From the IMG/VR virus record IMGVR_UViG_3300028781_000008: 44,256 nt of DNA, one strand, 5' to 3'. This document shows positions 1 through 44,256 of this stretch, piece by piece. Numbering within the stretch: position 1 is the stretch's first letter; each line of letters starts with the position of its first letter. Position numbers and translations under genes: made by a program. This DNA is from a virus. Under the pieces are notes generated by a model that did not search any database, had not been told where the DNA came from, and saw nothing but the letters and a program-made list of their open reading frames with translations.

Positions 1-127
1 GTTGCTTGGTAGTTTCTGGTGTGAGATTAGGTGTAGAATCTGACAGTGCTCCGCACAATGGATTATTAGGATCTTTAATGGTTGTTGACATCGTGATTTC
101 CCCTAGCTGTCGAGTAGCTGTTAGCAT
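1..127. repeat. Terminal direct repeat, copy 1 (contig circular-closure overlap)
   Basis: Positions 1-127 are base-for-base identical to 44130-44256. The repeat cuts through the 5' end of a minus-strand CDS. This fits an assembly overlap of a circular or permuted genome better than a functional DTR. Confidence 0.9.
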
Positions 128-140
128 CTTTTGACATCTT

Positions 141-275
141 TTAGCACCACACTAATGATTTAGGAAACAAATGGGTAGTCATTGTAGAATTCCCAATGAA
201 TTTACCTTCTGTTGTTTTGTAATAACAAACTGTGATACAGGCAATTGCAAGCCAAATATGTTCATAGTGAAACAT
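141..275 (-). CDS. Small hypothetical protein (44 aa)
   Basis: Hand-translated, below the 60-aa cutoff of the ORF track. ATG at 275-273 is preceded by GAGAGGTGA (RC of 281-289); TAA at 143-141. Product: MFHYEHIWLAIACITVCYYKTTEGKFIGNSTMTTHLFPKSLVWC. Confidence 0.35.
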   Translation of the reverse strand: MFHYEHIWLAIACITVCYYKTTEGKFIGNSTMTTHLFPKSLVWC

Positions 276-340
276 GATGGTCACCTCTCATATTTATGGT
301 AAAAACTGGAGTTGGATTAGCTGTAAACCCCTCCCCCCAC

Positions 341-466
341 TCAATCCCAATGCTGGTCACCTAAGTCTACTAAGTATGCTACAACCCCTCCTAGTGTGAT
401 TGCTCCCATAACAGCTAAGAATACAAAACCTAGCATATCAAATACTGAGTTGATAAAATCCCACAT
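341..466 (-). CDS. Small membrane protein (41 aa, one predicted TM helix)
   Basis: Hand-translated. GGAG lies 8 nt upstream of the ATG at 466-464; TGA at 343-341. Product: MWDFINSVFDMLGFVFLAVMGAITLGGVVAYLVDLGDQHWD. In-frame upstream ATGs at 490 and 511 lack an SD. Confidence 0.4.
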   Translation of the reverse strand: MWDFINSVFDMLGFVFLAVMGAITLGGVVAYLVDLGDQHWD

Positions 467-501
467 GATAGAATCTCCAAATTGATTCATTGTATAATTA
501 A

Positions 502-541
502 ATGGTCTCATCAGTAGTTGCGTAACAACTAGATGGTCTCA
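502..541. repeat. 9-bp direct repeats (ATGGTCTCA) flanking a small hairpin
   Basis: ATGGTCTCA occurs at 502-510 and 533-541. Between the copies, TAGTTG (515-520) pairs with CAACTA (526-531) around a 5-nt loop. The element is intergenic between two minus-strand genes. Confidence 0.4.
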
Positions 542-568
542 CGACCATTTCGACCTATTACATTTCAA

Positions 569-1270
<702 letters not shown>

Positions 1271-1335
1271 GATATGGTTTCCTGTAGGAATGCGAAATGT
1301 GATGTGTGCTGTTTGATATAAAACCAATTGCTGTG

Positions 1336-1407
1336 TTATGGGTGAAATATTGCAAGAAATACAATTACACCGACTGCAAATGCAATTCCATTGATTACTG
1401 TTTTCAT
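1336..1407 (-). CDS. Tiny hydrophobic peptide (23 aa)
   Basis: Hand-translated. The ATG at 1407-1405 overlaps the TGA of the upstream lipoprotein gene (ATGA), with GGAGAA upstream. Product: MKTVINGIAFAVGVIVFLAIFHP; TAA at 1338-1336. Confidence 0.3.
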   Translation of the reverse strand: MKTVINGIAFAVGVIVFLAIFHP

Positions 1408-1592
1408 TTCATTTCTCCTGGGTGGGTTTCAGTTCCTGAGTGAGATTGAAACTGGTATGGGCCCGCGTATGCATAGTTGTGTGCAGGTTGTGTGCTATAA
1501 ATCATTGAATTCATATACATTTGGGGTGATGCACATCCTTGGAAGGAAGCTAAAATACAACTTACAATGATACAAACTAATATGAGTTTCAT
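1404..1592 (-). CDS. Small secreted protein or lipoprotein (62 aa)
   Basis: Strong SD (AAGGAG, RC of 1601-1606). N-terminus MKLILVCIIVSCILASFQGCASPQ has a signal peptide with a lipobox-like SFQG|C. The mature part is about 40 aa and rich in Tyr/Pro/Gln. Confidence 0.65.
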   Translation of the reverse strand: MKLILVCIIVSCILASFQGCASPQMYMNSMIYSTQPAHNYAYAGPYQFQSHSGTETHPGEMK

Positions 1593-1644
1593 TTACAACT
1601 CCTTATATCGTAATAACCTTTGAATATTTGAATCTTTTAACTAC

Positions 1645-1959
1645 CTAATTGTATGGATCATAATCACCGGAAACAACACTTACAGCATCAATACTACCGC
1701 CGTTATCTATAACGAACTGCATTGCTTGTGCTTCAATTTCTGCAAAATCTATATCTGTCAACTGTTTCTTAACTTCAACACGAATAGTTTCTCGTGTATA
1801 TTCGCATTTAAGAATTAGAAATTCCTCAATTGATTTATTCAATCTACCAACTAATGTCATTTCTTCAATTTCATCCCACTCTCTAGCATTAATCATTGTG
1901 TAGAGTGTTCTAGCTTGAAATGAAGTTAGCTTAAGTCTTAACGTATTTTCATCGCTCAT
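1645..1959 (-). CDS. Hypothetical protein (104 aa, acidic)
   Basis: The track ORF 1645-1971 begins at TTG. The ATG at 1959 follows GGTGA with 5-nt spacing (MSDENTLRLK...). Confidence 0.6.
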   Translation of the reverse strand: MSDENTLRLKLTSFQARTLYTMINAREWDEIEEMTLVGRLNKSIEEFLILKCEYTRETIRVEVKKQLTDIDFAEIEAQAMQFVIDNGGSIDAVSVVSGDYDPYN

Positions 1960-1980
1960 TAGTTTCACCAATCGATATTT

Positions 1981-2293
1981 GGGTACAGGGGATAGGGTAT
2001 AGTACCCGGTTTACCCCTCCCCCGTCAAGCACCAAATTGGTGAATCTAGTATCTGTGTTTTATGCCTTCTTACTTTCTATACCCCCTAACTAACTTATAT
2101 ATAAAGCACTACACTGCGCGTATATTTTAGGGGGTATAAAAAATAAAAATTAAAGATATACCTATATAGTTAGTTATAAGTCTATTAGAAGGCACATAAC
2201 TAACTACACTTTATATACGCCTACAAGTCTGTAATGTGTTCGTAAGGGGAGGAGGGGGTAAAGTACTGGAGTGTACCCGGTACCCTATCCCCT
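1981..2293. repeat. Large imperfect multi-block palindrome with TAACTAACT iterons (candidate origin or structured intergenic element)
   Basis: Collinear inverted blocks: AGGGGATAGGGTA 1987-1999 vs its exact RC at 2281-2293. TTTACCCCTCCCCC 2010-2023 vs GGGGAGGAGGGGGTAAA 2246-2262. TGCCTTCT 2063-2070 vs AGAAGGCA 2187-2194. AACTAACT(T)ATATA 2088-2101 vs TATATAGTTAGTT 2163-2175. There is also an exact 12-bp inverted repeat TATACCCCCTAA 2078-2089 / TTAGGGGGTATA 2127-2138. TAACTAACT occurs at 2087-2095 and 2197-2205 (direct) and 2168-2176 (inverted). Confidence 0.75.
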
Positions 2294-2302
2294 AATCATT
2301 GC

Positions 2303-2956
2303 TCACAAACCTAACATCTCTTCCACACTGACTTCTTTCATAGCCTGCAACTTAGCAATCAATCTAGCTCCAATTCCATCACTTGTATCTACCAATCCGA
2401 GCGCTTTCTCCAATTTACTTCTCTTATCTGCAGCAAATACAGTTCTTCCACCAGCAAGTGCTGCAAAGCAGTCTCTATATACATTGCACATTTGTTGCAA
2501 TTTCTGTGTCTGTTCTTCACTGCAGTCATCACTGATACCTAGTTTCTCCGCAAATGCCAGAAGTAACATATCTTGCAGTTCACTATCGAACCAGTATTTG
2601 ATCTGTTCCCCATTAAGTCTGTCACCTGCAGCTTGCTGCACCAAATAGGATTTCACTGCAGCTACATCGATTTCCTCACTTGTTACTGCATCCTTATCAG
2701 CTACACATGCCTCGCGAATGATTTCATCCTGTACACCATGAAACCATTGGGAGATCTGCGGTGACAGTACTTCATAGTCCTCTGCACTCAGCACTGTTAC
2801 TGGAACAGATACGCACTGACTATCTTTCGCCTTACTTCCTGACTTATCCTTTTTGAATCTCACCACACTTAATCTCTGACCGCTAAGAGCAGTAGATTTA
2901 TCTTTGCCGTTAGAGTTGTAAGTAGTGAAAATGTGACGATCTGAAATATTGCTCAT
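2303..2956 (-). CDS. Hypothetical protein (217 aa), divergent paralog of the 240-aa protein at 38267-38989
   Basis: ATG with GGTG upstream. Segments shared with the 240-aa protein: VRFKKDKSGSK..VSVPVTVLSAED vs MRFSFKSDKETGFK..ELHLPVLSAEG, and a C-terminal tail EVSVEEMLGL vs NISEEEMLAAL. Confidence 0.75.
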   Translation of the reverse strand: MSNISDRHIFTTYNSNGKDKSTALSGQRLSVVRFKKDKSGSKAKDSQCVSVPVTVLSAEDYEVLSPQISQWFHGVQDEIIREACVADKDAVTSEEIDVAAVKSYLVQQAAGDRLNGEQIKYWFDSELQDMLLLAFAEKLGISDDCSEEQTQKLQQMCNVYRDCFAALAGGRTVFAADKRSKLEKALGLVDTSDGIGARLIAKLQAMKEVSVEEMLGL

Positions 2957-2999
2957 TTTTGCACCTATTTAGTATCTAGGGGTTGAAAAAGAAAATAGA

Positions 3000-3027
3000 A
3001 TCTTACAATCTGATTACGCAGTTACAA
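3000..3027 (-). promoter_or_regulatory. Candidate sigma70-like promoter for the 217-aa gene
   Basis: Minus strand: TTGTAA (3027-3022), 16-nt spacer, TAAGAT (3005-3000), about 45 nt upstream of the ATG at 2956. The match to consensus is weak. Confidence 0.2.
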
Positions 3028-3031
3028 GTAC

Positions 3032-3139
3032 TCAATCTGCCCACAGTGGCAACCAATAAATCCAATCATAAGTTAGACCATCAATTGCGAATGCGAATGT
3101 GGCACTTGTGTATTCCAATACATTACCAAAATCATCCAT
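3032..3139 (-). CDS. Small hypothetical protein (35 aa)
   Basis: Hand-translated. Strong SD AGGAG (3150-3146) lies 6 nt before the ATG at 3139-3137; TGA at 3034-3032. Product: MDDFGNVLEYTSATFAFAIDGLTYDWIYWLPLWAD. Confidence 0.4.
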   Translation of the reverse strand: MDDFGNVLEYTSATFAFAIDGLTYDWIYWLPLWAD

Positions 3140-3156
3140 AACAATCTCCTAGTGTT

Positions 3157-3168
3157 GTGAGTACTCAC
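3157..3168. promoter_or_regulatory. Perfect 12-bp palindrome GTGAGTACTCAC (candidate operator)
   Basis: Self-complementary 12-mer at 3157-3168, just upstream (minus sense) of the SD of the 35-aa ORF. Confidence 0.3.
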
Positions 3169-3206
3169 TGCGAATGCCCACAATCCTAGGAGCTAGTTGG
3201 ATCGCC

Positions 3207-3246
3207 TCTCACCTGTCATATGAGTGACAGTCAGTGACAGGTGAGA
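3207..3246. repeat. 12-bp-stem hairpin with a tandem GTGACAG alternative arm
   Basis: TCTCACCTGTCA (3207-3218) is the exact RC of TGACAGGTGAGA (3235-3246). The 16-nt loop contains a second GTGACAG (3224-3230) that could pair alternatively with CTGTCA (3213-3218). Confidence 0.6.
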
Positions 3247-3641
3247 ACTACAAAGCGAATCCACTAGCTACTAGCGGTTTATCAAATTGTCAGTAGCATC
3301 AAGAAATAGCTACCAAGAGCATGCCTAATGGCGTTGGTACGTCGTGTCTGGCATTCACAGACTTACGAGACCCATTACATTTACTCACTACAACTACTAA
3401 CGAAATCTACTCTTTGAATCACCTGCCTTACGAAACAACAAACTGCACTAATATCTTAGGTCATCCAGCAGAAAAATGTTGATATTCTCTAGAGTAAGTA
3501 TTCTATTAATACAGTCTGTAAGCAATATCCATCATTGCTCATGCAATCAATACTTACAACTAGCTAACAGCAAGCCACTAACTGAATGCGAATGAGAATG
3601 ATTCGTACTAGCTAGATGATAATGAGATGCAATTGCGAAGT

Positions 3642-3650
3642 GGGGGGGGG
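3642..3650. repeat. G9 homopolymer in non-coding DNA
   Basis: tggggggggg at 3641-3650. This is the longest G run I see in an otherwise low-GC genome. Confidence 0.9.
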
Positions 3651-3818
3651 TATCGACCTTTTTAGCAAGTGATACCTCCTTTGACCTATGAAACCTCTCT
3701 AAATTTTCTAAAGTTTTTACCTATTTCCTACCAACTTCTTGCCATCTATCACTTTTGATCTACAGCTATCTCTCAAATATTTCCTAGAATCTGACACAAG
3801 CATTTCCAGGATCCCCAA

Positions 3819-3846
3819 TTAGTATCTAACCATTCCATGATAGAAT
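3819..3846 (+). promoter_or_regulatory. Candidate extended -10 promoter for the late (rightward) arm
   Basis: TGaTAGAAT at 3838-3846 (TG at 3838-3839, TAGAAT at 3841-3846). A weak -35 TTAGTA sits at 3819-3824 with a 16-nt spacer. It lies about 26 nt upstream of the SD AGGAG (3861-3865) and the ATG at 3872. Confidence 0.3.
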
Positions 3847-3871
3847 CTAATTATTGAATTAGGAGCCAGTC

Positions 3872-4465
3872 ATGTCAGAAGTCACATCAGCTACATCAAT
3901 CCCAGCATACACTGGTACCCAGGGGCGCGCCCTAGAACTCCTGGGAGATGGAATACAAGCATCCATTGTAGCTCAAACACTAGGAGTAAGTGAGAGTTAT
4001 GTTTCACAACTCCTAGCAGATGAGATGTTTTTACGTGGAGTTGTAGAACGCCGCTATGAACATTTAGCTCGCCATAACAAACGAGATGCAGAGTATGATT
4101 CAGTAGAAGATAAATTATTAGAGAAATTGAAACAAACATTACCATTGCTTTTTGACCCAATGAAAATAGCAAGAGTACTTCAGACTGTAAATGCAGCTAA
4201 GCGACGTGGCCAATCAGATCCAGCTTCCATTACACAGCAAAATGTAATTGTAAATCTCCTAATGCCCACTAAAATCATCGATAGATTTCAAATTACTAAA
4301 GATGTCAATAACCAAATTATTGAAGCTGGCAATCAGAAACTAGTAACTATTGGATCGAATACATTACTTGATAGAGTGAAACAATCTCAACAGAGACAAT
4401 TAGAAGTAGGAGTAGTAAATGGTGAACAGCAAAATGGAATTACTGCTAGTGGAACTTCGAGCTAA
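3872..4465 (+). CDS. Putative terminase small subunit (197 aa)
   Basis: First gene of the late arm, directly upstream of terL, with SD AGGAG. It has an N-terminal HTH-like segment IQASIVAQTLGVSESYVSQLL followed by a charged helical region. Assignment is by position and architecture only. Confidence 0.55.
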   Translation: MSEVTSATSIPAYTGTQGRALELLGDGIQASIVAQTLGVSESYVSQLLADEMFLRGVVERRYEHLARHNKRDAEYDSVEDKLLEKLKQTLPLLFDPMKIARVLQTVNAAKRRGQSDPASITQQNVIVNLLMPTKIIDRFQITKDVNNQIIEAGNQKLVTIGSNTLLDRVKQSQQRQLEVGVVNGEQQNGITASGTSS

Positions 4466-4601
4466 CCTTACTCTCGAACAAGTACAAGAACAAAATGCAG
4501 TGCAACTTGCAACTGCTGAAAAACTTCGTCTTGCAAATAAAGCTAAAGCAGAAGTAATTCTTAAAACAATTAAAATGGGACTTGCACGTAACAATGGCTA
4601 A
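4419..4601 (+). CDS. Small coiled-coil hypothetical protein (60 aa)
   Basis: AGGAG lies 6 nt upstream of the ATG at 4419. It overlaps the terS-like gene by 47 nt in another frame. Its stop overlaps the terL ATG (ATGGCTAA). It fills the terS-terL gap. Confidence 0.35.
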   Translation: MVNSKMELLLVELRANLTLEQVQEQNAVQLATAEKLRLANKAKAEVILKTIKMGLARNNG

Positions 4602-6162
4602 ATCAGTTGATGAGATGTTACAGGCTTTGGGAGAAGTTGCTCCTACAATTATTCCCCAGATCTCAAATATACCTGAGATGGAATTGGCACCTGTACAAGA
4701 ATCAGCTTTCAACTCTCAGGAAGTTATAGAGAATGCTAGAGAGTCATTAGATTTTCTAGCCGCCCTTGCACTCCCGTTGATTTTCAAATATTTCTTTCCT
4801 CCAGTTTTCATCTCTGTATGGAAATGGTTAAGATCTTATGCTCACCAAGTTCGTGCATTCCCACAACTTGCACTTGGTCTTCCGCGTGGCTTTGGTAAAA
4901 CAACAGTAATTAAATTATTTGTTCTTTATTGTATTCTTTTCACTAAGAAACAATTCATCCTTGTAATTTCTGAGACTGATCGTAAAGCAATTTCTATCAT
5001 TGCTGACATATGTGATATGTTAGATGAACCAAACATTAAAAAATTATTTGGTGATTGGAAAGTAGGAGCTGAAATAGATCGCCAAGATATGAAGAAATTC
5101 GGCTTTCGTGGTCGAAATATTATGTTAAAAGCTGCAGGTTCTGGTACTGGAATTCGTGGTATTAATGAAAAGAATCTACGTCCAGATGTAATGATTTTCG
5201 ATGACATTCAATCTCGTGAGGACGCAGATTCTCCAACTATTTCGGAAGCATTAGAAACTTGGATGTATGGTACTGCAATGAAAGCTAAATCACCTGAAGG
5301 GTGTATGTTTCTTTTCATTGCTAATATGTATCCCACTAAGTGGTCTCTCCTACGTAGATTAAAAAGAAATCCTAAATGGATTAAATTCATTGCTGGCGGT
5401 ATTCTAGAATCTGGGGAGTCTTTGTGGGAAGATCTACAACCAATTGAACAATTACTAAATGAATTTGAGAACGATGTAGCAGCTGGTCACCCAGAGATCT
5501 TCTTCGCAGAAGTTCTAAATGATGAGAATGCGGCCTCTAATAATCTCATTGATTTATCTAGACTTCCAGTTCCTCGTTTCGATTGGGATGAACCTGCAGC
5601 TGGCCGCTTCATAGTAGTTGATCCTGCAGCTAAATCTAATCCAACTTCAGATGCCGTCACTGTTGCATATGCAGAAGTACACGATTCATTACCTTGTTGG
5701 AGAGAAATTGATGAAGATAGAATGTCTCCAGGAGAATCTATACGTAGAGCTCTGATGATGGCATTGAAGCATGGTGTGCGAGTAGTTGGTGTAGAAGCTA
5801 CAGCATATCAAGCAACTTATGCTTGGTGGTTTCAATACATTTGTCTCCAGTATGGAATTACTGGAATTGAGTGTGTGGAACTGTATACAGGTACAATGTC
5901 TAAAAATGCTCGTATTCTTTCCATGCTAAAAGCATATGCAGCTGGGGAGTTCTATATCCATCCAGATGCACAGCCTCCAGCGCACTTACAAATCACCCAG
6001 TTTAAACCACTTAAAAGAGATAATACAGATGGAATTCTAGATTGTCTCTGTTATGGTCCTAAGATGATTGAAGAATTTGGGCATCTAATTGAGTCTTATA
6101 CAATCATTGAATCTCAAGAGTACGATGCAATTCCAGTATTAGAACATAACTCACCCTTTTAA
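4594..6162 (+). CDS. terL: Terminase large subunit
   Basis: The track ORF starts at TTG 4582, so I use the ATG at 4594 (MAKSVDEML). Walker A-like GLPRGFGKTT. Walker B-like DVMIFDDIQSRED. C-terminal RNaseH-like nuclease acidic motifs FIVVDPAAK, VGVEATAYQ and DGILDCLCYG. Confidence 0.9.
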   Translation: MAKSVDEMLQALGEVAPTIIPQISNIPEMELAPVQESAFNSQEVIENARESLDFLAALALPLIFKYFFPPVFISVWKWLRSYAHQVRAFPQLALGLPRGFGKTTVIKLFVLYCILFTKKQFILVISETDRKAISIIADICDMLDEPNIKKLFGDWKVGAEIDRQDMKKFGFRGRNIMLKAAGSGTGIRGINEKNLRPDVMIFDDIQSREDADSPTISEALETWMYGTAMKAKSPEGCMFLFIANMYPTKWSLLRRLKRNPKWIKFIAGGILESGESLWEDLQPIEQLLNEFENDVAAGHPEIFFAEVLNDENAASNNLIDLSRLPVPRFDWDEPAAGRFIVVDPAAKSNPTSDAVTVAYAEVHDSLPCWREIDEDRMSPGESIRRALMMALKHGVRVVGVEATAYQATYAWWFQYICLQYGITGIECVELYTGTMSKNARILSMLKAYAAGEFYIHPDAQPPAHLQITQFKPLKRDNTDGILDCLCYGPKMIEEFGHLIESYTIIESQEYDAIPVLEHNSPF

Positions 6163-6171
6163 AATCTTCAT

Positions 6172-6354
6172 ATGTTAACCATCCCCAATGTTTTCGCAGA
6201 TGAGAAAGCAGTTAAGATCTGGTTATCGAGAATGAAATTACGCTTTGGTGATGATTGGAAGTTAGTAATCTATAAAACACTGTATATATCTGGAATGGAT
6301 AAATCTTCCATTCACCCCCTGATTAAGAAACATTTGAATAGGAAGAAGCCATGA
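6172..6354 (+). CDS. Small basic hypothetical protein (60 aa)
   Basis: It fills the terL-portal gap and its stop overlaps the portal ATG (ATGA). No clear SD. Confidence 0.35.
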   Translation: MLTIPNVFADEKAVKIWLSRMKLRFGDDWKLVIYKTLYISGMDKSSIHPLIKKHLNRKKP

Positions 6355-8471
6355 CCGCTAATACTAATATGAGTACACTTCTTTCTAAGAAACAGCAAGA
6401 AGGTTTGATTCAATTTCATAAACAATGTTACCAAATGCTAAATCAGCAATGGAACATCAGGGAGCAATTACGACAAGTTGATCTTGCTTTCATGAGAGAA
6501 ATTGACTATACACAGGAAAATATACGAGCTCGTCTTGCAAATATGTATGGCGATCCTTCGCGCTACCAAAATATAACAATGCCGATTGTAGCTCCCGCAG
6601 TAGAGAATGCTGTTGCTTACCAAGCATCCATCTTTCTAACTGGTGAACCACTTTTTCCAGTAGTGTCGGATCCAGCTAACATGGATGCGGCAATGCAAAT
6701 GGAAACAATTATTGACAATCAAGCAACTCGGGGCAATTGGATTCGTCAACTACTTCTATTCTTTGCGGATGGTTTTAAATACAATCTCTCAGCCATTGAA
6801 GTTAGTTGGCAAGATATTGTAACTCCTGCATTTGAAACGGATATGGGCTATCATGGTGGAAAGCAAGGAAAACCAAAAGAAGTTATATGGTCTGGAAATT
6901 GCGTTGAACGATGGGATCCTTATAATATATTCTTTGATTCCCGCTACACTCCAGCAGAAATTCCGGAACGAGGCGAGTTTGTTGGTACTACTAAGTTGTA
7001 TACTCGTACGGAACTCAAAACATTTATCGCTAAACTCCCTTATAAAATTAATGCAAATATCATTGCCGCATTTGAATCCGGTGGAGGTTTCTCAGCTGGT
7101 GGGTATAGTCCCGGTGGTGTTGAATCATACTTCATTCCGCAGGTTAACCCGTGGGCACTTATCAACAAAAATCCTAGAGCAACTACGGATTGGATGATGT
7201 GGGCAGGAGTAACTGGGGGAGAAAACAAAGTACAATATAAGAATATGTATGAAGTTACAACTCTTTATGCACGCTTGATTCCATCTGATTTCTCACTCTC
7301 AGTACCTGCCCCTAATACTCCTCAAGTCTGGAAACTTATTATTGTAAACCATCAAGTATTAATTTTCGCAGAACGCCAAACCAATGCACATAATCTAATC
7401 CCAGTACTTTTTGGCCAACCGAAAGAAGATGGACTTATGTATCAAACAAAGTCTCTAGCACAGAATGTACGTCCATATCAGGATGTTTCTAGTGCTCTAG
7501 TGAATTCTATGATCCACTCGCGTCGCCGAGCAGTTTCCGACCGCGTACTCTATGATCCTAGCAGAGTCTCTGAGAAACATATTAATTCTGAGAATCCATC
7601 AGCTAAGATTCCAGTGCGTCCTGCAGCTTACGGTAAGCCACTTCAAGAAGCAGTATATGCATTTCCATTCAACGACAATCAGCTCCCAGATATTCTACAG
7701 TCTGTTCAATTCTTTTCTGGTCTCTCTAATCAACTTGTAAATCAAAACTCTGCACGACAAGGTCAATTCACCAAAGGAAATAGATCAGCTCACGAATATG
7801 CAGATATTATGTCGCATGCGCAGGCTCCAGATCAAGTCATTGCGATGCTCTATGAGGCACAAGTATTTTCAAGACTTAAACTAATTCTTAAAACAAATAA
7901 CATGCAGTTTCAAGCTGGCGATCAACTCTATAATCGACAATCGAAATCTATTGTAACTATTGATCCTATTGCACTCCGTAAATCTATTTGTGAATTCAAA
8001 CTAGCTGATGGTCTCAATCCTGCAGATAAGATGGTCGATTCAGATACACTACAAGTATTTATGCAAATGGCTTCAACTCCTGGATCGCCGCTAGCACAAC
8101 AATTTGACATTGGCGCTCTTATGACTTATTTCCTTAAAACTCAAGGAGCTAAAGTTAATGATTTCCGCAAATCACCACAACAGATTGCATATGAAACTGC
8201 GATGTCTAATTGGCAGCAAGCACTGCAAATGGTTATGGAAGGAGTTGGCACAATAATTAAAGCGGCTGCTCCTGAACAGTTCACACAACTAGTTAAAGAA
8301 TTTCAGGCACTTATTCCTCCTATGCCACAAGCATCTCAGTTTGGTATTGGTCAGAACGGGCCTGGTGGAAGTCCTGGGGGCCCATCCTCAGTAACAAGTT
8401 CTGATCAACAACAATCTCAACAGAGTCCGCTAGGTCAACAAATGGCAGGTGCTGTTTCAGGAGGTCAGTGA
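6351..8471 (+). CDS. Portal protein (706 aa)
   Basis: Large ORF immediately after terL with SD GGAAG. Size is typical of podovirus portals and it has a Gln/Gly-rich C-terminal tail. Assignment is by size and synteny. Confidence 0.75.
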   Translation: MTANTNMSTLLSKKQQEGLIQFHKQCYQMLNQQWNIREQLRQVDLAFMREIDYTQENIRARLANMYGDPSRYQNITMPIVAPAVENAVAYQASIFLTGEPLFPVVSDPANMDAAMQMETIIDNQATRGNWIRQLLLFFADGFKYNLSAIEVSWQDIVTPAFETDMGYHGGKQGKPKEVIWSGNCVERWDPYNIFFDSRYTPAEIPERGEFVGTTKLYTRTELKTFIAKLPYKINANIIAAFESGGGFSAGGYSPGGVESYFIPQVNPWALINKNPRATTDWMMWAGVTGGENKVQYKNMYEVTTLYARLIPSDFSLSVPAPNTPQVWKLIIVNHQVLIFAERQTNAHNLIPVLFGQPKEDGLMYQTKSLAQNVRPYQDVSSALVNSMIHSRRRAVSDRVLYDPSRVSEKHINSENPSAKIPVRPAAYGKPLQEAVYAFPFNDNQLPDILQSVQFFSGLSNQLVNQNSARQGQFTKGNRSAHEYADIMSHAQAPDQVIAMLYEAQVFSRLKLILKTNNMQFQAGDQLYNRQSKSIVTIDPIALRKSICEFKLADGLNPADKMVDSDTLQVFMQMASTPGSPLAQQFDIGALMTYFLKTQGAKVNDFRKSPQQIAYETAMSNWQQALQMVMEGVGTIIKAAAPEQFTQLVKEFQALIPPMPQASQFGIGQNGPGGSPGGPSSVTSSDQQQSQQSPLGQQMAGAVSGGQ

Positions 8472-8563
8472 TGTTTGAAACTATAGATAATCCACTATAT
8501 GAAGAATTAGATAAAGCAATGCAGGATATATCAGAAGACTATAAACAAACAGGAGAATCCTGA
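8471..8563 (+). CDS. Tiny acidic ORF (30 aa), translationally coupled on both sides
   Basis: Hand-translated product MFETIDNPLYEELDKAMQDISEDYKQTGES. TGATG overlaps occur at both ends (8469-8473 and 8561-8565). Confidence 0.25.
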   Translation: MFETIDNPLYEELDKAMQDISEDYKQTGES

Positions 8564-8934
8564 TGCCAACCCCAGCCCCATCTAGATTTCAATCTTGGGA
8601 GTTCACTGAACAAGAGAATCGTTCAGCCTCTACTCTTAATGATTTCCAAAAGAAAAAGATACAAACTTTACAGTGTGGTATTGCTGAACAACTTCTCAAT
8701 GTAGAAGCAGCTACTCCAGGAGATATTCAGGAAGCAGAGATTCAACGTGCATTTCTTAAAGGTCAACTACAGATTCTTTCTTTCCTTCTAGAAATGTCAG
8801 CATCTATGGAGTTGCAAATCAATACAGATGAGTATGAAAGGCATCAAACTGCAGTTGCAGTACAACAACCAGAAGGTCCCAATCTTTTTCAAGAATTTCG
8901 TAAATCAGAATCTTCTTCTAAATCACAGGAGTAA
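8563..8934 (+). CDS. Hypothetical head-module protein (123 aa)
   Basis: ORF between the portal and the scaffold-like gene, helical and acidic. Confidence 0.6.
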   Translation: MPTPAPSRFQSWEFTEQENRSASTLNDFQKKKIQTLQCGIAEQLLNVEAATPGDIQEAEIQRAFLKGQLQILSFLLEMSASMELQINTDEYERHQTAVAVQQPEGPNLFQEFRKSESSSKSQE

Positions 8935-8939
8935 TTATC

Positions 8940-9782
8940 ATGGCTGGTGGACTTATTGATCGTATGTTTGGTTCTGGTGCTCGTCATTCCTCACTTCCTG
9001 GAACTGCACCCGTTGTACCTGCACAACAGCAGCAACCTGGCCAGATTCCACAAGGAACTGGAACTCCCGCAGCGGGAACTACTGCAACTGGCGCAAATGG
9101 TACTAATCCTACTAACGGGACAGGAGCTACTGCGGCCGGGGCTGATGCAACTAAATCCCCATTCGCAGAGTTTGAATCATTGTGGCAACCTGCACTTGGT
9201 CCTGATGGCAAACCACTACAAGTTACTACTGATCCGCTTTATACAGTAGATGGAACTAAAGTATTGGAAGCTGCCCGGAGAACTGATTTTAAGTCCTCTA
9301 TTACTCAGGAACAAATGCAAGCAATTGCTAAAGGTGGACCTGAAGCAGTTCAAGCAATGCTGTCTGCAATGGAAAATATGTCACAATTAGCTTACGCTAA
9401 TGCGGCAGTTGCAGCTACTAGGATTGCCGAACAAGGTATCACTAAAGCACTCTCCCAAGCCGAAGGCCGGCTACCAGGTCTGATTCGCAATCAACAACTT
9501 AGCGAATCTCTGACTGCAAAAAATCCCGCTCTGTCAAATCCTGCTGTTGCTCCTTTGGTTGAAATGGTTAAATCCCAGTTCATCCAAAAGAATCCTACTG
9601 CTACTACAGCAGAGATTCAAGCTTCTGTAGATAGTTATTTTCTAAAAGTTGGATCTGCATTTAATCCAACATTGGTAAATAAGGAAGCTGCAGAACTTGC
9701 AACCCAGGCAGCAAAAGATAATGAATGGGATAAGTTCTTTGGATCTGAGCAGGATACCGGCGGTCCTAATTTCAATTTCTAG
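8940..9782 (+). CDS. Putative scaffolding protein (280 aa)
   Basis: SD AGGAG. Low-complexity Pro/Gln/Thr/Gly N-terminus followed by an Ala/Gln-rich helical body. It lies between the portal and capsid genes. Confidence 0.55.
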   Translation: MAGGLIDRMFGSGARHSSLPGTAPVVPAQQQQPGQIPQGTGTPAAGTTATGANGTNPTNGTGATAAGADATKSPFAEFESLWQPALGPDGKPLQVTTDPLYTVDGTKVLEAARRTDFKSSITQEQMQAIAKGGPEAVQAMLSAMENMSQLAYANAAVAATRIAEQGITKALSQAEGRLPGLIRNQQLSESLTAKNPALSNPAVAPLVEMVKSQFIQKNPTATTAEIQASVDSYFLKVGSAFNPTLVNKEAAELATQAAKDNEWDKFFGSEQDTGGPNFNF

Positions 9783-9815
9783 TAGTTATTTGAATTAACT
9801 GAATGGAGAAATATC

Positions 9816-10322
9816 ATGGGTTACGGTGTTGGTATTCAATCTGGTATGGTTCGTCCAGTAGTTAAGAATGCCGATGGTTCAATGGGCTCTGCGCCAGCTG
9901 GTTATGGCAACACTGATAACCCAGGGGTACTTTCAGGGGTACTTTCAACTGTCGGTGCTGGTACTCTTCTTAATGCACTGCTTGATGGACAGTTTATTTA
10001 TCGCACAGGTTCAACAGCTGCATTTACAGATACAATTGACACTGCTACCAATTTGGACAACGGTATTGGTGGTGGTATGAATCCTGGCGATAATATGGTT
10101 ATTTGGTATTCTAACCAAGTAGCCTTTGCAGCAACTATTGCAGGAGCCGCCGGGGTAACTTTGAAGTCTACCAAGACTTCTATCGCAGCTTCTGCACTTG
10201 GGATGTTGGTATTGCAAAAGGTAACTTCTGCAGTTCCCAATCTTCCAATCGGTGTTAACTCGCAAGGTCAGCAAGTACCGACTTATGCAAGTCAGGGCAC
10301 TTATAATTTGTACGTAATGTAA
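9816..10322 (+). CDS. Gly/Ala/Thr-rich virion-module protein (168 aa), function unknown
   Basis: SD GGAGAA. It sits immediately upstream of the capsid gene. Confidence 0.6.
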   Translation: MGYGVGIQSGMVRPVVKNADGSMGSAPAGYGNTDNPGVLSGVLSTVGAGTLLNALLDGQFIYRTGSTAAFTDTIDTATNLDNGIGGGMNPGDNMVIWYSNQVAFAATIAGAAGVTLKSTKTSIAASALGMLVLQKVTSAVPNLPIGVNSQGQQVPTYASQGTYNLYVM

Positions 10323-10369
10323 TTGGTCTAGCTTAGTCTAATTACCCACTCAAATCTACGGAGAATATC

Positions 10370-11593
10370 ATGAGCGTTGGTATTTTTTCTACTGGCCAAC
10401 TTACACAAGATCTGGCTCGTAAATCATTTGCAGGTATGATTACTCGTCTGATGCCAAATGGTAATGCACCATTGTTTGGTATGACAAGTATGTTGGAAAC
10501 TGAAACTGCAGTTCAGATTGAACATGGCTTCTTCACTAAGACCATGCTCTTTCCGCAATTGCAACTTTCGGCAGCTGGTCAGCTAGCAGCAGATACCACA
10601 TTCACTGTAGTTTCAACTGTAAATGTGCTACCTGGCATGATTATGACTGTGCCCACTACTGGTGAAAACGTTATTATTAATAATGTGATTTCGCCTACTA
10701 CAGTTTCTGTAGCTCGCGGAGTTGGTACTGTTGCTGCAGCTAATATTGGTGCAAATGCATTCATGTACCAAGTAGGTAATGCGTACGAAGAATCTTCGCT
10801 TCGTCCGAATAGCCTGATTATCAATCCGGTACGTATCACAAATCTTACGCAAATCTTTCGTAATACTTGGGCGATTTCCGAAACGATTCGTGCAACGGAA
10901 ATGATTGCAGGTGAAACTAATATTGCTGAATCACGAATTGATTGTGCTGCATTCCATTCGAAAGATATTGAGACTGGTCTCTTCTTTGGTCAAAAGTCTC
11001 AAGGAACTCGTAATGGACAGCCATTCCGTACGATGGATGGTCTTATCAATATTGTAGGTAATATTGCTTACTACCCATCCTACTACTCCGCACCTAACGT
11101 GTATACTGCAGCTGCTACTACCAACTACACTCAATTCGAAGCAATGTTTGATCCGCTGTTCAATCAAGCAACTGATCCTAAAGTTGCTAATGAGCGCGTA
11201 CTGTTTTGCGGAGGTGTTGCTAAGAAGATTATTAACAACATTGGCCGTTTGAATGGTACGTACTACATGGTTGATGGTCAAACTAGTTGGGGGCTGCAAT
11301 TCTCCACTATTAAGATTGCTCGTGGTACTTTCCGACTGATTGAACATCCACTATTCAATTCCAATAGTACTTGGGGTGCAATGGCAATTGGTGTAGATCT
11401 TTCTACTTTCCGTGTAGCTTATCTTGGGGATCGTAAGACTCAGAATCGTGAATTTAACTCTTCTGGGGATGTCGCACAAGATAATGGTATTGACGCAGTT
11501 GGTGGTACTCTTACTACGGAAATGACTTGTGTAGTTAAGAATCCTCCTGCAAATGGTGTAGTTTATGGATTCACTGCAGCTGCAAATGGTTGA
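10370..11593 (+). CDS. Major capsid protein (407 aa)
   Basis: SD GGAGAA. Size and position follow the scaffold gene, and a hairpin terminator follows it as is usual for highly expressed capsid genes. Assignment is by synteny and size. Confidence 0.75.
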   Translation: MSVGIFSTGQLTQDLARKSFAGMITRLMPNGNAPLFGMTSMLETETAVQIEHGFFTKTMLFPQLQLSAAGQLAADTTFTVVSTVNVLPGMIMTVPTTGENVIINNVISPTTVSVARGVGTVAAANIGANAFMYQVGNAYEESSLRPNSLIINPVRITNLTQIFRNTWAISETIRATEMIAGETNIAESRIDCAAFHSKDIETGLFFGQKSQGTRNGQPFRTMDGLINIVGNIAYYPSYYSAPNVYTAAATTNYTQFEAMFDPLFNQATDPKVANERVLFCGGVAKKIINNIGRLNGTYYMVDGQTSWGLQFSTIKIARGTFRLIEHPLFNSNSTWGAMAIGVDLSTFRVAYLGDRKTQNREFNSSGDVAQDNGIDAVGGTLTTEMTCVVKNPPANGVVYGFTAAANG

Positions 11594-11635
11594 TTGTACC
11601 AATCACTAAAACTGATTCATGGGGCCGTTGGTATT

Positions 11636-11667
11636 TGGCGGCTGTTTGTAGGCCGCCACTTTTTATT
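11636..11667 (+). terminator. Rho-independent terminator after the capsid gene
   Basis: TGGCGGC (11636-11642) pairs with GCCGCCA (11652-11658) around a 9-nt loop, followed by CTTTTTATT. Confidence 0.6.
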
Positions 11668-11706
11668 CTCGCCTTCTGTCCCATCTTCTAACTAATGGAG
11701 CCTACC

Positions 11707-12162
11707 ATGTCAGATATGCTTAAGATTTATAAATCACGTCTTGCTCGTATTCAGTATTGTTTTCGTGATGGTACTACTGCAGTTTTCGCTCCACGTACTC
11801 ATACAGGTGTGGGTAACTATCTCACAAAAGATCCTGATCGCATTAAAGAATTGGATGAAGTTTGTAAAAATCATCCACATCTGTATGTAGACAAAGAAGA
11901 TATGGAAGTTGAAGAACATTTGGCAGATCCTGCAGTTGCATATCGTGAACAAATTTATGCACAGGCTCGTCAAGATGTAATTGCTGAACTCGGAGATCCT
12001 AACCAAATGCAAGGAGTGTCTAAGTTGGATCTCCTGAAAGCTGGTGGGTTAAACGCAGCTAAACAAGTTGATGCAGGTACAACTGAGAATAAACCTGCTC
12101 TTGGCGGAATTTCCAATTCTACCACTGCAGCAGCAACGTCCGCTGAAAGTAATACAAAATAA
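11707..12162 (+). CDS. Hypothetical virion-module protein (151 aa)
   Basis: The ATG at 11707 follows GGAG (the track start at 11695 lies inside that SD). Confidence 0.6.
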   Translation: MSDMLKIYKSRLARIQYCFRDGTTAVFAPRTHTGVGNYLTKDPDRIKELDEVCKNHPHLYVDKEDMEVEEHLADPAVAYREQIYAQARQDVIAELGDPNQMQGVSKLDLLKAGGLNAAKQVDAGTTENKPALGGISNSTTAAATSAESNTK

Positions 12163-12200
12163 TTAGTCTTACATAAAAGTAAATCTAACAGGAGCGGCAG

Positions 12201-12872
12201 ATGGCATTCTCAGATATTGTAAACCAAGTTTATATCTACACTAATCGTCCAGATCGTGTAAATGAGACTGCTGCTGCCGTAACTGCTGCTACTTTGTGGG
12301 CCCACCACTCAGATTTCTATTACAAAGATCTAGTAGAAATTCCTTGTGTATTTGAAGCGCTTGCATATCTTCAACAAGTTCCACTTTCTTTTTTCAATCA
12401 ATTTAGAGCACTCAAATATATTCGTAAATACTATCCAGGAACTGGTCCAAATAATCCTCCTTCACAAGATCAATCTCCTAATAACCTTCCACCTCTTTAT
12501 GGAATGTATTATGATCCTGGGGCAAATCTACCAGATGGCCGCTTCTTTAAAATTATAACTCCTGACAATGTATTAGATTCTTATAGAATTAATAAGATAG
12601 ATGTAGCTTATGTAGCAGGTCAAACAATTCAATTACGCTCTGGAGATTATTTCCAGTATGCACTTTGTGGATATTACTCTCACCCGATCGCTACTCAGAA
12701 TGGATATACTTCTTGGGTAGCAAATGAATACCCAGATCTAATTGCATTTCGTGCTTCTGAGATTGTTCTTAAAGCAATTGGATTTGACGAGTCAGCTCAA
12801 TTCTATGCTCAAATGGCAGCAGAATTACTTGCTCAGATGCAGTTCTCTAATATTGTAGCTGAAGGAGAATAA
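12201..12872 (+). CDS. Virion protein, possible head-tail adaptor or tail tubular protein A analogue (223 aa)
   Basis: SD AGGAG. Position after the capsid gene matches T7-like gene order. No motif-level support. Confidence 0.55.
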   Translation: MAFSDIVNQVYIYTNRPDRVNETAAAVTAATLWAHHSDFYYKDLVEIPCVFEALAYLQQVPLSFFNQFRALKYIRKYYPGTGPNNPPSQDQSPNNLPPLYGMYYDPGANLPDGRFFKIITPDNVLDSYRINKIDVAYVAGQTIQLRSGDYFQYALCGYYSHPIATQNGYTSWVANEYPDLIAFRASEIVLKAIGFDESAQFYAQMAAELLAQMQFSNIVAEGE

Positions 12873-12874
12873 TA

Positions 12875-13087
12875 ATGTCTTCCGTATGGGAACCAGTTCC
12901 TCCAGTTGCAGGATCAGTACCAGTTCCTAGATATGGTTCTACAGCTGCTAGGCCTATTCTAGTACCATATCTCTATTTTGAATATTTTGATACAACTTTA
13001 GGATTTCCTATTTACGCAACTACTTTAATCCCGGTATCACCGGCTCTTGTTATTGTATGGGTTGATGCAGCAGGTGCTATATGCTAA
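12875..13087 (+). CDS. Small hypothetical virion-module protein (70 aa)
   Basis: SD AAGGAGA. Tightly packed between neighbours. Confidence 0.45.
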
Positions 13088-14592
13088 AACAAATTATTTC
13101 TAAATTATTTCTGAGTGTATTTCTGATTTCGCAACTTGCGATTGCTCAGACATTTCCAGTACAAAATATTAATGTACAAGGTCAGATTCAACTGAATGGA
13201 GCACCTGGAGCTGCAGGTACTTATTTGCAGTCACAAGGTGCGGGACAGCCAAATATATGGGTACCCGTAGCAGCTAGTGGTTTACCTGTTTATGATGTAT
13301 TTGGTGCTTACGGTGGAAATATTGCGAACGCAGTTGCTGCTGCTAACACAACGGGTGGTATCCTTTATTTTGCAGCAAATAAGACTTTCACCACGTCAAT
13401 TCAAAATAATTTAAATGCTAATGTTTCAGTAGTATGTGCGCCAGGTTCTGTAATTGAGACTACTTCTGCAACTGCAGGAATTTTTGTGCAGAATGGAGAT
13501 AATACAGTTAATACTGGATGTAATTATACTGCTACAATTCAACAGACTGCAGGAGATTTTGTAAAACTTACAGGATATGAAACTGTAATTCGTGATTTTC
13601 AAATGACAAGTCCGTATAATGGAGTAGAAATTGATGGAACTACTCAAGTTATAGATCACGGATTTATTAATTCATCTGTAAATAATAGTATGCTCTGCAC
13701 TCTTGCAGGGGATGCTCATATTTATGGAGTCACTTCTAATAATGGGTTCAATTTCAATGGCTATATTTCTGGTACTACCCTTACAGTTACAACTGCCGCG
13801 CCCCTTAATTCATTGGGTACGGGGCAAACTATAAGTGCGACTGGTGTAACAGGCGGAACTAGAATTACCGCATTAGGTACAGGTACTGGTGGAGTGGGTA
13901 CATATACAGTTAATAATTCACAAACAGTAGGATCTAGTGGGTCTCCTGTACAAATTAATTCTTTTGGTACTGGTACGGGCATTGAAGTAACTGGTGCCGG
14001 CGGTGGTGCTGGATGTGCATTAACTGCAGAAGGTAATGGTATTCTTGAAGGACAGTATTCTATTGTAATGGCACCTCCAAGTGGTGCTAGTGTATTTCTA
14101 CTCGCATCTGATAATTATCTAGATAATGCAGCTATTTCTTCTGTATTGGTTGCTCCTCTGTCAGGTGGAACTGTAGGCTACTTAAAAATCGCAAATGGTG
14201 AAATTGGAGTTAATTCTACTAGTCAGCCAGCAGTAAATATAGATGCTCCTGCTGGGTCTGGAATAGGTACCCTTGTAATTTCAGGCAACTCTATATACTC
14301 ATATCAAACAAATTCTCAAGCTGGGATTCTATTTCAGCCTACTATAGCCCCAGCATCTGCTATGATTACTGGGAATGATATTGGGATATTTGGTCAAGGA
14401 TTTGCAGCTGGTATTTCTCTTAATTATTCTTCTGGATCTTCCAATGTGATAGCTACAGGTAATTCATTGAAAGGGTCTACGGCAGCTTTTTTCTTTAGTA
14501 ATACTTCAGATACTTCTTGTCTTTTTGCTCAGAATAAACTTAATGGCTCTTCACATACTGGTACTGGGTGTAATCAAAATAACAACTATTAA
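13081..14592 (+). CDS. Tailspike or tail fibre with right-handed beta-helix (pectate-lyase-like) body and a signal-peptide-like N-terminus (503 aa)
   Basis: N-terminus [22 protein letters not shown]|QT. It then has a fibre-type motif [25 protein letters not shown]. The segment [33 protein letters not shown] resembles the start of pectate_lyase_3-type tailspikes. Repetitive Gly/Thr/Asn/Ser beta-strand-like segments follow. Confidence 0.65.
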
Positions 14593-14608
14593 TTACTGAG
14601 AATTTATC

Positions 14609-16192
14609 ATGTCACAAGTCAGATATAGAGCTAACCTGAGTGCTAAAGATTTTGTATTTGCAGCTCAGAATTGGGGACGGTCTGTTATACTTAAACAATA
14701 TGACCAGAATTTTTCACGTCAAATTGTATCTCCAACAGATCCTGATAAAGATATTGGTATTCCCCAAATTTTCTATTGCCACAATGTAATGCCAGCTGCT
14801 CAAGGATTTCAATCAGTTGGGTATTTAAATCAGATAGAAAATACAAACATTCCTGGGACTGCATTCCCTTATCAAATTATTGATGTTCCTTCGATGTCGG
14901 GAGTTGCAGGAAAACTATTATTCTCTCTTGTTGACGATACTCCAGGACAAACAGTTTATAATATGTACAGCTGGGCAGAAGGTGATGCTGCTTGGATCTA
15001 TCAAACTAACGTGACTCTATCTTCTGCCCAATATAATAGACTTCTTATAACCTCAGCATTCGTAAATGGTTTACTCTATGTATATATTCCATTGACAGGT
15101 TGTTGGTCATGGAATGGCAGTGCTTGGACTCCAGTAACACTAACAGGTCTAAATGAATCAATTGTAGTTGGTATTATTGAATCCTTCGGATATATGATTG
15201 CTTGGACACAGACTACAGTTGCTTGGTCTTCTACACTTACTCCTACTGACTTCACTCCAAGTCTTGAAACTGGTGCCGGCGGTGGTGGAGTAGAAGGTGC
15301 TCAAGGTGACCTCTACATTCTTTATCCTCATATTTTTGGATTCATAGTATTTACAGATAAGAATTGCGTATCAGCAGTTTATTCTGGCAATGTTCGTTAT
15401 CCATTCAATTTTCGCAAGATCATTGGGGGTGGAGGTATTTCACAAAGCTCAGTTAATATGGGCGCCATTGATCCAGAATCTGGTAATCTATATGCGTACA
15501 CAACTGCAGGCCTTCAACTTATCTCGGTAACTCAAGCACAAGTTGTATTTCCTGAACTTGCAAACTACATTGGAGGATCGCGTTTTGAAGACTTCAATGA
15601 TACTACTCTTGCATTCACTGAAACTGATGGAACTGCTGGCTTCATAGATCACTGTGTTCACGTAGTATCTAATAGATACCTTGTAATTTCTTACGGTATT
15701 CTTACTCTTAATCCTCTCACTTATACCCATGCTCTGATCTATGATACTGCAATGAAACGTTGGGGTAAATTAAAATTTACCCACATGACTGCAGTGGAAA
15801 ATCCAGCTAATGCCTCTGGAGAATTTACAACTAGATCCAATTTCTGTCTTCTGGATCCTACTGGTACACTCTGGCAAGTAGATTTCGGATTCATGGCTAC
15901 TTCTGGGGGAACTATGATTCTAGGAAAATATCAACATTCTAGAGATCGTATGATTACATTGGATCAAGTAGATGTTGATTTTGTAGAGAATACTGCAAAT
16001 TTAAATGTGTATGATATGGTTACATATGACGGTAAAACATTTCAGACACCTGTATTGATTCTACCGATTACAGCTAACAATGCTCCCCAGTATCCTACCC
16101 GTCTGACTGGAATGAATCATTCTCTCATTTTTCAAGGAATTTTCACACTAGATTCTTTGATGCTTACCTACCATATTAACGGACGGAGATAG
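14609..16192 (+). CDS. Tail structural protein, possible nozzle or tail tubular protein B analogue (527 aa)
   Basis: Large ORF in the tail module. Assignment is by synteny only. Confidence 0.55.
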   Translation: MSQVRYRANLSAKDFVFAAQNWGRSVILKQYDQNFSRQIVSPTDPDKDIGIPQIFYCHNVMPAAQGFQSVGYLNQIENTNIPGTAFPYQIIDVPSMSGVAGKLLFSLVDDTPGQTVYNMYSWAEGDAAWIYQTNVTLSSAQYNRLLITSAFVNGLLYVYIPLTGCWSWNGSAWTPVTLTGLNESIVVGIIESFGYMIAWTQTTVAWSSTLTPTDFTPSLETGAGGGGVEGAQGDLYILYPHIFGFIVFTDKNCVSAVYSGNVRYPFNFRKIIGGGGISQSSVNMGAIDPESGNLYAYTTAGLQLISVTQAQVVFPELANYIGGSRFEDFNDTTLAFTETDGTAGFIDHCVHVVSNRYLVISYGILTLNPLTYTHALIYDTAMKRWGKLKFTHMTAVENPANASGEFTTRSNFCLLDPTGTLWQVDFGFMATSGGTMILGKYQHSRDRMITLDQVDVDFVENTANLNVYDMVTYDGKTFQTPVLILPITANNAPQYPTRLTGMNHSLIFQGIFTLDSLMLTYHINGRR

Positions 16193-16194
16193 AA

Positions 16195-16788
16195 GTGAGT
16201 ACACCTTCAACTTCCGGCTACTCATCATCAATAGATACTGGACTCCAACCGATTCCAGATCTAACAAATATTTCATCGCCAGATAAATTAGCATTTCAAT
16301 TCATTCAACTTTATAATGCAGTTGGTATTCTAGCTCAAGCAATTGACGATTACACCGGTAATACCCCACAATCAAATTCTAATCCAAACGCGCCCCCAGA
16401 AAGTACAGTGTTGGTAGGCAATACTGCTAACATGTGGTGCGTAGCCAATGCTGCTATCAATGCAGGTTTTCTAGTAACTCTTATCAATTCATCAGGAGTT
16501 ACTAAAGCCGAACTTGCAAGTGCTGGATCAAAGACTACTCCGGCAATGGGTATGTCAATGAATTCAGTTGCAGCTGGGGCTCAATTACAGGTTCTCTTAC
16601 TTGGTCTATTTAATTTTGGCGGCTCTGTAACTCCTGGTCAAATGTACTATCTTTCTAATTCAGTGCCTGGGGGACTTTCTACCTCTACAACTGGATACGT
16701 AACTGGAAATATAGTTCAAGCAGTTGGATTTGGTGTGGATACTGAATCTATCTTTTTCAATCCTACTCTTACATTCCAACAACTCTAG
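16195..16788 (+). CDS. Tail fibre-like protein (197 aa)
   Basis: GTG start with GGAGA upstream. Ser/Thr/Gly/Asn-rich. In the tail module. Confidence 0.5.
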   Translation: MSTPSTSGYSSSIDTGLQPIPDLTNISSPDKLAFQFIQLYNAVGILAQAIDDYTGNTPQSNSNPNAPPESTVLVGNTANMWCVANAAINAGFLVTLINSSGVTKAELASAGSKTTPAMGMSMNSVAAGAQLQVLLLGLFNFGGSVTPGQMYYLSNSVPGGLSTSTTGYVTGNIVQAVGFGVDTESIFFNPTLTFQQL

Positions 16789-16794
16789 TCAATC

Positions 16795-17289
16795 ATGAAC
16801 CAATTCAATAATCATCTCCATTACGATCAGTCTGGATTAGATCTTACAGAGCATTCGGAATCTGATGGATCTCCTAGACTTAAAGCATTCTGGGATCCTA
16901 CTGGACATCTTTGGACTTGTGGCTATGGACACACTCGTGGCGTTAATGCAAATACTGCATGTACTCCTGAATTAGCTCAGCAATGGCTTCTATCAGATGT
17001 AGCTGAAGCTGTATTTGCAGTGAAGTATTATGTAGATGTAGAACTTACCCAAGAAGAATTTGACGCACTTGTAGATCTTTGTTTCAATATTGGATCTGGA
17101 AATTTCCAGAGATCCACATTGTTAGATCTTCTGAATAAAAAAGATTATATCGGCGCCCAACAAGAGTTTGCTTCATGGGATCGCTCTGGGGGACAAGTTT
17201 TACCAGGACTTAAATCTAGGAGAGCCGCCGAAGCAATACTATTTCTTCTAGGTACTGATTTCACTCAACAGAAATCAGCAAATCCCTAA
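16795..17289 (+). CDS. GH24 (T4-type) lysozyme
   Basis: Glu-Asp-Thr arrangement LTEHSESDG...KAFWDPTGHLWTCGYGHT, plus LCFNIGSGNFQRSTLL and GLKSRRAAE. These are typical of phage lysozyme family 24. Confidence 0.85.
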   Translation: MNQFNNHLHYDQSGLDLTEHSESDGSPRLKAFWDPTGHLWTCGYGHTRGVNANTACTPELAQQWLLSDVAEAVFAVKYYVDVELTQEEFDALVDLCFNIGSGNFQRSTLLDLLNKKDYIGAQQEFASWDRSGGQVLPGLKSRRAAEAILFLLGTDFTQQKSANP

Positions 17290-17338
17290 TGCTGTATCTT
17301 AGTTTAACAGCTTAAACTTCAGTGAATCAGGAGGTACT

Positions 17339-17608
17339 ATGCCAGTAGATGATAAAGATTTCTACCATATGCAGGCACATATGCATTTCCAAGATGAGAA
17401 ATTGCTTAAAATGAAAGAAGAATTTAAAGAAGATACACAAGAGATTAAAACAGATATTAAAGAAATGAAACAACAGCTTGCAGAATTGATAAATCATATG
17501 AACCAAAATAAAGGTTCACATCGTACGTCGATTTTCTATGCTGGACTCTTCGGTGCAATCTTGGCTGGTATTAGTGAATATATACTTTATTATGTTCTTC
17601 AAAAATAA
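17339..17608 (+). CDS. Coiled-coil protein with C-terminal TM helix (89 aa), possible lysis accessory protein
   Basis: Strong SD AGGAGG. Charged helical N-terminal part and hydrophobic tail IFYAGLFGAILAGISEYILYYVL. Adjacent to the lysozyme gene. Confidence 0.55.
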   Translation: MPVDDKDFYHMQAHMHFQDEKLLKMKEEFKEDTQEIKTDIKEMKQQLAELINHMNQNKGSHRTSIFYAGLFGAILAGISEYILYYVLQK

Positions 17609-17633
17609 ATACAAATCTATACAGAGGCGCCCT

Positions 17634-18026
17634 ATGAAAGATACCAATTCTCAAACAATGAGAAATATAATTGAAGGTATTGTAGCTATTGCTGTAATCG
17701 GTGCCTGTGCAGCTGGTGAAGGATTGCTACTTTTCAGGGGCGCCCCGGCAGGAATTGATGGAGTTGTTCTAGGTAAGATCCTCGGAACACTAGATGCAGC
17801 AGCTATGATTGTATTACAATATTACTTTGGATCTACTCGTTCCTCTATGCAACAGGTGGATGCAATCACAGCTATTGGTCAAGCAGCAGCAAATACTCCT
17901 ATCCATATTACTATGCCTGATGGATCAACTACTCAGACATCAGTTGCTCAGGAACAGGCTAGACAAACACAGCCGACTGTGGAATCACAATTAGATCCAC
18001 AATCAGATAATGCTTCTCACATGTAA
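17634..18026 (+). CDS. Two-TM membrane protein, holin-like (130 aa)
   Basis: I use the ATG at 17634 (MKDTNSQ...) rather than the track start at 17538, which overlaps the previous gene. TM segments: IIEGIVAIAVIGACAAGEGLLLF and VVLGKILGTLDAAAMIVLQYYF. Confidence 0.5.
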   Translation: MKDTNSQTMRNIIEGIVAIAVIGACAAGEGLLLFRGAPAGIDGVVLGKILGTLDAAAMIVLQYYFGSTRSSMQQVDAITAIGQAAANTPIHITMPDGSTTQTSVAQEQARQTQPTVESQLDPQSDNASHM

Positions 18027-18038
18027 TGGGGAACTCAA

Positions 18039-19274
18039 ATGGCAATCGCTGCAGATAACTCACTAGGAAATTTGGGTTCTATCCTCCAATCAATTCCTGG
18101 TTTGGCAGAATCAGTTAATGGTTCTACCACTACAACGAATTCTAGTATCTCACCTCAAGGTCTCCAGTATCTACTTACGCAGCTGCTTTCCTCTAATCAA
18201 GGACTTGCAGCAGTTTCTGGTGGACAGAATACAGCTGGTATGTATAATTCCACCGTACAATCTCAGATGGTGAACCAACTTCTAACTAATGAAGCGGGCG
18301 AAGTAGCTAGTAAGGATGCAACAACAGTAGCTACTAAGGCGCCTACATTAAATCTTGGTCAAGTTCTACTCCAAGGAGCAGCAGGTCTTATCGGTACTAA
18401 AGTACTAACTAAAGGTGTAGACTCTCTTGGTAACTCTCTCGGTTCTACTTTAGGTATTGGAACTGGAGAAACTACTGCAGGTGGAGATGCAGCTGCAGGA
18501 TCTTTGTTATCTTCGACTACTGGATCTGGAGCTGGTGCATTTACTGGAGCTGGATCAACAGCAGGTATGACTGGAGCTGTAGCAAATGCTACAACTGCTG
18601 GGGCAGCGGCTAGTGATGCTGGTGCAGCAGGAGCAGGAGTTGCAGGTGGATTAGATTCTGCAGTTGGTGCAACTGGTGCAGGAGCTATTGGATCTGCTCT
18701 TGGCTCAACATTAGGAATTACTGGAGCAGCTACAGCAGCCTCTACTGCTGGTGGACTTGCAGCAGGAGGTGCTACTCTTGGTGGATTAGGAGGTGCAATT
18801 GGAGGCGATGTTGCAGCCTCTACAGCTGGAATTGCTGCGGCAGAAGGAGTTGGTGATGCCGCCGCTGGAGCAGGAGCTAGTGAAGGTATCGGTGATGCAA
18901 TTATGGCAGGTATTGCAGCATGGGTAGTTTGCACTGAATTGGAATCTACTGGTGAGATGAGTCATGAAACATACTCTAATGCTGCTCCTGATTTTGTTCA
19001 GCGTATGCGACTCAAACCTAGTGCTGTTCGTGGTTACCATTATTGGGCTGTTCCTTATACACGACTTATGCGCAGACGAGATATTATCGGCCGCATTGCA
19101 AGAACTGTTATGAAACCCATTGCTAATGGTAGAGCAGAAATGATTAATGGTAGACCTAATTTCTTTGGGTATCTTACTTTTCTTGTGATCGAACCTATTT
19201 GCTCTATACTTGGAAATACAGTAGCAAGGAAGCCGCAAGATTGGAAGTCACTGTATTCTAAGAGTGGAGAATAA
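18039..19274 (+). CDS. Internal virion or ejection protein with a long Gly/Ala/Thr/Ser low-complexity core (411 aa)
   Basis: First of three consecutive large ORFs in the position of T7 gp14-16. About 170 aa of GA(T/S) low complexity is followed by a distinct basic C-terminal domain. Confidence 0.6.
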   Translation: MAIAADNSLGNLGSILQSIPGLAESVNGSTTTTNSSISPQGLQYLLTQLLSSNQGLAAVSGGQNTAGMYNSTVQSQMVNQLLTNEAGEVASKDATTVATKAPTLNLGQVLLQGAAGLIGTKVLTKGVDSLGNSLGSTLGIGTGETTAGGDAAAGSLLSSTTGSGAGAFTGAGSTAGMTGAVANATTAGAAASDAGAAGAGVAGGLDSAVGATGAGAIGSALGSTLGITGAATAASTAGGLAAGGATLGGLGGAIGGDVAASTAGIAAAEGVGDAAAGAGASEGIGDAIMAGIAAWVVCTELESTGEMSHETYSNAAPDFVQRMRLKPSAVRGYHYWAVPYTRLMRRRDIIGRIARTVMKPIANGRAEMINGRPNFFGYLTFLVIEPICSILGNTVARKPQDWKSLYSKSGE

Positions 19275-19276
19275 CC

Positions 19277-21139
19277 ATGGCTGGTCCACTACCTGATGAC
19301 AGTTCAGTGTTAGCAGCTCTCGGTGTTGGTTCACCTGGAGTTCCTCCTTTGCCCCCAGGATTGCCAGGCAGTGGTATGGATCCCAATGGAACTCCTAGTA
19401 ATCAACCTGCACAATCTATTCCAGTTTCTAAAGTAAATCCATCTGGACTAGATCTCTCACAAATTATTGGAAATCAACAAGCTAGTCTTGTGAATGCACA
19501 AACTCAGATGGCTTCTGATTTTAGCCAGATTAATACAATTTCCAATGCAGTAACTAAGGCAACTCAAGCTAGTGGTGCAGATGATATCGCCACCACTTCT
19601 CAACAAGCTTCAGGACTTCTTGCTGCTCAGAGTGCGGCGAGAGGAGTTGCATCCTCTTATGGGGGCAATCCAGATGATGTATCTTTCATCATGAATAAAC
19701 TGGGGGCTCAGTGGATGGATACTGAATCTCAACGATTGGCAGCTGAAAAAGTTGTACAACAGAAACAATCAGTATCTTTTATGGATGACCCACTTACCTG
19801 GCTCTCCAATAAAATGTCTATTAATACCGACATCAATAATTATAATAATTTAGAAGAACAATCCAACGAAATTTATGATCAACTAAATAAGATCAATGAT
19901 CTGAATACTTCAACTGCCCAGTCTATGCGCGCAATTGCTAAGACTCAGACTGCGGCAACAGTTGCTGCTACTACAGATGCCGCAGCTCAGAAAGCTAATA
20001 TCGCGAATGCAAATGCTCAGTTACAGGGTATTCTTTACAATGTAAAAGGCATTGACGCAGTAACTCAGATGGGACAAGACCAAGTAGATAATTCTGTTAA
20101 AGGCGCACAGACTGCAATTGCTGCGGGGCATTTGGCAGTTGCACAACAACAGCTTACTATTATGTCTCAAGAGCAAACCGAGAAAGCTGGACTGTATGCC
20201 CAGGAAATTAAAGATAAACAGGCAGCCGATGCTAGTGACCAGTTGGTAGCAGATACAACTAATAGAGGCCGCGCTGCAATGGGACTTCAGCCTTTGCCCG
20301 CTGCTAAAATCTTTACTATGTTCAAACTTGGTGGAGAGGCGGGAGATGCATTGAAGAGTCAGTACTCAGTTGGAGCTACCAGCGATGCCGTAGGTAAACC
20401 AATAATTGCCCCTTCAGCTGGTACTGCTGCCCGCGTTCTAGCAATGAATGCATCGCCGATTTCAGTTGTTAACCCGGCAGTTAAACCAGTTACTGATCTA
20501 CTGCAATCATCTTATAATACAGCACGCAATCCATCCAATGCTCAAATGATGGGCATTAATCCTAGAGATGTTTCCACAGTGGACTCCGCAGTCTCCGGGC
20601 TAGTTAATAACTCTCTTCTACAAATGGGGGCTAATATTAAAGCCGGTGATTCAAGCAATATATATCAGGCGCCGCCTCTCACCAGTCTCGCCTCTCTTGC
20701 ATCAGTTAAATCTAACCCACTTTATAACTCTGTACTCGCGCCTCAAGTAAAAGCTGGCATGTCTGAAACTGATCCTGTTAAAATTATGGAACTTACGGTG
20801 TCTGCAATTGACCAAGGTCAAATTTCACTAAAAGACGCAGTGAACGGATACTCATCACTTTTCACTTCTGCAGTTGCAGTAAACAATGCTACTAAAGATT
20901 TTACTCGTTTTGGTATTGCACCCCAGTCTGGGTATACAACTGAGGTGAATCATCTAGGTGTGTTTGGTGGATCAGTCAAAGTTGATCTTACAAACAAAGC
21001 ACAAGTATCAACTATGTTTATGAAGTATATGTCCAGTTCGGCAGGTCTCGATCAGTCACAAGGATATAGTCCTGAGGGAACTGTGATGGATGCATTGACT
21101 GGTGCAAGTAAAATATATACACCGACAGGAGCTAAGTGA
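19277..21139 (+). CDS. Internal virion or ejection protein (620 aa)
   Basis: SD GGAGAA. Ala/Gln/Ser-rich helical protein. Assigned by synteny with podovirus core proteins. Confidence 0.65.
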   Translation: MAGPLPDDSSVLAALGVGSPGVPPLPPGLPGSGMDPNGTPSNQPAQSIPVSKVNPSGLDLSQIIGNQQASLVNAQTQMASDFSQINTISNAVTKATQASGADDIATTSQQASGLLAAQSAARGVASSYGGNPDDVSFIMNKLGAQWMDTESQRLAAEKVVQQKQSVSFMDDPLTWLSNKMSINTDINNYNNLEEQSNEIYDQLNKINDLNTSTAQSMRAIAKTQTAATVAATTDAAAQKANIANANAQLQGILYNVKGIDAVTQMGQDQVDNSVKGAQTAIAAGHLAVAQQQLTIMSQEQTEKAGLYAQEIKDKQAADASDQLVADTTNRGRAAMGLQPLPAAKIFTMFKLGGEAGDALKSQYSVGATSDAVGKPIIAPSAGTAARVLAMNASPISVVNPAVKPVTDLLQSSYNTARNPSNAQMMGINPRDVSTVDSAVSGLVNNSLLQMGANIKAGDSSNIYQAPPLTSLASLASVKSNPLYNSVLAPQVKAGMSETDPVKIMELTVSAIDQGQISLKDAVNGYSSLFTSAVAVNNATKDFTRFGIAPQSGYTTEVNHLGVFGGSVKVDLTNKAQVSTMFMKYMSSSAGLDQSQGYSPEGTVMDALTGASKIYTPTGAK

Positions 21140-24100
21140 TGGGACTATTAGATAACAATACTGGATCCCAGACTAGCGGTTTAGATATGGGATCTGGTAA
21201 TGGTACTGAATCTTCTGGTGAATCCTCCCAGTCAGACTATACTGCAGCTCCTAGTTACCAAGTTGGAGCTGATGCCCATAATTATGGAAATAACAATTTC
21301 GCAATTACTGATCCATCTACTTGGGGTCAAGCTCCTGCAGATATTACTAAATTTGTAGTTGGCAGTGCAGTCTCTGGACTGACTTCTATTTATAACTCTG
21401 GTGTAACAGTTGGAAATTGGTTGGGTGCCGATGCAGAGAAAGCAGATACAAATGAGGTTATGTCATCTATAGATGATGATCTGGGACAATACTACCAACA
21501 ACATAAGACTGGTGAAGATCTTCTTGGGTTCATAGCGACCTCTCTTATTCCTGGGTCTTTCGGAGTAAAAGTATTTAATGCTGGCCAGAAAGTACTTGGG
21601 GGAGTGGAACTTGCAGGAATGGGAGGAAATCTAGCTAGAGCTACGGGACTTCTCCCAGATGCAGCTGAAATGTTTGCACGTAGTGCGGCCTCTGACATTG
21701 CGGCCTCTGGAGCAGAAATCAGTTCTGTTAATGGAAATGCAATTAAAGCCTTAGCTTCTGGTATTGGTCAGAACTTTCTAGAGGGCGCCGCTTTCACTAC
21801 TGCTGTACAAGCTACCATGTTTCAATCCCCTATTCTATCAGATCAAGATGGTTGGGATATTGCAAAGAATATTCTAACTGGGGGTCTCTTACAAGGAGTT
21901 ATTGGTGGGGCATTCACAGCAGCTAAAGTACTAGGAATTGCTAAACGTGGTATTACTGCTGCAGATGAAGTACTCTCTCCATCAACTTTCATCAATGAAC
22001 TCCCATCAACTGCTAGTGCTTCTGACCGTATTGTTGGTAGACTGGATGATTTAGCCCAAACTCCCCAAATAAATTCTCTGGATGATTTCACCAAATATAT
22101 GAATGCGGTCAATCCAAATTCAGTAGATTTGGATGCACAAGCACTTTATAATCGTTTCCAGTCAAATGTAGAAAATAGATCAACGCGACTCACACAACTT
22201 ATTCAACAAGATACACATGAATTAACTGGAGGTGACGCAGATCTTAGTGAGCTGACAACTCATATGCTTACTGGTACAGACCCAGTACAAGCATCTGGAA
22301 ATATGGAACAGATGTTAGAAATGGGCCGGCTGAATACACCACTGAAAACTGAGCAACAAATTCTAGCCAGAGCTGCAGGTAAGGGATTTCTGGAGCCAAT
22401 AGATGAATCAGAATCTGCTGGACCTACCGCAGCTGGAAATAAGTCAATTCAGTATGTCAAACTCTTTGGTGAAGATGCAGGTACGCAAGTTGCATCGCGT
22501 CCAACGTCAGAACTTACTTCGCTTGCGGATCGTTTTGATGATGTCCAAGGTAAAGTACAATCCTATAGATTTGGACCGATTGCTAATTTTGGCAAAATCG
22601 CTGGGACAGATTTAGATCAAACTGAAGCTAGATATATTTGGGCAAAAGATCAACAGATTCAACCTGGACAACAGATAGATGGATCTGATATTCCAATGCT
22701 GGAACAAGCATATTTGCAGAAAACTCCTGTAGTAGTTAAGGAGGCCGATGGTAGTTCTTCGACTGTGCAGACTCCATCTGATATGCTGCAGCGATTGAAA
22801 GAAATTAAGATGTCAACTGCACAAAATCTATTGGCAGCTGGAAAAAATACTGACTGGATTTCAAAAGCAACTAATGTATCTCGCGATTCTCTAGAACATA
22901 CAGCTTCTGTAGATCCTGTGCAAGATTTGCTTGCACGTCAAACTGTAGCTCAAAAATATACACAGGATCTAATTCAACGCAAACTTTGGTCTAGTGCAAA
23001 AGGTGTTTACGACTTAGATACTAAACCCTCCTGGGCTAAAGTAGCTTACAACACAAAGGCATACCAAGATGCTAATGGAAATATCGTTAGTGGTATGGGC
23101 CGTATTGCGGCTATGCAAAAAGTTGCACAGACATCTTTCGATAATGTATTTGCGAAAGGTGTGGGCGACTCATCCATACTTGATAGATTTATCTCCATAC
23201 CAAAACAAACACTTCTTAAAGCCAATAGATTTGGTAGCGGTCCTGGCTTTTTCCGTTTCTCTAATGGCACATACGGATCTTTGGCCTCGCTTACTGAGAA
23301 TATTGGGAAAGCTACATCAGATCTTCAGCGGCTTCTGAAGGAGAATGTAGGAACTAGAATGGATGGACCGCTGTATGCACTGGGCGCAAAGCCACAAGCA
23401 GCTATTGAATTCTCCGCTCTCAATGCAGAAATGTCTCAGACCACTGAAAAGTATGTATTGGGGGAAGATGCTAATGGAAGCCCGCAGCTAATAGCTCGTA
23501 GCTGGAAACGATATCAAGATGCAATCGCAACCGGTAAAGATGCAGAAGCTCCACAATTACAGCCTGGCGCTCGAGTACAAATTCCAATTGGTAATGCAGA
23601 GACAGCAGATGCAATTCGCGCACACATTGAAACTAACGGTGATCGACTTTCTACAATGAAAGAAATTAGAGCTGCCCAAGGATTGGAAGATTCTAAGGAC
23701 GCCGATACATTCTATCCACTGAAACCAAATCCTAAAGACTACCCACACTTCGCATTTGTAACTGACCCTACAGTAACTGGTGCGGGTCACATTAAAATGA
23801 TCCATGCGCAGTCTGCCTCAGATTTGGACGGATTGATTCAGAAAGTTCCTGATCCATATCGAGTAATTACTAAGGCGCAGTCTGAAGAGTTTCACAAAAC
23901 AATCGATGACTATCAATGGGACCGTACATTGCATGAGAATTATATTGATTCAGAGATTCAAAGTAAAGGTATTAATTCTCAGTTCTTTCCACAAACTGAT
24001 CCAGTTAAGATTGTACAAGACTTAAAAGATTTCCATTTACGAGGCAGTGATGTATTGGCTCGCGAACTAGTTAATATGAAATACCAAACTGAGTTCTCAG

Positions 24101-26112
24101 AACTTCGGAGGCTAAGTGAACAGTGGAACATTACGAATGCATCGCATTATGGTTCAAAGTTACCACTTGCGGAAGATGCACCGGCGAATCCGTACACAGG
24201 CTATGTTAAATCTGCACTCAATATTAGTCGCGTATCTGAACACCCGCTCTGGCAAGGTTTGAATGATAAGCTAGATGGAGCAGTTAGTACTGCGTGGAAT
24301 ACTATTTCCAATGTATTTAATGCAGCTAAGAGTCCAGAAGATCTAGACGCAGTGAATTCAGCACTACAATCTTATGGGTTGAAATCTGCATATCAAGATG
24401 CAGCTACTTACGCGCTAGCTAATAAATCTCCGAATTCAGGAGTTCTTCGCAATTTCATTGGCCGTGCGAATTCACTACTAGCCACTCTTACACTACGTTT
24501 AGATCCTCTCAATTCTGTAAACTATGCAATTGGTCACCAAGTTCTGAATGGAACTGAAATGACTTCGCTTCTCCGAGCTATTAGATCTGGAAATGGAGAT
24601 GTAGCTGGCGATCTAGCTAAATTGCAGAATGTCAAACTTCCTCAGATTCAAGACTTTATTCGATCTCCAAGTAAGTTGATCGGTAATGCAATTAAAAATT
24701 TCGTAGATGAAGCTGGAGCAAATAAAGCAAGTGGTAAAATCCTGTCAGATTTTTATCGTGAAAATGGCTGGATTAAAGATGGGCCCGCTCCATTTAGATC
24801 ACTTTTAGATGATCTAACAATTAATGGAACTGAAACTCACCAAATTCTTAGCCAGAAACTACAATCCGCATTTGGAAAAGCTAAAGATTTAGCAGAGGTT
24901 GGCGCAAAATATTCTGGTTCAAAACTCTCAGAACAGTTCCAAGGTTTTCTAGCTGCAGATGTAATGAGACAGATCACAGATATTGGTCAGCAAGGTGGAG
25001 TCATAAATGCAGAACAAGCCCGTGCGTACATTAACACTTTTGTCAATCGCGTCCGTGGAAATATGCTTGCTTCTCAAAGACCTATTATGTTCCAAGGGCC
25101 GATCGGACAAGCAATTGGTCTCTTTCAAACCTATCAATTTAATATCCTCCAGCAATTGCTACGTCATGTCGCCGAAGGTAGTGGAAAGGATGTTGCTACA
25201 CTCCTTGGTTTGCAAGGAACAATCTATGGAATGCAATCGTTGCCTGCGTTTAATTTCATCAATCAACACATCGTTGGAACTGCCAGCGGCAACCCGATGC
25301 ACCGGGATTTGTATGATGCCACGTACGGAATTCTTGGAAAGACAGCGGGAGATTTTCTTATGTACGGACTCCCGTCAAATCTCCTACGAACAAACTTGTA
25401 TAGTCGCGGAGATTTGAATCCTAGAAATATGACAGTAATCCCTACGTCACTTTCTGATGTTCCTATCGTAAACTCCTGGGGTAGATTCTTTGGAAATCTA
25501 AAAGATACAGCTAGTAAGATTGCACAGGGAGGAAATGTATGGGAATCATTACTGAGTGGACTAGAGCACAATGCAATCTCTCGACCACTGGCAGGATTAG
25601 CTCAGACATTGCAAGCTACTACTGGGAACGGTGTTGCCTATTCTACATCAGCTAAAGGAAATATTCTAGGAGCTAATGATTTGATGAGCATTGCAACACT
25701 GGCGCGGCTCTCAGGAGGTAGACCATTAGATGAAGCTATTACTAATGATGCCACTTATAGAGTAGCTGCTTATCAAGCCGCAGATGTCGATGCTCAGAAC
25801 CAACTTGGTGAATCGTTGAAAACTACACTTCGCGCCGGTGAGCAACCAACTCTAGATCAAGTAAATAATTTCTCACATGAATATACAGCTAATGGTGGTA
25901 ACCAACGTAATTTTAGCAAGTGGATGTTTAGTGCAATGAAGCAAGCTAATGTCTCTCAGGGAAATCGATTGGCAATGAATCTTAATGGAAAGTATTCTCA
26001 ATCGATGCAAACTATTATGGGCGGCGGTTACGCACTAGATGGTTCTAGAGTTGATCCAGTTTCAGGTATGTCGTACTCATCAGAAAATCCTTCTATCGGA
26101 GCACAGCAATGA
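21139..26112 (+). CDS. Giant internal virion or DNA-ejection protein (1657 aa)
   Basis: The ATG at 21139 overlaps the upstream TGA (TGATG), with AGGAG upstream. Size and position correspond to gp16-like core proteins. I saw no lytic transglycosylase motif. Confidence 0.75.
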   Translation: MGLLDNNTGSQTSGLDMGSGNGTESSGESSQSDYTAAPSYQVGADAHNYGNNNFAITDPSTWGQAPADITKFVVGSAVSGLTSIYNSGVTVGNWLGADAEKADTNEVMSSIDDDLGQYYQQHKTGEDLLGFIATSLIPGSFGVKVFNAGQKVLGGVELAGMGGNLARATGLLPDAAEMFARSAASDIAASGAEISSVNGNAIKALASGIGQNFLEGAAFTTAVQATMFQSPILSDQDGWDIAKNILTGGLLQGVIGGAFTAAKVLGIAKRGITAADEVLSPSTFINELPSTASASDRIVGRLDDLAQTPQINSLDDFTKYMNAVNPNSVDLDAQALYNRFQSNVENRSTRLTQLIQQDTHELTGGDADLSELTTHMLTGTDPVQASGNMEQMLEMGRLNTPLKTEQQILARAAGKGFLEPIDESESAGPTAAGNKSIQYVKLFGEDAGTQVASRPTSELTSLADRFDDVQGKVQSYRFGPIANFGKIAGTDLDQTEARYIWAKDQQIQPGQQIDGSDIPMLEQAYLQKTPVVVKEADGSSSTVQTPSDMLQRLKEIKMSTAQNLLAAGKNTDWISKATNVSRDSLEHTASVDPVQDLLARQTVAQKYTQDLIQRKLWSSAKGVYDLDTKPSWAKVAYNTKAYQDANGNIVSGMGRIAAMQKVAQTSFDNVFAKGVGDSSILDRFISIPKQTLLKANRFGSGPGFFRFSNGTYGSLASLTENIGKATSDLQRLLKENVGTRMDGPLYALGAKPQAAIEFSALNAEMSQTTEKYVLGEDANGSPQLIARSWKRYQDAIATGKDAEAPQLQPGARVQIPIGNAETADAIRAHIETNGDRLSTMKEIRAAQGLEDSKDADTFYPLKPNPKDYPHFAFVTDPTVTGAGHIKMIHAQSASDLDGLIQKVPDPYRVITKAQSEEFHKTIDDYQWDRTLHENYIDSEIQSKGINSQFFPQTDPVKIVQDLKDFHLRGSDVLARELVNMKYQTEFSELRRLSEQWNITNASHYGSKLPLAEDAPANPYTGYVKSALNISRVSEHPLWQGLNDKLDGAVSTAWNTISNVFNAAKSPEDLDAVNSALQSYGLKSAYQDAATYALANKSPNSGVLRNFIGRANSLLATLTLRLDPLNSVNYAIGHQVLNGTEMTSLLRAIRSGNGDVAGDLAKLQNVKLPQIQDFIRSPSKLIGNAIKNFVDEAGANKASGKILSDFYRENGWIKDGPAPFRSLLDDLTINGTETHQILSQKLQSAFGKAKDLAEVGAKYSGSKLSEQFQGFLAADVMRQITDIGQQGGVINAEQARAYINTFVNRVRGNMLASQRPIMFQGPIGQAIGLFQTYQFNILQQLLRHVAEGSGKDVATLLGLQGTIYGMQSLPAFNFINQHIVGTASGNPMHRDLYDATYGILGKTAGDFLMYGLPSNLLRTNLYSRGDLNPRNMTVIPTSLSDVPIVNSWGRFFGNLKDTASKIAQGGNVWESLLSGLEHNAISRPLAGLAQTLQATTGNGVAYSTSAKGNILGANDLMSIATLARLSGGRPLDEAITNDATYRVAAYQAADVDAQNQLGESLKTTLRAGEQPTLDQVNNFSHEYTANGGNQRNFSKWMFSAMKQANVSQGNRLAMNLNGKYSQSMQTIMGGGYALDGSRVDPVSGMSYSSENPSIGAQQ

Positions 26113-26570
26113 AAGTATTTAAGAAATTACTTCTAATCACTGCGTTGCTGGCTACCAGTCAAGCTAAAGCAGTTGTCATTCAATGTGACCCAAATGATAC
26201 ATATTCTACTCCTGTAACTGGAGTTGCATTCTATCCCAATGTTGCTTGTTCCAGTTCTGGGGCGCTCTCAGTAACTTCTTCTGGGGGGGGAACTTCGGCG
26301 GCTCTCACAGATGGGTCTGGTACAATTACAGCTGGTGGTACATCACAACAAGTTTTTGCAGCCAATACAACTAGACAGTACTTGTTCATCCAGAATCTAT
26401 CAACTGGTAATCTATACATTAATTTTGGTAGTGCGGCCTCCGCAGTATCTGGCTCTATTCTACTCCTACCAAATTCATCTTTTGTGATGGAAGAAAATAC
26501 TGTAACAAATCAAACTGTGAATATCTTTGGGGCTACTACAGCTCAAGCATTTACAGCCAAACAGAAATAA
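26109..26570 (+). CDS. Signal-peptide protein (153 aa), Thr/Ser/Gly-rich beta protein
   Basis: N-terminus MKVFKKLLLITALLATSQAKA|VV. ATGA overlap with the upstream gene. Contains a G8 run at 26283-26290 (encoding SSGGGT). Confidence 0.7.
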   Translation: MKVFKKLLLITALLATSQAKAVVIQCDPNDTYSTPVTGVAFYPNVACSSSGALSVTSSGGGTSAALTDGSGTITAGGTSQQVFAANTTRQYLFIQNLSTGNLYINFGSAASAVSGSILLLPNSSFVMEENTVTNQTVNIFGATTAQAFTAKQK

Positions 26571-26581
26571 GGAGACATGAA

Positions 26582-27079
26582 ATGAAAAAACTATTTCTTG
26601 CTCTTCTCCTTGCAGGAATTGCAACTTCTTCACAGGCTGGACTTAATCAAGTTCCAGGTCCTGTGTACGGTGACCAAACTGGAACTGCTGCAGTGACTGG
26701 GTTTTTAGGGGAGCACGGAACTCTTACTGGATCTTCTACTGGACTAACTTCTGCTACTTACGCAGATTTAATTACTCAGTCTCTGAACCCAGGAGTTTGG
26801 AATGTACAGTGTTCAATATTCTTCGCGCCTGCTGGCACTACTACAGTCTCTGCACTTATCGCAGGTGTGAATAGTGTAGCTAATACTGATCCCAATACAC
26901 CGCAAACTACAACTCAATTGCAGGCAACTTTTACTGTAGGAGGGGGACAGTACATATCGTCGCCCCCTGTTTTAGTTAATGTGACTACTGCAACTGTATA
27001 TAGATGTGGAGGTCAAGCTAATTTTGGAGTGTCAACACTTAATGCAATTGGTACTATTACGTGGACAAGAGTTAAGTAG
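26582..27079 (+). CDS. Signal-peptide protein (165 aa)
   Basis: SD AAGGAGA. N-terminus MKKLFLALLLAGIATSSQA|GL. The mature part is Thr/Gly-rich. Confidence 0.7.
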   Translation: MKKLFLALLLAGIATSSQAGLNQVPGPVYGDQTGTAAVTGFLGEHGTLTGSSTGLTSATYADLITQSLNPGVWNVQCSIFFAPAGTTTVSALIAGVNSVANTDPNTPQTTTQLQATFTVGGGQYISSPPVLVNVTTATVYRCGGQANFGVSTLNAIGTITWTRVK

Positions 27080-27126
27080 GTCGTTGTATCTAACGTAGTT
27101 TTTCTTTTTTACAACTGGAGTCTATC

Positions 27127-27537
27127 ATGTCGAATGCCGTCTCTCAAATCTTTGGTGAACTTGCAGCACTGGCAGCAACTAATGTTCTTCCTCCTCTTTT
27201 TGCAGCGGCCAATTCTACTTTGGCAGACATCGAAGCTAATCCTCAAGAATGGATTAATCCTGTGTCTGGTGGAATTAAAGCTCAAGCAGCTCTTGCCAAT
27301 ATCGTAGCAGCTGTAATTCCTGCAGAGAATGCAGCAGTACCTGCAGCTGCTCAAGTAATTGGCGGAATCTTCTCTGCAATTCAAACTAAACTCGCAGCGC
27401 TAGGAGCTGGAGAAACTGCTGCAGGAGTTGGTGAACAGATTGGAAATTCAATTGTTGGCGGAGTATCTACACAAACTCCGACTCCTACTGCAGCTCCTGA
27501 AATTCTGGCTGGAGTGCAAACCGGCTCCCATATGTAA
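27127..27537 (+). CDS. Ala-rich hydrophobic protein (136 aa), possibly membrane or holin-like
   Basis: SD GGAG. Hydrophobic stretches IFGELAALAATNVLPPLFAAA and AALANIVAAVIPAENAAVPAAAQVIGGIFSAI. It sits directly upstream of a peptidase gene. Confidence 0.5.
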   Translation: MSNAVSQIFGELAALAATNVLPPLFAAANSTLADIEANPQEWINPVSGGIKAQAALANIVAAVIPAENAAVPAAAQVIGGIFSAIQTKLAALGAGETAAGVGEQIGNSIVGGVSTQTPTPTAAPEILAGVQTGSHM

Positions 27538-27572
27538 CAAGTCTTGCCAACTCAAAACTACTAGAGGCCGCC

Positions 27573-28061
27573 ATGGGAACTATTGTATTGCAATTCTGTT
27601 CAGCTACTAGTCTCGGATCACGTGTGATTGAGTGGTACGATCACGGTAGATTCTCACACGTAGATTCAGTTCTACCAGATGGAAATCTACTGGGATCCCG
27701 CGATGACGTAACTGGTGGGAAGCCGGCTGGAGTACAAATCAGACCAGCAGATTATCTCTCTGTAACTGATAATACTTTCAGAATCTCACTCCAAACTAGT
27801 GACCAAATTCAAAAAGATTATTATGAATTCATCACTAATCAGATTGGAAAAGAGTATGATGAAGAAGGTATTATGGGATTTGTTGCAGGAAGGAATTGGA
27901 GGAAACCAGATACTTGGTTTTGCAGCGAACTTGTAGCTGCTGGATTGGAAGCTGCTGGGTTTTTGCTACCGCTAGTTGCACCGGCGAATAAGATAGCTCC
28001 TGATGATTTGTTACTTGTACTGAGTGATGTAGTTATTGTGATACTTCCACCAATTCAGTAG
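27573..28061 (+). CDS. Permuted papain-like (NlpC/P60 superfamily, YiiX/C92-like) peptidase (162 aa)
   Basis: The His comes early (GRFSHVDSV) and the Cys late (DTWFCSELVAAGL). This is the circularly permuted order characteristic of the YiiX/C92 family. Last gene of the late arm. Confidence 0.55.
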   Translation: MGTIVLQFCSATSLGSRVIEWYDHGRFSHVDSVLPDGNLLGSRDDVTGGKPAGVQIRPADYLSVTDNTFRISLQTSDQIQKDYYEFITNQIGKEYDEEGIMGFVAGRNWRKPDTWFCSELVAAGLEAAGFLLPLVAPANKIAPDDLLLVLSDVVIVILPPIQ

Positions 28062-28105
28062 TGAGGGAAGTTAGTAAGAAAGAATTGAGTCTCCTGTTGT
28101 AATTA

Positions 28106-28135
28106 GGCCCACTAGAAACAGTGGGCCATTTTTTT
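28106..28135 (+). terminator. Rho-independent terminator at the convergence of the two arms
   Basis: GGCCCACT (28106-28113) pairs with AGTGGGCC (28120-28127) around a 6-nt loop, followed by a T7 run (28129-28135). It abuts the stop codon of the minus-strand gene ending at 28134. Confidence 0.75.
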
Positions 28136-28415
28136 ACTCTTGAGTAAGAACTACCCAATCCATAGCTAATATTTCTGTAATATTAGGAGTCCAAACTGCA
28201 ATTTTATTTTCTATTGTACCTAGATCATACATGATATCTATATGCGGGCGATAGTTAACTTCTGCTCCTTCAATAAGAATTGTATTTAAAGGGGCGCGGT
28301 TGACTGTGAATTTAGACCCGTTAACTAGAAAAATAAACCAATGCTTCTCATGGCCTTCTCTAGTTAATTTTTTTCCCATACGTAAATGTTCAAGTGCTTG
28401 GCTGAAACTACTCAT
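28134..28415 (-). CDS. DUF2829-family protein (Tad2-like candidate anti-Thoeris sponge), 93 aa
   Basis: N-terminal FSQALEHLRMGKKLTREGH and C-terminal AVWTPNITEILAMDWVVL match, from memory, the DUF2829 pattern (F..AL.alk.GkkvrR.gW ... W.P...DlLA.DW.i.). SD GGAGGG. Last gene of the early arm. Confidence 0.65.
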   Translation of the reverse strand: MSSFSQALEHLRMGKKLTREGHEKHWFIFLVNGSKFTVNRAPLNTILIEGAEVNYRPHIDIMYDLGTIENKIAVWTPNITEILAMDWVVLTQE

Positions 28416-28752
28416 GATGATCTACCCTCCATTCCTTTCTCATACCTCTGAGTTTATGTGTAAGTATAGTACACAGTTCATTAATCTGCTTTGGACTATA
28501 CTCCCCATCTACAACTACTTCACAATAGGTACAAATGGCAACTAGTTTTGTAAGAAATGCAACTTGCGGATCACCCATACCAATTGTTTTTTCGAATGGA
28601 TTAGATTGTACATAATCAGTTGCTTGCATCACTTTGATAATTGCATCTTCGTGATATGAGAGTTCAATCTGTAAATCAATCCATTCTTGTGGGAAATATT
28701 GATGGTATGCCATTTCTATTTCTCGATATGACGCAAAATATTCTGTAGCCAC
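28408..28752 (-). CDS. Hypothetical protein (114 aa)
   Basis: GTG start at 28752 overlaps the upstream gene by 37 nt. An internal ATG at 28713 (MAYHQYF) is an alternative start. Confidence 0.5.
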   Translation of the reverse strand: MATEYFASYREIEMAYHQYFPQEWIDLQIELSYHEDAIIKVMQATDYVQSNPFEKTIGMGDPQVAFLTKLVAICTYCEVVVDGEYSPKQINELCTILTHKLRGMRKEWRVDHHE

Positions 28753-29273
28753 TCACCCTCATATTTTGCGTCTGCTAATGAATTATGCGGGTCTTTATTA
28801 TCCTCGTTGGGTTTGCATTGAGGGAATAAAAGTTTGACTGTACGAAAATCCATATCTTCTCTGAATGTCCACGGTAGATCTACTCCGCATTGTTCAAAAT
28901 AATTCTTGAGAATTGCATTATCAAATTCTTTTCCATTGCCCCACACATAAACTTTTTCTTTTCCGTGCAATGAAAAATTTTGATACCAATTGTTAAAAGA
29001 GTTACAAGCTTTTTCTGGAGAGATTCCTACACTTAATTTACAAGCCAGTTCATATTCTACGGAATATTTATTCCTCCAGAAATTTAGCGTACTGCTGCTA
29101 ATAGTGAATCCTTGTTCAATAGCGTCCATAATAGAAACCGCTGAATGGAATTGATTACTAAAATTTCCGGGGGTATCAACTTCAGTATCAAAGGCCACCG
29201 CGCCAATAGCAAAAACTACACAACCTGGGTTAGTTCCCAGTGTTTCAAGATCCAAAACAATATGCTTGCTCAT
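28716..29273 (-). CDS. DEDDh 3'-5' exonuclease (185 aa)
   Basis: Exo I VLDLETLG, Exo II WGNGKEFDNAIL, Exo III HNSLADAKY. Confidence 0.8.
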   Translation of the reverse strand: MSKHIVLDLETLGTNPGCVVFAIGAVAFDTEVDTPGNFSNQFHSAVSIMDAIEQGFTISSSTLNFWRNKYSVEYELACKLSVGISPEKACNSFNNWYQNFSLHGKEKVYVWGNGKEFDNAILKNYFEQCGVDLPWTFREDMDFRTVKLLFPQCKPNEDNKDPHNSLADAKYEGEWLQNILRHIEK

Positions 29274-29464
29274 GATTGTCTTTCCTTTCCTATTTCATCA
29301 AATACTTGTTTATTGATTTGGAATTCACAGTAACGGCATACGTAAGTTGCATCAGTCATACTATCAGTTAAGATTCGATACATAGGAGCTACTGGAATCC
29401 AACTGTGAATGCAAGGAGAATCTCTCACAGTTTCTGCAATTATGTGGACTAAGAAATCATCCAT
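29270..29464 (-). CDS. Small Cys/His-containing hypothetical protein (64 aa)
   Basis: ORF with ATGA coupling to the downstream gene. Contains C..H and CRYC pairs (SPCIHSW ... YVCRYCEF). Confidence 0.45.
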   Translation of the reverse strand: MDDFLVHIIAETVRDSPCIHSWIPVAPMYRILTDSMTDATYVCRYCEFQINKQVFDEIGKERQS

Positions 29465-29468
29465 ACTA

Positions 29469-29831
29469 TTAGTCCGCTTTATCCAATCTCAATACTGCCA
29501 ATGCATCTGAATATTTCTCTGGATATCTCTTCGCCAATTTTGCGATGTTTCTCAAGCAAACTGTATCCAAATCCATTCCAGTAGCTTTACACATCAAAGC
29601 TAGAAACCACATTACATCTCCAATCTCTTCGCGCACATTAACTACATCTAAGTCTTTACCGTAGATCAAATGTTTTTTAATTGCGTCTACTAGTTCACCG
29701 GCGTCACTAGCAACTCCCAAGGCCGCATGAAGCATATCCATTTCTTCTGGACCAAATCTCTTACCTTCACCGAAGACTTTAGCCGTACGCATTGCGGCTT
29801 CTTCATAATCATCAAATGTATTTGCACTCAT
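29469..29831 (-). CDS. mazG: MazG-like nucleotide pyrophosphohydrolase (120 aa)
   Basis: EEAAMRTA, LHAALGVASDAGELVDAIKKHLIYG and REEIGDVMWFLALMC form the paired acidic helices of all-alpha MazG-type NTP-PPases. SD GGAGG. Confidence 0.85.
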   Translation of the reverse strand: MSANTFDDYEEAAMRTAKVFGEGKRFGPEEMDMLHAALGVASDAGELVDAIKKHLIYGKDLDVVNVREEIGDVMWFLALMCKATGMDLDTVCLRNIAKLAKRYPEKYSDALAVLRLDKAD

Positions 29832-31102
29832 ACTACCTCCAATTTAACTCGAGTAACTACCGGTTGAGCCATAGGGCCTTGCTCTTCACTACTTAAAAAT
29901 CCATAGTCTATTACGTCCGAATATTCAGCTTCCATCATAGATCTTCTAATCAGAAAACCAGATTCAGTCTTCAAAATCTTTCCTGCCATAAGGAGTCCGC
30001 CAATTACATTTCCCAACTCTGATGGTTTCTCCATATCTGAACTAACTGCTTTCCACAAATCTGGCAATGTCATTGTCGACTTTGCATTTTCTAGTGCGCT
30101 CAGAACTTTATGATTTACATTTGAATTTCTACTCTCACCAAATTCACCTAGTGCTTTCGGCATAAGTTTCTCAGTGTGACTCAGAACTGTATTTGCAATA
30201 ACTACGTCTTCTTCAGAAATTTCTAGACTCATTCTAGCCAAACAATGTATAAGCGTGAGTTTAAGAAGATGGGTGAAGCGGCGATTAGTATAATGCTCAA
30301 AACGCACATCATCAATACGATTGTCGCTCTTATATATTTTATCGAGCAGTAACTCAGCAGAATGCGTACGAGTAACAGAACCAGTAGAAGATAGAGATTT
30401 AATTGCAAGTAACTGGTTGACCATACATTGTGTGTCATGATTTGAGACTCTTTTAGGGAAAGTAATTTTGCGTCCGGATGGTTCAGAATATATTAGAATA
30501 AGCCGACTGAAAAAACCTTGACCAATTGTTTGGGAAGGAAACGCAAGACTGAATCCAGTAGAAGTATTTCCTCCGAGAATAGAGATAGTAGGATTACTAA
30601 TAGAAACAGATTTACCATTCTTGATTCTATTTGAATAATTCCCGTTTCTATCCCACAACTCGCCAAGAAGACTGATAAACTCAATATTGCCGTTACCAAT
30701 AAAATTATTAAACTCATCACAAGCAATGTAACATTCAGATATACTTCCATTACCCTCTCCCCACAGATTGTCGTCAATTAATTCTTTCGCGTCACTATCT
30801 AAATCCCCAGCTAAATCTAGAATGAATTTTTCTTTACTTGTCTTTTCAGCACTAAATTTATTAAATCCTGTTCTCTCTAGTAATTCCTTAGCCATTTTAA
30901 TAGATGTAGATTTCCGCGTGCCTGGAACACCAATCAGCATGCAATACATATTAGGATAGATTTGTGAATTACCTAATTCAAAACTAACATCTCTTGCCAG
31001 ATACGCTCCTAGAGCAGAAAGTATTGCCCACCTGTGAAAGAACACTGGTGGCTCAGTATCAGAACGATACTGTAAGTAAGAGGTTATAAAATCTTCTCGC
31101 AT
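29828..31102 (-). CDS. P-loop NTPase, probable replicative helicase (DUF3987/VirE-like by recollection), 424 aa
   Basis: Walker A LIGVPGTRKSTS and Walker B-like IACDEFNNF. N-terminal segment FFHRWAILSALGAYLARDV...MYCMLIGVPG resembles DUF3987-type helicases. I could not recognise a primase domain. Confidence 0.6.
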   Translation of the reverse strand: MREDFITSYLQYRSDTEPPVFFHRWAILSALGAYLARDVSFELGNSQIYPNMYCMLIGVPGTRKSTSIKMAKELLERTGFNKFSAEKTSKEKFILDLAGDLDSDAKELIDDNLWGEGNGSISECYIACDEFNNFIGNGNIEFISLLGELWDRNGNYSNRIKNGKSVSISNPTISILGGNTSTGFSLAFPSQTIGQGFFSRLILIYSEPSGRKITFPKRVSNHDTQCMVNQLLAIKSLSSTGSVTRTHSAELLLDKIYKSDNRIDDVRFEHYTNRRFTHLLKLTLIHCLARMSLEISEEDVVIANTVLSHTEKLMPKALGEFGESRNSNVNHKVLSALENAKSTMTLPDLWKAVSSDMEKPSELGNVIGGLLMAGKILKTESGFLIRRSMMEAEYSDVIDYGFLSSEEQGPMAQPVVTRVKLEVV

Positions 31103-31124
31103 ATCCCCTCTGGATAGTTATTAC

Positions 31125-31442
31125 TTATGTTCCTGGTTCCTTATTTTCTGTCTCAAATGGTTCCACTTTCTTTGTAGTTTTAGAGTCAGTCTTAGAAACT
31201 GATGGCCGATCTAGCAACTGATTAACTTCTGGAGGTAATTCCTCTCGCTTAGTAAAGACTGGCTGTGAAGCATAATCTTGTAATGGGCGGCCATGAATTA
31301 CAAGATCGTGTAGTTCTTTAATTTCTACGGGCGCATCTGGCCATACATTACAAGCTCTAGCAATTGCTACTCTAAATGCTTTCTTATCTTCTTTGGGTAT
31401 TCTAATAATCAAAGTATCTTCGAAATCATAAACATGAATCAT
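31125..31442 (-). CDS. Hypothetical protein (105 aa)
   Basis: SD AGGAGAA. Follows the polymerase gene. Confidence 0.6.
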   Translation of the reverse strand: MIHVYDFEDTLIIRIPKEDKKAFRVAIARACNVWPDAPVEIKELHDLVIHGRPLQDYASQPVFTKREELPPEVNQLLDRPSVSKTDSKTTKKVEPFETENKEPGT

Positions 31443-31451
31443 TCTATTCTC

Positions 31452-33710
31452 CTATTCAGTTTCACTCCACCTGTGAGCTCCTTTTCCATCCGGCCCAGCT
31501 TTGATAGCAGCTGGAACAGTGAACATCCTAGTAATACCGTCGGCACCTTTGATTGTAACTGGGATTTCCATTCTTTCTCGAACCATATCAGCCAAGTACT
31601 CATGCCCTTCACGAAACTGGAATAGGATGGAGTCGTGTATTTGAGCACACAGCTTGAAGTGCATTTTATATTGTGGATGCATTGCAATTTCATAGAATAC
31701 CTTCATATATGCTTTATTCAAAGTCATTGCATTCATTGACTGTGCAACGTGAGCTACATAACTATTTGCATCATGCTTATTCTTATCTGGGTTTCCAAAG
31801 CAATACCTGGTCCAACCTTGGGGGCCAGTCAGCATCCGATATGTCCGAATGTTTTGCCAAATATGAGGATAGAAAACTTTCGAGAGTCCTGGGTATGTCT
31901 TGTGGAATTGTGCAAGTAAATACTCTGCTACCTGTTTCAGTCCAAATTCTGAAGGTAACTTCAAAAGTCTTTTCGCTTTCCATATTTTATCTTCTCCCAT
32001 AGTCTGAACTAGTACGTTCCCTCCCATGCAATAATTTGCACCGTGGTTGACTCGCTTGGCTAAATCACGGAGAATTTTATCAAGTGTTTTCTTTCTAGCA
32101 TCATCATAGATTGATTCGTACGGGATACCAAAAAATGCGCTTGCATTAACAGAATGGAAGTCACGCACTCCCTCAACTGCCGCGATAAGTGTAATTTCCC
32201 CTGCGGCGTATGCAGTATCTCTTGACTCAGCCTGCTCCAGATCGCATTCTGCAATTCGAAAACCGTCATCGGCAACCAATGTTCTTTTAACACTTGGTCC
32301 CCGAGTAATATTTTGGATTTGTAGTCCGCACCAGAAATGAGACTCCTTACTCGCAAGGCGTCCTGAGTCGGTTCCGTGCGGATTGAGAGCGTAAAGAATT
32401 CTTCCTTTATATTCTTTATAGCCTCTATCTCCAGATTTTTTGATGTCATCATCAGTCCTTATATACATGGATCGGTACTTTCTTTTCTCCCGTAGTGATT
32501 GAATCTTTTTAATAATTCTATTATTTAATGGATGACGGAGAGAGAATTTATTTAGATTGGTATCATCACAACTAGCTACCTCGCCGAGACCAAATACTTT
32601 CATCAGCGCTTTCATTTGTGGAGCAGAATTGACATTGAATCCTGGAGTGGCTGTCATAGTTTCCAAACTGTGATTTAACTCAGCTACTTCTTTATCTGCA
32701 TCTGCTCTAGCTAATTTCATTTCCTCCATGTCTCGTTTAATTCCAGTCATTTCTGACAAGTGACATGGAAAGACTAGAGGGAATTCCATCTTGTAGTTTT
32801 CAATAGCGAAGCTAGGCAACTGCATCATTTGAGCAATCCAAACATTAGCAGTTGCCCAAGTATCAAGAGCATTGTAACGATAATATTGCTCCAAATCAGT
32901 CGTATTTGCCAAGTCTTTCCAATACATTGACTCACGTACAAAGAATGAATTAAGGAATGCAAGATCTTTAGGTAGCTCAGAATACCAACAATGAAACAAA
33001 GTAGCAGTATCCCATAGCCAATTATATGGTACTGAGTTGAACATAGATAGATATGCATTATCGTATTTCCCATTCTGGAAAATCTTAGGAGCTTTCAGTT
33101 CCCAATTGAATCTTCTCATCCAAGATAGTGCCCACAAAGAATCTAGCGGAAGGACACAAGACTTAGTTCTTATTTGTCCTTCATTGAGGAAGATTGCTGT
33201 GTACCCAATGCATCTAATGGATAGAGGTTCTGAGAAAGTTTCGATATCAACTGCGATTGCGTAAGCAGATTGGAACTCATCGAAGATTGCCCCAATATTA
33301 ATAGCATCCAGAATGGCCCAATTGAAAGCAGTACTAGGCAGCCAACTATCACGAGCGGCCAACTTAGATATAAACCGCTTGAATACAAATGGGCCATAGC
33401 TCACCGCCGTTAAATGGAATAACGGATTGATAATTAAATATTCCAATCCGTTGTGTAGAAAGATGGAACCCTGGTAGGAGTCAAGACTAGGATCTTTTCT
33501 GTTGTCAGTCCAGCTAAGTAATCTTTTCAGAATATTTTGATTGCTACATATTACTCCTTCGAATCCTCTGGACTTACAGACTGCTTCAATCTGAGCTAGC
33601 ATCAAGTCTGATTTACACAAAGGAGTTACACTGGCCCCCGAACAGCAACCTTTCAGATAAGGAAGATATGATTCATCTGCAGGAGATCCAACATATAAGA
33701 GCTTCGCCAT
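31452..33710 (-). CDS. polA: Family A DNA polymerase with 3'-5' exonuclease domain and an N-terminal ~150-aa extension (752 aa)
   Basis: Exo motifs AVDIETFS, FQNGKYDNAYL and YNALDTWAT. Pol motif A is ECDLEQAESRD, preceded by GTDSGRLAS...LQIQNIT. Motif B is RDLAKRVNHGANYCMG. Motif C is AQIHDSILF. Confidence 0.92.
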   Translation of the reverse strand: MAKLLYVGSPADESYLPYLKGCCSGASVTPLCKSDLMLAQIEAVCKSRGFEGVICSNQNILKRLLSWTDNRKDPSLDSYQGSIFLHNGLEYLIINPLFHLTAVSYGPFVFKRFISKLAARDSWLPSTAFNWAILDAINIGAIFDEFQSAYAIAVDIETFSEPLSIRCIGYTAIFLNEGQIRTKSCVLPLDSLWALSWMRRFNWELKAPKIFQNGKYDNAYLSMFNSVPYNWLWDTATLFHCWYSELPKDLAFLNSFFVRESMYWKDLANTTDLEQYYRYNALDTWATANVWIAQMMQLPSFAIENYKMEFPLVFPCHLSEMTGIKRDMEEMKLARADADKEVAELNHSLETMTATPGFNVNSAPQMKALMKVFGLGEVASCDDTNLNKFSLRHPLNNRIIKKIQSLREKRKYRSMYIRTDDDIKKSGDRGYKEYKGRILYALNPHGTDSGRLASKESHFWCGLQIQNITRGPSVKRTLVADDGFRIAECDLEQAESRDTAYAAGEITLIAAVEGVRDFHSVNASAFFGIPYESIYDDARKKTLDKILRDLAKRVNHGANYCMGGNVLVQTMGEDKIWKAKRLLKLPSEFGLKQVAEYLLAQFHKTYPGLSKVFYPHIWQNIRTYRMLTGPQGWTRYCFGNPDKNKHDANSYVAHVAQSMNAMTLNKAYMKVFYEIAMHPQYKMHFKLCAQIHDSILFQFREGHEYLADMVRERMEIPVTIKGADGITRMFTVPAAIKAGPDGKGAHRWSETE

Positions 33711-33995
33711 TCAATCATTCTCCTTAACTCTTTCCAGTTGCATTTTACCTTTAAGCTTCACAACTACAGTCTCCCCAGACATAACAAAGACTGTACCTTT
33801 GTGAAGATTAACCGTGAGAATGTCTCCACGAGCAAAGACATCTGCGAGAAGATTTGAATTATTCAAGAAATTAACTGACTTAACTTTCATGTAAGCAGCT
33901 GGATGACCTTCCTTTTTGAATACAGCCCCCACTGGTATGTCTTTAGCTTTCAAAGGATATTTACGTTCATCGAAACTAATTTCAAGTTGGCTCAT
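33711..33995 (-). CDS. Hypothetical protein (94 aa)
   Basis: SD GGAGAG. Its stop abuts the polymerase ATG. Confidence 0.6.
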   Translation of the reverse strand: MSQLEISFDERKYPLKAKDIPVGAVFKKEGHPAAYMKVKSVNFLNNSNLLADVFARGDILTVNLHKGTVFVMSGETVVVKLKGKMQLERVKEND

Positions 33996-34030
33996 TTAGC
34001 TCTCCATTGGTTTTCACTGCTAATTTCTAT

Positions 34031-34068
34031 GCAAAAATGGCTTCCAGTCTTGTGAACCGAAAGCCATT
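34031..34068 (-). terminator. Candidate terminator or attenuator hairpin
   Basis: AATGGCTT (34036-34043) pairs with AAGCCATT (34061-34068) around a 17-nt loop. On the minus strand it is followed by TTTGCAT. It lies downstream of the 159-aa gene. The large loop makes it weak. Confidence 0.3.
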
Positions 34069-34089
34069 CAAACTAGAAACTAACTACCA

Positions 34090-34569
34090 TTAAGCAGGGA
34101 TCATATCTTCAATCTGTGGATAGACGCGATCCTTATCATTCTTATCTTTACGGTGCTTCAACACAATTGCAACTTCGAAGCCATTGGTTCCTTTGATCGT
34201 TTCCTTCAAATTTCCGTTGAATCGCGGAGAGAGACTAGCAACTGCTTTCTTAAGAGCTCCCAATGCAAATTCATTTGTGAGATCATAGGCAGTGTTCATC
34301 TTATCTGCAACTTGCGGAAGTTTTCCAGAAAAAGAAGTATCTTCGAGTTCAAGAGTTTCCAGAAACGCCATATTCAATTGCATGTGGGGCACTTTCTTCT
34401 TTGAACCATCTACAGTCTTTTCGATATCCTTGCGTTCCCAAGTAATAATGGCTTTGTGTACACCTTTGGGCCAAGTATCGAAAGAAGGAAGATCAGCAAT
34501 GTCATCCAGATTCTTATCCAGAAGAGAATCGATGTCATCAAGATTGTCGAGATTAGTAACGTCGCTCAT
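34090..34569 (-). CDS. Acidic hypothetical protein (159 aa)
   Basis: Very acidic N-terminus (DNLDDIDSLLDKNLDDIADLPSFD). It lies in the recombination/replication cluster. An SSB-like role is only a guess from position. Confidence 0.6.
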   Translation of the reverse strand: MSDVTNLDNLDDIDSLLDKNLDDIADLPSFDTWPKGVHKAIITWERKDIEKTVDGSKKKVPHMQLNMAFLETLELEDTSFSGKLPQVADKMNTAYDLTNEFALGALKKAVASLSPRFNGNLKETIKGTNGFEVAIVLKHRKDKNDKDRVYPQIEDMIPA

Positions 34570-34572
34570 GAT

Positions 34573-34872
34573 TTAAATACCTTTGATTGAATTAGTAGAA
34601 AGAATACTAGATGCTGCCAATGCTGCTTGTGTTGCTACATTTTCAAGATCACTTCCTATGCTACGTTTCTTAATTTCATCATTCAAATACCAAACAGCTT
34701 TTTTCAAGTCTTCGATAGAGTCTCCTTTAAGATCAGCTCGCCAAATATATTTAAATGCATTACCGAGATTGAAACTCATATGACGTGTAATGTCAATACA
34801 CTCAATTCCCGATGGGTGAGAAGTGTAGTGGTTTGGGTGATTAACTGGGTCATTTATACTATTTGCATTCAT
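34573..34872 (-). CDS. DUF3310-family protein (99 aa)
   Basis: NHPNHYTSHPSGIECIDITRHMSFNLGNAFKYIWRADLKG...DLKKAVWYL matches the DUF3310 pattern as I recall it. Confidence 0.75.
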   Translation of the reverse strand: MNANSINDPVNHPNHYTSHPSGIECIDITRHMSFNLGNAFKYIWRADLKGDSIEDLKKAVWYLNDEIKKRSIGSDLENVATQAALAASSILSTNSIKGI

Positions 34873-35762
34873 TATTTTACACCTCCTGATTTCATTCGCT
34901 CTCTCAATTCAGCTAACTTATTCCCAGCTACTGCTCCTGGTATTTTCGTGTTTGCATCTTGTACTACTGGCTCATTTGGAAACAATTCAGGTTTGAAAAT
35001 TCTCAGTAAGTTAGCTTCTTTATCTCCTTCAATAATTGCTCCTGTTCTAGAACCTGTCAGAATATTAGTTGCAAATGTTGTAGAACTAGCTGCTTTGTGT
35101 GCTTTGTTTTTAACTTCTACATATATTACATGACCAAAGTATTTTGCTGAATTACGACTGAAATTGGAAGTGCCGGCCGTAGGTACTAGCTTCTTTTTTC
35201 CATCCTCCATCTCTACTTCAGACTCATGAGAGATACAAATTACATTGTATGAAGCTTGTTGGATTCTAGATAGACAGAAATCTAGTAATGCACCCATCTT
35301 CCTGTAATCATCAAACTCGAATTTATACTCTAAGTTATCTACGGGCGCGATACGAGAAATCACAGAACTTGTAAGCTGAGTTAGGGAGTCGAAAACTACA
35401 ATTGAATCTGGACCCATTTCATTCAAAGCTACTCGTATAGTTGCAAGATTTTCTTTCTTACACAAAGTGCAATCTACTTTTCCGTGTTTCTCACAAATAA
35501 GTACTGGAGATCCTTTAAGAACTTTCATCACTGTTTCAATTGCAATTGGAAACTCTCTAGTATCTGGCAGAGAAATTACTTCAATACGATCTTGCCATTC
35601 TACTGGTAGTTTTGAAAGAGTAGTCCATCCATTTTCAAGATCAAACCAAATGAGATTAAAATGCTCTGCTAGTTTACCTGCTAATTCAGTCTTACCAGAT
35701 TTAGGAGGGCCAAAGAGAAGAACACTGTGAGTGGCTGCTACTTTCTTTTCAGATAGTTTCAC
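34872..35762 (-). CDS. AAA_24 / Sak4-like RecA-fold ATPase (296 aa)
   Basis: GTG start with GGAG upstream. Walker A LLFGPPKSGKTE and Walker B-like IVVFDSLTQL. Also ICISHESEVE. It carries an inserted Cys/His cluster, ICEKHGKVDCTLCKK. Confidence 0.7.
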   Translation of the reverse strand: MKLSEKKVAATHSVLLFGPPKSGKTELAGKLAEHFNLIWFDLENGWTTLSKLPVEWQDRIEVISLPDTREFPIAIETVMKVLKGSPVLICEKHGKVDCTLCKKENLATIRVALNEMGPDSIVVFDSLTQLTSSVISRIAPVDNLEYKFEFDDYRKMGALLDFCLSRIQQASYNVICISHESEVEMEDGKKKLVPTAGTSNFSRNSAKYFGHVIYVEVKNKAHKAASSTTFATNILTGSRTGAIIEGDKEANLLRIFKPELFPNEPVVQDANTKIPGAVAGNKLAELRERMKSGGVK

Positions 35763-35965
35763 TCTGTTACTCCTGTCAGTAATTTAAATGCCATAGTAGC
35801 TCCAGCTTCATCTCCATAGAATTCTTCTAGAACTAGCCCATTAGACATAGATACTTGAATGATTCTATTATCAGTTGAAGTGTCAGATTTCTTAACAGAG
35901 ACTGTGCAAATATGGAATTTATTAATACACTGTTTTGCAAACATAACCCAATTAGTGCCTGTCAT
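35759..35965 (-). CDS. Small hypothetical protein (68 aa)
   Basis: The ATG at 35965 overlaps the nuclease TGA (TGATG). The track start at 35968 is a GTG. Confidence 0.5.
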   Translation of the reverse strand: MTGTNWVMFAKQCINKFHICTVSVKKSDTSTDNRIIQVSMSNGLVLEEFYGDEAGATMAFKLLTGVTE

Positions 35966-36891
35966 CACACTTTCTCCAATTGAGAATTCAATAGATCCAT
36001 CAAGGTAAGATTGATACTGTACTTTGTTTCTTCAATGTTGTCAAGCTCTTTTTGACTTACTGGTTTGAGTAGATATTGATTGCTCAAAGTACAGGTGCCA
36101 AAATAAGTACATTGTCTATAAAAGCTATAACAGCTCTCACCGCGCATCGGGAAAACTTCTGCAGCTGAATACATATTGATAGTTTCAATGTCTAGCAAAA
36201 GCTCTTGGATCCAGAGTGCCCGCTGCAAATAACTCTTTGCGTATGGTCGGAGTTCGTACTCATGTGTCTTTTTCTTGTAGGGCAAATACAACACTTCGTA
36301 ATCACTCAATCCTGGGAAGATTGCGTCAAGAACAATACTATAACCAATGGCTTGTGCGGAATTTTTATAGAGAGATTCATCAATATCATTAAGACCTGTT
36401 GTCTTAACTTCCAAGACTGCCACTCTATCTGTGAATTTATTTCGCAATACTGCGTCGACGTAACCTCTATACCGAAAACCATCAGGGAATTCAATGACGA
36501 ATGAGAGCTCACAGGCTGGTTTTCCTTCGTGAAACACCAATTCGTAGTCTTCCAAAAATCCAGCTTTTCGCATTCCAATAAATTTCTGTACTGCATACAT
36601 TGCAAGCCAGAAAGATTCTTGTTGCTTTTCGGCTTCGTCAAATAGATCAACATCCCATTCTTGAAATATAGCAAAGAATATCTCTTGCTCAGACTTTCCT
36701 TCAAAGCACAACTGGATTCCCAATCCGACGCAATGACCAAATGCAAAGGTGGTAATAGATTCTCGTTCATATGTACCTCTCATTTTATCTAGTTGGAAGC
36801 GTCTAGGGCAAGAATGAAGTGTTAAGAGTCCGGAATAAGAGAGTTGGCGTAGTCGAATATCTACCTCAGTTTGATTCTGTGAGTCGCTCAT
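35965..36891 (-). CDS. Cas4-like PD-(D/E)XK exonuclease with Cys cluster (308 aa)
   Basis: N-terminal LHSCPRRF. Core motifs GYVDAVL...VAVLEVKTT (D...ExK) and QAIGY (QxxxY). C-terminal CYSFYRQCTYFGTC. This is the Fe-S Cas4/AddB-type architecture. Confidence 0.85.
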   Translation of the reverse strand: MSDSQNQTEVDIRLRQLSYSGLLTLHSCPRRFQLDKMRGTYERESITTFAFGHCVGLGIQLCFEGKSEQEIFFAIFQEWDVDLFDEAEKQQESFWLAMYAVQKFIGMRKAGFLEDYELVFHEGKPACELSFVIEFPDGFRYRGYVDAVLRNKFTDRVAVLEVKTTGLNDIDESLYKNSAQAIGYSIVLDAIFPGLSDYEVLYLPYKKKTHEYELRPYAKSYLQRALWIQELLLDIETINMYSAAEVFPMRGESCYSFYRQCTYFGTCTLSNQYLLKPVSQKELDNIEETKYSINLTLMDLLNSQLEKV

Positions 36892-37309
36892 AATATCTTT
36901 TACCTAAATAGTCAGAAAGAATTTTAACTGTGACTGGATGTGGAATTTGGTAGCTGAAAGCTAATAAATCTGCTAGAAAATAATACGAAAGGGACGGTTC
37001 TTGTCTACACTCACCGCAAGATAATGTAAGCCCGCAGATATCACTACCAAGTATATTACAACAATTGTAGCAGACAGTGTAGCCGCTATATAAATCAGTT
37101 CTAATATCAGACACATCGTGGATCTTAGCTTGTTTTTCATACCAGTTCTCCATAAGCCAATGGATTGTTTGGATACGTAGTGAGTTATTGGTAGCTGGTT
37201 TTGAAAGCTGATATAAAAATGGGGCCAGAATTCGCAATAATTTCACGGAAGAAACTGGTTGGTTATATGTTTGTAGAGCTACCAACTTAGCCAGACTAGT
37301 TTCTTCCAT
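36866..37309 (-). CDS. Cys-rich hypothetical protein (147 aa), possible zinc-binding
   Basis: CYNCCNILGSDICGLTLSCGEC cluster. It overlaps the downstream nuclease gene by 26 nt. Confidence 0.55.
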   Translation of the reverse strand: MEETSLAKLVALQTYNQPVSSVKLLRILAPFLYQLSKPATNNSLRIQTIHWLMENWYEKQAKIHDVSDIRTDLYSGYTVCYNCCNILGSDICGLTLSCGECRQEPSLSYYFLADLLAFSYQIPHPVTVKILSDYLGKRYYERLTESN

Positions 37310-37339
37310 TTAATTACTCTCTAGGTAAATACGAGCTAC

Positions 37340-37603
37340 TCACAAATCTTCAAGTGTTGTCTTCTTAAGTGATTTACCTGTGCCCTTCTTGGCAATTCCT
37401 GCTAGGATCACTGTATTAGTTTGCTTCATCAAGCCTTGAACTATAATTCCAATCTCTTCTTCAGAGAGCAAAGTAACAATTTCCTCATCTTGTTTTAGAT
37501 TCTGGTGTATTTCACGAAGAAGAACTGGCATAGTCGGGTGAGCTTCTAGAAGCGCAGTCTGAAGTGTACCAACCTTTTCTCTGAGTTGTTCAATGGGGCT
37601 CAT
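37340..37603 (-). CDS. Hypothetical protein (87 aa)
   Basis: SD GAGGAA. Helical. Confidence 0.55.
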   Translation of the reverse strand: MSPIEQLREKVGTLQTALLEAHPTMPVLLREIHQNLKQDEEIVTLLSEEEIGIIVQGLMKQTNTVILAGIAKKGTGKSLKKTTLEDL

Positions 37604-37605
37604 AT

Positions 37606-37857
37606 TTATTCCTCTGAAATATTAGCATATTCTTCAGCTTTCCTTTGTACCAACCAATCAGCTACATCAATTTCGTCAAGGCCTTCAGACGCAGAGTGAC
37701 TACGTTTTGTATAGTTGATTTGCGAAATTGGAAACCAAGAAATTAGCCCATTTATAAAATATCCTGGCATATCGACTTTGAATTTAATAGCTTTCTCCGA
37801 TTCTCCTACTATGAATCCATATAATTTCTTATATGTGGTGGGGCCGCTAGTTCTCAT
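37606..37857 (-). CDS. Hypothetical protein (83 aa)
   Basis: SD AAGGAAAG. Contains GESEKAIKF...ISWFPISQI. Confidence 0.55.
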   Translation of the reverse strand: MRTSGPTTYKKLYGFIVGESEKAIKFKVDMPGYFINGLISWFPISQINYTKRSHSASEGLDEIDVADWLVQRKAEEYANISEE

Positions 37858-37892
37858 GATAATTCTTTCCTTTAAATAGAAAATGCCAGCAA

Positions 37893-38147
37893 CTAAATCT
37901 CGCTGGCACAGACAGATTCTAAAAATGTGTAAGATCTTGTGAGTGTAAGAGTTAATACTGAATTTTCTCTCTTATGTGTGATTCTCATCTTTATTTTACT
38001 CTCAAGCATTTCCAGCTTATATCCTACATCCATATCTTTCTCTTTGATAACTGCTTTTAATACACGTGCATGTAAAGCTCTAGGCACAGCCAGTCTGACT
38101 TTACCTTTCTTTTTAAGCTCCAACCAAGCAGGTTCGTAAGTTCTCAT
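37893..38147 (-). CDS. Basic hypothetical protein (84 aa)
   Basis: ORF after a structured 119-nt intergenic gap. The SD is weak. Confidence 0.5.
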   Translation of the reverse strand: MRTYEPAWLELKKKGKVRLAVPRALHARVLKAVIKEKDMDVGYKLEMLESKIKMRITHKRENSVLTLTLTRSYTFLESVCASEI

Positions 38148-38169
38148 TTTACTTTATGAATCGAAACTG

Positions 38170-38222
38170 ATTTAGTAGAAATGCTATAGGCTTATTGTGT
38201 CTACCCAACACTTCTACTAAAT
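38170..38222. repeat. 11-bp perfect inverted repeat in an intergenic gap
   Basis: ATTTAGTAGAA (38170-38180) vs TTCTACTAAAT (38212-38222), with a 31-nt spacer. A second weak hairpin, GCACCT/AGGTGC, sits at 38223-38247. The element lies between the 240-aa gene stop and the next gene start. Confidence 0.55.
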
Positions 38223-38266
38223 GCACCTGTTCTGAACTGGTAGGTGCCACACCAGCAACACACTTC

Positions 38267-38989
38267 TTACAGAGCTGCCAACATTTCTTCTTCAGAAATA
38301 TTCAGCAGAGTTTCTGCCTTCTTGGTGAGGAATTCAATAACTTCTGTGAACTGTTCTGCATTAGGTGATGCATTCACATAGATACCAAGTTGGGAAACAA
38401 GCTTCTCGATGATAGGTTTCTGAGTTTTAACTTGTGAGAAGCGACCAACAAGAAGCTTAGCAGCCAAGCCAACTTGTTCAATCTTCTTGCCAGTAGCTTG
38501 CGGCATAACTGCAAGATAGTCAGCGGAGAATTCTTCCCACGTCTCTTTAGCAATCCCACCGCCGCGACGTTCTGCTTTCGGCATATTCGCAATTGCTGCC
38601 CACGACACCTTATCAAGCGGGAAATTCTCTTGATTGATATTTTCGTCGTCATTAACAATTGCGCGAGCTTGACCATTTACAACATCGGCCAAAGCTTCCA
38701 GAAGCAATTCTAGTTCCTTGGGACGAGTATCACCGTTGGTGAGAATATCTACTACACCTTCAGCAGAAAGAACTGGCAAGTGCAATTCAACGGTAGGACG
38801 CTTGAAGCCGGTTTCCTTGTCAGATTTAAAGGAGAAACGCATTTCCTTTACATCTACTAGATTGTTGAATTTAGCTACAATACTTGCTTTGAAACCTGCT
38901 TTCTGTTCATCCGTGTACTTAACAGGTTCTACTGCAGTAGCCGTACCTGCATTTGCTTCATTGATTGCTGCTACTTGAGTTTCCGACAT
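38267..38989 (-). CDS. Hypothetical protein (240 aa), divergent paralog of the 217-aa protein at 2303-2956
   Basis: SD GGAG. See 2303-2956 for the shared segments. The tail NISEEEMLAAL resembles an acidic-hydrophobic partner-binding tail. An SSB-like role is inference only. Confidence 0.75.
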   Translation of the reverse strand: MSETQVAAINEANAGTATAVEPVKYTDEQKAGFKASIVAKFNNLVDVKEMRFSFKSDKETGFKRPTVELHLPVLSAEGVVDILTNGDTRPKELELLLEALADVVNGQARAIVNDDENINQENFPLDKVSWAAIANMPKAERRGGGIAKETWEEFSADYLAVMPQATGKKIEQVGLAAKLLVGRFSQVKTQKPIIEKLVSQLGIYVNASPNAEQFTEVIEFLTKKAETLLNISEEEMLAAL

Positions 38990-38991
38990 GA

Positions 38992-39201
38992 TTAAACTCC
39001 ATTCCGTTGGTTAGGGGTTACTGCTTTGCTATGCATAATTCGCATATTATTTTGCTTCGACTGAATGATACGTTTATTACCTTGTCCATCATATTTGTAG
39101 AGAACAACTTCGGGACCATTGCAGTGATCATATGTTGTAGAGGCAGAAAATAGATCAGCTACAATGTCAATAGTAGTACCGCAAGAAGCTACTTCATACA
39201 T
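38992..39201 (-). CDS. Hypothetical protein (69 aa)
   Basis: SD AGGAAG. Its stop lies 2 nt from the downstream ATG. Confidence 0.55.
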   Translation of the reverse strand: MYEVASCGTTIDIVADLFSASTTYDHCNGPEVVLYKYDGQGNKRIIQSKQNNMRIMHSKAVTPNQRNGV

Positions 39202-39251
39202 TTTTCTTCCTGTGAAAGTTATGAGTTATTGGAGGCCGCTTTGGAAATGGT

Positions 39252-39280
39252 ATAGTCTCACAGCAGTGGGCCCTTGTCAA
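39252..39280 (-). promoter_or_regulatory. Candidate sigma70-like promoter
   Basis: Minus strand: perfect TTGACA (39280-39275), 17-nt spacer, GACTAT (39257-39252). It sits in an 88-nt intergenic gap upstream of the 69-aa gene. Confidence 0.35.
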
Positions 39281-39289
39281 GTGGAATTT

Positions 39290-39598
39290 TTACAGAAATT
39301 GTAGCTTCCTTTGAATCTCAATCTGAACTCGTTTCGAGAATTCTTCTGTGAACCAAAACCAGTTAGATTGTATCCACTTCTTAAGATATGGTCTCTGTTC
39401 ATCTCCTAGCTCTGATTTCAATCCAGATGCTAACCATACACAATGTTGCCAAAAGTCCCGATTATTGTATATAGGTTCTGGATGATCTAAATGGAGTAAG
39501 ATAGATTCTTGGAAATCTACAATTGCAAATTCTTGCTCATAACCAATTGTGGAATCTGGTAGACGAGAATCTGCCATGTATTCACCGATGATGCTCAT
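39290..39598 (-). CDS. Hypothetical protein (102 aa)
   Basis: ORF with ATGA coupling to the upstream gene. Confidence 0.55.
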   Translation of the reverse strand: MSIIGEYMADSRLPDSTIGYEQEFAIVDFQESILLHLDHPEPIYNNRDFWQHCVWLASGLKSELGDEQRPYLKKWIQSNWFWFTEEFSKRVQIEIQRKLQFL

Positions 39599-39849
39599 TT
39601 TCTTTTCACTCCTTTGGAAGCCAACTGAGCTGTACCCATATACTTATCCCAAACTTTCTCTCCCACTTGCATTGTCATACCAAATGCAATAAGACATTGA
39701 TTCCAACCTTTCCTGAAATCTTCTCTATTCATTACTCTGTTGGAATTATCTCTTGCATCATGATAGGCAAGTAGAAATGCCCCATCTAGAGTTGCTTGAG
39801 AGACTGTTTCATTCGCTTTAGTTGCTGGATTTTCAGATTCTTTGTTCAT
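39595..39849 (-). CDS. Hypothetical protein (84 aa)
   Basis: ORF with ATGA coupling to the helicase gene. Confidence 0.55.
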   Translation of the reverse strand: MNKESENPATKANETVSQATLDGAFLLAYHDARDNSNRVMNREDFRKGWNQCLIAFGMTMQVGEKVWDKYMGTAQLASKGVKRK

Positions 39850-41597
39850 GATTTTACTTTCTCCAAGAGATAACCAGATTCTACTTTGCCTTTGAAAAAC
39901 TCTGCTTTCTCAGCTAGTGTATTTCCTTTAATTCTCTGACTTAGAATACCCTTTACAAATGTTTCTGGTTCACAAATCACATAAAGTTCTTCTCGTGCCC
40001 TCGTAACTGCAGTGTACATAAGTTCACGGGAAATCATTGTTGCATGAGTATTATGGAGAACAAGAAATACCTTTCTCCATTCAGATCCCTGAGATTTGTG
40101 TACTGTAAGACAGTAACCTAAAAGCATTGCATTCACTTCTGAAGCAGTCTTAATTTGTAACTCTAAACCAGTATCTTGCATAAGTACTGTTATTGTATGT
40201 GAGCATTGTCGTACACGATCTTCAGAATCTGAAGCGGCCAATTCCATCATTCTATCGATATCATCATCACTAGATTCTGAATCATCTATATGGTGAGCAG
40301 TTCCTTGTTCCGCGCCCCAATAATCTAGCGTCGGGCTAGGAGTTGCAGGTTTCGCCCCCATGTATTCTGAATTACGTTTGATATCAACAATGATAGCATC
40401 TTCTTTTTCCACAAGTACTTTATCGCCTACAGAATAATAGAATTTGTTAAATCCAGCAATGATTTCAAACACAACTGCCTTACGCCGCCTAGACAAATGC
40501 TGAGCTATGTGTCGATTCAATTCTTCAGTCCCGAAAGACTTATTAAATGGACATAGGATCATATCCGAATCTGGACTATAAGCGCCTGAATCAATCGCTG
40601 CTATAAAGAATTTAGCTGCTATCATACAACCTAAATCAGCATCTAGTTTCTTTTTCCAAGGATGAATAGTTAGTTGGGAGGGTATTTTCCATTCTTTGAA
40701 TTCAGTAGCTGGAATTGGATTACCAGAAAGAATTCTGTGTGCAAGTCTAATGATTGGTGATTCTAGAGCTTGCCGATAAATCTGTGTTAGTTCAATAGTT
40801 GGGAGTTCAAGCATTTTAAATCCCAATATAGCCGAACCGAAAACTGGAGGCAATTGTTGGATGTCACCAAGGAAAATGAACTGCGGATTATGTGGACACG
40901 CATCGAGAATCTCTTGAAATAGTTCTACTGAAACCATAGATGCTTCTTCAATTTGAATACATTTGATAGAAGCAGGTAATGGATTGTATCTATTCCTAGT
41001 AGCTACAAAAGACATCTTAGTATGAGATTCGCCTGTTTCAGCATCCTCTACAGTATCATAAACTGGTTGATATTCTAGCAGCTTATGTATTGTAATCACA
41101 TTCCCTTTCATGTCGTCTGAAACTGAACGTTGCATATTAGCTACTGCGCGTCGAGTATAAGCTACCGTCACAATTCCAGGAGTGGAATCAGCTAAGTATC
41201 GATGCTCAGTTAGAGTCATAATTCCAGCGATTCCAGTTTCTATGAGTGCAGAATTAATTTGTCTATTTGTTGTTGTTTTCCCTGATCCAGCAGCCCCGAT
41301 TAGAACTAGAGACTGGCCAGAAGCCGCCAGTTCCACTGCTGAAATTTGCTCAGCATTTAGGGTGATTACATTGCCATATTTGTCTATGGATTGTGACCAA
41401 TCATTGTGATTAGGAGTAGTTATTTCTTCAACCGTTCCAATACAACCATTGATTGCTAGATTAGCTTTTTGGACGTCTGTTAGCTCCAAACGCTCCATTC
41501 TCGTTCCTTTGGAACTGTCGCTAACAACTGATTTAGTCTCTTGCTTCAATCTACTGGCAGCTAACAGCTGTCGTATCTTTTCATGATCAATTGCCAT
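39846..41597 (-). CDS. RecD/Dda-like SF1 DNA helicase (583 aa)
   Basis: Walker A LIGAAGSGKTTT, Walker B IQIEEASMV, LGDIQQLPPV and LTVHKSQGSEWRKVFLVL. SD AGGAGAA. Confidence 0.9.
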   Translation of the reverse strand: MAIDHEKIRQLLAASRLKQETKSVVSDSSKGTRMERLELTDVQKANLAINGCIGTVEEITTPNHNDWSQSIDKYGNVITLNAEQISAVELAASGQSLVLIGAAGSGKTTTNRQINSALIETGIAGIMTLTEHRYLADSTPGIVTVAYTRRAVANMQRSVSDDMKGNVITIHKLLEYQPVYDTVEDAETGESHTKMSFVATRNRYNPLPASIKCIQIEEASMVSVELFQEILDACPHNPQFIFLGDIQQLPPVFGSAILGFKMLELPTIELTQIYRQALESPIIRLAHRILSGNPIPATEFKEWKIPSQLTIHPWKKKLDADLGCMIAAKFFIAAIDSGAYSPDSDMILCPFNKSFGTEELNRHIAQHLSRRRKAVVFEIIAGFNKFYYSVGDKVLVEKEDAIIVDIKRNSEYMGAKPATPSPTLDYWGAEQGTAHHIDDSESSDDDIDRMMELAASDSEDRVRQCSHTITVLMQDTGLELQIKTASEVNAMLLGYCLTVHKSQGSEWRKVFLVLHNTHATMISRELMYTAVTRAREELYVICEPETFVKGILSQRIKGNTLAEKAEFFKGKVESGYLLEKVKS

Positions 41598-41657
41598 TGG
41601 TTATTTCTCCTGCTGTGTAGGGAACAAAATATTGGTTTTTGGTGGATAATACAAATC

Positions 41658-41686
41658 AATCTATCATAGATACGATATCATGTCAA
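41658..41686 (-). promoter_or_regulatory. Candidate sigma70-like promoter for the helicase operon, with an embedded operator
   Basis: Minus strand: perfect TTGACA (41686-41681), exactly 17 nt, TAGATT (41663-41658). The spacer is one arm of the 14-bp inverted repeat at 41666-41708. Confidence 0.5.
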
Positions 41687-41708
41687 GCGATTTCGATATC
41701 GTATCTAT
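41666..41708. repeat. 14-bp perfect inverted repeat (candidate operator)
   Basis: ATAGATACGATATC (41666-41679) vs GATATCGTATCTAT (41695-41708), with a 15-nt spacer that contains the -35 hexamer. Confidence 0.7.
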
Positions 41709-41759
41709 TGTAGATTGCTCTGTTTAGCTGAGACTAGGTGGTAAAGAAATGCATCTAAC

Positions 41760-42071
41760 TCAGAATCCAATACTCACAAGTACATATGCTTGCAGGTGGA
41801 ATTCATGCGCTGGTTTACGGAAAGACATAAAAAGTTGTGAGCTAGTTGCAATCTCACTTGGTTTACAGTCTTTATACACTACTAAGTATTCTGTATTTTG
41901 GTGTCGTATAACTCCTGAATGCATTACATGCTTAAAATGTGCTCCAGTCCATCGCAGAATGTAATATTTTTCACATGCCTCTATTTGTTCCTGTGTAAGC
42001 TCGAAGCGGTTAATTAGTGCGTGGTGCATGGTAGATTTGGGAATTCCAAATTTATGAATATGTTCAATCAT
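41760..42071 (-). CDS. Hypothetical protein (103 aa)
   Basis: SD GGAGAA. TAATG overlap with the upstream gene. Confidence 0.6.
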   Translation of the reverse strand: MIEHIHKFGIPKSTMHHALINRFELTQEQIEACEKYYILRWTGAHFKHVMHSGVIRHQNTEYLVVYKDCKPSEIATSSQLFMSFRKPAHEFHLQAYVLVSIGF

Positions 42072-43090
42072 TATAGTTTCTCCAATAGAATCTTACTAGA
42101 ATCACCAGCTATCTCAGCCCCAATTTGTTGTGCAGCTTTCCATTTGTATAGAGCCCGCAAGAATGCTATCTTGGAAGGATAGTTGTATTCTACTGGTTTC
42201 TCCACAGGAGCTGAATCTACCATAGCTAACAAATTAGCTCTTTCTGCTGTGTCTGAATCATCCAAGATTCTATAAGTACCTGATCGAACATCAAAATCTC
42301 CAAGTCCTAAAAGATTTGATTTCTTATCAGCCGCGCTCCTAAGCACATTCATCAATGCATGAGCATAGATAGAACCATGAGGTATTGCATCTTCACAATG
42401 TTCTATCAGTTCAGCCAAATCAGTGTCATTAAGGGAAAATACTGCTTCACCTCGTGCTGCTTTCCTAATGATTGCTTTCCAGTAATCTGCCAGTGGAATC
42501 TGTACACCGTCTACAGGTACTGACCCTGTTGGAAACTCACCAGCTAGTGCTGCCCATTCAGCTAGTTGATTTGCGTAGTTAGCTGGATTCTTGGATGGAT
42601 CTTTTATCATCCGCTCCATTGCTTGTTCACGCCGCACAATTCTATCATGTAGCTGTGCTCGCTTATTTCCTTCTTGGAATCCACGAATGCAGTCACCTAG
42701 AATTGCTATCCAGTGACCTATAGTTTGTAGACTTCTAGTATCTGGAGTCATTACAAAACCTGGATAAGTAAATGCTGGGTGTGTAATTGCGTTAATGGTT
42801 CCTATAGTACGTAATAGGAGTTCCATATTTTGGGCAACTGTAGAATCTAGTGCCGGTACATAAAATGCTGGTACTCTCCAATCTATTTTCCCTGTAGAAT
42901 GCATGAGGGATAGAAATCCTAGATAGGAATCAATCGGAGTTAGTTTCTCAGGCCATCGGCGAGAAATTACAACTAACAGTTTAGATTGTGGGATGGAAAA
43001 CACTGGATGTGCTACTTCGCGCGACTCCAGTGAGAATGGAAAATGTGAAACTTCGTATTCTATACTAGAATACTTACATAGTATCTTCAT
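42071..43090 (-). CDS. Hypothetical early protein (339 aa)
   Basis: Long ORF with SD AGAGG. I recognise no motif. Confidence 0.65.
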   Translation of the reverse strand: MKILCKYSSIEYEVSHFPFSLESREVAHPVFSIPQSKLLVVISRRWPEKLTPIDSYLGFLSLMHSTGKIDWRVPAFYVPALDSTVAQNMELLLRTIGTINAITHPAFTYPGFVMTPDTRSLQTIGHWIAILGDCIRGFQEGNKRAQLHDRIVRREQAMERMIKDPSKNPANYANQLAEWAALAGEFPTGSVPVDGVQIPLADYWKAIIRKAARGEAVFSLNDTDLAELIEHCEDAIPHGSIYAHALMNVLRSAADKKSNLLGLGDFDVRSGTYRILDDSDTAERANLLAMVDSAPVEKPVEYNYPSKIAFLRALYKWKAAQQIGAEIAGDSSKILLEKL

Positions 43091-43100
43091 ATTGCCTCTA

Positions 43101-43352
43101 TTAGATAGGATCTATACCAGTAGTTTTGATATTGCATGCATAGTATTTACTGGTGAAAAAATATGCATATCGATCTGCTAGATTCCATATTTCCAGAAAT
43201 GGGTCTTTGGAGTCATATTCTTTATAGTGGATGTGATCGTAGGGGGAATCTAACAAACAACAAATGTTACCATAATCATCTATTGTTATGAAATGAATCA
43301 ATTCAGGTTCGCGGGTTTCGTATCGTCTATCTGAGCCATGGATAAAATTCAT
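43101..43352 (-). CDS. Hypothetical protein (83 aa)
   Basis: SD AGGAG about 9 nt upstream of the ATG. Confidence 0.55.
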   Translation of the reverse strand: MNFIHGSDRRYETREPELIHFITIDDYGNICCLLDSPYDHIHYKEYDSKDPFLEIWNLADRYAYFFTSKYYACNIKTTGIDPI

Positions 43353-43394
43353 AGTATATAACTCCTGAGAGTTTCTGGGTTAGTTGTTAAAGAA

Positions 43395-43547
43395 TCATTT
43401 ACTACACAACCGCTCGATCGCTGCGCCAAGAAAGCCGCCTAACAAAACTGCTTGTGCATAAGGGTGAACCCCTTGATCTAGCAGCAAGCCAAAGACAATG
43501 GAGTTAAGACCAGCAAAAAACAGCCAGATGATTGTGCGCGAGTTCAC
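43395..43547 (-). CDS. Small two-TM membrane protein (50 aa)
   Basis: Hand-translated. GTG at 43547-43545 lies 7 nt after GGAG; TGA at 43397-43395. Product: (M)NSRTIIWLFFAGLNSIVFGLLLDQGVHPYAQAVLLGGFLGAAIERLCSK. Confidence 0.35.
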   Translation of the reverse strand: MNSRTIIWLFFAGLNSIVFGLLLDQGVHPYAQAVLLGGFLGAAIERLCSK

Positions 43548-43671
43548 TTCGTTTCTCCAAAATAACAACTTCTAGCAAATGCGCTAAAGGACTGATCTAG
43601 ACAGTGGGTAGGATATTGTAGTCTATATCTCACTCCCTAACCCTCTGCTAATCAATCCTTTAAAGCACTTT

Positions 43672-44220
43672 CTATCTTGCTATTGTTGCCATGATTGTGA
43701 GACTGGATGTTAGAGTTCCACTAGTTTCACGTTGCTTACATGCATTTCTAGCTTCCCAAATTGACCATACAATTTCTGACCATCGGTTAATACCAGCAAA
43801 GATTGCAGACCAGTCAGTTTCAGCTGGCGGCGGTGGGGCACAAAAATAAAACATTGTATTCCACAAATCTGATTGATTAGAGATTGGAATAGTAACTGGT
43901 TTCAATGCATGTGGTTTCGCTTTCTGGTATGTATACATCTTACTACCGTGGCCAGTCGGAACTATATAGATGCGACTAGAAGCTACTAAATCTTGTAGAT
44001 ATAGATTGAGTGATCCTCTAGTAGTTCCTAACTCTGCAGCTAAATCATATACATTGAATTGATATGTTGGATGCAAACTAGAAATGTATCCAATTAGTTT
44101 GGATTTGAGAGATACATTTCGTTTAGCTTGTTGCTTGGTAGTTTCTGGTGTGAGATTAGGTGTAGAATCTGACAGTGCTCCGCACAATGGATTATTAGGA
44201 TCTTTAATGGTTGTTGACAT
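43672..44220 (-). CDS. Winged-helix-like DNA-binding protein (182 aa)
   Basis: I use the ATG at 44220, preceded by AGGGGA with 7-nt spacing (MSTTIKDPNN). The track start at 44256 has no SD. HTH-like segment: VYDLAAELGTTRGSLNLYLQDLVASSRIYIV. Its 5' end lies inside the 127-nt terminal repeat. Confidence 0.6.
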   Translation of the reverse strand: MSTTIKDPNNPLCGALSDSTPNLTPETTKQQAKRNVSLKSKLIGYISSLHPTYQFNVYDLAAELGTTRGSLNLYLQDLVASSRIYIVPTGHGSKMYTYQKAKPHALKPVTIPISNQSDLWNTMFYFCAPPPPAETDWSAIFAGINRWSEIVWSIWEARNACKQRETSGTLTSSLTIMATIAR

Positions 44221-44256
44221 CGTGATTTCCCCTAGCTGTCGAGTAGCTGTTAGCAT
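44130..44256. repeat. Terminal direct repeat, copy 2 (contig circular-closure overlap)
   Basis: Identical to positions 1-127. Confidence 0.9.

Follow-up and report, generated by a model that had tools for sequence, protein, structure and literature searches.

A layered palindrome of uncultured podophages, a probable replication origin and/or control switch

Transcription-activated origins are known from the phages T7 (primary origin), T4 (oriF and oriG) and lactococcal c2 (ori). Such origins lie in intergenic regions of the early or middle operon and combine one or more promoters with an AT-rich unwinding element, which in T7 and T4 is located downstream of the promoter. The origins of T7, T4 and c2 are not known to be large palindromes or to have mirrored repeat arrays. 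Arrays of short repeats are found in operators of ribbon-helix-helix (RHH) proteins, the met-boxes of MetJ being one example. In the omega/ParB system of pSM19035, promoters are overlapped by contiguous 7- to 8-bp repeats in direct or inverted orientation, usually at least four, to which the protein binds cooperatively with one dimer on each repeat (PMC9499535). ParG/parH of TP228 offers a similar RHH array (PMC3130281). In OriS of herpes simplex virus (HSV), the origin-binding protein has inverted sites on either side of an AT-rich spacer, unwinding begins with the bending and destabilisation of this spacer, and the arms of origins of this type can form hairpins after unwinding (PMC12543377). 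The single-strand promoters Frpo/ssi of conjugative plasmids consist of an imperfect hairpin of about 300 nt with the -35 and -10 in the stem, and precede genes that are expressed early (PMC11541004).

The element described here is a gene-free stretch of about 330 bp early in the genome of an uncultured phage. It was analysed within a window of 44,256 nucleotides, which is the whole stretch of DNA studied, and has the following features.

1645-1959, minus strand: first gene served by the predicted promoter, 104 aa from the ATG at 1959, a near-clade family
1972-2302, no strand: the whole non-coding element, an imperfect palindrome between two leftward genes of the early operon
1979-1999, minus strand: downstream outer array TACCCTA TCCCCTG TACCCAA, an inverted copy of the upstream array
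1987-1999 / 2281-2293: block A, an exact 13-nt inverted repeat
1999-2028, minus strand: predicted sigma-70-type promoter for the downstream genes, -35 TTGACG at 2028-2023, spacer at 2022-2005, -10 TACTAT at 2004-1999
2010-2023 / 2246-2262: block B, with 2010-2017/2255-2262 100% and 2014-2023/2248-2257 90% complementary
2030-2054, minus strand: block upstream of the promoter, with a AGATACTA box at 2047-2054 and the 13-bp palindrome CACCAAATTGGTG at 2030-2042
2057-2070 / 2187-2200: block C, 86%, including TGCCTTCT/AGAAGGCA
2078-2089 / 2127-2138: exact 12-bp pair, part of a 23-nt, 87% pair
2078-2138, no strand: second local hairpin with the arms TATACCCCCTAA (2078-2089) and TTAGGGGGTATA (2127-2138), and TAACTAACT at 2087-2095
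2087-2095 / 2168-2176: block D, exact
2130-2162, no strand: core, consisting of GGGGGTATA, an AT-rich spacer (2139-2154) and GATATACC
2163-2217, no strand: inner boxes on the upstream side, with TAACTAACT in direct (2197-2205) and inverted (2168-2176) orientation, and AGAAGGCA (2187-2194)
2246-2262, minus strand: C-tract TTTACCCCCTCCTCCCC on the sense strand, mirror of the G-rich promoter spacer
2273-2293, minus strand: upstream outer array AGGGGAT AGGGTAC CGGGTAC, three tandem 7-nt units
2303-2956, minus strand: 217-aa gene upstream of the element, encoding an orphan protein

The element resembles OriS and OriL of HSV in that inverted sites, here repeat arrays, lie on both sides of an AT-rich stretch, here the least stable duplex in the genome; the likeness to iteron origins of the lambda type is looser. 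The element is, however, 5 to 10 times larger than the HSV origins. Its arms contain three to five tandem 7- to 9-bp units instead of single 10- to 11-bp boxes, and it has extra symmetric layers (G/C tracts and TAGATA/TAACTA boxes) and a promoter in one arm. No UL9-, O- or Rep-like initiator was recognisable among the proteins searched, and there was no sequence similarity to the HSV or lambda systems. The arrays are like RHH arrays in period and copy number, and one of them overlaps the promoter, but here there are two arrays, separated by 250 to 500 bp and mirroring each other across an AT-rich core, no RHH protein was found among the neighbours, and the genome has no partition ATPase. The element shares with the transcription-activated origins an intergenic position in the early operon, a promoter and an AT-rich core. 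Here, in contrast to T7 and T4, the conserved TTGAC promoter follows the core at a distance of about 110 bp and is directed away from it. Frpo/ssi is resembled in the imperfect hairpin of about 300 nt with a -35/-10 in the stem ahead of early genes. The differences are a promoter consensus in the arm that would not serve on a single strand, a much larger loop, the context of a dsDNA phage and no sequence similarity to plasmids.

The original prediction had described the region as a multi-block palindrome with iterons and an AT-rich core, and this description agreed well with what was found. Blocks A, B, C and D and the 12-bp repeat were all present where they had been placed, the symmetry centre was located near 2133 (predicted near 2130-2140), and the gap was indeed free of open reading frames, with no sense-strand ORF of at least 30 aa in 1972-2302. 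The next gene past the gap begins with ATG at 1959 or TTG at 1971. The three copies of TAACTAACT (2087 and 2197 direct, 2168 inverted) were confirmed as the only exact copies in the 44-kb window, and the array motif CCGGGTAC had no copy in the genome outside the element; the confinement of both to the element fits a single-site function. Block A could be refined: together with its flank it forms three tandem 7-nt units on each side, which read GTACCCG GTACCCT ATCCCCT on the other strand of 2273-2293 and TTGGGTA CAGGGGA TAGGGTA on that of 1979-1999. The upstream array starts 10 nt past the stop codon of the 217-aa gene. Four of the 12 GGGGTA/TACCCC hexamers in the window are inside the element, and AGATACTA occurred 9 times in the window versus 1.95 expected. 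The palindrome CACCAAATTGGTG adjoins the -35, and the near-clade consensus of the 2030-2054 block is GAGATACTAGATGCACCAnnnTGGTGCTTGAC.

The palindrome in 1972-2302 is not a product of chance, as had been predicted. Its gapped inverted-repeat score was 45, compared with 27 +/- 4.7 and a maximum of 40 in 100 dinucleotide shuffles, and in a sliding scan of the whole genome the element was the top palindrome (63 versus a mean of 30.6, sd 6.0). The proposed folding check gave z-scores of -6.7 and -5.0 for RNA and of -4.2 and -3.9 for ssDNA, and in neither case did a shuffled sequence fold as well. The ssDNA folds of both strands had a closed long-range stem, with -50 and -47 kcal/mol. The AT-rich core (about 2119-2167) proved to be the least stable duplex of the whole 44-kb window in nearest-neighbour scans with windows of 30, 60, 100 and 200 bp. 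The least stable windows started at 2138, 2120, 2119 and 2035, respectively, and all of them covered the core. Relatives were similar: in 37 of 39, the 60-mer with the lowest stability in the locus fell within the element, versus 11% expected by length (p ~2e-33). The core consists of two half-sites flanking an AT spacer of 16 to 25 bp; its palindrome was kept in the near-clade alignment, and its orientation switches between clades (G...C in some, C...G in others). A weaker promoter-like sequence, TTGATA-17/18-TAAGAT, overlaps the core in close relatives.

Related loci were collected with the 217-aa protein as query; the gene for this protein is therefore present in all of them by construction. 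All of the 58 loci from related uncultured phages that extended far enough downstream had a palindrome of 300 to 600 bp at the same place, and so did six more near-clade loci. In three seeming exceptions the palindrome was present, shifted further downstream. The median palindrome z-score of the related loci was 4.6, compared with 0.15 in coding controls. Arm sequences diverged between genomes, with a constant layout and with both arms alike within one genome; the block architecture is thus kept in relatives, a check that the original prediction had suggested. The divergence of the element kept step with that of the flanking gene, and its position was syntenic in all 58 relatives. A MITE or another mobile palindromic element was rejected because the element is single-copy in the window and syntenic.

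Outside this group nothing comparable was detected. No similar DNA was found in cultured phages, and searches of cultured phages with two different query proteins gave no homologs of the 217-aa protein. The cultured Polaromonas phage Tiera, which has the same gene order, had no equivalent palindrome. As the element is absent from cultured relatives, there are no experiments to borrow from. A search of IMG/VR returned no relative, a scan of 185,579 species genomes for prophage or host copies gave none, and blastn of 1972-2302 against 72,556 plasmids produced no match. Scanning for the CAGTCT array pattern yielded many unrelated 8-nt repeat tracts in MAGs, with no phage homology.

The symmetry is layered throughout the family. 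From the outside to the centre, the conserved layers are the tandem arrays, the C-tract/G-tract, the TATCTA/TAGATA and TAACTA boxes and the GGGGTA/AT-rich/TACCCC core, and the motifs are mirrored about the centre (AGACTGT/ACAGTCT, CCCCC/GGGGG, TATCTA/TAGATA, GGGGTA - AT-rich - TACCCC). The outer arrays are made up of 3 to 5 tandem 7- to 9-nt repeats with a clade-specific unit (CAGTCT, GTAC, GGTCAAT, GCAGGCAT and others), mirrored in both arms. A unit that is clade-specific and common to both arms is expected if the sites co-evolve with a specificity protein. Arm periodicity was 0.66, compared with 0.49 in coding controls (p = 3.5e-26), and the period was 8 in 32 of the 39 strongly periodic arms. 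Throughout the family, CCCCC accumulated between -160 and -80 relative to the centre. In the family elements CCCCCC was enriched 17-fold, TAGATA/TATCTA 6.7-fold and TAACTA/TAGTTA 5-fold.

According to its sequence, one arm alone contains a predicted sigma-70-type promoter, which is aimed at the downstream early genes and has a G-rich spacer of 18 nt. About 36 of 52 loci had the consensus TTGAC-N17-19-TAnnnT on the sense strand and 1 of 52 had it on the antisense strand, so a mirrored divergent promoter in the left arm was rejected. The mirrored arm is without the -35 and usually without the first T of the -10; each -35 base was kept there in only 27 to 49% of the 37 loci compared. A generic promoter scan gave no more sites than shuffled sequences, and the promoter call therefore rests on conservation across genomes. 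The right-hand array overlaps the promoter from the -10 to about +30; at this locus it extends from the end of the -10 across the predicted start site and over the early leader. The spacing of the CCGTAAGA box, a conserved inner box, and the -35 showed no helical phasing (Rayleigh p = 0.68 at 10.5 bp). Neither this conserved promoter nor the clade-specific tandem 7- to 9-nt arrays of the outer arms had been noticed in the original prediction.

The element heads an operon that leads into replication genes. The phage has a Dda-like helicase, a DUF3987/primase-family protein and a PolA-type polymerase. The assertion that the genome encodes no primase was contradicted by the primase-family gene at 29828-31102 on the minus strand (phrog_14296 'DNA primase', E 1e-71, plus DUF3987). 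The element had also been placed next to an SSB-like gene, which found no support: for both neighbouring genes no PHROG family was matched and Pfam and PDB gave nothing significant. For the 217-aa protein, a candidate partner of the element, no sequence match was obtained in Pfam, PHROG or PDB, and a confident AlphaFold2 model (pLDDT 83) had no fold match in PDB or BFVD. The 104-aa protein had no Pfam or PDB match. Its family has an N-terminal strand-helix-helix pattern (RPxF[TS][IL]...LYK[IL]L), and it is a possible DNA binder; the AlphaFold2 model showed the same strand-helix-helix order at a pLDDT of 53, too poor for a fold search, and only five homolog clusters were retrievable. The first downstream genes were not conserved across far clades. 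Rep-, O- or DnaA-like domains and recombinases, integrases or protelomerases were not found among the proteins searched. The genome is lytic-looking. The small terminase gene (3872-4465) is 1.6 kb away from the element and separated from it by one gene and by a separate non-coding region of 915 bp (2957-3871), which adjoins the terminase genes. The GC skew, recommended earlier as a check, was computed and turned out to be uninformative on the origin, since it tracks gene orientation and turns near 4.5-5 kb.

The symmetry appears to act at the level of DNA and not of RNA, since G:T and A:C mismatches between the arms were equally common (352 versus 339), with no wobble bias on either strand. 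Among isolated arm mismatches, 15 were G:T and 18 A:C, and 63 were of the transversion type. This spectrum ruled out covariation at the RNA level. A known RNA family was excluded as well: Rfam gave 0 matches at gathering thresholds and, when these were relaxed, two microRNA matches at chance level (E 0.4-0.6). No intrinsic terminator (GC-rich hairpin plus T-run) was predicted in 1972-2302 on either strand. The hairpin or cruciform mentioned in the original prediction is accordingly allowed as a DNA structure, whereas a selected RNA structure is not supported by the mismatch spectrum.

The element is most likely a replication origin and/or a control switch, and not a folded RNA. The reading we prefer, with a probability of roughly 40%, is that of a cis-acting dsDNA site for protein assembly, i.e. 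a replication origin with a built-in regulated early promoter. Inverted initiator sites around an AT-rich spacer are a documented origin design (HSV OriS), which supports this reading. The core provides the easily melted AT-rich unwinding element of an origin, and clustered repeats beside it are present as a sequence pattern. The origin proposed originally survived the comparison with relatives and the folding analysis and gained from the instability of the core, but a reading as regulation alone fits almost equally well. Several observations speak against an origin. No initiator was recognisable among the proteins searched, and the 217-aa protein had no match (Pfam, PHROG, PDB, fold). The AT-rich core, which a weaker promoter-like sequence overlaps in close relatives, may be an UP element, as AT-rich blocks ahead of promoters can be, and tandem 7- to 8-bp arrays over a promoter are classic RHH operators, so that repressor operator arrays over the promoter would explain one arm without any origin. 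The GC skew adds no independent support, nor is there helical phasing between box and promoter.

For the mechanism of such an origin we infer protein binding, looping, melting and a start of replication. A phage-encoded sequence-specific protein would bind cooperatively to both inverted arrays of 7- to 9-bp repeats (2273-2293 and 1979-1999). The bound arrays would pair, and the interior of about 250 bp with the TAGATA/TAACTA boxes would loop out between the rigid G/C tracts. Strain would then be concentrated on the AT-rich core at 2130-2162, the most easily melted DNA of the genome, where the Dda-like helicase, the DUF3987/primase-family protein and the PolA-type polymerase could be loaded. 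Transcription through or beside the core, either read-through from the 217-aa gene or transcription starting at the TTGAC promoter of the right arm, may aid opening or priming, as at the origins of T7, T4 and lambda. As the right-hand array lies over the -10 and the start site, binding of the protein would at once throttle the early promoter, which would be that of the second early transcription unit. A bolder and rather unlikely version is a hitherto undescribed phage origin-and-switch, in which an orphan clade-specific protein polymerises on two mirrored 8-bp arrays about 300 bp apart and clamps them. The binder could be the 217-aa protein or the small strand-helix-helix protein. Clamping would melt the weakest duplex and start replication, and the same act would shut the early promoter in one array.

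The main rival to the preferred origin is a purely transcriptional control region with operator or looping function, which we regard as possible. A phage repressor, perhaps of the RHH type, would polymerise on the 7- to 9-bp array over the -10 and start of the TTGAC promoter. The mirror image of this array, located some 300 bp further upstream just past the 217-aa gene, would be an auxiliary looping operator or a roadblock to read-through, and the AT-rich core would serve as UP element or as second promoter. Conservation of the promoter is limited to a single strand, the right-hand array extends from its -10 to about +30, and the repeat periods are also like those of the 8-bp MetJ boxes. RHH operators have at least three to four contiguous 7- to 8-bp repeats over a promoter, and three 7-nt units are found at 1979-1999; with periods of 7-9 bp and 3-5 copies, the arrays resemble the promoter-overlapping heptads of omega/ParB (PMC9499535). 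The near-clade first downstream gene, with its strand-helix-helix N-terminus, and TTGATA-17/18-TAAGAT at the core of close relatives also suit a transcriptional role. Such a region would, however, leave unexplained why a compact genome keeps 300 to 600 bp of layered symmetry (G/C tracts, TAGATA/TAACTA boxes, core palindrome) and why the stability minimum of the whole genome lies at its centre. Moreover, the neighbouring proteins matched no RHH family, the structure model of the 104-aa protein is of low confidence, and the first downstream genes vary across far clades, which means that there is no universal autoregulator at that position.

A site for DNA processing, either a terminase pac/cos site or another recombination or resolution site, had been considered in the original prediction and is quite improbable. 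In the pac/cos version the repeat arrays would flank a symmetric AT-rich cut site, much as a central symmetric site is bordered by repeat arrays in P1 pac and in pacL/pacC/pacR of SPP1. The two half-sites of the core around a 16- to 25-bp AT spacer and the DNA-level symmetry would be compatible with this, but the spacer is far longer than the crossover regions of recombinases, and the proteins searched included no recombinase, integrase or protelomerase. The distance of 1.6 kb to the small terminase, with a gene and the 915-bp region between, also argues against it, and across the contigs of relatives the distance of the element from the ends varied, without a single contig ending at it. It is highly improbable that the element works as a hairpin of single-stranded DNA, i.e. 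as a Frpo/ssi-like promoter or an sso-like priming site whose arms fold and rebuild a duplex promoter whenever the region is single-stranded. We know of no tailed dsDNA phage that enters as ssDNA. The imperfect hairpin of about 330 nt does carry a -35/-10 inside one arm and both strands fold (-50 and -47 kcal/mol, z about -4), but the loop of 100 to 250 nt far exceeds known examples and there is no similarity to plasmid sequences. In Frpo, complementary regions pair with the -35 and -10 of the structured single strand (PMC11541004). For expression of the downstream genes from a single-stranded template here, the consensus would have to be on the opposite arm, where TTGAC...TAnnnT was missing in 51 of 52 loci. 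Least probable of all is a structured RNA in the early transcript, such as an RNase III processing site, a device for long-range translational coupling or a non-coding RNA. The region is inside an operon and would be transcribed by read-through, the RNA folding z-scores are -6.7 and -5.0, and the arms vary between genomes yet remain complementary. Against an RNA stand the missing wobble bias on either strand and the predominance of transversions among isolated mismatches, the lack of Rfam matches at gathering thresholds and of a predicted intrinsic terminator, and the flipping of the core orientation between clades; transcripts from the internal promoter would also be without the 5' arm.

The element marks a widespread and wholly uncultured family of podophages of about 44 kb that is present in peat, soil and freshwater and in many public metagenome assemblies. 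It provides a defined target when the origin and early promoter of phages assembled from metagenomes are to be located. As the repeat units differ by clade and match between the arms, they offer natural material from which a code of protein-DNA recognition could be read, and co-variation with the clade-specific units may allow the binding protein to be identified. If the element is an operator system instead of an origin, it would be unusually elaborate for a lytic phage. If the reading as an origin or switch is true, a new architecture would be added to the short list of characterised phage origins, and an origin-and-switch of the kind outlined above would couple the transition from early functions to replication to a single protein-repeat code that is easily re-programmed.

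The window covered a whole phage genome (about 44 kb, circularly permuted). Its large terminase was only 31-34% identical to the cultured podophage counterparts (Aeromonas P5, Polaromonas Tiera and the Pseudomonas 119X/PaMx group). The leftward block encoded a PolA-type polymerase, a Dda-like helicase, a PD-(D/E)XK nuclease, a Sak4-like ATPase, MazG, an exonuclease and a DUF3987/phrog_14296 'DNA primase' protein. Many public assemblies contained the same phage, and the element region was identical in the two JGI samples compared.

Features of the window
3872 to 28061, rightward: structural genes
from 2956, across the window start, to 28134, leftward: early and replication genes
29828-31102, minus strand: primase-family gene, 424 aa; phrog_14296 'DNA primase' (E 1e-71) and Pfam DUF3987
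between the 217-aa gene (2956-2303, first leftward gene) and the 104-aa gene (ATG at 1959): palindromic element
2293-2273, sense strand: upstream array, AGGGGAT AGGGTAC CGGGTAC
1999-1979, sense strand: downstream array, TACCCTA TCCCCTG TACCCAA
2028-1999, minus strand: predicted promoter, TTGACG-18-TACTAT
2047, 2970, 3820, 35558, 42736 and 43079, minus strand, plus three other sites: octamer AGATACTA

The match of the 424-aa protein contradicted the original prediction that a primase was missing, so the genome does not obviously lack one. An SSB-like neighbour of the element was unsupported by PHROG, Pfam and PDB searches. The structure of the 217-aa protein was predicted with confidence, and a search with this model gave no fold match. 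Between the divergent 217-aa and small terminase genes were 915 bp (2957-3871) with no ORF longer than 36 aa, where relatives had ORFs of 54-94 aa; this region is a more conventional place for early promoters, a pac/cos site or a terminal repeat. The 252-aa ORF at 569-1327 (minus strand), called as a 233-aa version in relatives, was largely Ala/Asp/Ser/Tyr low-complexity (AAAAAADAAAA..SYAA), and 9/12/15-nt tandem repeats were present in its DNA at 593-917 (20 overlapping copies reported).

The inverted blocks that had been predicted were all present at their coordinates. Block A was refined to two units of the 7-nt tandem arrays. The three exact copies of TAACTAACT, taken for iterons, were real and had no further copy in the genome; they are classed here with the inner TAACTA/TAGTTA boxes, which were 5-fold enriched family-wide. 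The gapped inverted-repeat score of the element region was 45, compared with 27 +/- 4.7 in dinucleotide shuffles, and in a sliding scan of the whole genome the element was the top palindrome, 5.4 sd over the mean. Both strands folded better than every shuffle (RNA z -6.7 and -5.0, ssDNA z -4.2 and -3.9). The observation was confirmed and strengthened, while its interpretation as an origin is plausible but unproven; GC skew, checked for an origin, tracked gene orientation only.

The 217-aa protein had 41 homolog clusters (30-72% identity, all metagenomic), and 86 related loci were recovered. Most contained an ORF-free gap of 330-650 nt 3' of the 217-aa gene. The long-range inverted repeat in the 660 nt after this gene reached a median z of 4.6 (52 loci) and exceeded 3 in two-thirds, while the control, the coding region just upstream, gave a median z of 0.15 and no value >3. 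In three loci that seemed to be exceptions, the element lay 0.5-1.1 kb farther downstream, after additional small ORFs; it was therefore present at every locus with sufficient sequence. Arm sequences varied among genomes, yet the two arms of one genome matched. The element was single-copy and syntenic, and a mobile repeat was therefore ruled out. At least one small ORF separated the 217-aa gene from the palindrome at L092 (2165-2380) and in the downstream regions of four other related loci (L028, L052, L076 and L086), with a displacement of 0.2-1.1 kb; as such insertions occurred in a few relatives, adjacency to this gene is usual, not obligatory. No cultured relative carrying the element was found among cultured phages and species genomes. 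The cultured Polaromonas phage Tiera had the overall gene order of the window, without the 217-aa gene and without the palindrome; at about 43950-44100 it carried two tandem copies of a ~70-bp G-rich direct repeat within a 780-bp non-coding region.

For a family motif map the loci were superimposed at their symmetry centres and read along transcription. AGACTG/GACTGT at -200 to -120 was mirrored by CAGTCT/ACAGTC at +120 to +200, CCCCC at -160 to -80 by GGGGG at +80 to +160, and TATCTA at -120 to -40 by TAGATA at 0 to +80. GGGGTA immediately left and TACCCC immediately right enclosed a 16-25-nt AT-rich spacer. Each outer arm consisted of an array of 3-5 tandem repeats. Of 39 arms with strong periodicity, 32 had period 8, and arm periodicity was 0.66 versus 0.49 in coding controls (p = 3.5e-26). 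The array unit was nnCAGTCT in most clades, TGGTCAAT in some, GCAGGCAT in others and GTAC-based in the clade of the window; both arms of any one genome had a common unit, inverted. Two Acidobacteria MAG contigs without phage protein homology, RPQK01000381.1 (L094 1-340) and RPQK01000506.1 (L161 1-130), also bore the 8-nt repeat GACAGACT / GTCAGTCT in long inverted arrays on either side of a GC-rich spacer of ~110 nt. The unit is the same 8-mer as in the phage arrays of far clades; it may represent a host repeat family, give a clue to the host or be coincidental.

The core was the least stable duplex of the whole window at 30, 60, 100 and 200 bp by nearest-neighbour stability. Relatives with sequences of >=3 kb numbered 39, and in 37 of them the 60-mer of lowest stability in the locus fell within the element (11% expected by length, p about 2e-33); its median position was 23 nt before the centre. 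A strand-specific box, CCGTAAGA/C, occurred only in sense orientation in 25 of 56 loci, 5-60 nt 3' of the centre (e.g. L072, L024, L006, L089), and none of the 56 had a mirrored copy. An AT-rich run preceded it, and close relatives had TTGATA 17-18 nt upstream of it; the window lacked the box at that position. The box may act as a second promoter or as a site of specific binding or nicking.

A sigma-70-type promoter, TTGAC(A/G) and TAnnnT with a G-rich spacer of 17-19 nt, was predicted on the sense strand about 100-130 nt past the centre in ~36 of 52 loci, and in antisense in one locus. The predicted start site was ~33 nt upstream of the next start codon, with a GGTGA ribosome-binding site between. 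Array and G/C tract were retained in the mirrored arm, at 64% and 55% identity, but any given -35 base was conserved there in only 27-49% of loci, and C often replaced the initial T of the -10. Arrays and tracts were thus kept symmetric and the promoter one-sided, which appears deliberate. The right-hand array started within the -10 (e.g. TACAGTCT...) and reached about +30. Close relatives shared the block GAGATACTAGAT-GCACCAnnnTGGTGC immediately upstream of the -35; helical phasing between the conserved inner box and the promoter was not detectable. The octamer AGATACTA occurred 9 times in the window (1.95 expected), with 8 copies on the minus strand; three of these fell within the initial 2 kb of the early region, and one of the three lay in the conserved block 5' of the promoter. 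It may belong to a promoter motif or another regulatory motif. In the near clade the first gene past the element belonged to a homologous orphan family (window 1645-1959 (-), L003 3983-4339, L004 4065-4385, L089 2346-2618 and others) with the N-terminal motif RPxF[TS][IL]..LYK[IL]L...ERLxxSIxxFL. No match to a known family was found for it. Its N-terminus has a predicted strand-helix-helix order (model pLDDT only 53) and looks RHH-like. First downstream ORFs of far clades were unrelated to it.

A structured RNA ranks lower and is disfavoured, as the mismatch spectrum of the arms speaks against it. Selection on RNA is expected to tolerate G:U and avoid A:C on the functional strand. Over 6874 aligned positions 352 G:T/T:G and 339 A:C/C:A mismatches were counted; of the isolated mismatches, with three Watson-Crick pairs each side, 15 were of G:T type, 18 of A:C type and 63 of transversion type. 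This balance, the orientation of the small core palindrome, which flips between clades, and the lack of an Rfam match or a terminator in the element all argue that the symmetry acts on DNA.

Taken together, the sequence data point to a large site of protein assembly on duplex DNA. Clade-specific mirrored arrays, as putative binding sites, and rigid G/C tracts bracket a box-rich interior and the weakest duplex of the genome, with the early promoter under one array. A replication origin with a built-in, array-controlled promoter was ranked first, at a probability of roughly 0.4, because of known designs. The origins of T7, T4 and c2 combine a promoter with an AT-rich element, as may be the case here. 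In HSV OriS, inverted initiator sites flank an AT-rich spacer (PMC12543377), much as the mirrored arrays surround the weak core. The closest rival, a purely regulatory operator system, is only slightly less probable. Ribbon-helix-helix proteins, omega/ParB among them, bind short repeats of 7-8 bp that lie contiguously across promoters (PMC9499535), an arrangement that the array over the promoter resembles, and the predicted N-terminus of the near-clade downstream protein might fit as a tentative lead. A packaging site ranks lower and is disfavoured by the position of the element relative to the terminase genes and by the separate 915-bp non-coding region that adjoins them. A Frpo/ssi-like single-strand promoter also ranks lower, since the promoter consensus is on the wrong arm and no similarity to plasmids was found. 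The element is a palindromic, repeat-bearing, AT-cored cis-element, a known kind found here in a new variant form, and it is conserved throughout a widespread uncultured phage family.

Follow-up and report, generated by a model that had tools for sequence, protein, structure and literature searches.

The 915-nt gap at positions 2957-3871 of the window, i.e., the whole 44,256-nt stretch of viral DNA analyzed here, consists of conserved non-coding DNA, which we consider with moderate confidence to be a divergent early/late control region that combines a structured early leader RNA with a conserved block, designated B5. The leftward operon, which comprises the replication arm, is best read as having a structured 5' leader of approximately 300 nt (3446-3140, minus strand) that carries a boxA-like element. 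B5, preceded by a second block designated B4, lies at the entrance of the terS-terL-portal-structural operon and most likely acts as a terminase recognition and initiation (pac) site, possibly overlapping a late promoter. The gap is conserved among related phages, the stems of the leader covary, the boxA elements of some relatives are identical to known antitermination signals, and B5 is unique within the genome.

The window represents the complete genome of an uncultured podophage from peat, a distant relative of the Pseudomonas PaP2/119X group (Fredfastierviridae), and was assembled as a circular contig with a 127-nt terminal overlap, corresponding to 44,129 bp. The plus arm, to the right of the gap, encodes terS (3872-4465), terL, and portal, and the minus arm encodes primase, DNA polymerase, helicase, and exonucleases. 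Transcription of both arms leads away from the gap, and the ORF-free divergent control region described in the earlier note is genuine; when ORFs are counted from 50 aa upward on their expected strands, the runner-up gap in the genome measures 331 nt. The 35-aa ORF with a strong Shine-Dalgarno (SD) sequence that had been noted at 3032-3139 is indeed present and opens the leftward operon. Whether it is coding is uncertain; its product would be acidic, and it occupies the slot in which relatives carry an unrelated, conserved gene of 63-81 aa; the first ORFs of the leftward operon have no Pfam or PHROG match. Other small ORFs (2983-3141, 3321-3482, 3476-3595, and 3717-3818) were rejected as genes, as they have neither family matches nor SD sequences and are not conserved.

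A coding region broken by sequencing frameshifts could in principle mimic such a gap, and some relatives do encode one additional protein of 63-81 aa adjoining p217 that is absent from the window. This explanation is effectively refuted. Positions 2000-6000 are covered by Logan contigs of three independent peat runs with zero differences, the contig depth of the genome in peat runs being 47-67x, six-frame translation of the window reveals no remnant of the 63-81-aa protein, and all 13 close relatives, which had been proposed as the place to look for ordinary proteins, keep 500-715 nt of non-coding DNA lacking conserved ORFs at this position. Moreover, the p217(-)/gap/terS(+) synteny is kept in 8 IMG/VR loci as well as in 9 loci fetched for the close clade, and tblastx comparison of the gaps of close strains gave matches in all six frames with no conserved coding signal. 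Additional searches returned no confirmed relative among viral loci queried with p217, no contig beyond the known one in JGI metagenomes searched with terS, no match of the gap to GenBank phages by blastn, and 120 chance matches but no relatives in a 15-mer scan of IMG/VR with GCCTARTGGCATTGG. The RNA family and tRNA searches suggested beforehand were equally negative: Rfam 15 at gathering scores and ARAGORN detected nothing in the gap, and Rfam at E values up to 10 yielded chance snoRNA and leader matches only, far below threshold.

By sequence comparison with the relatives, the gap resolves into ordered modules:

3032-3139, minus strand: 35-aa ORF, first of the leftward operon, with AGGAG upstream
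3148-3190, minus strand: SD hairpin pairing with CUAGGAG of the first ORF; includes GTGAGTACTCAC (3157-3168) and TGCGAAT (3169)
3186-3274, minus strand: long, near-continuous hairpin with outer arms 3186-3205/3255-3274 and a perfect 12-bp inner stem 3207-3218/3235-3246
3285-3313, minus strand: conserved block CUGACAAUU, then hairpin H0 (GTAGC...GCTAC, 3293-3313)
3313-3321, minus strand: boxA-like element UGCUCUUGG, matching rrn boxA UGCUCUUUA at 7/9 positions
3323-3332, minus strand: hairpin Ha (GCC-UAAU-GGC), directly 5' of boxA on the minus-strand RNA
3336-3372, minus strand: hairpin Hb, of which the inner and outer stems covary
3405-3420, minus strand: conserved block B3 in the 5' part of the leader, plus-strand sequence ATCTAcTCTtTgaATC
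3453-3482, minus strand: putative early promoter, -10 TAAGAT (3453-3458), 18-nt spacer, -35 TCAACA (3477-3482)
3488-3518, unstranded: block TCTAGAGTAAGTATTCTATTAATACAGTCTG, just upstream of the early promoter
3584-3612, unstranded: B4, tandem GAATGN hexamers with the imperfect palindrome GAGAAT-G-ATTCGT (3594-3606) at their end
3642-3720, plus strand: B5, with G9 (3642-3650), TATCGACC, T5 (3659-3663), CTTTGACCTAT (3679-3689), and AATTTTCTAAAGTTTTT (3702-3718)
3721-3871, plus strand: terS leader, with GATCCCC (3810-3816), a variable hairpin, -10-like TAGAAT (3841-3846), and SD AGGAG (3861-3865); ATG at 3872

Leftward transcription would start near position 3446, from a promoter of host type. 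A minus-strand -10 hexamer of the form TAnnnT is aligned in 13/13 relatives, and a -35-like TTGAT/TCAACA at a distance of 17-19 nt is recognizable in about half of them; a stricter promoter scan did not list TCAACA-N18-TAAGAT. The block TCTAGAGTAAGTATTCTATTAATACAGTCTG is nearly identical in L001 and L042 and is swapped for two other module types in other relatives. In this part of the gap, a weak back-to-back rightward promoter may be discerned by eye (TTGATA, 3479-3484, followed by N19-TATTAA). Neither the gap nor the capsid gene, used as queries, retrieved the phage from any RNA run, and both promoters as well as the transcribed strand are therefore inferred.

On the minus-strand RNA the leader reads, from 5' to 3', Hb, Ha, boxA, H0, a CAGACAAU-type block, a hairpin of approximately 28 bp, and the SD hairpin. 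Segment 3135-3285 folds far better than its shuffled counterparts (z -5.9 and -5.0 on the two strands), and the predicted leaders of the relatives (222-493 nt) have a mean folding z of -3.7, 9 of the 12 being beaten by 0/50 shuffles. The stems are supported by compensatory changes, which were observed in H0 and at 4/7 consensus pairs of Ha and Hb, including two variants of Ha (GAC/GUC and GUC/GAC). The extended Hb stem is formed in every relative from unrelated sequence, with an outer-arm complementarity exceeding that of shuffled arms (mean z about -2 per sequence), and its apical loop of 7-8 nt is conserved (plus strand GGnAWTCA; GCATTCA in the window). Similarly, an SD-sequestering hairpin is present in 7/10 relatives with a small first gene (the window, L038, L039, L040, L041, L043, and L048), with stems that differ in sequence between them. 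The long hairpin at 3186-3274 is a possible RNase III-type substrate. The block CUGACAAUU reads CAGACAAUU in relatives, in which CAGACAAU is common to the E. coli rrnB leader.

On the minus-strand RNA, the boxA of relatives immediately follows the 3' side of Ha, and the order Hb-Ha-boxA, found in 12/13 relatives, corresponds to the rrn-type arrangement of a stem-loop followed by boxA and spacer, downstream of a putative promoter; the boxA consensus sequences and the rrn order of stem-loop, boxA, and boxC have been described (PMC2724277). In L040 and L048 the element reads CGCUCUUUAACAAU and matches the E. coli rrnB leader GCUCUUUAACAAU at 13/13 positions, the distant relative L017 matches at 12/12, and L001 and L045 match at 11/12. 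The window boxA is degenerate, and its 9-mer pattern also occurs twice elsewhere in the genome by chance, so its identification rests on positional homology with the exact boxA elements of the relatives. With respect to boxC, most relatives share only the CAGACAAU word with rrnB, and CUGUGUG-like words are seen in L037 and L040. In the proposed mechanism, NusB/NusE and other host Nus factors would load on the leader boxA, RNA polymerase loaded in this manner would resist Rho and terminators across the early arm of approximately 19 kb, and the hairpins downstream of boxA would set translation or processing of the first gene; the leader would thus be Nus-dependent. A search of the first gap downstream (1300-2400) revealed no intrinsic terminator, and a need for antitermination is thus only presumed. 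Among the proteins surveyed, no N-like protein or other antiterminator was recognized, and p217 has no sequence relative in the PDB and no obvious arginine-rich motif. A boxA sought in the cultured relatives Neko, Tiera, and P5 was absent.

Every repeat and palindrome listed from the first inspection of the sequence was recovered:

3086, 3092, 3169, and 3587: TGCGAAT, with variants AGCGAAT at 3254 and TGCGAAG at 3634
3584-3601: tandem GAATGN hexamers, GAATGCGAATGAGAATGA
3082 and 3630: two copies of CAATTGCGAA
3389-3401 and 3555-3568: TACAACTACTAAC and TACAACTAGCTAAC
3157-3168: perfect palindrome GTGAGTACTCAC
3207-3246: 12-bp-stem hairpin
3642-3650: G9 run

The gap contains palindromic, operator-like motifs, as had been supposed, and the 12-bp palindrome is part of the SD-sequestering hairpin. 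CTAG occurs 22 times in the gap against 8.3 expected, three of the five genome copies of ACTAGCTA lie within it, and TGCGAAT is found four times where 0.23 would be expected from its genome-wide density, an excess that by itself is only modestly significant because many 7-mers are possible and two of the copies overlap in tandem. The proposal that TGCGAAT recurs at other intergenic promoters was not borne out: the other seven copies are scattered outside the gap, TGCGAA is enriched in only 2/13 relatives (the window and L037), and the word is not conserved in most of them, by which it was dropped as a genome-wide promoter motif.

No other non-coding sequence of the family is as conserved as B5, which is present in one copy in the window genome, extends to cultured Pseudomonas PaP2-like phages, and is probably a pac site and/or a late promoter. 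Besides the hexamers, G9 run, and T run, the B4/B5 stretch contains CTAAA boxes. B5 was found in 24 loci with TerL identities of 42-82%, in 23 of which it lies 176-276 nt upstream of terS. It was also detected in the cultured phage Neko (E 9e-12), at a distance of 211 nt from terS on the upstream side, as well as in Aeromonas phage P5 (E 1.7e-5). The deposited sequence of Polaromonas phage Tiera starts inside B5 and carries the G-run/T-run half at its end; the corresponding paper determined genome ends by PhageTerm and mentions 'the rearranged genome', giving no separate result for Tiera. IMG/VR contig L015 starts at the G run, right after the library adaptor. The region just upstream of terS, which the earlier note had named as a candidate packaging site, thus far contains a strong candidate for such a site. 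Counting against pac, in L024 B5 is located 1.9 kb upstream of terS with two ORFs (1.8 kb) in between, and the PaP2-like GenBank records found (16/16) run straight through B5. The B4-type motif GAGAATnATTCTC adjoins the G run both in the close relatives and in several that are more distant, and GATCCCC of the terS leader is conserved, reading GAACCCC in relatives. Three other assignments of B5 were discarded, i.e., its left half as an intrinsic terminator (no consistent GC-rich stem before the T run across 24 relatives), a canonical sigma-70 promoter (wrong spacing), and a T7-like terminal-repeat element (only short words shared, HMM E 0.12).

Of the other explanations for the two sides of the gap, it is possible, albeit with limited probability, that B5 together with B4 is primarily a late promoter with an activator site rather than a packaging site, in which the AT-rich TTTTCTAAAGTTTTT would be the -10 or UP-like element and the G-run/T-run the site of a late regulator. 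B5 always heads the rightward gene block, even in L024 with its two other ORFs before terS, and the plus arm is so tightly packed that one promoter could serve all of it. Moreover, TAAAGT, TAAACT, and TAAATT fit TAnnnT in the close clade, but L012 and L031 have TAAAAA at this position and miss the final T. The TTGACC at 3681-3686 lies 22 nt from TAAAGT, with no -35 at 16-18 nt, and a second, better-placed -10-like TAnnnT is found 25-30 nt before terS in 13/13 relatives. The conservation of the G run and TAT-GGACC far exceeds the needs of a sigma-70 promoter, and the start of both the Tiera record and contig L015 within B5 also speaks against this reading. It is quite improbable that H0, Ha, Hb, and the other conserved hairpins are parts of one or several independent rightward non-coding RNAs of the plus strand, antisense to the early leader or with a packaging or regulatory function. 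Their stems covary, the rightward promoter-like TTGATA-N19-TATTAA (3479-3509) could serve such an RNA, and Hb is slightly more stable on the plus strand in 10/12 relatives, by which folding energies leave the strand of Ha and Hb undecided; the whole region favors the minus strand through base composition only, and the choice of strand by folding energies or G-U counts was dropped as confounded by base composition. The boxA and the SD-sequestering hairpin, however, make sense on a minus-strand RNA only, no sigma-70-type promoter of the plus strand is positionally conserved upstream of the hairpins, the folding of the plus strand at 3512-3668 is unremarkable (z +0.37), B5 is not preceded by a convincing terminator, and no Rfam family matches. 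The structured RNA suspected in the gap is conserved, and its most suitable interpretation is the long 5' leader of the leftward early operon rather than a free-standing non-coding RNA.

The breaking of many related contigs in the gap could also reflect physical genome ends with direct terminal repeats, which we regard as unlikely. Of the related IMG/VR contigs, 16/31 begin within the gap, including several with lengths of 20-44 kb, the L031 contig (44,068 bp) has a 195-nt direct repeat with one mismatch at both ends, in the gap and longer than the 127-nt end overlap of the window, and the PaP2-like phage Shea has been reported with terminally redundant ends (PMC13348215). Nevertheless, the contigs break at various points 1-660 nt upstream of B5, and in near-identical strains these points lie 88 nt apart while the contig of a third strain passes through without a break. 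Neither the window nor the three Logan assemblies break in the gap; their only breaks fall in a trinucleotide repeat near 620-860, and in the assembled contigs the break at about 680-835 proved to be a GCA-repeat tract and not a terminus; strain-level hypervariability of non-coding DNA accounts equally well for the assembly breaks. A replication origin with iterons, priming hairpins, and an AT-rich unwinding stretch is very unlikely, and no feature of the gap specifically speaks for it. The GC-skew trend changes sign near the gap, but this switch coincides with the switch in gene orientation and therefore carries no independent information. Repeats and hexamer arrays are present, including TGTCAT-type repeats with 20-21-nt spacing in L016 and L014 (by eye), and these are confined to individual lineages, with the leader, operator, and pac readings accounting for them. 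By eye, a perfect TTATCCACA was seen in L017 and an 8/9 DnaA-box-like word in L016; one perfect DnaA box in about 25 gaps is within chance, and no initiator gene was identified beside the region.

Processive antitermination at boxA is textbook knowledge for lambdoid phages and rRNA operons, and we know of no description of boxA antitermination in lytic-type podoviruses of the lineage of this peat phage. Tentatively, and with less confidence than in the control region itself, this podophage family may have copied the rrn antitermination signal of its host (stem-loop, boxA, and AACAAU spacer) into the early leader and hijack the ribosomal Nus/SuhB complex in the absence of an N-like protein, with the conserved-loop hairpin Hb as a new module for protein or RNA recognition and B5 as a pac signal shared by the PaP2/119X-Tiera-peat assemblage. 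The rrn-like boxA leader provides 730 nt of otherwise anonymous DNA with testable hypotheses on early control, i.e., that it depends on Nus factors, evades Rho, and gates the translation of the first gene. The boxA variant of the phage should match the rrn boxA of the host, and may thereby serve as a marker for host prediction. B5 constitutes a short, unique signature shared by peat metagenomes and by cultured phages of Pseudomonas, Polaromonas, and Aeromonas, and, if it is the pac site, it would mark the packaging start for the whole family and correct at least one database annotation (Neko gp5). More generally, long ORF-free gaps in phage genomes can be decoded by alignment of moderately diverged relatives.

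The leader resembles the pL-nutL-N region of phage lambda in that it belongs to the first early operon, adjoins a divergent control region, contains a boxA-like element (in the exact lambda form CGCUCUUA in L037 and L043) approximately 165 nt upstream of the SD of the first gene (approximately 200 bp in lambda), and continues from there as highly structured RNA with a long hairpin and SD occlusion. In lambda, nutL is located approximately 200 bp upstream of N, and the RNA in between is highly structured (PMC5725501). Unlike in lambda nut, hairpins Ha and Hb are 5' and not 3' of boxA, and their loops of 4 nt (Ha, AYUA; AUUA in the window) and 7-8 nt (Hb, UGAWUNCC on the minus strand) are not GNRA-like pentaloops such as that of boxB. 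Furthermore, no N-like arginine-rich protein was found in the peat phage, which is a lytic-type podovirus unrelated to the lambdoids.

The rrn antiterminator consists of a boxB stem-loop, boxA, and boxC, and involves NusA, NusB, NusE, NusG, SuhB, and S4. The phage leader shares the stem-loop followed by boxA, as well as the CAGACAAU word further downstream, and both L040 and L048 are identical to the rrnB leader over 13 consecutive bases, among them the AACAAU spacer reported to bind NusA (PMC2724277). At its 3' end, the window element UGCUCUUGG is nearer to the Aquifex boxA form GGCUCCUUG (PMC3177189). In contrast to the rrn system, the element is phage-encoded and located ahead of protein-coding genes, and the GU-rich boxC is not clearly present.

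The pac regions of phages are found just upstream of, or overlapping, the small-terminase gene, as in SPP1 and in P1, the pac of which is flanked by hexamer arrays. As a candidate pac site, B5 has no sequence similarity to described pac or cos sites and shares only the words GGGGGTA and CCTAAAG with the T7 terminal repeat. Its resemblance to these sites lies in its single copy approximately 150-230 nt upstream of terS and in the short repeated words that flank its central G-run/T-run; moreover, the record of the relative Tiera, which starts in B5, belongs to a paper in which genomes were rearranged following PhageTerm analysis. Finally, the PaP2/119X-like phages (Jamesmcgillvirus, Fredfastierviridae) differ from the peat phage by a TerL that is only approximately 33% identical to that of the window, a shorter region (approximately 376 nt, provided that the annotated 46-aa gp5 is spurious), and a leader lacking boxA within 3 mismatches; they share with it the layout of a minus arm followed by terS-terL-portal, and they contain B5.

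The ORF-free gap (2957-3871), which lies between p217, the minus-strand gene on its left, and the plus-strand terS (ATG at 3872), is as exceptional as the earlier note held, being with 915 nt the largest of the genome (the second largest measures 331 nt), and the strings and coordinates reported there were all correct on re-checking. Three independent Logan assemblies covered positions 2000-6000 with 0 differences from the window, and thereby exclude the sequencing errors and frameshifts that had been considered as a trivial origin of the gap. The same assemblies (k=31 contigs) break only around 620-860, at a long imperfect GCA/GCAGCA trinucleotide-repeat tract within a minus-strand ORF (569-1327) that encodes a low-complexity C-terminal tail. 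The first 127 nt of the window recur at its end, which makes it a circularly closed assembly with 44,129 unique bases; the sequence occurs in at least 24 peat-metagenome runs. The genome consists of two arms:

3872-28061, plus strand: begins with a small-terminase-like gene, followed by terL and an SU10-like portal
28134 via the junction to 2956, minus strand: primase, family-A DNA polymerase, Dda-like helicase, Sak4-like protein, exonucleases, MazG

The nearest cultured phages are the Pseudomonas PaP2/119X/Neko group (Jamesmcgillvirus, Fredfastierviridae), Polaromonas phage Tiera, Aeromonas phage P5, and EBPR podovirus 3, with a TerL identity of only approximately 33%. The relatives comprised 31 IMG/VR loci found via TerL and 13 more found via TerS homologues (Logan, ENA, JGI); their gaps were compared in an alignment designated A2 and in a second one of 15 sequences, representing 13 distinct genomes. 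The gene order p217(-)/non-coding/terS(+) is kept among the relatives, and the alignments contain conserved blocks in fixed order with freely diverging sequence between them. Every close relative has a called ORF of 55-60 aa between terS and terL; that of the window (4419-4601) overlaps the end of terS, and the packaging module thus likely includes it as a genuine small gene.

Each close relative retains 500-715 nt of non-coding DNA, and tblastx across distant relatives detected no frame-specific conservation in the gap. Several close relatives carry an extra conserved minus-strand gene of 63-81 aa adjoining p217:

L038, 1336-1572
L039, 2151-2345
L040, 2307-2498
L041, 818-1015
L042, 2064-2309

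Members of this family share the motif pattern H(K/R)A...DA..W...YP; many relatives have one as their first early gene, and the window, L001 and L036 have none. No remnant of it was found in the window, where its slot holds an unrelated 35-aa ORF that shares its RBS context. The second-largest gap (1972-2302) closely follows p217 in the minus-strand direction. The inverted repeat GGGGATAGGGTA / TACCCTATCCCC delimits it, each arm being adjoined by ACCGGGTAC, and its interior is AT-rich; it contains a sigma-70-like TTGACG-N18-TACTAT (2028-1999, minus strand) and may be an inserted element or a middle promoter.

Comparison of the relatives indicates that the left part of the gap is a putative early promoter followed by a long structured leader, which in the window comprises the following elements:

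3453-3458, minus strand: TAAGAT, -10 of the putative early promoter
3313-3321, minus strand: UGCUCUUGG, degenerate boxA
3186-3274, minus strand: long hairpin between the Shine-Dalgarno (SD) hairpin and the upstream modules, its core being the 12-bp stem of the earlier note
3148-3190, minus strand: SD hairpin, including the 12-bp palindrome

When a sigma-70 matrix scan was projected onto the alignment, a single site, of the minus strand, proved to be conserved in position. By inspection, a TAnnnT hexamer (TACAAT, TATGAT, TATTAT, and others) occupies the same alignment column in 13/13 genomes, about half of which have a -35-like hexamer 17-19 nt upstream (TCAACA-N18 in the window), suggesting a leftward early promoter. 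In the distant relatives L016 and L014, which have a short gap, the minus strand carries a perfect TTGACA and a perfect TATAAT at a distance of only 9 nt, and TGTCAT/TGTCAA words recur at approximately 20-21 nt, together with CATGCC repeats (gap positions 60-180 and 340-440, respectively).

From the predicted start, the minus-strand leaders measure 222-493 nt and fold far more stably than dinucleotide shuffles (mean z -3.7; window -3.3 to -3.9). Hairpin Ha (GCC-UAAU-GGC) has the compensatory variants GAC/GUC and GUC/GAC, and the inner stem of hairpin Hb changes in a compensatory manner from CUAG/CUAG to UCUG/CAGA (window), CAGG/CCUG (L038), and GGCG/CGCC (L043), as does a third hairpin, H0. 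The 7-8-nt loop of Hb is conserved, and in every relative the hairpin is lengthened by 5-8 further pairs built from unrelated sequence, the complementarity of its arms exceeding that of shuffled arms (mean z about -2). In 7 of the 10 relatives with a small first gene, the leader ends in a hairpin of 12-17 bp that has the SD of the first ORF (CUAGGAG) as its 3' arm, with different stem sequences.

In the minus-strand reading, the block directly 3' of Ha, which is conserved more than any other in the left half, is a boxA:

L040 and L048: CGCUCUUUAACAAU
Distant relative L017: GCUCUUUAACAA
L001 and L045: 11/12; L042: 10/12
L037 and L043: CGCUCUUA
L038 and L036: UGCUCUUUG/A
L039: UGUUCUUA; L041: CGUUCUUGG

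The rrn boxA is UGCUCUUUA, followed by the spacer ACAAUUUA, in the element order stem-loop, boxA, boxC, and that of lambda is CGCUCUUA (PMC2724277). The leader of E. coli rrnB aligns with the phage leaders across stem-loop, boxA and spacer, and CAGACAAU further on is also common to them. By our own estimate, 12-mer identity at one place per ~600-nt gap is expected at ~4e-5, and it was observed in 3 lineages; the degenerate 9-mer pattern of the window is found by chance elsewhere too. The boxA identity shows that at least this part functions on the minus strand, and marks the leader as a putative nut-like or rrn-like antitermination module. Neither an N-like protein nor, just downstream, an intrinsic terminator was recognised. 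The structured RNA suspected in the earlier note is present, and a boxA-bearing early leader accounts for it best, in preference to a separate ncRNA.

The right part of the gap contains B5, a block detected with an HMM for which five G-run block copies had served as input:

3642-3718, B5 in the window: G9 run, TATCGACC, T5, CTTTGACCTAT, AATTTTCTAAAGTTTTT

Its consensus reads GGGGGTA(T/G)GGACC-T5-6-AGG, ~18 nt, (C/T)TATCCTAAAG, ~12 nt, AATTTTCTAAAnTTTTT. It occurs once in the window genome, and at the same relative position in 23/31 IMG/VR loci and all close relatives; cultured carriers are Pseudomonas phage Neko (E 9e-12) and Aeromonas phage P5. In Neko (PQ628080), an annotated 46-aa hypothetical protein (gp5, 1658-1798) overlies B5 (1678-1763) and is probably not a gene. 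Immediately upstream, block B4 consists of tandem GAATGN hexamers ending in GAGAAT-G-ATTCGT. Next to the G run, the close clade, L014, L016, L019 and L022 have a palindrome of the GAGAATnATTCTC type or a hexamer array, and other lineages have GTRAGTACTNAC-type words or CATCAAACATATA repeats. B5 was rejected as an intrinsic terminator, since its T run lacks a consistent stem before it, and as a canonical sigma-70 promoter, since TTGACC lies 22 nt from TAAAGT.

B5 and B4 most likely constitute the terminase recognition/initiation (pac) site, which possibly overlaps the late promoter; a purely promoter/activator function is a serious rival. B5 is conserved as sequence, without covariation. In the terS leader downstream of it, a GAACCCC/GATCCCC word is conserved, a hairpin is variable, and a -10-like TAnnnT lies 25-30 nt ahead of the start codon. 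The Tiera record begins inside B5, with GGGGGTGGTCGGCTTTTTT in its last bases and the CTAAAC box in its first; its authors report the use of PhageTerm for genome ends and mention 'the rearranged genome', Tiera's own result not being given. Contig L015 starts at the G run, right behind a leftover random-PCR adaptor (primer GTTTCCCAGTCACGATC at 1-17 of the public IMG/VR sequence). Against a terminus at B5, 16/16 PaP2-like GenBank records found read through it. Inside the gap begin 16/31 related IMG/VR contigs, including contigs of 20-44 kb, at starts scattered 1-660 nt upstream of B5 that differ between the near-identical strains L008 and L009, L007 being continuous across. Both ends of the L031 contig (IMGVR_UViG_3300048672_000354, 44,068 bp) carry a 195-nt direct repeat (one mismatch), in the gap and 49 nt from the p217 start, which may reflect a genuine terminal repeat or overlapping assembly ends. 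This repeat opens with TCCCTATATTG...CAATATAGGGA, a perfect inverted repeat of 11 bp, to which L012 has a covarying counterpart. Strain-level hypervariability of the gap DNA accounts for the contig breaks no less well than genome ends would. Replication-origin and terminus functions of the gap are unsupported.

The motif excess in the gap is real, yet uneven: TGCGAAT occurs 4 times vs 0.23 expected, CTAG 22 times vs 8.3 expected, and ACTAGCTA has 3/5 of its genome copies there. TGCGAA is enriched in 2/13 relatives only, and the remaining TGCGAAT copies are scattered outside the gap, at odds with a motif recurring at other intergenic regions. Region 3135-3285 folds with z -5.9 (plus strand) and -5.0 (minus strand). 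The interpretation given in the earlier note is partly right, in that this is a control region in which RNA structure, palindromes resembling operators and a probable signal for packaging occur, a separate ncRNA being the less likely reading.

In lambda, nutL lies ~200 bp upstream of N and is separated from it by highly structured RNA; the antitermination complex represses N translation, which RNase III modulates (PMC5725501). The overall layout of the leader is like that of lambda nutL-N, with the boxA of the window ~165 nt upstream of the SD. We know of no earlier description of an antitermination leader or such a pac site in the present phage lineage. The gap is a variant of known systems, namely the antitermination leaders of lambda nut and rrn, and pac sites upstream of terS.
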